From the human T2T-CHM13v2.0 reference genome, Homo sapiens: a DNA stretch of 64,000 nucleotides. The translations under genes were made by a program, and so were the position numbers. Of this stretch, positions 1 to 64,000 are shown piece after piece; position 1 is the stretch's first letter; every line of letters starts with the position of its first letter. The notes under the pieces were generated by a model that made no database searches, was not told where the DNA came from, and saw nothing but the letters and a program-made list of their open reading frames with translations. The stretch covers positions 42,112,001 to 42,176,000 of the forward strand of contig CP068257.2 of NCBI GenBank assembly GCA_009914755.4, in the 5' to 3' direction.

Positions 1-3000
1 GAGCCTCGAGTGGGCCCTGGCTGCCACTACCGCACAGAGGCCGTGTCGCGCTGGGCTGGGCTTGGGTGGCCTCTGTCTTTGCATCTCTGAGAAGGAGTCG
101 GGTGGTAACGGTTGGGGTCAGGAAGAATTCTGCCAAGTATCTTTACTGTCATTCTGACCATAGCCTCTTTGTTCCCGCATTCGAACTTTTGGTTCTTACT
201 TTGCTGCTCGTTTAGTCCCTGGGGATTTCAGATCTTAGGCTGTTGTTTCACCGTATGGGAGGGTTGATGTGAGCTTGCTTGGAGACACACGGTGCAGCAT
301 CAGGGACCTTCCCAGGCCCCAGCAAATTCAAGTCGGTCTGCAGACCTCTCAGCTACCCGCGGGACCTCTTGTAACCCATCGGCATCTTCCAGGAATCCGC
401 CGAGTGACTTGAGGAAGATGCTAACGCAGTAAGGTCTGTGCTGGGCCAAGAGCAGCTTTGAAGCTCCAGAGAACCACCCCGTCAGGTTCCTTGTGGAAGC
501 TCCCCTCATCCGTGGTGCAGCAGGCTGAGCACTGCGCGTTTGCCACGTGCTGCCCGTGACAGCACATTGAGCCACAGCATTTGTAGACAGGACAGAGGGG
601 TGCCTGCCCCCTGCCCCTGCTGGCACATTTAACCCTTGTCCCCTGACCTCAGTTCTGTGCCCCACCAAATGCCCAGGGGCAAGAGGCCACCCTGGAAGCT
701 GCCAATCTTCCAAGGTGGGTGTGGGGCACGGTGGGGGCGGGCAGCTCCCAGGCCCTTGGGCAGGCTGGGGTGACGGCAGAGGCCACAGCACCAGCTCTGA
801 CAAGTCCTATCATCCTCTGCTCAGCAGTGACCTCCCTGGCCCCACTTTGCCCAGAGTTTGGGGTCCCCCCAGGTATAGCTATAGGCGGCAGTGCCTGTCC
901 CTGGCCTGCCTTGATTTCAGCCACACCCCTGCAGCCCTGCATCCCAGCTCTGGGGTGTGCAGAGGTTTGTGTCTCCAGGGAACCCACGGCTGGAGAGAAA
1001 TAGGGAGATGCAGGAAGTGGGGGCCCATGGGGCCCCCAAGAAGCGGACTCTCCAAGGGGTACCCCCACCCCGCTACCTTCCCCACGGACGGGCCCCTCCT
1101 GGAGCCCATACCCTCCTGTGAGGCCATTCCAGTGTCTTCTAGAAAGACTCGCTTGCCAGGAGTGCGTTCTTTGTTGAAAAATGCCCTGAAGCGAAAAGAT
1201 GCAGGTTTATATGGAACCCCCACCCCCTCCCCCACTCTCCCACTCTGTTCGTTCTGAATGTCTTCACGAGCGTGCATCAGGGCGCCTGGCTCCCCCACCT
1301 CAGCCAGTGAGTCAGACACGGGTTTCGCAGCCATGTTTCCTGGCTCCGAGGACACGGGTGGCAGGCCCGTTGCAGCCCAGAGCCACTGGTCCCTACAGGG
1401 CGCCGCCACACCAGCAGGAAGGAGGATGGCTGTGTCCGGAGCCTGGCGGGGAGGCGGCCTCCCCAGTATGTGAGTGCAGGGATCTGCCAGAACCACCTGG
1501 CCCTCTGTAGGGCGTTTAACTGGAAATACCCTCACTGCCAAGTGGAGACTGGGGCGTGTGCCACATTGCCAGCCACCAGGAAAGCTTTTCTTTTTCTTTT
1601 TTTTTTTTTTTTAAACACCAAGAGCACGTATAGCATGGGGGAAAGAACCTAAATGTCTCTCTGTCCTGTGAGCTGGTGAAAAACCCAGCATGAGAACGCA
1701 GTGTCAGGTGTGGGACTCCTTCTGCCCCTGCAGTGGGTGTTACGGGCGGTGTGCCCTGGCGAGCAAGCTTTGATTCTTGGTTCTTTGAGCTCGTTTCAGA
1801 GGCTGAGTCCCCACATCAGCTTTAGTTCTTGGACTTCCCTGTATTAAGCAAGAATTAGGAGAATGGCTGTCCCTGCAGGCGCCTCCCGTAAATCCTGAGC
1901 TCTCTGGCGCAATCTGAAACTTCTCTTCTGTTTTCTTTGGCTGTATCAGCCGAACCAGGAGAGGCCTGGGCTGCGACTAAGGAGAAAGAAATCGGGGGTT
2001 TCTGAGAGCAGATGGTGCCTTTGTGGGTGCAGGGCTTTTGTGGAAATTGTCAGCCTCTACGGGCAGAGTCCGGCATCCCCTCCCCAGACTGCCTGCTGTC
2101 AAACCACGGAGCAGCTGGAGCCTGCCCTGTCCACGGCCCGTTTCCACCCGGGCATGTTCGTCTCTCATGACTTCGGCAGAGGCCCCTGGTGGCCTTCAGT
2201 TTCAGTTTCTCATCCAGGAAGGTAACCTTGGGCATTGGCAGTGGGTTTCCCTATGGCTTGGATCCAGATTAGAATTGATCTTTGTTTTCACTTTCCATAG
2301 TTAATAACATGCAAAATAATGAGAAGAATTTATTTTAAGGTGACAGCTATACTGGTCCAACATCGCCTGCTTATTGTCAGGGTACAGAAGTTTAATACTT
2401 TCTTAATCCAGTTTTTCAAACTTCTCCCTGTAGACCGTAAGGATGAATTCCACAATAGGATCCTTTTTAAAATCGATTTTAAATTGTTGCCTAGTCCTGC
2501 CAAGGTTATTATGTGCATCTGTTATTTTTCCAATACATGTAAACAGTTGCAGCATGATGCTTTGTTTAATGTCCTGTTCTTAAGCTCGTTAGAGCCAGTT
2601 TTGAAACGTTTGGTCTTACCGTGAACGGAGGCTGGCTTGGCTTAGCCACGCTGATGAGTAAGTGAGGGATGTCTCCATCTTGAGATCACCAGGCAAGAGA
2701 GTTGCCTGCACCAGGTAAGAGGCCAAAGCCCCTGGGGTAACAGTCCCCACCGCTACCCGAGGTAAAACAATAAAAGCTATGTGGTTGAGCTCAGGCCTCT
2801 CGTGCCTGGTGTCAGAGAAGGCAGAGCCCACAGTAGGTGCAGGGTGCAAGGCCCTGGGAGGGCACTGGCCAGGGAAGGTGGTATAGATGGCCCTCAGATT
2901 GCGGGGCCCCGAGCAGCTCCCCACTCTGCCCGTCCACCTTCCCTGGCTCCAGCCTCATTCTCTCTTTAGTTTAACTATGCAAAGAGAGGAGGTTGAGAGT

Positions 3001-3789
3001 GTTCTGGCAGCTGGAGCTCTTTTCCTTGTCCTTCCTGCCCTCCGATGGGGCCACCTGTGTCGGGGCAGCAGTGTCCATGTTTATGGAGATCAGAGGTGTC
3101 CCCACTGTGTGGCTGGACTGTACTCTGCTGCCCGGGTAGCCAGGAGTCTCTCCCTCTCTCCCCTGCCGCCTGCCTGGTCTCATGGGCCTCCTTCACACAC
3201 CCCTCCCTGTGGATCGCCTGCCTGGGCCCAGAGCAGGGGAACTGGAGTTTGTGAGTGAGCAGAGCAGGTTATGTGCAGACAGGGAAACGAGAACTTTGGA
3301 CCTGGCTTTCTGAGTCCAGGTGAGAGCTGTGTGGCCCCCCGATGCCACTCTGCCCGCCGGAGGGATGTGCCTGCTGAGCCTTTTCCTTCCACGCCGCCTC
3401 TCACTGCCAGGCCAGCGGCTTCCGCTGAGACTCGCTGGAGAGGCGGCTCCCGTGTCCGTCCACCGAGCACTCAGATGGATGCTGATCACCAGGGCCGAGG
3501 GGGCTCCCAGAAGGACCCCAGGCCCTGGGGAGGGTGGCTGTGGGAGGCCAAGTCCACTGCCCGGAAGTCTTGTCAGCCCTAAGCCAGGGAAGCCTGGAGC
3601 GTGGCCTGGCGGGTCTGGGTGGACACCGTCCCCACTCCGGACTCCCAGCACAGGGGAGGAGACCTGAGCCTGTATGGCCCTGTAGCCCTGGGCAGAGCTG
3701 GGCCTGTCGTGTGTTCCTGCCTGGCAGGTGCAGGTGCTGGCCATCTGCAGGTGGAAGGAGGTGGGAATCTTGGATTTTTTGGTTTTTTT

Positions 3790-4086
3790 TGTCTTTTTTT
3801 TTTTGAGATGAAGTCTCGCTCTGACACCCAGGCTGGCGTGCAGTGGTGTGATCTCGGCTCACTGCAAACTCCGCTTCCTGGGTTCAAGTGGTTCTCCTGC
3901 CCCAGCCTCCCAAGTAGCTGGGATTACAGGCATGCGCCACCACGCTCAGCTGATTTTTGTATTTTTAGTAGAGATGGGGTTTCACCATGTTGGCCAAGCT
4001 GGTCTCAAACTCCTGACCTCAAGTGATCTGCCCGCCTCGGCCTCCCAGAGTGCTGGGATTACAGGCGTGAGCCAGTGCACCCGGCG
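3790..4086 (-). mobile_element. Alu SINE (antisense, poly-T leader)
   Basis: Poly-T then gagatgaagtctcgctctg..ggctcactgcaa..cctcccaaagtgctgggattacaggcgtgagcc, the reverse complement of the Alu consensus. Confidence 0.9.
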
Positions 4087-5889
4087 GAATCTTGGAATTT
4101 TTATAGACAGCACCTCAGTTTCTGACTCCAGCCGCACACCTCCTGCCTCTACCAGCAGGGGTTGCCGCCAGACCAGAGCCAGGGCCAGGTCCCTGCGTCC
4201 ATCCCCCCCGGTAGGATGGACGTGAGCCATCCTTCTAGGGGACTTTTTTCAGTGTGCGACTCGTCTCTGTTAGGTGGTAGGAGCCAGTTTGTGTGGCCTG
4301 TGCCACGCTCCACAGTGCGTGGCTGGGCTCTGTGTGTGGCCTGTGTCCCCTGTCCCTGCAGGACCCAGCAGGCATCGTGGCGTGACAGCTGTGTCCAAGC
4401 CACTGCCCGGGCATCCCATCACCCACCAGGGTGCACGGTCTCTCCTGCTGGGGGCTTTCTGTCGCATGTGTGTCTCCTGTCGACTCTGCAGTTTGTTCTC
4501 AGAGCAGAATGTTTCCTGTTCTCAGTGCACAAAGACACTGGTTTTCAATCGGCGTCTAAAACCACGTTCCTGCCTTTCATTGCAACACGGTGTGTTCATT
4601 TGTTTAAAACAGTTTAATGAGTAAGTTTAGATGACTGGTCAATATCTTAAAAATGTATATTAGTAAGAAGTTCTTCCTGGAATTTTTCTTTCGATTCTGG
4701 CAGAATAAACAGGTGTTTTTAGTTTTCCCACTGTCTGAGCCAAGCAGGACCCTGTCCCAGAGCAAGAGATGTCCCCTTCCATCTCTGACCCTTGCCTGGG
4801 ACAAGCTTTGATGGGGGGCCCCAGCTTCAAGGCTGTGGTGGGAACAGCACCCCCAAATGCCAGCCTCTCCTTTCTTCCCATCCACCAGTATACTGCGGGG
4901 CCATTTCTGGTCTTTGTCCAACAGGAAACCCATTTCTGGTGGGATATGCCTTCCAGTGCCACAGGGCCACTCACCCCATGCATCTCTGTCCTGCCCGTCA
5001 GTGCTGGGACGGACAGCAAGGGCAAGCCCAGTGTCTGGCGGATAGGTGGGTGGGAACAGAGAGGGGAGAATGCCGTCCTAAGCTTCTGCTTGGGGATCCC
5101 CCACACGACCTGGGTACTGCCTGGGAAACCTGTCCTAAGTAAAACTATGGACCTCGCCTCGCCCACCGGCCTGCAAAGCCAGCATCTCCGTGAAGGTGGA
5201 TGGAAGCGCCTTTGTCCTCATTTTGAGCTGCAAGCTGGGTCAGCGGCTCTGAAGCCCTCGAGTGACTTTCTAACCCAAGACCCAGCCCCTGGCAGGAGGA
5301 GGGGTGGGTGCAGGGCTGGTGGGACAAAAAGAGGCCTCAGCAGGCCTGGAAGACCCTTCCAGTACATCCCACAGCGTGTCGAGCAGCTGGGAGAACCTGT
5401 GTCAAGCTCGAGCCGTCATAGGTCCCCATGAGGTGTCTGAAGCCCCTTCTTGGTGATGGGAGGCAGAGGTGCTGACGTTCTGGAGCATGGACGTGAGTCC
5501 TCAGCTGGCTCCGCGTGGGCCCTTGGAGGGTGCCAGGTGTGTGGTGACCTTCTGGATGCCTTTAACTTCATGGCTGCGTCATTCCTGATTTAGAACTTTA
5601 ACCGGAGCTTCATCTAGTGATTGCAAAACTGGACCAATGGGAGGACGGCGGCGCAGCCCGCTCCCTCCGTGGAATGGAGCTCAGCTCTTCGGAGGCATCA
5701 AAGCACCTGTCGCCTCCGTGGTCCCCCTGCCGAGGGAGTGCGGCCTCTGCAAGGTTCGGGGGTGGCTTCGTTTGCCTGGAGTGGCCGGCCCTGCTTGTGC
5801 CATGTGGATGTTTGTGAGCCTCGGTCCTACAGCACTGTGTAGGCTGCATCTGTTTCGTGCTGGTCCTGTTGACTTGTATGATATCCACA

Positions 5890-5895
5890 AATAAA
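5890..5895 (+). terminator. PDXK: AATAAA polyadenylation signal (candidate PDXK poly(A) signal)
   Basis: Sequence ccacaAATAAAtattttcatgg; a T/GT-rich stretch follows. Confidence 0.4.
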
Positions 5896-7213
5896 TATTT
5901 TCATGGCGGTCGTGTTGAGGCATGATGGTTCCTTCCCATCCCAGGAGCTCCCTACCTGTGATTGGCTGAACACCCAGTACCCTGCCAGCCACGCTAGGGA
6001 TTGCTGCTGGAAATGGTGGCAGCTGACTCCCTAAAAACCTCCCCTTTGGAGGAAAGAGCATGCCTTGCCCCTGCCTGCCGGGCCCAGGCCCCCTCCCATC
6101 CTGCACTCTGTTTTCTGCCTTGGGGGCTGGCCTGGGTGCCCCGGCATGGGCTTCCTGCAGGACTTCCCAGGGCAGAGCCCTCAGGGATAGGAGGCCTCCC
6201 TGTGCAATTCTGAGGCCCAGCTCTGGGTGTTGGCCAAGGGTGTCTGCTCCTCCTGGGATCCACCTGGCTCCTTCACACCTGGGTGGTGACGTTGTAGTGC
6301 CTCTGGCTGGGCAGATCTCGTGTTCCCTGACTCATGTGCACCTGTGCGATAAACCCACAGACCATCTCCAGCAATGCCAGGCTGGTTGCTGTGTGCCAAG
6401 AACAAGGAGAAGGCGGAACCAGGGGCTGCAGAACCAGCCCCTCCCCAATGAGGACCCCCTCTGGACGCCCCTCCCCATGGAGAACACCAGGAGCCACAGA
6501 CCCCAGACCACAGAGCACACAGGGGAGGGCACGGGGCGGCCGGGGCAGGGTGTCTGCTGCCTCGTTTATGGGATTTGCTCCGCGTCTAGCACACTGCTGC
6601 CTGCAGTGCTCCTGTCCCCTGCAGTGGCTACTCTGGGCCTACGGGCCTAATCCTGGTTGGCATGAAAATGTCCTGAGGCTACTGTGACAAATTTCCACAA
6701 GCTGAGTGGCTTAAAGGAACACATTTGTTCTCTTACAGTTGCAGGGGCCAGAAGAGTCTAAAAACAGTCAGCAGGGCTGGTTCCTCCTGGAGGCTTAGAG
6801 GGGCTGAATCCGTTTCCTGCCTTTTTTAGTATCTGGAGGGCGCCTGCATCCCCTTGCTTATGGCCCCTTCCATCACCAAAGCCAGTAGTGTCACATCTTT
6901 CCACCTCTCCCTGACCCTGACCTCCGCCCTTTCTCTTAGAAGGACCCTGTGTGACTTTGGACCTACCTAGATAATTTAGGGTCATCTCTCATTTCAGGAA
7001 CCTGAATTTAATCCCACCTGCAAGTCCCTTTTGCCAGGTAAGGTCACAAATTCACAGGGTCTGAGGATGAAGATGTGGACCTCTTTGAGGGCCATGATTC
7101 AGCCCACCACGTCTGGTGACGAGGGATGGAGTGTGTTCTGCAGCAGTGGGGGCCTATGCAGACCTATCCCGAAGTTCAAGGAAGCAGAGAGGCCGAAGAA
7201 AGAAGCTGCCCTT

Positions 7214-7607
<394 letters not shown>

Positions 7608-8624
7608 TCACCCACAAGCCTAGGGCTTATGTACCGTAGGGGAGGGGTGCGTGTGGTTCAGAAGGGATGTGCTGGACAGTTGAAGCAGACAGCATCCCAG
7701 TCATTTGCCCTAAGGGCAGGATTTAGGGTAAGTACCTGCCTTTACACAAGGAACAATAGATGAGCTGAAAATCTGAGAGGCCTTCCTAGAACTGGGGTTC
7801 ATCAGACAACAACAGGGTGGGTTAGCCTCCAAGCTGGAACTGCTGTGGCGTGTCCAGGGGTGGGGCATGTGCTGGCTTGGTCATCTCCCCCTCCGAGGGT
7901 CTGAGCCAAATATCCAGCAGCAAACATGCTCGGCCCTGAAGCCTCAGCCATTGTGAGGACTCTGGCTGGGCCTTCTTCCCCCGATGGGTGGGAAAGGCCG
8001 GCCTCAAGTCCAGGACCTGCCCTTGAGGCCATGCTGGCTTAGGGCTTCAAATCTGGGTTCCTAGGAAAGGGGCTGGGCTCCAGTGGCGTGGGGGTGGGGA
8101 CGGCAGATGGAGGGAGGCTGGGAAGGGAGAGAAGGAACCTCATGGGCAGTTAGGCTCCCGGGGCTTCTCTGGGGACACCACCAGCAGAGTGTGGTTGTTG
8201 ACACCTCCCTGGGGCTCGGGGTCTTCCTTTGGCCCCAGTGAACACCTGTCACACACTCGCTGGGATGGACTGACCTTCAGGGTTTGCTGCCACCCGTGTC
8301 CTCCACCCTGGTAGGGCCTTTCCAAGACACTTGTGGGGACAGGCCGGGCCTGGCCAGCATCCGGTAGGCTGCACTTTCCGGAGGCCTCTGGGATTACAGG
8401 CCACCTCACCCCAGCTGGAATTCTGCCTAAATTACTGCATTGAGGAGATTCCCTCACAAGGTGCGGACTCAGGCTGGCCCTGAAACAGCCGTCACCTCCA
8501 CGAGGCCGGCCCAGGCCCCTGCGCACTGCCCTGCTCATGCCCCCATCCATGCCAGCTCCCACCAAGCCCGTGCCCCTGCCAAAGAGCTGGGGGAAGGGAT
8601 GGGAGACAGACTTCTCTTTCCTTA

Positions 8625-8931
8625 TTTCTATTTTTTTTTTTTTTTCCAGACAGGTTCTCACTCTGTCACCCAGGCTGGAGTGCAGTGGTGTGATCTCAAC
8701 TCACAGCAACTTCTGTCCAAGCAATTGGCCTCAAGCCATCCTCCCGCCTCAGGCTCCCGAGTAGCTGGACCACAGGCACACCACCACGTCCAGCTCATTA
8801 AACAATTTTTTTGTAGAGATGAGGTCTTGCCATGTTGCCCAGGCTGGTCTCGAACTCCTGGGCTCAAGTGATCCTTCCTCCTCGGCCTCACAAAGTGCCG
8901 GAATTACAGGCGTGAGCCACCACTCCTGGCT
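8625..8931 (-). mobile_element. Alu SINE (antisense)
   Basis: Poly-T then cagacaggttctcactctgtcacccaggctggagtgcagtgg..ggaattacaggcgtgagccaccactcctggc. Confidence 0.9.
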
Positions 8932-9051
8932 CTTATTTCTGTTTTTTCTGGTAACAGCTTTATTGAGTTACAATTCATTCCATATGACTCAGCCATTTGA
9001 AGGGTACAGTTCAGGCTGTGATTATAAAGGCAGCACTGTTGAGGACACTGA

Positions 9052-9169
9052 GCCTGGACAGGTGTCCCCCCCAAATTCAATGATGTCCTGCAAAAAGGTC
9101 CACCCTAAGCCTGGACAGGTGTCCCCCCAAATTCATTGATGTCCTGCAAAAACTCACGTCCACCCTGCA
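9052..9169. repeat. Tandem duplication, two ~58-60 bp units
   Basis: gcctggacaggtgtccccccaaattca(a/t)tgatgtcctgcaaaaa..ccaccct occurs twice head to tail. Confidence 0.7.
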
Positions 9170-9174
9170 CTTCA

Positions 9175-9884
<710 letters not shown>

Positions 9885-9920
9885 TTACATAAAATGCAGT
9901 CGCCCCAGGTGAGGACCCTA

Positions 9921-10391
<471 letters not shown>

Positions 10392-10849
10392 TTATCCAGC
10401 AAGTGGTGAATTTCCTGAGCTCCTGTGACCCCCACCAAGGAAGAGCAGACTGAACAGGCTTGGGAAATTTTTCTGTGAAAGGGGAGGGCCTGGGGGTGCG
10501 AGCAGGCTCACGCCCAGTGTGCACTGGGCATGCTCAGGTGTCAGCAGCCGAGCCAGCAACACTGGGATGACGCCCCCTTTTTACAGGCTCTCGGAGGTCG
10601 GGTGGGATTCCCAAGACCTCACAGGTCACGATGAATGGCCTGGCTGGAACTGGCTTCCACGGACCCAGCATCATAGGCCTCCCTCAGAGCCGGGCCGGGT
10701 CCCTGAGCTCACTGGAAGGACGCGTCCGCCTGGCTGTGCTGATTGTTTACACAGACACCACCTGGCTGATTTTCTCTGAACAGTGTGAAAGTGACGCAGA
10801 AGGCTAGTGGCCCCAAGTTCACACCCATGGCCCTGAGAAAGCAGTTGTG

Positions 10850-11160
10850 TGTGTAGCCTCCTCACCACCCTCTCTGCGTCTGGACATGGGAACCTTGCGG
10901 GCACACACATGCAAACACATGCGTACATGCGGGCGCACACACACGCACACACGGATGCACACACACGCGGATGCACACACAGACGCACACATACACACGC
11001 AGATGCACGCACACGCAAACGCACCCACATATACATGCGGACGCACACGCGGAAGCACAGGCACACATGCACGAACACACACACTACACGGATGCACAGG
11101 CACACACACTCGTGGACACACAGCATACACACACACAGATGTGTCCAGACATCTAGTTAT
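10850..11160. repeat. Degenerate CA/CG-rich low-complexity tract (decayed (CA)n-like microsatellite with ACGC/ATGC interruptions)
   Basis: cacacatgcaaacacatgcgtacatgcgggcgcacacacacgcacacacggatgcacacacacgcggatg.. Source of the His/Thr/Arg-rich and Cys/Val-rich artefact ORFs 10671..11298. Confidence 0.85.
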
Positions 11161-13142
11161 TCACGCCCTTGTTACTCTCAGGAGCAGCACAGCGACCCCG
11201 AGGCTGGCCTGACTGTGTGGCCTCTGAGGGTCCAGTCTTCACTTTCCCTTGTTGGGGGGATGGGGCCCCCATGCACAGTCTGTGCCCCAGTGTTCTGAGT
11301 GAGGGCACCCTGTGCTCTGCCCCATGACCCTCCCTGCCTCGGTGCTACCCTTCCTGGAGGCGGGACACGGCGGCTGATCCCTCCCTGAGTGGGAGTTGCG
11401 AGTCCTTTGCCTTCTTCCCCCGTCTCCGGCTTGTAGCCACAAAATGTGCTGCCCTGGGCCCTGCCTCAGGTTTCCCTACGGAAACGGCACAGGCCACGCT
11501 GCCTCCCCTGCTGGCACCCTAGTCTCTGATGGAGACCGTGGCCTCTCCACCCAGAAAGTGGGCCAGGCCTCACCATCCCTGAGCTCTGTCTGCCTACGTC
11601 TCTGGCTGCCACTGACCCCACCAGCATCTTGGCCTCTCGACACACCCCCTCCGCCCTGACTCTGTGTCATACCCAGGCCTCACGACACACTCCTGGGCAA
11701 GGCTGCGTCGGCAGCGCCCTGGCCAGGGCTGTGGTCGGGCCATGGAGGGGGCCCCCTGGCTGAGACCACACCCTGTACCCCCAAAAGAGGTCATCCTGCC
11801 CGTGCCAGAAACCCCGTCAAGGACATGTGCACCCCTGGAGTGTGGGCGCAGAGGCCGGCCACATTTAGCCAGTTGTACATTCATTCAGGCTGCAATTCTT
11901 TCTTATCCCTGGGCTCAGGGCCGCACCCAGACACACGAGGCCGGGCAGGCATGACTCAGCAGCCCTTAGGATCTGCGTCCTGTGATTTTCTCAAGGAGCA
12001 CAAAGGTGAGCGTAGCCATGGGGGAGAATAGGGAAGGAAGAAGGGCCAACAGTGGCCGAGTCAGCTCTGCTTAGTCTGAACTGCCCCTCCCATTGCTCCC
12101 AGGCCGGGCAGCAGCCTCTTGAGCAGCCCCGAGCCCCGCTCTTGTCCTTCCAGCCGGCTCTCAGGGGCTCACCCCCTCCCCACCCCCACAGTCAGCCTTG
12201 CGGTCAGCTTTCTCTAAAGGCAGCTCCGCACACGTAGCTCTCCCTGCCCCACGTTGTCCACAGCGCTCCCTGCCCCCAGATCCCAGTGTCCCCACCACAG
12301 CTCCGCACCGCTCCTTGATCTGGGCCTGCATTAGCATCCCCGGGTTATGTGGCTACCCGTGCTGCAAAGGAGCCTGGGAAGTGTGTCTTTTCCATCTGTG
12401 CGAAATTCTATAGTTTTTCTCGCCCTTAAGGGAGGTGGGGAGAAGGATCTGGGCAGGGAAGGCCCGGCCCATCCCTGGCCACCTATGACACTGTAAGCCT
12501 CTTAGAGAGCGGCCATGCCTGCCTCGCTCTGCAAGCAGACCTGCAGGGTGCCTGGCACGAGGACATTCAGATGTGGGAAGGAGGGAGGAGGGAGAGACGA
12601 CCTGGAAAGGAATGAGTGTGAGCTCAGTCGATGGTCAGGGACTGTGCCCAACCAGGGCCTGGCTGTGCCGTGGGGAGCTCTCGGAGCTCTGAGCATCCAA
12701 ATGTTGGAGTCCTGACCCTGCCTTTTGTGGGATAGAAAATGGGAATTAACACCGCTTCTGGGCAGCTCAATTAGGAAATCTTAGACGCTCTACCTGGTAG
12801 TGGAATGATTAGATTACTCAAGCCTACAATTTTATCTTTTGCACAATTTGCATCCAATTATGTTATTCTGTCTCTAATCTAGTGGGAATCTAATCTCATC
12901 TCCATCAGTTGGCCCTGCTTCATAACGCACGTTTCCTGACAGCAGTTAGAGGAGAGACTGAGTAAGGCTGTGGTGGCATCTCCCAGCTCCTTTGGGCTGG
13001 TAAGGATACTGTTGGCTTTGCCTGGCTCCCCCCACCCAGACCCTGTCTACACAGACAGAACCTCAGCTAACACAGAGCCTGGCTGCTCTGTTCTGCCAGA
13101 TCGGGAACACATGGCCAGCAAAACCTGCAGGCACAGGGCGCG

Positions 13143-13749
<607 letters not shown>

Positions 13750-14257
13750 CCCTACCAGCTTTGGGAAAAGTGATGCTCGCTGAGAATTCGGGGTGGAGGG
13801 TAGGAGACCCAACCAAGATGACACTGTCACTCGAGAGTGAGTGACAGCTGGCTGGGGACCCGCAGCTGCCTGCTCAGCCCAGGGAGCATGCCTGCCTCAG
13901 GAGCTTCAGAGTGAGGGTCTGCGCTCTCAGCGTGGGGCGGTTCCTTGCCTAGCATCTGTTGAGTGCATTTCCATCAGCCAGGGCCCCAGTGGAAACAGGC
14001 AGCACTCACAGGAGCAACTCAAGCAGCGTTTGGTGTCCAGCGTGTGGAAGCGGTGTTCCCTTTCAGGACGGGGCCCGCGTTACAAACGGGGAGCTCAGGC
14101 CAGGCCGTCCTGGGCTCCTGCACGTTCTGGACTTTGCGCACCCACCCCTCCACCTTCCCGTCCTACCTGTGACTTGAGCAGGCGCCCAGGCTGTAGGGCG
14201 GACTGCAGGAGAGGGGCTGCCCCTGGAGGGGGTTGTAGGCCTCTGCTGCCCTGGCTC

Positions 14258-14552
14258 CCCTTGCCGTTTTCATTTATTTATTTATTATTATTATTATCTT
14301 CAAGACAGGATCTCTCTCTGTCACCCAGGCCAGAGTTCAGTGGTGTGATGATGGCTCACTGCAGCCTCGACCTCCCGGCTCAAATGATATGATCCTCCCA
14401 CCTCAGCCTACCAAGTAGCTGGGACTACAAGTGTGTGTCGCCAAACCTGGCTAATTTTTTATTTTTTGTAGAGATAGGGGTCTCACTCTGTTGCCTAGGC
14501 TGGTCTCAAACTCCTGAGCTCAAGTGATCCTCCCACCTCGGCCTCCCAAAGC
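14258..14552 (-). mobile_element. Alu SINE (antisense) with (ATT/T)-rich leader
   Basis: tttatttatttattattattattat..caagacaggatctctctctgtcacccaggccagagttcagtgg..ctcccaaagc. Confidence 0.85.
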
Positions 14553-15213
14553 TCAAGCCATTTTTAACATTGCCGAGGCAGTTTTGGGGAAACATGCCTG
14601 AACGAACCATGAGTAAGACCTCCACGTTTTCTTTCTGGCTCTCAGGGGTCTGGAGGGGAAGTGGCTCATGGCAGGTCCCAGCACGTAGGCCTCTGTTTTC
14701 TGGTTCATGTTCCAGGATGGGGAAGGACCTAAGCCATCAGTGTCCTGGAGATCCAGCGTCTTAATTCATTCAGGGTAGCCCGTCCCGCCCTCCAGACTGC
14801 TGGGCACACCAGGGGCTCTGCTCCTGCTCTGTCCCAGGACTCAGGGCCCCTCCAGGGCAGCTGCCGTGATGTCGTGGCTATGAGGCATTCAGCCGCCTCC
14901 CAGAATGCGCCATGCTCTTGCCCAACCTGGACTCCCCACTCTCTGCTGCTGGCGCCAGGACGGTCTCACCCACCTCAGCCTCTAGCTCCTCCTCCTCAAG
15001 CCTCAGGTCTGAACTTGGCCATGGCCTCTGCCCAGAAGCCTTCTGCACCTCTGTCAGATCCCCGTTTACCCCCAGCAGGACCCTCCCTTAGGGCACTTGG
15101 TACAATTTCACATCCGTGACAGTGACAGTCACCGCCCCCATGCTGTGAGCCCCACGGGAGTCCGAGCTGACTTCATTCTTCCCCTACTACGTGCCTCATC
15201 CACTTTGAGCTCC

Positions 15214-15584
15214 TGTATTAGTCCATTCTCATGCTGCTAATAAAGACATATCCATGACTGGATAATTTATAAAGGAAAGAGGTTTAATTGACTCACAGTT
15301 CAGCATGGCTAGGGAGGCCTCAGGAAACACAATCATGGCAGAAGGGGAAGGAAACACATCCTTCTTCACATGGTGGCAGGAAGGAGACGTGCCAGCAAAA
15401 GCGGGGAAAGCCCCTTATGAAACCATCAGATCTCATGAGGATTCACTCACTATCACGAGAACAGCATGAGGGTAACCACCTCCATGATTCAATGACCTCC
15501 CACCAGGTCCCTCCCATGACACGGGATTATGGGAGCTATAATTCAAGATGAAATTTGGGTGGAGACACAGCCACACCATATCAG
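15214..15584 (-). mobile_element. MaLR LTR, THE1-family (THE1B-like) solo LTR, antisense
   Basis: tgtattagtccattctcatgctgctaataaagacata..ggataatttataaaggaaagaggtttaattgactcacagttc..catggcagaagg..tataattcaagatgaaatttgggtggagacacagccacaccatatca matches the reverse complement of the THE1 LTR consensus as I recall it. Confidence 0.8.
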
Positions 15585-15785
15585 AGCTCCTAATGCACTC
15601 TCAGAGGGCAGGGTTAAACCAGCGGGGGGTTCGGTTAAACCAGCGGGGGGTTCGGTAACAAGGGACTTTTGTCAGCGGGTAGTGAAATTCATCAGATTTC
15701 CAAGCTGCTGCTGTTGATGCTCCTAAGGAAGCAGACAGCGTGTGGATGAAATTGACAACTTCATATAAATTATATATATATATAG

Positions 15786-16076
15786 AGAGAGAGAGAGAAA
15801 CGGAGTCTTACTCTGTTGCCCAGGCTGGAGTGTAGTGGTGCAATCTCGGCTCACTGCAACCTCCTCTGCCTCCTGGGTTCAAGCTATTCTCTTGCCTCAG
15901 CCTCCTGAGTAGCTGGGATTACAGGCACCTGCCTGGCTAGTTTTTTGTATTTTATTTTATTTTTTTCAGTAGGGATGGGGTTTCACCATGTTGGTCAGGC
16001 TGGTCCCGGAACTCCTGACCTCAAGTGATCCACCCACCTCAGCCTCCCAAAGTGTTGGGATTACAGGCGTGAGCCT
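15786..16076 (-). mobile_element. Alu SINE (antisense) preceded by (TA)n(GA)n
   Basis: atatatatatatagagagagagagagaaacggagtcttactctgttgcccaggctggagtgtagtgg..ttgggattacaggcgtgagcc. Confidence 0.9.
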
Positions 16077-16464
16077 GTAATTTTGATCCCTTTGTCAACT
16101 TGTATTTAAACCAGACCACAGCATTAATTACATATTTTATTTTCTGTTTTACACTGATATTTCCTGTTTACACACAAGCTTCTAACCCTAAATCCAGCTT
16201 CCCCCAACCCAGGTGCCCCATAGGAGTTCCTGGTCACTGCTCCTGCAGACAACCGCTCCCTTCCTGTTGGGGATGGCTCTCCCGCTGCGTGGTCCCCTAA
16301 ACAGCCCCTCCCCCACCTGCCTTCCGCTGGAAATTCTCAAGTGGGAAATACAACGGGTTTTCCTTTCAATGCAAAACTGCTTGATTCTGTTTTGCATGTT
16401 ATAAAAGCTTAGTCTCAGAGTTCATGTTAAGAGTGTAGAATACACACAGTCCATGATTCAGTTT

Positions 16465-16770
<306 letters not shown>

Positions 16771-17327
16771 GATTCAGAATTTCCTAACATCACTTTCAAA
16801 GCTCTGTGGACTCACTGGTAGATCCCTCCTTAGTCTTCACAGATCCCCCACGATCTGGACAGCCTGAACCCTGCAGCTGCAGTTCTGGCATACGCTGCCG
16901 GACGCCTCGGAGGCAAAGCGCAGCTCAGGACACCCTCAGGAACACGTTCACATCATGACCCCGGTGCACAGAGACTTTCACCCCCAGTCTTAGCTCTTAT
17001 CATGTATGATGCTCCCTCTTCTGTCCTATTTAACATAGAATCACAGTTGGGAAGGCACCGGACCAATTCCATGAATGGGAAGTAATCCCTGTTGAAAACT
17101 AGAAGGTGTTTTTAAAAACAGCCACGCTCTCCTAAGATACCTCCCTTTAGAAGCCCACGTGGCTCCATGGGAAGCCTCCCGCACCACAGGGCACTCAGTG
17201 AGGCTGCAGGCTATTCTGCACGTGCACGACACTGTGTGGCTGCCTCTCCGTACCAGAGCATAAAGTGCGTGAATGTATCTGAGATCTGGAGCCAGTTATG
17301 CTCTGGAATTGGATTTACTCACACTCT

Positions 17328-17333
17328 TTTATT
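17328..17333 (-). terminator. CSTB: Candidate CSTB polyadenylation signal (AATAAA on minus strand; plus strand reads tttatt)
   Basis: First canonical AATAAA found on the minus strand downstream of the CSTB stop, about 480 nt after the stop. No AATAAA/ATTAAA lies closer; the implied 3' UTR is longer than I expected, so this is uncertain. Confidence 0.3.
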
Positions 17334-17813
17334 TTATGGGAGAAACTGAAGCTTGGGGCCAGGACCTAAGAGTCAAAGCACCAACATGTAAAGAGTGGTG
17401 GTTAGGAACGCGGGCCGGAGTGGGCAGGTGTGAATCCTGGGTCCACCACCTGCTTGCTGTGTGAGCCAGGCAGTCTCTCCGCCCTCCATGCCCCCGAGGG
17501 GAAGGACCTGCCCGGGGTGGTTCAGACGAAGAAAAAAGTCTAAAACAAAGGAGGCAATCTGTAAGGATTTTAAAAATATATCTATTTTGAAAATATTCTG
17601 AAAGTAATTAAGATCACCTATTGGGAAGGAAAGAAATCAACACAATGAAATTTAGGAAGAGAAATGCAAAAGCAGCTGCAGAATCCTGCCCCTTCCACCC
17701 CAAGGGGCACAGCCCGGAGATGAAGCTTATTTTAGGATCACAAGTGCACGCTCTGGTAGACGGAGGATGACTTTGTCAGTCTTCTGGCTGAAGGGCCTTG
17801 TCCAAAGTCAGGA

Positions 17814-17942
17814 TCAGAAATAGGTCAGCTCATCATGCTTGGCTTTGTTGGTCTGGTAGTTAGATAAGGTCAAGGGCTTGTTTTCATGAGGGAGAGATTG
17901 GAACACTCGCAGGTGTACGAAGTCCTCGTCGCCGACGTGCAC
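17814..17942 (-). CDS. CSTB: Cystatin B exon 3 ([42 protein letters not shown], then stop)
   Basis: Minus-strand translation matches the cystatin B C-terminus exactly. The preceding AG acceptor has a polypyrimidine tract (ctctcttcccag|GTGCAC). Stop TGA is complemented at 17814-17816. Confidence 0.92.
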
Positions 17943-18269
17943 CTGGGAAGAGAGCGGAGTGAGCGAAGCCTCTGATCCCAAGTCACCTTGCTGCGCCCCT
18001 CCAGGTCATTAGCAGCCAGCTGAAGACAATCTTGTCTTCTCCTGCATGTGCAGGGGATGCCTCACATCCCACACTTGTTTCCTTGGGGTTCTTAGCTCCC
18101 CAGAAGCCCTAGTCCTCCTGAAAGGCCGATGGACACACACAGTAGGATGCTTATCTCAGGGGGCAGCCACAGGGCGCCCCAGCACCTAAGACCACACAGC
18201 CCGGGCCTGCACAGGCGGTTTCCTACCAGCACCCGTTCGGGGCAGGCCCTCCTGAGGCCCACACTCTAC

Positions 18270-18371
18270 CTTGATGAAGTAGTTTGTCCCCGCGACCACC
18301 TGGCTCTTGAATGACACGGCCTTAAACACAGGGAACTTCTTGTTTTCTTTCTCTTCAAGCTGGGACCTCAC
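18270..18371 (-). CDS. CSTB: Cystatin B exon 2 ([34 protein letters not shown]; includes the QVVAG cystatin motif)
   Basis: 102 nt in frame. Acceptor ccttctgtctag|GTGAGG and donor AAG|gtagag on the minus strand. Encodes the conserved QxVxG (QVVAG) protease-binding loop. Confidence 0.92.
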
Positions 18372-18553
18372 CTAGACAGAAGGGACAGAATGAGGATGTC
18401 TCAGTGGCTTCTTGGATTCCCTCCTGCTAGAGTAACTTGCACGCATGTGAGCACACACACGATTCTGACACTGGCTCTTCACACAATTGTCTCTTACAAC
18501 TGAAGGGACATTTAAACTGTCAGCCTAATAATAAAGTAGAAAAAAACAGTTCC

Positions 18554-18852
<299 letters not shown>

Positions 18853-19815
18853 CAGGCCTCAGCATCGCCTGGACCTGTTCTTGCTTGGGGCATCCCGTCG
18901 GTCACCAACCATGACAGCGAGGCGGGCCTGGCCTGTGCTCCACCGGAGGGGGCTTCTTGCACAGATGACCTGCTCATTTCAGCCCCTCCAGAATCTTCTG
19001 GCAGGCGCAGAGCAACAGGACGTCCATTTTACAGACGAGGAAACCGAGACACAGGGAAGGTTGCCATCTGCAACCCAGCCCGGTTTTTATCTTGTTTTTC
19101 TGTGTTTTAACTTTTTATTTAGACTTACAGTTTGAAACAGTGCTAGAATCGGAAGCATGTAAAGAAACCTGTGGACCTTTTATGCAGATACACTTAAGTT
19201 TTTAACCCATGTGCCTTATCACTGGGGACCTCTTGCACTCTCTCTCATGATTTTTTTCCCGAACTAGATGAGGATATTGACAAAGATTCTTGCTTGGCCA
19301 AACTGTAGTCGGGCTCCTGAAGCGCCTAGGCCACCTGCGCACTTCCTTGTAAAATCCACTTTTAGCAAGAAGCCTGGCTAAGTCAGTTTAGCCAGACCCT
19401 TCCCACCCGCTTGCTATCGGATCACCGTGGAGATCGGAGCCGGCTGCTCACCTGCGCCATCGCCGGCGACGCCCGATCACCCTGCCTGCCTGAAACCAGA
19501 AGCGCCTCATCCCTGGGGTTTCCTCTCAGAGACTGTCCATGCAGGGACCGCACCCTGCTCCGGGCTATCAATTCCCACTCGCCCTTGCTGTATTCAGCGG
19601 AGCCCAATGTCTCCCCAGCGGCGCCCCAGGCGCGGCCCCCCGCTGCTCACTCGCGCGCAGCGCCCGAGCGGAGGGAGGCCTCTCACGGCCACAGCCCGGG
19701 CCAGCCCAGGGGTGCGCAGCGGGGCCAAAGCGGCTTCTTTCGCTCCAGGAGCCGCGGCCGCGCCCTGAGGCTAAGGCAGGACTCCGGGCCGGCCCCGTCC
19801 CCGCGGCCCACCCAC

Positions 19816-19881
19816 CTGGTCGGCGATGTGCTGGGTCTCGGCGGTGGCCGGCTGCGTGGCGGAGGGCGCCCCGCACATCAT
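19816..19881 (-). CDS. CSTB: Cystatin B exon 1 coding part (MMCGAPSATQPATAETQHIADQ), donor CAG|gtgggt
   Basis: Reverse complement of ccgcacatcatcttggcggc gives gccgccaagATGATGTGCGGGGCGCCC.. matching the CSTB N-terminus. With exons 2 and 3 this gives 22+34+42 = 98 codons. Confidence 0.92.
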
Positions 19882-19960
19882 CTTGGCGGCGACGGAGGGA
19901 ATCTGGCGAGGGGACTCGGCGAGGGGACGCGGCGGCTCCTCAGCCCAAGTAGGCGCTGGG

Positions 19961-19970
19961 GTCACGTGAC
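19961..19970. promoter_or_regulatory. Perfect palindromic E-box of CLEAR type, GTCACGTGAC
   Basis: ggggtcacgtgacgcgcggg; the 10-bp palindrome lies 80 bp upstream of the CSTB ATG. Confidence 0.6.
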
Positions 19971-20055
19971 GCGCGGGCGGAACCAAGGGGCGGGGAGGAG
20001 GCACTTTGGCTTCGGAGTCCCCTGCGGGGTCGCGGTGGCCCCGCAAGAAGGGACG

Positions 20056-20091
20056 CGCGGGGCGGGGCGCGGGGCGGGGCGCGGGGCGGGG
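20056..20091 (-). repeat. CSTB: CSTB promoter dodecamer repeat (CCCCGCCCCGCG)x3 on the gene strand, the EPM1 expansion site; normal-length allele
   Basis: Plus strand reads cgcggggcgggg three times in perfect tandem (20056-20067, 20068-20079, 20080-20091), starting 175 bp upstream of the ATG. Each unit carries a GGGGCGGGG Sp1-like box. Confidence 0.93.
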
Positions 20092-20527
20092 AGCCTGGCC
20101 ACCACTCGCCGCAGGCTGGGTCTCCGCGCCCAGCGCTGGTGTCGGGAGGGAGCGCCCCCCTCCCGGGGCTGGTATCGTCTTTCCGGGCGCCGAGTCACAC
20201 GGACCGGGGCGGGGGCGCGGCCGGGTGTCGCCGGTGGGTTGGGCGCGCAGGGTGGGACGATAGGGAAGGGGCAGTCGGAGTAGGCGCAATCCTGCAGGGT
20301 GGCGGGGTCCGGGCCGCGCACGAGGGAGGGCGGGGCGCAGCGCTGCAGGGGTCAGGGGTCAGGGGTCCCGGCCCCGCGGGAGCAGGTGTGCGGGCTGCAG
20401 TGGACATCACCGCTTGTGACCGAGAACACTGAAGGCTGAAGGGGGTGGACAGAGGGGCCCAGGGAGGGGGAGACGGCGCCCACGCGCTCCAGGCTGGGTG
20501 GGGGCAGGGGGTAGATCAGAGGGATGA

Positions 20528-21612
<1,085 letters not shown>

Positions 21613-22871
21613 CCCTTTGGTTTAGGGTTTCTGTTAGACTGGACCACCTGCGGAAGGGAAGGGTCGCTTGCCTTATTTGGGGTGGGGGTGGGGCCTGTGC
21701 TAGGCACCTGTTGGTGTGATTGACTCCTCAAAATGACCCAGAGCCCCCACCCAAGGGCTGTCCCTCAGGGGGACTGGTCCGCTCCTGCATGCAAGGCCCC
21801 AGCTGGAGCGGCCCATGAATGGGTTGTGGGGTCCTTTCTCTTACCTGCCAGGGCACAGCCTGGTCTGTCACTTCAGGGAAGGGCCCAAAGGGGTGGGCAG
21901 TCAGGTGTGGTTGAAGCCTGGGGGGAGCGGGGCAGAGCCCCCCATCATTGTTGAATGAGTGAAGGCAGAGTTGACCCCACGAAAATGGAAAACTCTTCTA
22001 TGTGGAAAGCAAAGCATCAGGGGAAAACATAGTCAAGAAGAGAAAGGGATGGTCCGCTGCTTGTACGGGTCCTGCAGCTCTGTTGGGCTTGTGCCGTGGA
22101 AGGTGTTGGCCTTGAGGCCTTTGGTCCTGAGGTGCCTCCTGGAGTCGGATCCTCACTCTCCTTGCTGGAGCTGGGTCCCAGGTGCCTCCGTTTTACAAAT
22201 AGGAGGATAACAGCTGTGGAAATAAAGCCCACGCAAATGAGAACAAAAGACGATTTATTCAGGACTTGCTGTACAAGGGAGTCGCCGTCCTCTCTTGTGT
22301 TGACCGAGATTCCTCAGCAGGCGGGGGCAGAGCCGGGGAAAAGCCTGGAATGGGAAGGGGAGGCTCAGGTGCACCTGAGGGAGGCTGTGGCCTGGGGAGA
22401 CGGAAGAGGGGCTCACTAGGAGTGTGACCGTGACAGGTCCGTTGCCTAGGGTGCAGGAAGTCAGCACACTGCCACCCAGGGTTTGCAGCAGACAGTTTGA
22501 ACCGCAAGGTTGTAACTGGGAGGAGACCTCAAATCCATCTCCCTGAGGAGTTTGGGGCTGGGAACTTTCAGGGGTTTGGAGTGGGCTGAGGGCGGGGGCT
22601 GCTGACCGGTGGAGAAGTGCAGGGTGAAGCAGGGTGGAGTCATGGGGTGGGGTTGAAGATGCTGTATTCTCATGCTGGTTCACTTCCTCTGTGGGGCTCT
22701 TCAAACTGGTTGGCCTGGAATTAAGGATCTGAAACGTCTTAAGGAATTCTTAAACAAAAGCCTCATGATTCTGAAGTCAGAGATTCCGTCCATAGGAACA
22801 GTAGGGGTGCAGATAGTCACTAGCGCTACGTGACTTTCAGTTAGAAGGAAGTGGGTTAAAGTGTAGCCTGA

Positions 22872-23325
<454 letters not shown>

Positions 23326-23811
23326 AGAACCTGGGCAGAAAGCTTCTGGCTAGCCGTGAAAGTTGAGGTTTGGCCTCTGGACAGTCGCTGTGGCTCAGAG
23401 TTCTCTTCCCATATTTGGTCTGGCTGTTTTCTGTTTGTGTGTTCATTGTCTCGCAATGTCAAAGCTGCCTTCGTGCTGCAGGTGTGGGTGCAAGCAGATG
23501 TTTTCAAACCATCTTGGAGGGCAGGTGCTGGAGCCCAGCTGCCTGAGTGTGGACCCAGCCCTTCTTCGCACCTGCTGTGTGGTGAAGGACTAATTGCTGA
23601 AACTCTCTGTGCCTCTCTCTGTGGGGATAATGCTAATAACCAATCTCAAATTTTTTTTTAAAGGACTAAGTGAATTAGTAATTAAGTACAAAAAGCTTGG
23701 GACAGTGTCTGAGCTCCAGGGTGAGTTGTCAGTATTGTTATTATTGGTATGCTAATCAAAGCCAACCTAGAATTTGTATTACTTTTCCAATCAAAAGCCC
23801 TGGAATTTTTT

Positions 23812-24068
23812 ATTTTATTTATTTATTTTTTTGAGACATGGTCTGATTCTGTTGCCCACACTGGAGTTCGGTGGCACGATCACAGCTCACTGCAGCCTGA
23901 CCTCCCAGGCTCAAGCAATCTTCCCACCTCAGCCTCCTGAGTAGCTGGGGCCACAGGTGTGCACCACCATGCCTGGCTAATTTTTTTCATTTTTTGTAGA
24001 GCTGGAAGTCTCACTATGTTGCCCAGGCTAATCTTGAAATCCTGGGCCCAAGTGATCCTCCCACCTCT
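23812..24068 (-). mobile_element. Alu SINE (antisense, diverged)
   Basis: tttattttatttatttatttttttgagacatggtctgattctgttgcccacactggagttcggtggcacgatcacagctcactgcag..gtgatcctcccacctc. Confidence 0.85.
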
Positions 24069-24537
24069 GAAACCACCTTTGCAAAAATTGTATCCATGAG
24101 AAAATGGTGGCAGTGGGAGAGATCTGAACCAGCTGACCCGGCTCTGGCCTTTAGCTTTTAAGCTGCCTTGATTATTCCTGGGTTTAGGCTGAGCTAACTT
24201 TGGCAGACATTTAGTTTACAGTTTAGATGATACTGGCCCTTCCCCAAAACTCAACCACCTTTGCAAAGCTCATGAGAGACTAGGCTAGGAGAAGGAGAGG
24301 AGCCTGGGTTCAGCTAAGGTGTAGACAAACAATTGCCAGCCATTATTCTGGAGGTCACAGGACAGCAACCTCCCCAGTTAGTCCTGCAGTTAATGTCGCT
24401 ATTGTAGACTGGCCTTTTGAGATACTTTTGCAGGTTTTGGGCATGTCTGACACCCATGGCTCTACCTGGACCCACTGACCATGGCTCCTGTGGCCCCTCC
24501 CAGAAGCAACTCAGTGCAAAAGGACATCTTCCCATGA

Positions 24538-25000
<463 letters not shown>

Positions 25001-25067
25001 TGACAATTAACTTTCTTTTCTTCAGTGCCGTGGCCTTTGTACAGCAGGCAGGAAGAACCTGTTGGGC

Positions 25068-25126
25068 GGTCCCACCTTGGCCTCCCAAAGTGCTGGGATT
25101 ACAGGCATGAGCCATCACGCCCAACC
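25068..25126 (-). mobile_element. Alu fragment (antisense 3'-terminal piece)
   Basis: gtcccaccttggcctcccaaagtgctgggattacaggcatgagccatcacgcccaacc. Confidence 0.75.
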
Positions 25127-25273
25127 ATGCTGACTTTTACCTCCCATTCTTTGATGCCAGAGTTTTTCATTTACTGAAGGCAAGGGGACAAGACCAAATA
25201 CCTTGTCTCCCCACTTAGAGAATGAGAAAGAAAAAAATTATGAATATTTCTTATCTGAGGAAAATGAACCCTT

Positions 25274-25563
25274 TTTTTTTTTGAGATGGAGTCTCGCTCT
25301 TGTCACCAGGCTGGAGTGCAGTGGTGCGATCTTGGCTCACTGCAAGCTCCTCCTCCTGGGTTGACACCATTCTTCTGCTTCAGCCTCCCAAGTAGCTGAG
25401 ACTACAGGCACCCGCCACCATGCCCGGCTAATTTTTTTTGTATTTTTAGTAGAGACAGGGTTTCACCATGTTGGCCAGAATGGTCTCGATCTCCTGACCT
25501 CGGGATCTGCCTGCCTTGGCCTCCCAAAGTGCTGGGATTACAGGAGTGAGCCACCAGGCCCGG
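25274..25563 (-). mobile_element. Alu SINE (antisense)
   Basis: cttttttttttttgagatggagtctcgctcttgtcaccaggctggagtgcagtggtgcgatc..gctgggattacaggagtgagccaccaggcccggc. Confidence 0.9.
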
Positions 25564-25852
25564 CTGAAAGCGAACCCTTTTAAGTTATCAGGCCCAGAGA
25601 GAAATTAAAATGAGACAGTAATCACATGCTGTTTCTCCTAGAGCTGTGTCACCATCTCTGGAGACTGCTTCCTCTCACCACAAGTAGCTGTAAGTGAACC
25701 TAAGGATGCTGCACACAGGACACCGTAATCCCATACAATGTATAGCCAATCACTAATCAATATTATTTCTGTAAACCAATGAGAATTCCTGATAGACAAT
25801 TTTGTATCAGCCTGCTCCTTGTCCCCCTTTTGTCTTTAAAAACCTGCTTGTC

Positions 25853-26177
<325 letters not shown>

Positions 26178-28081
26178 TCACGAAGGTCAAAAGCAGCTCT
26201 CACCAAGGCAATGTGGAAGTGTGTCTTGCTGTCCTCAACTTTAGCCCACGCACAGTCTCTACATCAATTCTGCCTCAGCTTCTTCCTTCAACAAGGAAGA
26301 AAGGAAGGAAGGACTGACAAGACCTGGGGGCACCTCAGAGACTTTGAACATCACTTACATTTGAAATCTGTATTCAGAAGAATCAAAGTTTGAAATCTAA
26401 ACTATTTCAGAATCTCACTTTTGAAATATTGGATTTCCCCAGGGTCAGTAGAACCCTAGTGTGTTTGATTGCTTGATTTTTCTTCCATGTGCCTTCTTCC
26501 TCAGCATGCTGATCAGGTTTCTTGGGGGTTTTTTTGGGCTTCCTGTTAATACTCCTAAGCAGGTGACTCATACACCTGTTCCTGGTTCCAATCAGTTGTT
26601 TGTGTTTCCATTATGCAAGAGTTTCATCATGAGAATTTGTTGTTAATTAAATTCTAGACATCAGAGGGTCTCAGCCCAAGCAATAGGTGTTGGGGGCTGT
26701 GGGCACCAGGCGCTGCAGGGGGACTGTGGGCCCCATCCTGGCACCCTGTTCATGAACCTGCAGGTGATGCTGTGGGGAGCTCTGCCTGGTGCGAAAACTG
26801 CTGACGTGGTGGGCTAAGGCGGTCAAACCCCTCTGTTGCAGGATGTCCCAGTGGACCTCAGGTCCTTCCTGTTTGCTGAGCTTGTGTTTCAGCTGCCTTT
26901 CTTTCCCACTGCAAACCCTGCCTTCTTCCAAAAGCTGCCGGTAGATCCAAAGCCCTGCAGACTTCTACTCAGGTTGCGACATGGCAACGTGAATGCCAGT
27001 ACTCTCCACATTTCTATTTGAGGATTTCGCAAAAGCTAGTGGCTTCCAAGGACAAAGGCCTGAGACCGTGCACGAACCATTCACCCTTGCATCTGGCTGT
27101 GCACCTTACTCACACGTCCCTTTCATATGTCTGCGTTGGCTGTTGAAGAGCTCCTACTGCAAGTATGCAAGTGTGGGGAGAAAAGAAAGAAAATGAGGGA
27201 AACAACCAGTGAGCCTGGGAGGGAGGCCCGCGGGGCACTTGCCTGTGGGACCCAATACGAGGAAAACCGCTCAGAACCCAGGTCTTCAGCAGCATTCGAA
27301 ACACACAAGGGCAAGATGGTGGCAGGAGTGTCATTAAACTCTCATCCTGCACGGGCACTGGGACGGACAGATCAGTCAGCGGTGGGTGTGCAGTGCGCTG
27401 TGGGCTATGTCATAGGGATGTGGTACCCAGCACATCAGTGTGTGACCAGGTCTTGCTGTAGGATGACTGAGCAGGACCACAACAGAAACTGGATGAGCTT
27501 CTAAGAGCATGGCCTGCTTGACACTGTTACAGGAAAGGGGTCCCGATCCGGACCCCAAGAGAGGGTTCTTGGATCTCTCACAAGAAAGAATTCAGCGCAA
27601 GTCCGCAGAGAAAAGTGAAAGCAAGTTTATTAAGAAAGTAGAGGAATAAGAGAATGACTATTCCATAGAGCAGCCCTGAGGACTGCTGGTTGCCCATTTT
27701 TATGGTTTTTTTTTGATGACATGCTAAACAAGGGGTGGATTATTCATGCCTCCCCTTTTTAGACCATATAGGGTAACTTCCTGATGTTGCCATGGTATCT
27801 GTAAACTGTCATGGTGCTGGTGGGAGTGTAGCAGTGAGGATGACCAGAGGCCACTCTTGTGGCCATCTTGGTTTTGGTGGGTTTTAGCCGGCTCCTTTAC
27901 TGCAACCTGTTTTATCAGCAAGGTCTTTATGGCCTGTAGTTTGTACTGACCTCCTATCTCATCCTGTGACTAAGAAGGCCTTAACCATCTGGGAATGCAG
28001 CCCAGTAGGTCTCAGCCTCATTTTACCCAGCTCCTATTCAAGATGGAGTCGCTCTGGTTCAAACACCTCTGAACATGTTCA

Positions 28082-28842
<761 letters not shown>

Positions 28843-28845
28843 ACA

Positions 28846-29040
28846 AAAAATAAAAAATTAGCTAGCTGAGGTGATGCACACCTGTGGTCCCAGCTATTCA
28901 GAAGGCTGGGGTGGGAGGATCACTTGAGCCCTGGAGGTCGAGGCTGCAGTGAGCTGTGATTGCAACACTGCATTCCAGCCTGGGAGATAGAGTGAAACTC
29001 TGTCTCTTAAAAAAATAAATAAAATAAAATAAAATAAAAG
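28846..29040 (+). mobile_element. Alu right-arm fragment (sense) with (AAAAT)n tail
   Basis: aaaaattagctagctgaggtgatgcacacctgtggtcccagctattcagaaggctggggtgggaggatcacttgagccc..ctgggagatagagtgaaactctgtctc..aaataaaataaaataaaataaaa. Confidence 0.85.
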
Positions 29041-29233
29041 TAGTGGGACATTTCAGGCCGTTTAAAAATTTGAAATTTTGGTCTTTAATATTCATTAAAA
29101 ACCAGGTCATATTTTCTTGTCTCCACCTCTAGCCCGGGGGAAAAGAGAAAATACAGTGAAAAAGAGGTTTAAACTTAGTTTTCCTTAAGGCTGAGCCCTA
29201 GTGTGACTTTCAGTCAGAAATGGGTTATACTGT

Positions 29234-29872
<639 letters not shown>

Positions 29873-30069
29873 CGAGAAGAGATTTTTTAAAAGCCACTTT
29901 ATTCGATTTCCAAATCTTAGTCTTCCATATCTTTAGAGACCACCTGCCATGTCCTTTCCGTCTGAAGCCTGGCATCTCGAGCCTGGTGTGAAGGTGTGCT
30001 CCCCAGTGCACAACTTCACCCTCCTAGTACAGCTTAGTCCCTCCCACCCTGTTCTCAGCAGCTGGGTGT

Positions 30070-31050
30070 GACATACCCGCTATGTGCCTGATATACCCAC
30101 TATGTGCGAGACATACCCACTGTGCACCTGACATACCCACTGTGAGCCTGACATGCCCATTGCATGCACGATACCACCCACTGTGTGCATGCGACATACC
30201 CACTGTGTGCAACATACCAACTGTTTGCATGACATACCCACTGTACACCTGACATGCCCATTGTGCGCCTGACATGCCCACTATGTGCGTGCAACATACC
30301 CACTGTGTGCGTGCGACATACCCATTGTGCGCACGACATACCCACTGTGCGCGCGACATGCCCACTGTGCACCTGACATGCCCGCTGTGTGCGTGCGACA
30401 TGCCCACTGTTTGCATGCGACATACCCACTGTGCACCTGACATACCCACTGTGCGCGCGACATACCCACTGTGTGAGTGCGACATACCCACTGTGCGCGT
30501 GAAATACCCATTGTGTGTGTGCGACATACCCACTGTGCGTGCGACACACCCACTGTGCGCATGACACACCCTGTGTGCGCGACATACCCACTGTGCGCCT
30601 GACATGCTCATTGTGCGCCTGACATGCCCACTGTGTGTGTGCGACATGCCCACTGTGCGCGTGACATGCCCACTGTGCGTCTGACATGCCCACTGTGTGC
30701 GTGCCACATACCCACTGTGCACCTGACATACCCACTGTGCGCGACATACCCACTGTGCATCTGACACGCCCATTGTGCGCGACACACCCACTGTGTGCGT
30801 GCAACATACCCACTGTGTGCCTGACACTGTGTGCATGCGACATACCCACTGTGTGCGAGACATACCCACTGTGCGCCTGACATGCCCATTGTGCACCTGA
30901 CATGCCCATTGCGTGCGTGCAACATACCCACTGTGTGCGTGCGACATACCCACTGTGCGCCTGACATGCCCACTGTGTGCGTGCAACATGCCCACTGTGC
31001 GTGACATACCCAGTGTGTGCGTGCGACATACCCACTGTGTGAGTGCAGGG
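30070..31050. repeat. About 1 kb minisatellite/VNTR of ~45-50 degenerate 20-22 bp units (consensus approximately ACAT[A/G]CCCACTGTG[T]GCG[TG/CC]TG/CG)
   Basis: Head-to-tail units such as acatacccactgtgcacctg | acatgcccattgtgcgcctg | acatgcccactatgtgcgtgca | acatacccactgtgtgcgtgcg repeat throughout. Plus strand is depleted in tca/tta/cta, hence the stop-free minus-strand artefact ORFs 30024..31061 (345 aa) and 30100..31155 (351 aa). Confidence 0.93.
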
Positions 31051-31215
31051 CCTCTTCTCATTCGTGCTTGTCCCCCGGAAAGTCATGTCCGCTGGAACCT
31101 CGGAATGTGGCCTTAATTTGGTAAACGGGTCTTTCCAGACATGGTTAGTTAACATGAGGTCATGCTAAATTAAGGCAGGCCTAAGTCCACACTGACTGAC
31201 GTCCTCATAAGAAGA

Positions 31216-31818
<603 letters not shown>

Positions 31819-31897
31819 TTTCAACTTTTTATGAAAAATTTCATACATAGAAAATGTCAGAAGATAGGTCAATGAAGACCTGTATTCCTGCCTGTAG

Positions 31898-32210
<313 letters not shown>

Positions 32211-32284
32211 TGTTAACAGTGTGCCATAGTTGCTTATCTGCATACACATATGTGCGTGTAATGATTTACTTTTTTGCAGAATGA

Positions 32285-32712
<428 letters not shown>

Positions 32713-32740
32713 ACCCCTGGTTTTAAAAATAAAGTTTCGA

Positions 32741-32893
32741 GCCGAGAGTGGTGGCGCCCGTGGTCCCAGCTCCTCGGGAGGCTGAGGCTGGGGGATCCCT
32801 GGAGCCCGCGAGGCAAAGGCTGCAGTGAGCCGAGATCGCGCCTTGCACTCCAGCGTGGGTAACAGAGCGAGACCCTGTCTCAGGAAAAAAATA
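32741..32893 (+). mobile_element. Alu right-half fragment (sense)
   Basis: gagccgagagtggtggcgcccgtggtcccagctcctcgggaggctgaggctggggg..gcagtgagccgagatcgcgccttgcactccagcgtgggtaacagagcgagaccctgtctcaggaaaaaaa. Confidence 0.85.
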
Positions 32894-32939
32894 CAAGTGG
32901 GGTTATAAATAAAATGAGATTAAAAAACAACAGATCTTT

Positions 32940-33240
32940 GCCTCAGAATCCCGACCCACCGCAGCCCCAGCGAGGCGCAGGCGCAGGCGCAGGCGCGCGC
33001 TCGCTGGTTCCGCCCATGCGCACAGGCAGGGAGCGCGCGCCCCCTCTGTAGCCTTCGGCCTCCGGGGGCTGCAGTTGCGCGGCTCGGCCACTGCGCGGCG
33101 GTGGCGTGCGCCTGGGCGGTGTCGCGGGCTGTGACGTCACGCCACGCGCCGGGGCCAGGAGGAGGCGGGCGCAGGAGGCGCGTGCTCAGTGTGCTGGGTA
33201 CCAGGCGACTCCGGGACAGGGGGTCTCGGCCGTCGGCGTC
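32940..33240 (+). promoter_or_regulatory. RRP1: RRP1 CpG-island promoter and 5' UTR region; the island continues to about 33700 across exon 1
   Basis: Abrupt switch from Alu-rich DNA to CpG-dense sequence (gcaggcgcaggcgcaggcgcgcgc, GC boxes, CRE TGACGTCA) ending at the first ATG (33241, strong Kozak gtcATGg). No upstream ATG in frame. Confidence 0.75.
33132..33139. promoter_or_regulatory. Perfect palindromic cAMP-response element TGACGTCA (CREB/ATF site)
   Basis: ggctgTGACGTCAcgccacgcg, 102 bp upstream of the RRP1 ATG. Confidence 0.6.
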
Positions 33241-33373
33241 ATGGTTTCGCGCGTGCAGCTCCCGCCTGAGATCCAGCTGGCTCAGCGCCTGGCGGGGAAT
33301 GAGCAGGTGACCCGGGACCGGGCGGTGAGGAAGCTCCGGAAATACATCGTCGCCAGGACTCAGCGGGCCGCAG
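33241..33373 (+). CDS. RRP1: RRP1 (NNP-1/Nop52) exon 1 coding part: MVSRVQLPPEIQLAQRLAGNEQVTRDRAVRKLRKYIVARTQRAA(G)
   Basis: ATG at 33241 with Kozak context. Translation matches the RRP1 N-terminus I recall. Donor cag|gttggc at 33374. Confidence 0.9.
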
Positions 33374-33894
33374 GTTGGCGGGGGTGTGGGCGGCTGGCGT
33401 CTCGGGGGCCGGCTGGGCTGGTGCGGGTGTGGGCGGCGGCGGCCGGAGCTGGGGGCCCTCCGAGCCCTGTGGAACCTCCACGTGGCCGGGCCGGGCAGGC
33501 GGGGTCCACTGGCCTGTTCCCGCTGTTACCGGCCCACGGCCCCCGCCGCCGCTTTCCCTCGTGGTGCGGTGACTCTGGTCCCTCTGCGAGAACGCTCCTC
33601 CCCAGCCCCGTAACCCCTTTCCTAGCTCAGGCGTCCCCTCCCTCCAGTAGACCATGTACTCCTGCTGCCCTGCTGTTTGGGCACCCAGTATTTTTCCCTC
33701 ATGGCAGCATTTCCCACTGTTTGCAGTTTTCTGTTTTGCGTTAATTATTGGATTGTTTTCCGATTTCCACTCGAGAGTACCTCTCTGAGGGCCGAGAATC
33801 TACTTCTTGTTCATGGTACCAGGTGGTTCTCCGAGCGTGGTCCCCCATCAGCAGTAGCATCCCCTGGACATTTGTTAGAAATACACGTTCTATG

Positions 33895-34025
33895 CCGGGC
33901 GCAGTGGCCCAAGCCTGTAATCCCAGCTACTTGGCACGTCGATGTGGGAGGATCACAAAGGCCCAGGAGTCCAGCCTGGGCAACATAGCAAGACTCCATT
34001 TCCATCGCAAAAGAAAAGAAAGAAA
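33895..34025 (+). mobile_element. Partial Alu (sense, monomer-like) in RRP1 intron 1
   Basis: gccgggcgcagtggcccaagcctgtaatcccagctacttgg..ggcccaggagtccagcctgggcaacatagcaagactcca..aaagaaaagaaagaaa. Confidence 0.75.
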
Positions 34026-34204
34026 TGCAAGTTCTAGGATCCCAGCCCTACTAAATCAGGACTGGCATCTGCTTTATGAAGCTGTTCAAGTGCTTCTGCT
34101 CCCCACACTCAGCCTGAGAACCACTGCTGCAGGAACAGGTTGCCAGACACATAGGACTTCAGTGAATGTCAACTGAGTAATGTTTTAAATTAAAATTTTT
34201 TGTT

Positions 34205-34502
<298 letters not shown>

Positions 34503-34960
34503 CAGTAATTTCTGTTTCTCTCGTAGTCTGAATGCCTGAGTTCACTTTCTTCTTTTAGTATTTGAGATATATTACAGGAGAGTGCAGAAGCCCTCAGTAT
34601 AATGCTGGATGAATTATCACCAACAGATTAACCTTGTGGCCACTGTCCAGCTTAGGAAACCGTCAAGGTTCGCAATTTTGAATTTCCAAAATGGAGTATG
34701 GTGCCTGATACCTTGTAGATCTCAGTCGGTTTTACTGTGTGCGTGAAGTAGCAGTTACCTGGAGTAGCCGCATAGCCACAGGCGCGGCAGGTTCTGGGTT
34801 AGAAGGATTGTTTGAAGGGGAGGGCCAGATTCTGCCCCCCAGTTGCCTTTACCGTAAGTGGGACTTTGGTCTCATTCAGGCAGTCACGTTTCTGTGGCTT
34901 CCTTTCTGGCACTCGAAGGTGTGGGATTCATTTGGTCCAACCGTTGCTGTTTTGATGCAG

Positions 34961-35043
34961 GTGGTTTTACGCACGACGAGCTGCTGAAGGTGTGGAAAGG
35001 ACTGTTTTATTGCATGTGGATGCAGGACAAGCCACTCCTCCAG
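34961..35043 (+). CDS. RRP1: RRP1 exon 2: (G)GFTHDELLKVWKGLFYCMWMQDKPLLQ
   Basis: Acceptor tttgatgcag|GTGGTTTT, donor CAG|gtgagtgg. Phase 1 entry joins g+gt = Gly. Nop52-family motif LFYCMW. Confidence 0.9.
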
Positions 35044-35119
35044 GTGAGTGGGGGGAGCAGCAGAGCAGGTACAGAAGCAGCGGGGGAGGATGGATGGGCA
35101 TCTGGTCAACCCAGTTTTT

Positions 35120-35460
<341 letters not shown>

Positions 35461-36182
35461 TAGCCTTGACGCTTGGTTCGGCACGGCTGGTGGGCCTGGG
35501 CCTTTGTTAGGTGAGTCTTACACTTGCTGAGGTGTTGATGTGATTGACTGAGCCGTGCACTGCAGCAGCACTGGCATGGGTGAAAACTGGGTTTTGTGTT
35601 TGTCCTGGGTTGCAAACAAGTGCTGAAATAGTGGAAACCACGGGGCGGAATTCAAGTCTCCTGAGACAAGGACGTCTCCTGCTAGCCTTTTCCAAACATT
35701 GTTTCTCAAATTGTGAATTTTGTGCTCTCCTTCAAAATCTCCTGGGTGGTGAGGGTACTTAGTTAAGTTCAGGTTCCTGGGCCATATTCCATGCCCACTG
35801 AATTATCAAGGGGAGGCTGTGAAATGTCCCTTAGCAAGTATTCTGGGCGATGGCTGGCACGGTGATGTAGGCAGATAGCCAGTGATCTATGGGGTCTCGC
35901 AGCCCTCTTCCTCCTGATGGTTAGGGGGCTGTGAGTCCCAAGGCTCCCTTCCGCTCTCCCACGTCCCTCTTTAACCGTGACTCTGTGGCTTAGGGCACAG
36001 CCTCTGTCAAGAGGGCAGTGCCTGCTGTGGTTGTGTGAGAGGCTGTTGACCCCAGCTGTCTAGAGGGGCCTCCCGTGGTTGTGTGAGAGCCTGTTGACCC
36101 TGGCTGTAGAGGGGTCTTTTGGAGCAGGGGTGAAACCTCCAGTGCACTGAGCTGAGACCCCCTGGAAGCCGACTCTCTGTGA

Positions 36183-36215
36183 TGAGTGAGTGAGTGAGTG
36201 GGTGAGTGGGTGGTT
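36183..36215. repeat. (GTGA)n/(GTGG)n microsatellite in RRP1 intron 2
   Basis: gatgagtgagtgagtgagtgggtgagtgggtggttgcgtgtgtgtc. Confidence 0.85.
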
Positions 36216-36282
36216 GCGTGTGTGTCATTGTGAGAGCCTGGTGCTTCAGGGGCTGAGGGCGTTTTTGTTGTTTCCTACACAG

Positions 36283-36340
36283 GAAGAATTAGGAAGGACT
36301 ATTTCCCAGCTCGTTCATGCTTTTCAGACCACGGAGGCGC
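36283..36340 (+). CDS. RRP1: RRP1 exon 3: EELGRTISQLVHAFQTTEA(Q)
   Basis: Acceptor tttcctacacag|GAAGAA, donor GCGC|gtgagtat; 58 nt, frame consistent. Confidence 0.9.
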
Positions 36341-36929
36341 GTGAGTATGCTCTGCTGTAGTTGGGTGCATTTGTAGATGTCAGAACCTCTGAGCATCAGA
36401 GCCACCAGACCCAGGAGGTTTGTGTTCTCAAATCCAGAGTAAGGAATGCCTAAGGGCAAGAGAGCGCCAGCTGGTGTCTGTGGGTGCTTAGCATGTGTGC
36501 AGTGCTGGTGTAAGTATTCAACATGGATTAGCTCATTTACCCAAAACCCTCATTTCGAGCCTAATGGGCTAATATCTTACACTTTAAAAATAAAGTGAAA
36601 AGCCAGGATAATGTCACCAAGAGATTGGACTGAATTCCGCCTGATGGTCCTGAGGTTCCTGCAGTTGATTTTTCTGACTCCTCTGTTCTCTGGTGACCGG
36701 AGTTGAGAAGTTCTTACCCTGCCTGTCTGTAGGACTCACTTGAGGAGCCTCTAAAAATCCTCATGTCCAGATCCTGGTCCAGCAAGATCCAGTTCTGGGG
36801 GTAGGGCCTGGGCATCAGCATTTTTTATCTATAGCTATGTAAAGAACGGGTTCCTCCATGTTCTCACCTCCCTCCCCAGAGTGGCTTCGTGCTCCTCAGT
36901 GGTTCTCTTCTGGCTTATTCCTTCTCCAG

Positions 36930-37015
36930 AGCACCTGTTCCTTCAGGCCTTCTGGCAGACCATGAATCGCGAGTGGACGGGCATTGACAGGCTGCGCCTG
37001 GATAAATTCTACATG
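36930..37015 (+). CDS. RRP1: RRP1 exon 4: (Q)HLFLQAFWQTMNREWTGIDRLRLDKFYM
   Basis: Acceptor ccttctccag|AGCACC, donor ACATG|gtgagg; 86 nt. Confidence 0.9.
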
Positions 37016-38799
37016 GTGAGGCAGCCACCAGGGTGCCGGCGGGCGGGGGCAGCGCGGGTCTCAGTGCCTGGCCAAGCGAGACAGGCGGCACCTGGGCAGG
37101 GAGGCAACCTGAGGCAGTGCGACCCTGAAGCCAGGGGTGGGAGGTGGAGCCGAGACTCTGGGCGGTCCCTGACCAGGGCTCTGCAGCTTTGTCCAGTCTC
37201 TGAGGGTCATTGAATGGGCAAGGAATTCGACCCTTAAAACACCACACAAACTTTTGGTTCAGAGAAGGAAAGTGACGATTGCTCTCCTGGTGAGAGTCGA
37301 TGGTGACACCGTTGTTACCTTGTCAAAGAGGCAGAGTGAGTCTGGAGGCGCAGCAGAGGAGCTGCGGTCACGCCCTAGCATGAGCCCTGGAGTGCTTAGC
37401 CTGCGAGGCTGGGATGGATGGTCACAGTGTGGGACTTCCTTTCCCTCCTCCCTCATTGTATCCCCGTTCAGGGCACTGATTTGCCCTGAGAATACAGGGG
37501 AACACTGGGGTTTAGAGGTGCAGCGTGTTGCTGCCCGGACCTGCTTCTCTCCTTCCCTCCTTCCCTCTTGTTGAACCATGAGGTCTCGTTACTAAGGTGG
37601 TGGTCATTGTAACCTTAGAGCAGGCCTGAGATACAGGGACATTGTCACTGTGTAGGAGTCGGTCACCCAATGGGGACACTGAAAGGGGCCATGTCCGGGT
37701 CTCACTGAGGACAGATGTTGATCTGCCACTCTGGCTTCAGTGTCCAGCTCAGATTCGGGCCAGGATTGTGCAGACAGCATATATACCAGTGATTCTAGAA
37801 GTGGAGACCAGGGCGGGAAAGGCCTGGAGCTCAAGAAGGAAGGAGGCTCCAGGGCAGGCCAGGGGCCCGGCCATGCACTCAGACAGAGTGCAGACTCTTA
37901 GGGACAATGGGGCTCTGCAGGGAGGCCACCCTACTGTTTTGCTGAGATGTGGCTGCTGGGTCCCTGGATGGATGCGTTCTGCTGCTTTCCATGGCTCGTT
38001 TCTGGGTGCCCCTTGTGTGGCTGAGTCCAGCAGCACAGCCTTGCGTCAGGGCTAGCCTCGGTGGCACCGCAGGGTGTTGTGGGGGATAGGCCTCCTGTGT
38101 CTGCAAGAACAGTGTCCGGGCTGCTGGGCTGTGCTCTGTCATCGGGGCTCCTGGGGGTCCGCGTGTCCTCTGCTGCTACTGACTGCAGCTCAGACCCCAC
38201 TCTGGGCGTGTGGGCATGCTGGGTCAGTAGCCTAAAGGGGGGACAACTGCAGAAGGGTGTTGAGCCCCATGGAGGGAAATGGCATTGTTGATTCACGGGT
38301 GAGGCTTGGCGGGAGGGCCTTCGCTGTGTAGTGGACCGCAGAGGAAGTGAGCTACATTCTGCCCGTTGCGGGGGGTTTGGTGAGGACCAGCCGTGTTTCA
38401 GACCTGGTTTTGCGGAGGGCTCCACCGCCCGTGGGGGTAGCCGTGCCTCTTTCCTGGTTCTCCCTTATGAATCGGACTGTTCCGTTTCAGCCCCGGTTTA
38501 TGGACTGGAGTCGTAGGACTGTCCCCTATTACCCCCGACCCCCCATGCACCTGCTTCCTGCCAGCTGGGGCCTTGGAGCCGGGGATAGGGCATGTTCTCA
38601 GCCCAGGGTTCTGAGGGCTTGGTGGTGTGTCCTCCAGCGTCTGTCTGTCAGCAGCTCTGGGGGCCGGCTGTGTGCTGGGGCCGGCAGAGGTCACCACGGC
38701 CATGACTTTATCCTGCAGCGGATGGTGGTACATGGGGATGGGTGGTCTGGCGAAGTAGGGCTGGGCTTCTGCTAACGCCAATCTCCTTCTGTGTCAAAG

Positions 38800-38861
38800 C
38801 TCATGCGGATGGTCCTGAACGAGTCCTTGAAGGTTCTGAAGATGCAAGGCTGGGAAGAAAG
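38800..38861 (+). CDS. RRP1: RRP1 exon 5: LMRMVLNESLKVLKMQGWEE(R)
   Basis: Acceptor ttctgtgtcaaag|CTCATG, donor GAAAG|gtgggt; 62 nt. Confidence 0.9.
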
Positions 38862-39182
38862 GTGGGTGCGCGGCGGGCCTGCTCTGGGGGGACGCTGTTC
38901 TCGGGGACCGCAGTCGTGTTTGTCATTTGATTCTTTGCCATAAGGAGATGTCAGCCTTTATATTAACGCATGCCCCCAATCGTGCTTAGAGAGAAGATAG
39001 TTTTTAAAGTAAAAATCAGTTTGTGTGTTTGTGGAAATGATGCCATTTATCCTCAGGCTTGGAGGCCAGTTCTCACTGGGAGTCAGAAGGGAGTTTTTTA
39101 ATGAAAGGGTGTCCAGCCGAGGAGCTTCTTATAAAAACACGGCATGTTCCGCTTCATTAGCAATGCTTTTTGTTTTTTTGAA

Positions 39183-39428
39183 ATAGGTGTCACTGTTGCC
39201 TAGGCTGGAGTGCAGTGGCGTGATCTTGGCTCAACTACAGCCTTGACCTCCCGGGCTCAAGTGATCCTCCTGCCTCAGCCGCCCAACTGGCTGGGACTGC
39301 AGATGTGCACCACCAGGCCCACGTAATTTTTGTATCTTTTTTTGGTAGAGACGAGTTCTGTCCTGTTGCCCAGGCTTGTCTCAAACTCTTGGGCTCAAAC
39401 AATCTGCCTGCCTAGGCCTCCCAAGTTG
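39183..39428 (-). mobile_element. Alu SINE (antisense, diverged) in RRP1 intron 5
   Basis: tttttgtttttttgaaataggtgtcactgttgcctaggctggagtgcagtggcgtgatcttggctcaactacag..ctgcctgcctaggcctcccaagttg. Confidence 0.85.
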
Positions 39429-39470
39429 TAAGCAATGTTAATTGCTCCTAATTCTAAAAATATGTAAATT

Positions 39471-39762
39471 GGCTGGGCGCGGTGGCTCACATCTGTAATC
39501 CCAGCACTTTGGGAGGCCGAGGCGGGCAGATCACAAGGTCAAGAGATCGAGACCATCCTGGCCACCATGGTGAAACCGTGTCTCTACTAAAAGTACAAAA
39601 ATTAGATAAATGCATAGAAAAGAATTAGCAGGCTGGTTATGGTGGGTTAAGGGGATCTCTTGAGCCCAGGAGTTTGAGGCTGCAGTGATCTGTGACTGAG
39701 CCACTGCACTCTAGCCTAGGTGATAGAGTGAGATTCTGGTTTTTTGTTTTTTTTTTTTAAAG
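39471..39762 (+). mobile_element. Alu SINE (sense, internally rearranged) in RRP1 intron 5
   Basis: ggctgggcgcggtggctcacatctgtaatcccagcactttgggaggccgaggcgggcagatcacaaggtcaagagatcgagacc..ctgcactctagcctaggtgatagagtgagattctgg..poly-T/A. Confidence 0.85.
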
Positions 39763-41032
39763 AATCAGCAGGAATTGAACTGTGGCTGCTGAGTTTCTCT
39801 AGGTTTGAGTTGCATGGGTGATTTTGCATTTAGGGCAGCGGTGCCTCTGGTTTGGAGGGATTTTCATTCTTCTATTCCCTGGCAGGACTCTGATGCCAGG
39901 AGTCTCATTCATTCTGGGCCTTAGCATTGTGGATTACCCCATAGGGGTCTCATGGCTTAAGCTGAATTAAATGTTAAAGGGATGATTTTACTTGTGTTAA
40001 CTTTTTTTGGCATATTATTACAAGAGTACTTTTCTCCCTGTAACTGAGAATTCAGCACAGGAATCATGTGGAAGACCTCGGTGCCTTCCCCCAATGCCTG
40101 CTGCGGTCCCAGTGCTGACAGTGGGGTCCGCTCTTCCCGCCCTCTTGGATCTCCTGCAGGCATAACCAGGCTGTCATTAATATCCACGCCATTGCCACTG
40201 GCCTGGGAAGTCGGTCCCTTGCATCTGTGTGTCTTCCTCTTGGTCTCAGCACCTGTTCTTGCCTCTGTCTCGTTTTTCCTGAGCCTTAGAGAGCATCACT
40301 TTTCCTTTCCATCACGAGTGATTCTCCAGCCTTGCTACGGAGCTTCCTAAGGATCACACAGTTTACAGATCTGAGTTAGGCAGCTGCGTTATTAAGCACC
40401 CCAGGAGGTCCAGATGCATGTAGGTGCTACACATTATTCTCTGGGGCTGTCTAGTCTTCAGATCCAGGGCCTGTGATGCCATCAAACCCGCCTGCCAGGG
40501 AGAGCTCTGGTGGACGTCACAGTTGGAATGCGTCGTGCGGCAGGGCCCAGGAAGCCAGCAGGTGGCTCATGGTCCTCGGCCCCTTTCTGGGCCTCCACCT
40601 TCCTTTCTCTGCCTGTGCTGTCCTGACGTGTCTTCCCCAGCGGTACCCAGTGGAGGCAGTGGAGAGGAACACCAGGCAGGGCGTCTCGTCTCAGCCAAGC
40701 CTTTCTCTCTGCTAGCAATCTTGAGGACAGAGGGAAGGCCTGTCTGAATGTTTACACGTGCTGCATTTTGTAGCTGACATGCACACTCAGGCCATACGTT
40801 CTGGTGGTGGTGCTGGTCACATAACTCCCTAACTGCAAGACTGCCTTGCGCTGGAGGAGACCTAGGATCGTTGATATCATCTGCGTGGACTTTAAGGCTG
40901 GCATGTTTGCAGACAGTGGCGCCTGCCCGCACTTAGGTTCCCATCAGAGCGTGTAACCATGGGAGAGTGGGGGGCACGGCTGTCTTGGGGCTCATCGAGG
41001 CTGCCTGTCATGTTTGCTTTTTCTTTCCTCAG

Positions 41033-41162
41033 ACAGATCGAGGAGCTGCTAGAGCTGCTGATGACTGAGATCCTGCACCCCAGCAGCCAGGCCCCCAACG
41101 GTGTGAAGAGCCACTTCATCGAGATCTTCCTGGAGGAGCTGACCAAAGTGGGCGCCGAGGAG
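41033..41162 (+). CDS. RRP1: RRP1 exon 6: (R)QIEELLELLMTEILHPSSQAPNGVKSHFIEIFLEELTKVGAEE
   Basis: Acceptor tttctttcctcag|ACAGATC, donor GAGGAG|gtgagg; 130 nt. Confidence 0.9.
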
Positions 41163-41241
41163 GTGAGGCTGGGCTCCGACGGGGCGGTGGAGCTGGGCGT
41201 TTGTGGAGGAGGAACTGAGCTCCCGCTGGCTTTCCCCGTAG

Positions 41242-41306
41242 CTTACGGCAGACCAGAACCTGAAGTTCATCGACCCCTTCTGCAGAATTGCTGCCCGGAC
41301 CAAGGA
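41242..41306 (+). CDS. RRP1: RRP1 exon 7: LTADQNLKFIDPFCRIAARTK(D)
   Basis: Acceptor ctttccccgtag|CTTACG, donor CAAGGA|gtaagt; 65 nt. Confidence 0.9.
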
Positions 41307-41517
41307 GTAAGTGGTGGGTGGCCTGATCGGGCCCGACTCCTTCACTGAGTTCTTCCATGGGGCTGCTGTTGTGGGGGTGCTGCTCCCTCGAGGGATGAAT
41401 CTGTCTCAGAGTGGCCGCTGGCCGTGTGGGTGGGGAGAGGTTGCAGGGGAGTCGGCGGCTTCCGCTTGGGAATCCAGCATAACGGGCCTGCTCACCGGCC
41501 TCTGCTCTGCCCCTCAG

Positions 41518-41711
41518 TTCCTTGGTTTTGAACAACATCACTCGAGGCATCTTTGAGACGATTGTGGAGCAGGCCCCGCTTGCCATTGAAGACCTCCTGA
41601 ATGAACTGGACACACAGGATGAGGAGGTGGCGTCGGACAGTGATGAGTCCTCTGAGGGTGGTGAGCGTGGAGACGCGCTGTCCCAGAAGAGGTCTGAGAA
41701 GCCGCCCGCAG
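41518..41711 (+). CDS. RRP1: RRP1 exon 8: (D)SLVLNNITRGIFETIVEQAPLAIEDLLNELDTQDEEVASDSDESSEGGERGDALSQKRSEKPPA(G)
   Basis: Acceptor ctctgcccctcag|TTCCTTG, donor CCCGCAG|gtgggg; 194 nt; acidic Ser-rich stretch. Confidence 0.9.
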
Positions 41712-43180
41712 GTGGGGGTCACACTGCGCCTGGCTTCTCCTCGGGGCCTGTCCTGGGCTGAGCCAGTGCGATCTCCTGCTGGGTTGCTCCTGCCACCTCC
41801 TACCTGGTCCCCTTGTCTCTGCCCCTCTCCACAGTCCATCCTCAGCATAGAAGCCAGAGTGACTTCTGTGGGCACCAAGCACACGTCGTTTCCCCTCATC
41901 CCCCAGCCTCTGATGTGCTCCACGCCCTCTCCGGACCCCTGGGCTCCTCGGTCTAACGCATGCCTCTGGCTCAGTTGGCCCCCTAGACTCGTTCCTGCCT
42001 TGGTGCCGAGTCTCTCCGTCCCTCCCACCGTCTCTCCCCCCATCACTCTCTGGGGCTGGACTCTTTCAGCCTCCTGGCCTCTCCCAGCCCCCAACGCAGT
42101 CCTCCCCATAGCGTCACTCTGTGGCACGGGATGTGAATCACTTGCTCCTCGTGTTCCTCGTTCCTGGCCCGTCTCCCCAGAGGACAGCAAGCTCTGTCCA
42201 TATTGACCATGACTGGGTTCAGGCCTGAGACCTCAGGGCACCTGACTGCTCTGTGTGCAGTGTGTGTGAGGGGCAGGTGTACTCACCTGCCCCTCACTGC
42301 CTGCCAGAGGCCTCTGTGGGCAGCCGTGGGGTCCAGCCTGGCCCATTTTTTGTTTTGATGCTGCACTCATTGTCCGAGCCTGCTGGGTGGTCTGAGCTCT
42401 AAGTGTGGCATCCTGGTGCTGTGGAGGGCATGTCTTTGACCACGCTCAGGACCCCAGTATGCCCCAAATCAGTGCTGTGGCCACTGTTCCCCTTGGCTTC
42501 CTAATCAGAAGACCCCCTCCCCACCGCCCCCAGCACTTGGCCCGGCCACCCTGTATGCTTCTCCCTGGTCTCTGCCTTGCCCTTCTCTCTCAGTAGCTGA
42601 GGTGCCTGGCAGGTCCGCTAGTGCCTGCTGCTGGCCCCCTGCTGCCAGCTACAGAGCAGACCCTTGTCACATGCTGCCCCACAGCTGCCTGTTGCCCAAA
42701 AACCTTTCTTCTGCAGACAGTGCCATCAAAGCCCCAAATGCCCAGCCTAGCTCGAGCACCCAGCCGAAACATCAGCTCCCACAGCTTCTGGACCAGGCCA
42801 CCCTGAGGCTCCTCACTTCCAGAACTTTTGACATGGCCTTTGTTGCCCAAGATGCCAGCTTGTAGTCAGCCACTCAGGGCTGTGTAGGCACCTGTGCCCT
42901 GGGACATCTTTTTTTCCTTTGCAGGCCTGAGGTGGCACCTCTCATCCTGTCCATACGAGATTAGAGGTCACATGGCACCTAGTATCTGCCTTGAGCTGTG
43001 GGCTTTCCCGCCTGTGCCCATGTTCTGACCAGGGTGCAGGGTGGGCTGTCCGTTCCCGGGTGTTTCCCGCCTGTGCCCGTGCTCCGACCAGGGTGCACGG
43101 AGCGGGCTCTCCATTCCTGGATGTTTGGGGCCAGCACACGTTGGGCACAGGTAGGGTTCACGGGGTCCCTTTTGTTCCAG

Positions 43181-43260
43181 GCTCCATCTGCAGGGCTGAA
43201 CCTGAGGCTGGTGAGGAGCAGGCAGGTGACGACAGGGACAGTGGCGGCCCCGTTCTCCAG
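43181..43260 (+). CDS. RRP1: RRP1 exon 9: (G)SICRAEPEAGEEQAGDDRDSGGPVLQ
   Basis: Acceptor ccttttgttccag|GCTCCA, donor CTCCAG|gtgggt; 80 nt. Confidence 0.88.
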
Positions 43261-44127
43261 GTGGGTTCCCTGGGCTCATGGCTGTGCCCTCAGCCTTTGC
43301 CCCTCTGTGCTACCGCTTGCTCTGGAAGAGGAGGGGGGCGTTAGGAGGGAGGATGGCAGCTGTTGGCATGGAGAGTTACCCGGACAGGGGTTAGCTTTGA
43401 AGGAGGGATGGGTGCCCCAACCCTGCCCGCCTGTAGACGAGTGGGATCATTGAGAGTGGGGCTGGGGCCTGGGAAAGTGGGGCTGGGGCCTGGGAGGGTG
43501 GGCTCAGGCAGAACTGCATTATCCAGGGCTGGCCTCACCTCACGCTGTCCTCTTGCCTCACACATGGGCAGCCCCCCAGATTTCCTGCGGCCCCCTCGTT
43601 GGGGTGCTGGTGGGGAATGAGATGGCATGTGCCAAGCGGCTGGCCTGTGGGTCCCAGCGAGGAATCCACTCAGCCAGTGGGGTCTGACTTCAGGCAAATT
43701 GGAAACTTAAATGTTTTAAGTTTTAAATATGATTATCTGCAGACTGAATAAAATGTGGCTATCTTGGGTTAAAATTGATCAATTTAACCTATGTTGTTCG
43801 TGCTTGTCTGTGTGGTTCCTAGAGTGGTAAAGCTGCAGGCAGGCTACCGGCGGGCGTGTGCCCTGCAGTGTGCCCCGCAGTGTGCATCTTCCAGAGTGTG
43901 CCCCGCAGTGCGTGCCCCGCAGTGCGCCCGCAGCTTGTGTGGTGCCCGCTGTGCTGTAGAGTGGGTGGAGCTGCAGGACCCTCAGTGAGGGTGGGCTGTG
44001 TTCCTGTGAGCCGGGTGGAGAACCTGCAAGTGGGACCAAGTGCTATCTGGGTCTCAGGGGTTCCACGTTCTCGGAGCACGCAGAGCGTGGCTGACCTTGC
44101 CTCTGTGACGTCTCTCTTTTGAAACAG

Positions 44128-44225
44128 TTTGACTACGAGGCAGTTGCTAACAGACTGTTTGAAATGGCCAGCCGCCAGAGCACCCCTTCTCAGAACAGAA
44201 AGCGTCTCTACAAAGTGATCCGGAA
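44128..44225 (+). CDS. RRP1: RRP1 exon 10: FDYEAVANRLFEMASRQSTPSQNRKRLYKVIR(K)
   Basis: Acceptor ctctcttttgaaacag|TTTGAC. Donor CGGAA|gtgagt is the only choice that keeps the frame with the following micro-exon. Confidence 0.88.
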
Positions 44226-44472
44226 GTGAGTGTGTGAGGGCGCTGCGTCCTCCCTGCTCCCCTTGGAGTTGCCCTTTCTTGCTCAGATCTGGGTGCCTTT
44301 GCCTTGTCCTGGGCCCTTCCGCAGCCCCCGGGGTGATCCCCGCTAGGACCCTGAGACCGTCCCCAGCCCCTGGGGTTCCCCTGGCTAGGAACCTGCAGCC
44401 GCTCTAGCTGGAGCTTCCTCCTCCTGCGGAAGCCGCAGCTGTGGTAAGTGGGTATCTGTCTTACTCTTTCAG

Positions 44473-44492
44473 GCTGCAGGACCTGGCAGGAG
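44473..44492 (+). CDS. RRP1: RRP1 exon 11 (20-nt micro-exon): (K)LQDLAG(G)
   Basis: Acceptor cttactctttcag|GCTGCAGGACCTGGCAGGAG|gtgagg. Required to connect ..KVIRK to LQDLAGGIFPEDE.. in frame. Confidence 0.85.
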
Positions 44493-45077
44493 GTGAGGAT
44501 CGGCCGGGCACTGACAGTGGCACCACCTTGGAGGTGGAGCTCCATCCTCGTGGGAGTGGTTTGGTTCTAGGGGTCTCATAGCACGTGGAGTCTCTTTGCA
44601 GAGAGGCCTGGTGGTGTTTCTGAGGGACAGGGAGGCAGGGCGCAGGGTTCCACAGCTCTCGTTTTTGTGGTTTTTGCTGAGTGGTTCTCAGACTTGAGTG
44701 TCCATTGGAGTGCCCCAGAGCCTGAGAGATGGGGTGCTGGCCTCAGGGGCTCCCAAGCACTGACCGCGGTGCTGCTGCTGGTCTGTTGGGCAGCACACGT
44801 CTGTTCTTGGCAGCGCGTGGCGGATGGAACTGGCATAGGTTATCGGAAGGACGGTTTCCTAGTGGGCGTCGATGGTTAGAGACGTAGGCGTTTCCCCTGG
44901 TGTTTCCTTATGAAAAGTTTCAGACCTGCAACTCAGTTGGAAGGATTTTATAGTGGATGTCTGCGTGTCCCTGCCGGCCTCCAGCATCAGCACTTCCTGT
45001 CCTTGCGTGAAGCTCCTCTATCCCAGCATCACACCCCTGCATCCGCCAGCGGGCGCGTCATCAGCTGTAGTCCAGGG

Positions 45078-45300
45078 TTTGGTTTTTTTATTTTTTATTT
45101 TTTGAGGCGGTGTCTCGCTCTGTTGCCCAGGATGGCGTGCAGTGGTGTGATGCAGCTCACTGCAGCCTCGATCTCCTGGTCTCAAGCGATCCTCCCGCCT
45201 CAGCCTCCCAGTCGCTGGGACCACAGGCGCACGCCACCACGCCGGCTAATTGTTGTATTTTTTGTAGAGACAGGGTTTCGCTGTGTTGCCCGGCTGGTCG
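45078..45300 (-). mobile_element. Alu SINE (antisense, 3'-truncated) in RRP1 intron 11
   Basis: ttttttattttttattttttgaggcggtgtctcgctctgttgcccaggatggcgtgcagtggtgtgatgcagctcactgcagcctcgatctcc..gtagagacagggtttcgctgtgttgcccggctgg. Confidence 0.85.
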
Positions 45301-45884
45301 TCTGGGGTTTTCGGGACAGCGCGCGTCAGTGAGGTGCGTGAGGATCGTGTGCATCTGGCAGGTTTTGATGCAGAAAGTTGCCTTGGGCCGCCAGCATGAG
45401 CATTGTAGGCTGTAGACTTTGGTGTACAGGTTGAGCGTCTCTAATCTGAAACCCCAAATCCAAAATGCCACCAAGTCCAAAGCTGAGTGCTGACAGGAAG
45501 CTCCAGGGAAATGCTCGTCGCAGTGTTTTCTGTTTGGGGTTTTCAGGTGAGGGCTGTTGAACTGGTGAATATGATGCAGACGTTCCAAAACAACCTGACA
45601 TTCAAAGCACTGCTGGTCCCAGGCATTTGGGGTCGTGGACGCTCTATGCTGTACCTGTGTCCTGGATGCTCCAGGAACTGGCTTTTCCAGATGGGCTTGG
45701 GTCTCAGCTGGTTCGTTTCAGCTGTGGCGGGTACTGAACACGCTGCTCCTGGGCATTAGAACAGGGCGCTTTCTCACACACATTGTCAGGAGGTGGTGCT
45801 GGCTGGGGCCTGCTGGAAGCAGCGAGCCTCAAACCATAAGTCCCCAGCCCCCGAGAGCCCCCTGACTTCTGCCCTGGTTCTCAG

Positions 45885-45998
45885 GCATTTTCCCTGAAGA
45901 TGAGATCCCAGAGAAGGCCTGCAGGCGCCTGCTTGAAGGGAGGCGGCAGAAGAAGACGAAGAAGCAGAAGCGTCTGCTCAGGTTGCAGCAGGAGAGAG
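45885..45998 (+). CDS. RRP1: RRP1 exon 12: (G)IFPEDEIPEKACRRLLEGRRQKKTKKQKRLLRLQQER(G)
   Basis: Acceptor ccctggttctcag|GCATTTTCC, donor GAGAGAG|gtaggact; 114 nt; Lys/Arg-rich (nuclear/nucleolar targeting-like). Confidence 0.9.
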
Positions 45999-47122
45999 GT
46001 AGGACTAGGGGGTGTGTTAGTCATGGAGCCGGCGTCCTCACCTGCTTGCTTCTCCCCTGGATGGGGGTCACCTGCAGTGTCTCCCCCTGAAGCATGAGTG
46101 CCGAGTCCCCCATCCTGGGTGCCTGCTATCCACGCATCCCGGAAATGCCCTGTCCTCGGCATCCCTCCTGTAGGCCTCTCCCTGCCTCCCCCACCCACCT
46201 TCCTTGTCTGCAGCTCCCCCGAGCTGTGTGCGCTGCCCTCCCTCCCGGTCTGGAGACATCCTCCTGGCTGGGCTGCCTCCTTCCGTGCCTCCGTCTTAGA
46301 TCCAAGCCCCGTCCGCTCCTCTCCCGCACCCTCCAGAGATTCCTGAGTCTCTCCACGTCTTCCTTCCCCTTCTTCCCTCCACTTCTTCCCTCCACTTCTG
46401 TCCTTGATTTCTGGGGCTGCCTTCCGTGTTGGGCCTCTGGCCACACGAGTGTGGTTGGCATGTGATGCCCTCACCAGGGGCAACCCTGGGTCCGCGGCAG
46501 ACCACTCAGGGCCTGGAGCTGCCTACCTGCAGTGGAGGGGGTTGAGCACAGTGCCGGGCAGGGCAGGGGGCCCATGGCAAGAATGGGGTGCAGAGGAGGC
46601 ACATGGTGGCTTTGCCCCACACTGGGAAGCCTTCCCTGTTACTCTCTCCATGCTAAACTGGCCCCAGGGCCTAGGGATTCACCCCTTCCCTTGCCCAGAG
46701 CTCCGTGCCATTGAAGCCGTCCATCTCATTTCCCATGAGGCAGTGGCCTCCTCTTTGTAGCCGGCCCTTGGCTGTGTGAACCCTGTCGGCCCTGGCGTTC
46801 AGGACCTGGCACTGCCTGGCGTCCTGTTCTTCCACCTCCCCTTCTGCCTTGAGCCCAGTCCTGCCTACTCCTCTGTGCCTTTGCTCCTGGGTCTCATGAC
46901 CCTGTCCTCACGCTGGTCCTTCTGAGGTCAGCCCTTGCTGAGGTCCTGAGCCGTGTGGATGGAGCTTGGCGCCCACACTGGACACGGGATGCGTCTGGCT
47001 GGCTGTTGTGGCCGTGTTGTCCTCCCAGGTCTGTGGTGCTGGCATCCTCAGCCTGAGTTGGAGTAAGTGGAAAGAGCCCGTGTTGGCATTCTCTGGCTCA
47101 TGGGGTCTTGCTGTTTTGTCAG

Positions 47123-47385
47123 GGAAAGGTGAGAAGGAGCCCCCGAGCCCGGGCATGGAGAGGAAGAGGAGCAGGAGGAGGGGTGTAGGGGCCGACCCCG
47201 AGGCGCGGGCAGAGGCTGGTGAGCAGCCAGGCACAGCTGAGCGGGCCCTGCTCCGAGATCAGCCCAGGGGCCGTGGCCAGAGAGGGGCTCGCCAGAGAAG
47301 GAGGACACCTCGGCCCCTGACCAGTGCCCGAGCAAAGGCGGCCAATGTCCAGGAGCCGGAGAAGAAGAAGAAACGCAGGGAGTGA
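47123..47385 (+). CDS. RRP1: RRP1 exon 13 coding part: (G)KGEKEPPSPGMERKRSRRRGVGADPEARAEAGEQPGTAERALLRDQPRGRGQRGARQRRRTPRPLTSARAKAANVQEPEKKKKRRE, stop TGA 47383-47385
   Basis: Acceptor ctgttttgtcag|GGAAAGG. Total CDS 1383 nt = 461 codons over 13 exons, matching the 461-aa length I recall for human RRP1. Confidence 0.9.
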
Positions 47386-47712
47386 TGTGGCCGGGCCAAG
47401 GACAGGCAGGGAGGGAGGCCAGGCCTCGCTTGCACCGCGGGACGAGGCTGACCGGGCTGTTCTGTAGACTCAGGACCGTGGCTCCAGAACTCCTGTGCCA
47501 GGCGGGAGGGAAGGGCGGCACTGGAGAGATGGGCCCATCATTAGGGGCCAGCATCCCAGGAACTGGACCTTTCCCCAGAGCCTCCGCCTGTGGCTGTGAT
47601 GACCTTGGGCCAGAAGGTCAAACTCCGAAGACTGAAACTCTGCCTGCAGCAGGACTGGCCGCCCCTGCTGTGGGGGGTTCAGAAAATAAAATGCCGCGCA
47701 GCCCTTGCCAGG
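47386..47712 (+). other. RRP1: RRP1 3' UTR up to the first canonical poly(A) signal; a longer UTR is possible
   Basis: Sequence between stop 47383-47385 and AATAAA 47686-47691. Confidence 0.5.
47686..47691 (+). terminator. RRP1: AATAAA polyadenylation signal (candidate RRP1 poly(A) signal)
   Basis: gttcagaaAATAAAatgccgcgc, about 300 nt after the stop codon. Confidence 0.5.
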
Positions 47713-48605
47713 GAAGTGTCGCTTCAGGTGTGTCCTACGGACGTGTGGGAGGTGGCAGGCGCCAGCCTCCGAGCAGTGTGGTGGTTTATATTCATGTTTG
47801 TGGAAAAATCTTGCAAGACATTTCTCCTTTCACAGAACTGCCCAGGTGTTAACAGGGCTGTCTGGACGGGGCTCTTTTGCTTCCCCCTCAATCTGGGGTC
47901 TAGAGTTGTGCAAGGAATTCAGCTCCAGTAAGGCCTGGATTGCCCGGGGTGAGCGTGTGTGTGGTGGGAAGACCTGGCTTCCGCGAGAGCCTTGTTCCTG
48001 GAGGCAGGAGCGCCCCGCCATCCTGGGTACCCGCGGGTCCGCAGGCTGCGCACCTCTTTCCCTCAGCCAGGTCACCCTCAGCGTCCTCCCTGCCCCTCTC
48101 CCCTTCACACCTGCTGGAGCCTGTGAGGGAGGTGGCGGGTCCCCACTGTGGCGACGGAGAGCTGACAGTAGCCCAGGGCTTTCCACCTGCATGGAACAAG
48201 GGCCTGTCTGCCGCCAGCGCTGTGGCCACAGCCTGCATAGGTGACAAGGGGCCGCTGCGTTGGGTTTTGCCCGCATCTTCTGTTCCATGGGTGCCCAGCC
48301 AGCCAGGCCGTGTGGGATCCAGCGAGAGGCCAGGGCTTGGAGTGGGCCTGGGACCAGGAAGGACCTCTAGGCTGTGGCTGGCCTTGTGCAGACCCTGGAC
48401 TGCATCCGGTTCCCCAAAGCCCTGCTGCATTCGAGTGTCCCCCAACCCCGGGCAGGTGGCACCTGGTGACACCTCCTTCAGTCCCACTCAGCTGGGCGGC
48501 CGGGGCAGGCTTAGGGCACAGTTAGGGGCCAAGGAGAGGGAAGGCCAGGGCCCCTGTTCTAGGGGTTAGGGTTCTTTCCCCAAAGGAACTTAAAAAGACA
48601 AGCGT

Positions 48606-48996
<391 letters not shown>

Positions 48997-50430
48997 TTAC
49001 CCCCAGCAGGGCCTGTTGGGACGAGCCCCTGCAGTTGGAGGCCTTTGGAAGGGAACGGGGTGCATTATAACGCTTTCTTGTTTTTGAAGTTTCTTTGGTC
49101 AAAAGCTAAGGAAACAACCATGCTAACAGAAGTTTCTGGAAAAAAGCAAATTAGAGATGCCGAATTGCAGTTGTGAAACTGGAAGCCACAGTGACTTTGC
49201 ATCTTCTTTCACATGTGTGTTCACAGGGAGGGGTTTTTCATGGCTGCGCCGGCACTGTCACGCTCTGGCTGTTTCCAGGCCCTGCTGGGTGCACGTTTCC
49301 CCATATTCAGAATTGTTTTAAATAACCGCATTGTGCTTATGACATGAATGACTGAATTCCTCTCCTATTGGTAGCCTCTTTTACTTTTTTATTTTTTTAT
49401 TTTTGAGACTGAGTTTTGAGTTGAGTTTTTTTTGAGACCGAGTTGTTTTATTTCCGCACATGAATGGTAGTTCCAGCTACTCAGGAGGCCAAGGTGGGAG
49501 AAGCGCCTGAGCCCAGGAGAGAACCATCGAGAGGTAATTCACATGGAGTACAGTTCGCCCAACTGAAGTGTGTAATTCGAGTTTTCAGCATATTCAAAGT
49601 TGTACAGCCATCACCACAGTCAACTTTAGACCATTTTCAGCCCAAAAGAAACTGGGCCATCGCCCCTCTGTCTCCCCGCCACCTGCACGCATCCTCCCGG
49701 CCTCAGGTTCCGGGCCGTGTCTGTTCTGGCCATGTGTTACGGGATCACGCAGCACCGTGGTTCCAGGGCTCATCCACACTGGAGTCTTTCCTTCATATGG
49801 CTGAGTGACATCCCACGGTACAGACAGTGCATTGCATCTGCCCGTTTGTCCACTGATGGACGTTTGGGGTGTTTCCGCCTTTGGCCGTCTTGAGTCACGC
49901 TGCTGTGTAAGGATGAGTTTGCAGGGGATGGATGCTTTCATTCCTCTGGGGCAGATGCCTAGGAGTGTCATGGCTGGGTTTTGGGCTCACCATGTCTAGT
50001 CGGTTGAAGAACTACTTTCCAGACTTTTCTACAGTGGCTGCATGCGTTGAGTTGAGCCTCGGGGATGGGCCCCTGTCTGGGTGTTCTGCTATGGCCAGGC
50101 TGATGGGATCCCAGGAGGTGACTCTTCTCAGGACACTTGGCCCAGCCACTCTGACTTTGTGACCAGGACGGGAAGCACCTGTGGTTCCACTCGCCTGCCT
50201 GTGGAGTGGGAGTAACAGCACAGGGCTGGGATGAGGATGATGTTGCTTTTTCCTGGAAAAACAATCTCTCAACCTTACAGAAACATTGCAGACACACAGC
50301 ATTTCTCCCCCGAGCCTTTTGAGAGCATTTCCTGACTTGGTGCCCCAGCACCCTGGATACTTTGTGGCCCATTTCCTCCTACAGAGACATTCCCTTAACC
50401 ACAGCACAGTGGTCACAGAGGGAGCTAGAG

Positions 50431-50545
50431 CCAGGTGTGGTGGCATGTGTGTAGTCCCAGCTACCCTGGAGGCCAAGGCGGGAGGATCGCTTGGGCCCAT
50501 GAATTTGAGTGAGCCTGGGCAACATCAAGACCCCGTCTCAAACCA
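50431..50545 (+). mobile_element. Alu right-monomer fragment (sense)
   Basis: gccaggtgtggtggcatgtgtgtagtcccagctaccctggaggccaaggcgggaggatcgcttgggcccatgaatttgagtgagcctgggcaacatcaagaccccgtctcaaacc. Confidence 0.8.
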
Positions 50546-50935
50546 GGAAAAATCAGGGAATTAGCGTGGATACCTCACTGTGTCCAACCCTCGAACCCTC
50601 AGTCCTTGGTTGTCTCAGTGAAGTCGTTTGCAGCCCTAGGGCCCTGTTCAGATTCTCTCATTTCTCTGAAGATCTCTAGCTCCTGTGAGGGGAGGGTGGT
50701 GTTTAGAAGCCGATCTGGCTGGGCCCTTGCTATTCCGATCTCATTGTTCACAGGTGTTCTCAGCTGGCAGAGCTGGGGCAGTGTGTGCACAGCGCATGCC
50801 TGTTCTCTACCTGTCCCGCCAGCCACCCTCCATCTGTCTAGATTAAGGTCTTCAGAAAAAACAGAACCAATGAATGGGTTTTGTGTCTGTCCACTCCAGC
50901 TGCGAGAACAAAATAGTAGGGACTGGGCAGCTTAG

Positions 50936-51352
<417 letters not shown>

Positions 51353-53937
51353 TCCTGACCTCCCTTACAAGGATGTCAGGAAGGTTGGACTGGGGCCCAG
51401 CCCTGTGATCTCATTTAACCCTGGTCACCTCCTTAGAGGCCCCATCTCCAGTCACACGGGGAGTTAGGGCTTCAACATGTGCTTGTCAGGGGATACAGTC
51501 CTGTCCATAGCAGGCGTGTGTGTGTGGTGGTGGCGGAGGGGAGAGTGCCCTGTTTGTTGTGAGGAGTCGGCTCACAGGACTGGGGCTGGCAGTTGGGAGT
51601 TCTGCAGGGCAGGCGGCCGGCTGGAGACCCCGGAACGTCCTCAGGGGCGGGGACCCCGGTCTTTTAAGTCCTTGACCAGGCAGACTGGATGAGGCCCCCT
51701 CTGCAGAGGCCCACCTGCTTTCCTTAGTCCACCGATTCAAATCAGCCTCATCCTGGAAACACCCTCAGGAACATCGGGGCGCTCCACCCGAAGCTGGGTG
51801 CCGGGGTCTGCTGCAGCGTTGGCCGCTCACTGTCTTATCGGCTGCCTATGCCTGCCCCACTCGTGTTAGGAGTTGACCTCTGGGAGAGGCGGTGCCTCCA
51901 GCTGTGATGGACACCCAGGGTGTATTCTAGGGTTTCCCTTCTGTGTTTGAACCTCCCTTTGCCGAAGGAACTCTGGCTTACATTACCCCCGATACTCACT
52001 TCATGCAGAACCGAGGCCGGGAGTGGGTGCTGCGCCCCTTCCCGCGTGGGTGCCCTCCTCACCTTCGGCTCTGCCACCCCCGCGGGAACCCTCCTGCCTG
52101 GTCACCTGCTTTCACACCCAGCTGCGCCACCTCCTGCAGGGCCCCCGGTTCCTGTGGGGCTCTGACACCAGGACACCCGCTCTTCACCCAGCCTGGGCCG
52201 CCGTGGCCCCCCGCCCCTACGGTGCAGCTCTGCCCTTGTTGGCCCTGTCTGAGGCTCCCGAGGGAGCTTGAGGGAGCTCAGGGGTGCCTGGTGAGCGGGG
52301 GTCTCCTGGATGCTCCTCTTCCAAGCTCAGAGGCTGACCTGGCAAGTGGCAGCACCCCACCTCCCCATTTGAAGCCCACAAGGAGGAAGAAAAGAAACTT
52401 CTTGACTCACCCATCACGGAGACCCACGGCCATCCCGAGAGGTGTGGCCACGTGAGCAACAACGCTCCACGCTGGGTGTGGGCGAGGGTCTTCCAGGGAC
52501 CCTAAGCCTTCTTAAAGAACAACTTGGAGATGTACTTCATGCAGCGTTCAGTTCCCCGTTGCGGGTGCACAGTCGGGCGGCCGTGCACTGCAGCACAGCT
52601 CATTGTAGAGCATCTCAGCGCCCCAGAGAGCAAGTCCCGACGCAGGGCCCCCTTTACCTGGAGGTGACTCCGGGGAGGGGCCTGTGGACTCGCAGGGTGG
52701 TGAGGCGAGTGTGTGCATGTACAGCTTCCTCCCGCAGCCAAACGGTCTAGAACAAACATGCTGTGTCCTCGCTGACTTCAGAGCTTCAGTAGCAACCCAC
52801 GCCACAGCTTCACAGTTGACAGTTGTCACAGGCTCTGCTCGGAGGTGACGTTCTGGGGACTGAGCAGCAGCTCTGGAGTTACAGACTTAGAGGGGCCGTC
52901 TCCGGGCCCCCCTGCTTTTTCCTCCTCGCCTCGGTACCAGTAGATGGAGACGCCAGTTGCAGTCCTGCCAGCCCACAGTGGCTCACGTTCCAAAGGCTCT
53001 TCCCTGCAGGCTCTCAGCCAGCCTGGGTCACTAGAGGTGCCCATTTTCCTGCCTGGCATGGCTGAGCAGAGCCAAGAAACAGCCTTGAACCCCAAGACCT
53101 CTCCCTCAGCCAGAATGTTCTCTGCGTGAGCTTCTCATGCTCAAATATGACCGTGACCTGTAACATCTCCCGGTAGGCCTTGCGGGAAGTAGAGGCATTG
53201 CACGGGCGAGGGAGGTAAGCAGGGAGCAGCCCCCGGCGAGGGTAGGCCCTGCAGCTGCGGCAGGGGTGAGGGGAGGGGCTGAGAGGTGGACGGCAAGTCA
53301 GGCAGCGCCCTGGGTGTTGTGGGGCGGTTCACGCAGGGGTGTGACCTGGCCAGGCAATTTTGGACCCACTTCCTGGCCGTGGGATCGAGGGTGGGTTTGG
53401 GGACAGTTCTGCCAGCAGCCCCGGGGTTGGAACATGTCTCACAGAACTTCCACTGTTGCATATACTGCCTTATAAAGATAGACCGGTAATGGGGACTGTC
53501 CCCCCTCATTAGCCCGGAAGTTCCCCCAGAGGGCACAAGACCCCACGCGGTGATGTTGAGGCCTGGACGGTGGTGGTGGATGAAGAAGAGGCCTGGTTTG
53601 CAGTGTGTGTGGTGCTGTGGCCTACCAGGAAGAGGGCCCAGGAGTGGGCATGCATGTGCCCAGCCCCCAGCCCACGTGGTAGGGAGCCGGCCCCACAGCC
53701 ATAGCCTGGAGTCTGAAAGGGAACATCTCCATCTCTGATGGGGACCTTTTCCCCAAATGGACTCTTCTACCGTGAAGAGAACGGCAATGGCCAGCGCCGC
53801 GGTGAGCTGCTCGGAGATTATCCCCACAAGCATCACTTACCTCTACACAGGGCTGGTTTTACTTCCTGAACCGGATTCGCCGGAAGGAGCTGCAGGAGAC
53901 TGCCTCGGAGTCTTCCCGCAGGGACCATCTCCCCAGC

Positions 53938-54325
53938 GTGCGGCCTCTCCCCTGTGTAGCCTCTCCCCCATGTGACCTCTCCCCCTGCGGCCTCTCCCCC
54001 TTGTGACCTCTCCCCTGCGTGTCCTCCCCCATGTGACCTCTCCCCTGCGTGGCCTCTCCCCCGCGTGGCCTCTGCCCCATGTGACCTCTCCCCCCTGCGG
54101 CCTCTCCCCATTGTGACCTCTCCCCTGCATGGCCTCTCCCTTGTGTGGCCTCTCCCCCATGTGACCTCTCCCCTGCGTGGCCTCCCCCATGTGACCTCTC
54201 CCCTGCGTGGCCTCTCCCCCGCGTGGCCTCTGCCCCATGTGACCTCTCACCCCGCAGCCTCTCCCCCTTGTAACCTCTCCCCTGCATGGCCTCTCCCCCG
54301 CGTGGCTTCTCCCCCGTGTGGCATC
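53938..54325. repeat. C-rich minisatellite of ~24 units of ~16 bp (CCTCTCCCC[C]ATGTGA alternating with CCTCTCCCCTGCGTGG)
   Basis: ..cctctcccccatgtgacctctccccctgcggcctctcccccttgtgacctctcccctgcgtgtcctcccccatgtgacctctcccctgcgtggcctctcccccgcgtgg.. Source of the GERPQGGEATQGRGH-type periodic artefact ORFs on the minus strand and the CDLSPA-type ORFs on the plus strand. Confidence 0.9.
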
Positions 54326-57300
54326 ACCCGTGGGTTCTCATTGCATGGAGCCCTGGCCCCTTACTGTGGGTGAGGAGTAGGGGGAGGATTGGCCGTTGGG
54401 TTCTGGGTTCCGCAGTCCACCGAGGGCAGTCTGGCCCTCTCTGTGCCTCCCCCAGGGATGTTGCCGGCCCTTTGTCCCCTTCTGTCACGTCCCCTGTCAC
54501 CTGCCCTCTAGGACCTGCATGGCTGCAGTCCCACCAGCTGCCTCTGGGGGGTGCCCATGGCCCTGGAATGGGCTTGGGGGAGAACGCGCCGCCCCGGGGC
54601 CTCCAACCCTTTGCTCCAGGCCACTTGCTCCACCCTCTCTTGCTGCCCCGTGTGACCCAGGATCTGTTTGGGCGAGTGCCTCGTTCTCTCCCTGAGTGGA
54701 GCTTCTGCAGGTGCTTCACGAAGGCTGGCACCCACCTCTACCTGTGTACCACGGCCTGGGATGGACCCTGCAGCTGTGGCCCTCCTGGCACTATCCCTAC
54801 CCTGTGCCCTGGTGGGTGTGCAGTGGGAACAGGCACCCTGGGGTCCTTGGAGGCTCAGCCTCCTCAGCCCTCACCCCCGAGACCCCATCGTGGCGCCTGT
54901 GTCCACTCAGGGATTATCCCAAGCCTGGCCAGAGGTCGGGAGGGGACAGAGGGAGCCACATAGGAGCCTCTACCAGCCCCTTTCTTACCACGGGGTGGGG
55001 GCGCTTCCCTCCCACAGGGTCTCAGGCTTGTGGGCTCCCCCCAGCTGCCCAGGCCCCAGAGGGCACTTCTGACCCTTCTCTTTGGGGTCTGCCCTGGGGG
55101 GCTCCAGGCCACTTGCTCCACCCCATCCCTCTTCTGGAGCCTCCCAGCACCTCAGTTCCGACTGTGGGGAAAACAGAACCCTAGGAAGCAACCTCACGGC
55201 TGTGGGCAGGGGAGGGCGGCCGGGAGCCCCAGCTGCCCCACAGGGACATTGAGTGAAGGCAGAGCCTGGGAGGGAAGTCAGATCCGTGCATGGGTCCCTT
55301 CCTGTTGGTGTTGGCGTCCCTGAGTGAGCAGCCATCCGCCGCCCCCTGGAAAGAGACCTGGAGAAGCAGCTTCAAGCTTTGGAGCCCAGCCCAGCTGCTA
55401 GCAGCCCCTGGGTCACAGTGCGAAGGGGGAAGGCAGGGGCTTGAGGAAGAAAGTGAGAGGATTGTGCCTGGGGGCCCCTGGAGGGCCAGTCTGGAGGCGC
55501 GTTGGGGTGAGGCGGTGCTGGCTGTGCCCGTCTGAGATGGGCAGAGGGAAGGCGCCCAGGGCTGAGCCCAGGGTCCCCAGGCCAGTCCCTCACTGCTCTG
55601 GGGTTCAGTTTCCTCACCTGCACAAAGGGCGGGTCCCGTGCTCTCCGGAGGCCACACGGGGTCTCCCTGAGGCACTGAGTCTGGCTTGTTTCTGGAAACT
55701 GAGGCACAGGAGGACGTTGATAACCGGCCTTCCTCTGTTCTCTTTCCCAGGGGTGCAGCTCGTCCGTCCCATGGTTTCAGATTTGCCCGGTGTGTTGCAA
55801 CCACCACCTGGCACTCAGCTTGCCCGGTGCCGCCTGGCCCCGCAGCCTTTCCCAGGCCTTGCAAGGGTGGCACAGATGGGGAAACTCCATCTGCAGGGGC
55901 GTCACCCCCGAGGGATGTGTCCTCCACACTCCCTTGATGGTCACGTGGGTCCCGGGAGGGCGCGTGTGACTCTTCCCAGGATTGCAGCGTTGGGGCGTTG
56001 TGCCAGCCTGGCCCCGTGGGTGCGGAGTGCCGTGGACCCCTCGGCCCTCCTGACCTTGTTTCCCTTTGATGTAGAAGTCTGCATGGCATGAATTCCAGTG
56101 ACAATGGGCCGGGCCAGGCTCCCTGTGCCCCTGGTACCGCTGCCCAGGGCCGGTCTCTGCAGTCACCCTCCTTCCTTCCTGGTGGCTCCTCCCTCCCTCC
56201 TTTGTTCTTCTTTCTTTTCCTGCCTAAATGTTTATCGAGTCCCTCCTGCATTAAGTACCCGTGCTGTGCAACAAATTACCTTGAACTTGGTGACTTCACC
56301 ACCACTGCATGTCAGCGCCCAGCCGTAGACGAGGGTTTGGGAGGCATGGCTGGGCCTGCCCAGGGCTCCCTGGCTGAAGTGGGTGCTGAAGCTGCCAGGC
56401 ACTGGAGGCTGGGCCTCTCGCACACTCCCTGGCTGTTGGGAGGGTGCATTCTTCTTTCTTCCTTGTCTTCTAGAGGATGCACTCTTGGCTGTAGGCCTCC
56501 CGTTTCTCTCACGGGCTATTCCTGGGGTTCCCTCAGATCCTGGAGGTGCCCACAGCCCCCTTCCCCGAGGCTCCCCCCCCCACACACTTTGCTTCTTCAG
56601 TGCCAGCAGGAGAAATTCTCCCTCATCAGCTTCCTCAGAGAAGGGCTCACCTGGTCAGGTCAGGCCCCGCACTCGGGCAGGCACAGCAGGGCGCACCCCA
56701 TGACGCACCCAGAACCCGCCCCCACAGCCCCGGAGTCCTGGCCGCTGTCCCCAGCCCTACGCCCCTCTCAGAGCTTGAGCCAGGGGCAGCGCAATGGGCA
56801 GCTCCTTCCCTCTCCTGTCCCTGGAAAACTGCTCTGGGTGATTTGGCGGAGAGTGAGAGGATTCGAAAACGCTGGTACGTGGCAGGGGCTGGCAGATTCC
56901 AAAAGTGGCCCCAGACTCCCTGGACACCCAGACCATCCACCTGGTGCCACAGTACCTGATTCCCATGGCCAGGGCATTGGGGAGCCAGGCAGGGGCAGGG
57001 GAGGGGCGTTCCAGGTCCTCCCTCCTTGCCTTGACCTACATCCCAGGTGACCCAGCGAGGCCCAGGCCCCCGCCCAGTCTGCCCCGCCTCACAGTCAGGC
57101 TTCATCCTCATCCCCAGCAGCCCCTGGGCCCCCCATGTCACCCTCAGGGCACTTGAGGGCAGGGTCAGGCCAGACCAAGTGTGGGGCCTGGCCAGGAGCA
57201 GGTGGTGCCGGGGAATGAGTATAGGGCTTATGGTGCCGTGGCCTGTCTGCTGCCTGGTCTGTCCTAAGGCCAGTGGCCCTGTCCCTAGGCTGTGGGGCAC

Positions 57301-57428
57301 AGGTCCCATTCCCCGGGGGAGTGAAGGGCTCAGGCAGCAGGCAGCCCCGTCCCCTCCCCTAGGGTGTGCCTGGGTGACTCCTGGGCTGGCCGACTGGGAG
57401 CTAGCCTGAGTGTAGGTTTTGAGTCTGA

Positions 57429-57840
<412 letters not shown>

Positions 57841-58800
57841 CATAATGTCCTACTCTTGCCTGAAGGCTCTGAGCCGTTCGGGTCTCCTGGACACGGAGAA
57901 GCCACAGCCCAGTGCCACCTGTCCTTTTCTCTCCGCTGCTCACAGGGGCCGAGGTCTGCACACCCATGGCTGCCCCAGGCTGCCCGCCAGGAGCTGCCTT
58001 TTCCCTGGCCAGGCTGTTTCTCAGCCCTGCGGTTCCCAAGGAAACGGGCTTCCAGGCAAGCCCGGGTGGAGTTCACTTTTCTCCCAATTGGAATTCGGCT
58101 GAATTGAATCCAGCCTCTGCTCCCCTCACCTCCGCATCCTGAATTTCTGCTCCCAGCTCCCTCGGCCTGGGTCAGGTTGGGTGGGTGGTGACACCGTATT
58201 CTGGCCCTTGGGGTTTAGGTCAGAGGTGCTGGGGCCTGTGTGGGGTGATCATGGCACTCTGCGGAGAGGGAGGGAGCCAGGCCAGGAGGTCGGCTTGGCT
58301 GGAGACAGCCTGGTCCCACTGGGAGCCCTGGAGCACCTGGAGTTGGGCTGGCTGGGGCAGGAAGGTTGTCTTTTGGGCACCCCTCCAACCCGTCAATCAG
58401 CCGTGGGCTGCCCTTCCATTGAGATGTGGGGAAAACCTTGATGAGGTTTGTTCAAGGTGAATGTTCGTGAGGTGTGAGCCACTGCGCCTGGCACATGATG
58501 TCCTACTCCTGCCTCTCGCCTCAGGCAAGGGTCCGCAACAGCCGGGCTCAGCCTCTGTTTTGGAGGGAGGAAGGAAGGAAGCAGGAAGACTACCTGAAGC
58601 CCCCAGTAAGTGCAGTGGAGAAGATAGAGCAAGGTGAAGGGTTGGCCGTGTGGAGGGCGAGTGTGCGGTCAGGGGAGGGCTTCTTTGGGCAAATATTTGA
58701 CAGAGGCAAAGCCGGGAGCCAAGTGGATATTTGGGGCAGAGTGGGGTTGGCGGCAGGAGTAGCCAGTGCCAAGGCCCTGCAGGGGTGCACGGGTGTGTAG

Positions 58801-58972
58801 ACCGGTGAGAGGGCGTGGCAGCAGGGGAAAGGGGGGTGGGCGGGGGGGAGGGGGGGCGACCGGTGAGAGGGCGTGGCTGCAGGGGAAAGGTGGGTGGGCG
58901 GGGCGGGAGGCGGCCGGTGAGGGGGCGTGGCTGCAGGGGAAAGGGGGGTGGGCGGGGCAGGGGGGCGGCGGG
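58801..58972. repeat. Three tandem ~57-59 bp G-rich repeats (ACCGGTGAGAGGGCGTGGCTGCAGGGGAAAGGGGGGTGGGCGGGG..GGCG)
   Basis: Three head-to-tail copies with multiple G3-G7 runs; source of the Gly/Arg-rich artefact ORFs 58766..59068 and 58815..58997. Confidence 0.9.
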
Positions 58973-59471
58973 GAGAACAAGTGGCCCCATCCTTTGAGGC
59001 CGCTGTGTGAGTCTGCTCTGGTGGCCGTGACAAAGGACCACAGGCTGGGGCTTCAGCAACCCACATAGATTCTCCCACAGTCCCGGAGGCTGGGGCCCGA
59101 GGCCAGGGTGCAGTGGGGCTGGCTCCTGAGGCCTCTCTCCTGGGCTGGCACCTGGCGCCTCCTCCCCGTGTCCTCACAGGGCCGTTTTCCTGTGTGTCTG
59201 TGTCCTCATTGCCTCTTATAAAAACACAGGTAGGTTGGGTGGGGTCCACCCAAATAGCCTTATTTTAACTTAAAAAACTTTTCATGTTCTGGCTTCTCAA
59301 TTATTTTTTTTTAATTAAGGTATTTGTGACACTTAAAGATCATATATTTAAGATACAATTTGCTGATTTACAATCTAATTTTAATCTAATCTCCTCTCTT
59401 AAGACCCTACCTCCAAATACAGTCACAGCTGGGATCCTGGGGGAGTTAAGACTCCCACGTTCGGATTTTTG

Positions 59472-59545
59472 AGGGACACAGTTTGGCCCGTGACAGTCCC
59501 TTGCTGTCTGAGGGACACAGTTCGGCCCGTGACAGTCTCTGCTGT
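59472..59545. repeat. Short tandem duplication, ~35-bp unit x2 (gagggacacagtt[t/c]ggcccgtgacagtc..tgctgtct)
   Basis: gagggacacagtttggcccgtgacagtcccttgctgtctgagggacacagttcggcccgtgacagtctctgctgtctgagggacacc. A second ~40-bp duplication lies at about 59620-59700 (ggtcacc[t/a]ggtccc[c/t]tccgcaccctgggc). Confidence 0.8.
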
Positions 59546-61769
59546 CTGAGGGACACCGACCCCCTGTGCGTTTCCTGTCTCCAGCTGCCTGTGTCGGTCA
59601 CACATGTTATTCTCACGCGCTGGCCCTGGTCACCTGGTCCCCTCCGCACCCTGGGCACATGCCGGCCTTGGTCACCAGGTCCCTTCCGCACCCTGGGCCG
59701 TGCCGCACTTGGGTGGCATTTTGGGTGGAGCAGCCCCGGCCCCTGCCTCCCTCTCCTGCTGAGGGTTAACGGGGCCTGATCTCTGGGTGAGCTGCTGTGC
59801 CCTGTGCACTTCCGCCTCCAGGACCCTCAGCCACCACCAGGGCACAGCCCAGCTCAGCCAGGTGGTGAACGGACACAGGAGCTACTGGGGAGATTTGGCC
59901 CCAGGTCAGGTCCTGGCCTTGGGCGTGTGGCCCTTGTGGGGCCAGAAAACCTGTCCCTACCGCCCAGCAGGTGCTAGGGGATGACATAGCCCCTCCTGGA
60001 CATAGGCCCTCCTGCCACTCTCCCCCTGACCAGGAAGTCACCCCCAACTGCCCCTCTGACACTTTCCCTGTGAGAGGCAACCAGGCACCCCACAAAGCCT
60101 GCTGTGGGTTCTCCCAGACCCAGGCTGGAGGGACTGACCCATCAGCCACCTCCCCTCCACCCCTCCCCAACCCCCCTGGCCCCAGACAGCCTCTGTCCAC
60201 GAGGGGTGTGCCCCCGGAGCTGGCCACAGCCCCAGCAGGGACGGCAGCTCTGTGGGGCTGGTGGGGGGTGCCTCTGCAGGGCACAGGTGGACAAGAGGCC
60301 TCTCCTGCATGGCCTGCAGGAGGCCCAGCCTAGGAGGAGGGCTGAGGGCACCAAACGAGGCAAAGCCTGGGGGACCATGGTTGGGGTGGCCAAGGAAAGA
60401 AGGGGGGCAGCAGAGAGCGCCATCTGCTGCAGGCTGAGCTCAGGACGGAGGTCTGGGCACACTTGGCTTGGGGCAGGTGGCCGCCTTGTGTGGGTCGAGG
60501 AGGTGCAACCTGACCTGTGACCCAGTCCCTGGTTCTGAGGTCACAGCGAGGCCACTGGAGACCTCAACTGGCCGGGCCGTTCGCCGTGCAGGGTGGCTGC
60601 AGAGACCCGCTCAGCAGGTGCCCACTGTCACCCGGCCGGAACCAGCAGGCAGGCGTGGCAGGACAGACCACAGGGAGGATGCTGGAGGGGCCAGGGAAGC
60701 ACATTTAGCACACTTGGGGCTGCCTGTGGTCTGACGCCCCAGAGGGTGACACCTTTCGAGGCTCGAAGGCAGCTCAGGGCAGCTCCTCCCACACAAAGGC
60801 CTCCTCTGGGCTGTGAGGGTCAGTGTTTCTCCTGGGGCCCAGCCCTGGGGCCTCTTTGCATGCCCTCTGGGTGCCGGCTCAGGAGGGCACTGGCCCCAGG
60901 CCTGGCTCCGCCCCAGAAACCGGGTGGCTGTGTGTTAGCTGGGCAGTGGCTTCTGAGGGGCTGTACCAGGAGGCTCAGTGGGCATCCCCAGGGCTTCTCC
61001 TCAGTGCTGTGGTCCCACCCTAGACTGGGTAGCCAGCCTGGCGCCCTCCTCCCACATAGTGTCACAGACAGGCCCACCGACCCTGTGGGCTTGGGGTGGG
61101 ACAGCCAGGATCCCAGTCTCGGCAAGGCCTGGTACGGTGGGCGTCTCAGCTGCAGCCAGCATTGTGTCCGCCCCCTCCGCGAGGCAGTGTGTTTGTGATC
61201 AGAGCAGGAGTGTAGCCTGCTGGTTTCGGTACACGTAGAATGCGTGCCAGTGCACGCTAGCAGCATCTGTTGTGTTCCTTGTGCGGCAGCTCCATGCCAT
61301 GGCCAAGGTCTCAGTCTCTGTCCTGCTGATTGCTGGAGCAGGTGTGGTGGCCCATGTCCGAGGACGGCTGTGTCCTGGAGAGGTGGGCAGGGGCTGGGTT
61401 CATCTGCCTCTGGAGCCTGCTGGCAGCCTCCTCCCGGGTTTCATGGCTGGCAATCATGAAAGCTGCCTCGATGGTGGCGGGGCCCTGTTGATGTCAGATT
61501 GGCGTGGCCTCCTGAGAGTTCCTCCTGTGGGTGTGCGCAGGGCTTGCATGTGCAGGAAATGGACTCACCCTGGAGCTGGGCCCCCAGGGGCTGCCCCGGG
61601 CCTGGGTGGGGGCCGTGCCCTTGTCTGTCCGTCTCTCTGTCAGTCTGGCTTCTTCCTCTCCAACTCTACCTCTTTTGGGGTCTCCTTTCTGCTCTGTGTC
61701 ACCCCGGATAGCTTCTCCAGTGTGGAAGCTTTAACTTTCTGTTGTGTGTGTTTTTTGTTTTTGTTTTTG

Positions 61770-62039
<270 letters not shown>

Positions 62040-62050
<11 letters not shown>

Positions 62051-62175
62051 GGTGCACACAAACGCACACAAGCACACATATGCACATAGACACACAAGCA
62101 GATGCAGACACACACAGACACATACATGCATGCAAACACACATACACGTGCACACACTCATACACAAGTCCACAC
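62040..62175. repeat. Degenerate CA-rich low-complexity tract abutting the Alu
   Basis: cacacaaacgcacacaagcacacatatgcacatagacacacaagcagatgcagacacacacagacacatacatgcatgcaaacacacatacacgtgcacacactcatacacaagtccacacag. Source of the His/Thr-rich ORF 62010..62306 and the Cys/Val-rich ORF 62006..62398. Confidence 0.85.
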
Positions 62176-64000
62176 AGGCACTTCCTGTGATCTCCAAGCC
62201 TGAGGCTTTATGCTTGGTGGGTGGGGTCTGCCTCCACCCTCTGTCCAGACCAAGGACCCCCTCAGCCTGCAGAGCAGTGCTGCAGCTTCGGGAATGTGCT
62301 GTGTGAGCTCCCTTCTGTCTTAGACCCCCTCTTCCCTCTGAGCTCTGCGGTTGGAAGGTGGAACTTCTCCTCCTCCTATTTTCCTCCCCAACATTCACTG
62401 CCTTGTCTTTTGTTCTGCTTTCTGGGAGATGTTCTTGAATGTCCGAACTTCCTCCTGCATTTTAAATTTCTGCCCTCCCAGGTTTCATTTCCAAGAGCTC
62501 ATTTCTGCTCTCTGCTTGTTCTTTTTTTACAGCTTCCTGTTCCTGTTTCATGAGTGCAATGTCTTTTTTTCTTCATCTTTCCTGCTGTGGTGGGGTTTTC
62601 CAGCAGGAAAACTCAGAGCTGGGTGGGAGGGCTCTGCCATGGTTCGTGAGTTTGCTCCCCTTTCCCCATGGGCTGTGTTGGTTGAAAAGAACTCTCTCCC
62701 TCCCCCAACTCCTCGTCAAATTCAAATGCTCACAGGGTCTCCAATATTCAGCGACCTTTCATGGATTAAATTCTGAGCCATTCTTTTGCCCCTAGAAGGT
62801 TGTCCTCTATAGAATAGCGTAAAACTGTTAGGAGATTGTTAGAACAAAGTCTTGCAGGCACCTTCACTTGGCAGAAGAATCGATCAAACTCCATTTAGAA
62901 GGGAGCTCATTGAAGGGGCCTTGGTTTCCCGTTTCCTTTGTAACCAAGACAGTTCTTTCCAGAGGGAGTAGATTTGGCTTGACCCTGCATCTCAGCCCAG
63001 GTTCCCAGTGGCCACATGCCAACATTTGATGGGGGTGGGGAGGTGCAGTCCCAGGGGAGAGAGGAGGGGGGGGTGGGGAGAAGGGGAGGGAGGGAGAGCA
63101 GGCTGTGGCTCTGCAGTCCTGAGCTGGCCTCAGCCTTCAGAGAGGACAGTGGACATCCTGGAGAGGCCACGGGGAGCCACTGCATCCTGGAAGAGTTGAG
63201 TGTGGTAGCCTGAGCCCTGGCCTTGATTCTGCGACCTCGGGTGTGAACTCACCAGGTAGAAGACGGGGACGCTGGCAGGGACGCAGACCGTGCCTGAGCC
63301 GGCCTTCCTGTGTGGGCCCAGATACCGGCTCAGGTCCCACCTCCCCTGGTGCTGTCCACACCAGGACAGCAGAAGCCTCATGCCTGGTCCCCAGGGATAC
63401 GGTTCTGAATCAAAACCTCTCACGGCACATCGAATTGAGCCTGACCAACGCCTGGGTCCTGGCAGTGGAGGCTGGGAGGAGAGTGTCTGGGATTCTGTCC
63501 GGGGAGGCAGGGCTGTCACTGTGGGGAGCTATGAACATGGATGGGGCTTGCTGAAGAGACTCAAGCAGCTCGGGGGTCAGAACAGCTCCGAGAACCACGT
63601 CCTCCTCCCACTTTGGGATCTGGGCCAAGTCTCCCTGCCTGTCTGGGCCTTGGTTCCCTCCTCTGTAAGTGTGTGGAGGACAAGGTGACCTCTAAGACCT
63701 GTCCAGTTCTGGGGTCCCACCCCTGAGGACTTTGCAGCCTGGGCTGGCAGCCCTGAATGATACGGGGGACACCTGCAGGGGCCGCACCCCTGCATAGACT
63801 GCAGTTAATTCTGGGTTAAGCAAAGCCTGTGTTTCCCACACGGGCCCAGCTTCTGATGTCTGGAAAGATGAGGACCCGCACTTGCTTCCATCAGCAGCAT
63901 GTCCTGTGCACACGAAGGTTGCACCGTCCTAAAAACACCACTGCGATGACGATCTGAGCTTTTAAGTGTCTCCTGCTGTCTGCAGCACGTTGAGCAGAAC

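What the first reader, a model, noticed from the sequence alone, without database searches (positions are those of the whole stretch)
19961..19970. Perfect CLEAR-type palindromic E-box (GTCACGTGAC) at the CSTB core promoter
The full 10-bp palindrome GTCACGTGAC is the consensus of the CLEAR element bound by TFEB/TFE3 (MiT family) that coordinates lysosomal gene expression. It also contains a canonical CACGTG E-box (USF/MYC/MAX). It sits about 80 bp upstream of the CSTB initiator ATG, in or next to the 5' UTR/TSS, and about 85 bp from the dodecamer repeat. CSTB encodes an inhibitor of lysosomal cathepsins, so direct MiT/TFE control would be biologically coherent. I do not know whether this specific site has been functionally characterised. 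Repeat expansion would move upstream Sp1 boxes away from this E-box.
Basis: partly seen in the sequence, partly recalled or inferred. Interest (0 to 1): 0.55.

Follow-up and report, generated by a model that had tools for sequence, protein, structure and literature searches.

The report
Conserved CLEAR-type E-box in CSTB promoter
The 10-base palindrome GTCACGTGAC just upstream of the human cystatin B gene is real and has been kept at the same place in mammals from human to opossum and echidna, so it is almost certainly a working docking site for USF and/or TFEB-family transcription factors, but which factor uses it could not be tested here.

Summary
Observation confirmed. GTCACGTGAC lies at 19961-19970. 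It is the only copy in 64 kb and the only one of 11 CACGTG sites with T and A flanks. It sits 80 bp upstream of the CSTB ATG (minus strand) and 86 bp from a three-copy dodecamer array.

I fetched the orthologous promoters of 12 other mammals and an ostrich. A TCAYGTG site lies 60-150 bp upstream of the ATG in 11 of 12 mammalian lineages. It forms the only alignable block of the proximal promoter, next to a GC box. Where the central CpG has decayed (pig, opossum, second elephant site), the T/A flanks survive as TCATGTGA. Myotis has CACCTG; ostrich has no site.

The flanks fit USF and MiT/TFE factors and argue against MYC-MAX.

My best reading is a shared USF / MiT-TFE (CLEAR-type) core-promoter E-box acting with Sp1. 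It would give basal expression and couple the cathepsin inhibitor to lysosomal gene induction.

Factor occupancy and function were not testable. No held paper tests this site, and the key older papers and ChIP lists were unavailable.

It is a new member of a known kind, of moderate interest. The main reason to care is that residual CSTB expression is what matters in EPM1.

The parts
19961..19970 (.). Palindromic class-B E-box / CLEAR consensus GTCACGTGAC (core CACGTG 19963-19968); positions -89 to -80 relative to the CSTB ATG
   Evidence: The orthologous site is retained in 11 of 12 mammalian lineages.
19959..19990 (-). Conserved proximal-promoter block (gene sense: TGGTTCCGCCCGCGCGTCACGTGACC), made of a GC box plus the E-box. 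It is the only block of the proximal promoter that aligns across mammalian orders.
   Evidence: MAFFT alignment A1. Anchored stack and consensus cCCGCgcGTCACgTGACcgC.
19975..19980 (+). GC box GGGCGG (Sp1-type), 5 bp upstream of the E-box in gene orientation. It overlaps the conserved TTCCGCCC block.
   Evidence: Conserved in eutherians. SP1 is shown to drive CSTB in PMC9736795.
19988..19993 (+). Second GC box GGGCGG, between the E-box and the dodecamer array
20056..20091 (-). Dodecamer repeat CCCCGCCCCGCG, three copies (normal allele); this is the EPM1 expansion site. Each copy contains a GC box.
   Evidence: Literature: PMC9655992 and PMC7348995.
19816..19881 (-). CSTB exon 1 coding part (ATG at 19881, splice donor after 19816)
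19944..19952 (-). Tentative initiator-like CCTACTT. A transcript-derived ORF (P0001) begins to match the genome about 69-71 nt upstream of the ATG. The same CCTACTT follows the elephant E-box.
   Evidence: This is an inference from one assembled contig, not a mapped transcription start site.
19321..20500 (.). CSTB promoter CpG island (72% G+C, 127 CpG)

Best explanation
The palindrome is a functional, selectively maintained core-promoter E-box of CSTB. It is read by the bHLH-leucine-zipper factors that accept a T-flanked CACGTG: USF1/USF2 and the MiT/TFE family (TFEB, TFE3, MITF, TFEC).

It works as a composite with an adjacent Sp1 GC box, within about 20 bp of the transcription start cluster of a TATA-less CpG-island promoter.

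Inferred model. In fed or resting cells USF dimers occupy the site and, with Sp1, set basal expression. When MiT/TFE factors enter the nucleus (starvation, lysosomal stress, phagocytic or lipid-laden myeloid states) they displace USF. CSTB then rises together with the cathepsin genes, so that the cytosolic cathepsin inhibitor scales with lysosomal protease load.

The central CpG makes binding sensitive to methylation.

The E-box, the two GC boxes and the start sites all lie downstream of the dodecamer array. They therefore stay together on expanded EPM1 alleles and are the likely source of residual transcription.

What is shown: presence, uniqueness, position, deep conservation, and flank conservation. 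What is inferred: which factors bind, the direction of their effect, and the coupling to lysosomal genes.
For: The sequence is an exact CLEAR consensus and is unique in the window.

Conservation. TCAYGTG lies within -200 to -40 of the ATG in 11 of 12 mammalian lineages, against a 0.2-4% chance per lineage in dinucleotide shuffles. The Poisson-binomial P is about 7e-20 if lineages are treated as independent. An unbiased k-mer survey finds only GC-box words and CACGTGAC (8 of 12) shared among the promoters. The block aligns while its surroundings do not.

Flanks. T is kept in 10 of 12 lineages and A in 10 of 12, both in 8 of 12, within sequence that is 55-86% G+C.

CpG-decayed versions. Pig and opossum are TCACATGA in gene sense, which reads TCATGTGA on the other strand. 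Elephant's second site reads TCATGTGA directly. MITF binds TCATGTGA with only a moderate loss relative to TCACGTGA, and the 5' T prevents MYC binding (PMC10539308).

Elephant shows site turnover with retention: two tandem sites next to a decayed ancestral one.

The USF2 ChIP motif is GTCACGTG. USF2 with HDAC1 sits on CLEAR motifs in nutrient-rich cells and competes with TFEB, and TFE3 and MITF co-occupy USF2 sites (PMC11436898).

SP1 drives CSTB transcription (PMC9736795).

CSTB is a DAM1 signature gene listed alongside CTSB and CTSD, and MITF is a proposed driver of the DAM signature (PMC11482930). In a marker list for post-stroke macrophages, Cstb appears together with Hexa, Hexb, Lipa, Ctsz and Mitf (PMC13115867).

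Promoter constructs from expanded alleles keep 28-36% of control activity (PMC9655992).
Against: No occupancy or reporter data for this site could be obtained.

In the held TFEB papers I checked closely, 'CSTB' either means cathepsin B (PMC7291113) or most probably does (PMC13324857), so they give no support.

In liver cancer data TFEB is low and CSTB is high (PMC7967237). This is correlative and argues against simple TFEB dependence.

Myotis has changed the core to CACCTG. Musk deer, canids and Mus pahari keep the T/A flank on only one half-site. The requirement is therefore not absolute.

USF alone could explain the conservation.

The P-value ignores shared ancestry.

The position relative to the transcription start is uncertain. 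One human contig starts just downstream of the site, while a mouse contig and a Bos gene model include it.

An ostrich promoter lacks any such site.
Confidence: 0.55

Rival explanations
1. A housekeeping E-box used by USF only. USF1/USF2 bind constitutively and, with Sp1, keep the CpG-island promoter open. MiT/TFE factors do not regulate CSTB to any meaningful extent, and the match to the CLEAR consensus simply reflects the fact that the USF and MiT/TFE optima are identical.
For: USF2's in vivo motif is GTCACGTG (PMC11436898). The conserved extended flank CACGTGACC equals the USF half-palindrome GGTCACGTGACC, which I recall rather than tested here. CSTB is broadly expressed from a CpG-island promoter. 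No held paper lists cystatin B as a validated TFEB target.
Against: Full TCATGTGA sites are retained after CpG decay in pig, opossum and elephant. That variant is documented as a good MITF site, whereas USF is generally CACGTG-centred. CSTB is listed alongside CLEAR-type lysosomal genes in phagocytic myeloid signatures. Where tested, USF2-bound CLEAR sites are also TFE3/MITF sites.
Confidence: 0.28
2. The site serves another family that binds CACGTG: MYC/MAX/MXD, BHLHE40/41, CLOCK-BMAL1, MLX-MondoA, SREBP or HIF/ARNT. It would link CSTB to growth, circadian, glucose, sterol or hypoxia signals.
For: All of these recognise CACGTG or ACGTG cores. The site contains ACGTG on both strands. From my own knowledge, BHLHE40 prefers TCACGTGA, and MYC is reported to compete with MiT/TFE at lysosomal genes (Annunziata 2019, cited in PMC11436898).
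Against: 5' T flanks prevent MYC binding (PMC10539308). Hypoxia did not raise CSTB (PMC9736795). The CACATG variants in four lineages destroy the ACGTG/HRE core and the strict CACGTG that most of these factors need.
Confidence: 0.1
3. A chance palindrome in a CpG island with no function of its own. The apparent conservation is a by-product of CpG-island composition or of a constrained 5' UTR.
For: A GC-rich island raises the frequency of CG-containing words. Bare CACGTG is at chance level in the window.
Against: The local expectation is 2-4e-4. The per-lineage chance of TCAYGTG is 0.2-4%, yet it is seen in 11 of 12 lineages. A and T flanks are conserved in sequence that is 55-86% G+C. The surrounding 5' UTR and promoter do not align. 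Elephant duplicated the site instead of losing it.
Confidence: 0.04

Closest known systems
CLEAR elements of lysosomal and autophagy genes (TFEB/TFE3/MITF targets such as LAMP1, CTSD, ATP6V0D1; Sardiello 2009 and Palmieri 2011, recalled; PMC11436898)
   Same: Identical 10-bp consensus GTCACGTGAC. Located in a CpG-island promoter within about 100 bp of the start site. The gene is functionally tied to lysosomal proteases. USF2 would be expected to compete at the same motif.
   Different: CSTB encodes a cytosolic/nuclear inhibitor, not a lysosomal resident. Only a single site is present, whereas many CLEAR genes have several. No TFEB occupancy or induction was shown here or in any held paper. I could not check whether CSTB is in the published list of 471 direct TFEB targets (recalled figure), because Palmieri 2011 is not held.
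USF-dependent proximal E-boxes of housekeeping CpG-island promoters (adenovirus major late promoter type, GGCCACGTGACC)
   Same: CACGTGACC half-site. Partnership with Sp1 GC boxes. Broad expression.
   Different: The classical AdML site lies about 60 bp upstream of a TATA-directed start site. Here the site lies within the start-site cluster of a TATA-less promoter, and it is a full T/A-flanked palindrome.
MITF M-box / TYR-enhancer type sites (TCATGTGA, TCATGTGC)
   Same: The pig, opossum, elephant and musk deer orthologous sites are of this type.
   Different: These occur in a ubiquitously expressed gene, not a pigmentation gene. They arose by CpG decay of a CACGTG site, not as lineage-specific enhancers.

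Membership tests
CLEAR element (MiT/TFE target site) | Sequence matches GTCACGTGAC, or at least TCACGTGA with the 5' T and 3' A flanks | tested here: met
   Exact 10/10 match at 19961-19970. Both flanks are present, uniquely among the 11 CACGTG sites in the window.
CLEAR element (MiT/TFE target site) | Located in the proximal promoter close to the transcription start site | tested here: met
   80 bp upstream of the ATG, inside the promoter CpG island. A transcript-derived ORF suggests a 5' end about 11 nt downstream of the motif. The exact start site was not mapped.
CLEAR element (MiT/TFE target site) | Evolutionary conservation of the site in orthologous promoters | tested here: met
   Present in 11 of 12 mammalian lineages, including a marsupial and a monotreme. 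Lost in Myotis and absent in ostrich.
CLEAR element (MiT/TFE target site) | Occupied by TFEB, TFE3 or MITF in vivo (ChIP) | not testable with these tools
   No ChIP tracks are available. Literature searches found no statement on this site.
CLEAR element (MiT/TFE target site) | The gene is induced by TFEB overexpression or activation, and induction is lost when the motif is mutated | not testable with these tools
   The reports of 'CSTB' induction by TFEB that I checked closely either refer to cathepsin B, as the CTSB-type primers and 'CSTD/CSTL' naming show (PMC7291113), or most probably do (PMC13324857).
USF-bound E-box | CACGTG core with the GTCACGTG / CACGTGAC flank preference | tested here: met
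   Sequence. USF2 ChIP motif is GTCACGTG (PMC11436898). The conserved flank is CACGTGACC.
USF-bound E-box | USF1/USF2 occupancy in vivo | not testable with these tools
   The search for CSTB plus USF gave no relevant paper.
MYC/MAX target E-box | CACGTG without a 5' T flank (preferred form CCACGTGG) | tested here: not met
   T and A flanks are on both sides in human and are conserved in 10 of 12 lineages each. The 5' T prevents MYC binding (PMC10539308).

The most novel reading that the evidence does not exclude
CSTB is an unrecognised, evolutionarily ancient (stem-mammal) member of the CLEAR network. On this reading mammals hard-wired their main cytosolic cathepsin inhibitor to the same TFEB/TFE3/MITF-versus-USF2 switch that controls the cathepsins themselves.

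The E-box, the GC boxes and the start sites all lie downstream of the dodecamer array. Expanded EPM1 alleles would therefore keep this switch. Residual CSTB expression could then be raised with drugs that activate TFEB/TFE3 or relieve USF2 repression, such as mTORC1 inhibitors or GSK3-beta inhibitors including lithium.
Probability: 0.35. Interest if true: 0.6.

Novelty: new member of a known kind. Interest (0 to 1): 0.4.

Why it matters
EPM1 is a disease of too little CSTB transcription from an otherwise intact gene, and how the repeat expansion lowers transcription is still unknown (PMC7348995). Published work on the promoter that I could reach concentrates on Sp1 and, from recollection, AP-1 sites and on spacing.

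A deeply conserved E-box next to the start sites, on the gene side of the repeat, is a candidate for the element that sustains residual expression. It is also a concrete handle for raising that expression.

More generally, it would show that cells scale a cytosolic protease inhibitor with lysosomal protease output through one shared cis-code. That would fit the listing of CSTB alongside cathepsin and other lysosomal genes in disease-associated microglia and post-stroke macrophage signatures.

If only USF uses the site, it is an ordinary housekeeping promoter element.

Tried and rejected
Literature. Ten full-text searches found no paper that tests or even prints this site. They combined CSTB or cystatin B with TFEB, CLEAR, E-box, MITF, TFE3, GPNMB and USF, and one searched for the literal site sequence in both orientations. 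The single sequence hit is an unrelated AML/LATS2 paper. Among the papers I checked closely, 'CSTB' means cathepsin B in PMC7291113, most probably does in PMC13324857, and is a Chinese grant code in PMC11697191.

Alakurtti 2000, Lalioti 1999 and Palmieri 2011 are not held. I therefore could not check the mapped start sites or the published TFEB target list. The USF2/TFEB paper has no supplement held as text.

Two metagenome scans, one for spliced human CSTB cDNA and one for exon 1 of any mammal, found nothing. I had hoped to read transcript 5' ends and add species.

I considered whether a CRE half-site (TGACG at 19967) is the conserved feature. It is not: it is missing at the orthologous site in at least six lineages.

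I considered a hypoxia element. I rejected it because the CACATG variants destroy the core and because hypoxia does not induce CSTB.

I considered an RNA hairpin role for the palindrome in the 5' UTR. I rejected it because a 10-nt perfect palindrome leaves no loop, and because the variants in other species are asymmetric.

MAFFT misplaced the sloth and Mus sites. I re-anchored them by hand.

Full report
**1. Is it there?**

Yes. GTCACGTGAC occupies window 19961-19970.

- It is the only copy in 64 kb, even when one mismatch is allowed.
- Dinucleotide-preserving shuffles of the window give 0.01 copies on average.
- From the composition of the surrounding 800-bp island alone, the expectation is 2-4e-4.
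- The bare hexamer CACGTG is not enriched in the window: 11 observed against 9.1 expected.
- Only the CSTB copy carries both the 5' T and the 3' A, and it is the only CANNTG in 19880-20320.

**2. Context**

The minus strand from 19881 reads MMCGAPSATQPATAETQHIADQ followed by a GT donor. Together with two further exons near 18371 and 17942, this reproduces human cystatin B.

RRP1 exon 1 lies on the plus strand at 33241, so the window is human 21q22.3.

The motif is 80 bp upstream of the ATG, inside a 1.2-kb CpG island (19321-20500, 72% G+C).

The EPM1 dodecamer is present as three copies at 20056-20091, 86 bp further upstream.

Two GGGCGG boxes (19975 and 19988) lie between the E-box and the repeat. 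Expansion would therefore not separate the E-box from its nearest Sp1-type sites, contrary to the emphasis of the finding.

**3.

The protein search returned annotated CSTB orthologues from eukaryotic genome assemblies. I used all twelve contig look-ups to fetch their loci. The species were Mus pahari, horse, elephant, rabbit, two canids, pig, two-toed sloth, opossum, musk deer, Myotis, echidna and ostrich.

Orthologous sites, read in gene sense with position relative to the ATG:

| Species | Position | Site |
|---|---|---|
| human | -87 | CGTCACGTGACC |
| rabbit | -83 | CGTCACGTGACC |
| sloth | -72 | CGTCACGTGACC |
| horse | -132 | TGTCACGTGACG |
| elephant | -147 | CCTCACGTGACC |
| elephant (second site) | -124 | CGTCATGTGACC |
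| Mus pahari | -119 | TGTCACGTGCCA |
| canids | -143 / -125 | C(A/C)CCACGTGACC |
| pig | -124 | CATCACATGACC |
| musk deer | -139 | CGGCACATGACC |
| opossum | -109 | GGTCACATGATG |
| echidna | -90 | GGTCACATGTGT |
| echidna (second site) | -62 | CTGCACGTGACG |
| Myotis (aligned site) | -100 | CGTCACCTGAGC |

Ostrich has no CACGTG or CATGTG within 600 bp.

In a MAFFT alignment, the block TGGTTCCGCCCGCGCGTCACGTGACCGCCGC is the only part of the proximal promoter that aligns across orders. An ungapped stack anchored on the core gives the consensus cCCGCgcGTCACgTGACcgC. Information content is 2.0 bits at CA..TG and falls to background within about 15 bp.

An unbiased count of shared words finds only GC-box words and CACGTGAC, the latter in 8 of 12 lineages.

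TCAYGTG occurs in the -200 to -40 interval in 11 of 12 lineages. The per-lineage chance in dinucleotide shuffles is 0.2-4%, which gives a nominal P of about 7e-20. That number treats lineages as independent and so overstates significance. Even so, neutral sequence does not stay alignable between eutherians, marsupials and monotremes, and the flanks here indeed do not align.

Elephant shows turnover with retention: a decayed CAGGTGACC at the ancestral place plus two new tandem sites.

I conclude that the site is under purifying selection and dates at least to the mammalian stem.

**4. What the substitution pattern says about the reader of the site**

The flanking T and A are each kept in 10 of 12 lineages, within sequence that is 55-86% G+C.

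In four lineages the central CpG has decayed to CA. In gene sense pig and opossum read TCACATGA, which is TCATGTGA on the other strand. Elephant's second site reads TCATGTGA directly.

According to PMC10539308:

- The 5' T facilitates MITF binding and prevents MYC binding.
- TCACGTGA is the highest-affinity MITF site.
- TCATGTGA is only moderately weaker.
- Single-flank M-boxes are more than 10-fold weaker.

This argues against MYC-MAX and is what one expects if a MiT/TFE-type reader contributes to selection.

It does not exclude USF. The USF2 ChIP motif is GTCACGTG, USF2 with HDAC1 sits on CLEAR motifs in fed cells and competes with TFEB, and TFE3 and MITF co-occupy USF2 sites (PMC11436898). 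Sequence alone cannot separate the two.

**5. Position relative to the transcript**

The evidence is tentative and mixed.

- A Logan-assembled, spliced human ORF (P0001) matches the genome only from about -71. That is 11 nt downstream of the motif, at a CCTACTT that recurs after the elephant site.
- A ruminant contig (P0045) appears, by eye against the musk deer upstream sequence, to begin roughly 40 nt downstream of its E-box. I did not compute this.
- A mouse ENA ORF (P0087) starts at the GTG of the E-box itself.
- The Bos javanicus gene model P0070 starts at the ATG created by CACATG, so those two models include the site.
- From memory, Virtaneva 1997 placed the most 5' start about 70 nt downstream of the repeat, which would be just upstream of the E-box.

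The site therefore lies within the dispersed start-site cluster. I could not map it more precisely.

**6. Mechanism**

I commit to the following at 0.55. The site is a shared USF / MiT-TFE core-promoter E-box acting with the adjacent Sp1 box.

- USF and Sp1 give basal expression. SP1 dependence of CSTB is shown in PMC9736795.
- Nuclear TFEB, TFE3 or MITF displace USF and raise CSTB together with the cathepsins.

Two pieces of circumstantial support exist. CSTB is a DAM1 signature gene listed alongside CTSB and CTSD, and MITF is a proposed driver of the DAM signature (PMC11482930). Cstb also appears in a post-stroke macrophage marker list together with Hexa, Hexb, Lipa, Ctsz and Mitf (PMC13115867).

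Because the module is downstream of the repeat, it persists on expanded alleles. Such promoters retain 28-36% activity in reporters (PMC9655992), and the island is unmethylated in patient blood (PMC7348995).

Rival readings, with my estimates:

- USF-only housekeeping element: 0.28.
- Another CACGTG reader: 0.10.
- No function: 0.04.

**7. Comparison with what is known, and novelty**

The site meets every sequence-level criterion of a CLEAR element: consensus, flanks, promoter position and conservation. The two functional criteria, occupancy and TFEB-dependent induction, are untestable here.

It fails the MYC-site criterion.

I found no held paper that characterises it. In the TFEB papers I checked closely, 'CSTB' means cathepsin B (PMC7291113) or most probably does (PMC13324857). 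Palmieri 2011, Alakurtti 2000, Lalioti 1999 and all ChIP atlases were out of reach, so it may already sit unremarked in genome-wide lists.

I class it as a new member of a known kind.

**8. Verdict**

The site is a real, constrained, CLEAR-type E-box whose factor identity is open and whose relation to Sp1 spacing was overstated.
- Interest is moderate (0.4). A CLEAR or USF site in a lysosome-linked housekeeping promoter would not surprise a specialist, but the depth of conservation and the position on the gene side of the EPM1 repeat make a simple, clinically relevant experiment worth doing.

Noticed in passing
window 19971-19990 (gene sense TGGTTCCGCCCGCGCG): A second conserved element lies directly upstream of the E-box. 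It is a GC box (CCGCCC) preceded by GTGGTTCC, and it is shared by human, rabbit, horse, pig, musk deer and Myotis and partly by opossum and echidna. The GTGGTT part resembles a RUNX core in musk deer (TGTGGTTT), and the TTCCG part resembles an ETS core. No factor was assigned.
   Followed up: partly
L004 2820-2885 (elephant): Two tandem MiT/USF-type sites (CTCACGTGAC and GTCATGTGAC, 23 bp apart) lie downstream of a decayed CAGGTGACC that aligns with the ancestral GGTTC-GC-box block. This looks like binding-site turnover with retention of function.
   Followed up: partly
L012 about 2895-2910 (Myotis yumanensis): The orthologous site reads GTCACCTGAGC, so the class-B E-box has become a class-A CACCTG, while the upstream GTGGTTCCGCCC block is intact. 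Bat CSTB proteins in the hit list (Myotis, Rousettus, Sturnira, Pteronotus, Glossophaga, Saccopteryx) are also 103 aa rather than 98 aa. Only one bat locus was sampled.
   Followed up: no
L008, L011, L010, L013 (pig, musk deer, opossum, echidna); protein P0070: CpG decay of CACGTG to CACATG creates an upstream ATG at the E-box. The Bos javanicus annotation (P0070, 149 aa) uses exactly this ATG (MTAAPALG...) as an in-frame N-terminal extension. This is probably an annotation artefact, but it implies that the gene model's transcript includes the E-box.
   Followed up: partly
proteins P0001, P0045, P0087, P0088, P0110: ORFs called on assembled spliced CSTB transcripts carry spurious N-terminal extensions read from the 5' UTR. 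The point where each stops matching the genome gives rough 5' ends. P0110 (species unknown) encodes ...SARVT..., which could correspond to GCACGTGAC, an E-box inside the transcript. This rests on back-translation only, and the contig DNA was not seen.
   Followed up: partly
window 20056-20091: The window carries the three-copy allele of the EPM1 dodecamer, and each copy contains a GGGCGG box. Only one further GGGCGG (20207) lies within 230 bp upstream of the array, and no perfect AP-1 site lies in 19880-20320 (nearest: CGAGTCA at about 20193).
   Followed up: yes
window 32641-33660 and 33241-33375: The RRP1 (Nop52) promoter CpG island and exon 1 are on the plus strand, divergent from CSTB at about 13 kb. 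Its intron-1 CACGTG (33479) is CCACGTGG, which is MYC/MAX-type rather than CLEAR-type.
   Followed up: partly
L014 2700-3003 (ostrich): The ostrich CSTB upstream region has no CACGTG or CATGTG within 600 bp. It has a TATTTAAAAAAAAAAAAAAAAAA tract, a CA-rich tract and GC boxes instead. The E-box module may be a mammalian innovation, but only one sauropsid was sampled.
   Followed up: no
window 20347-20366: A short tandem GGGGTCA repeat (ggggtcaggggtcaggggtc) lies in the distal part of the CSTB CpG island. It was not examined.
   Followed up: no
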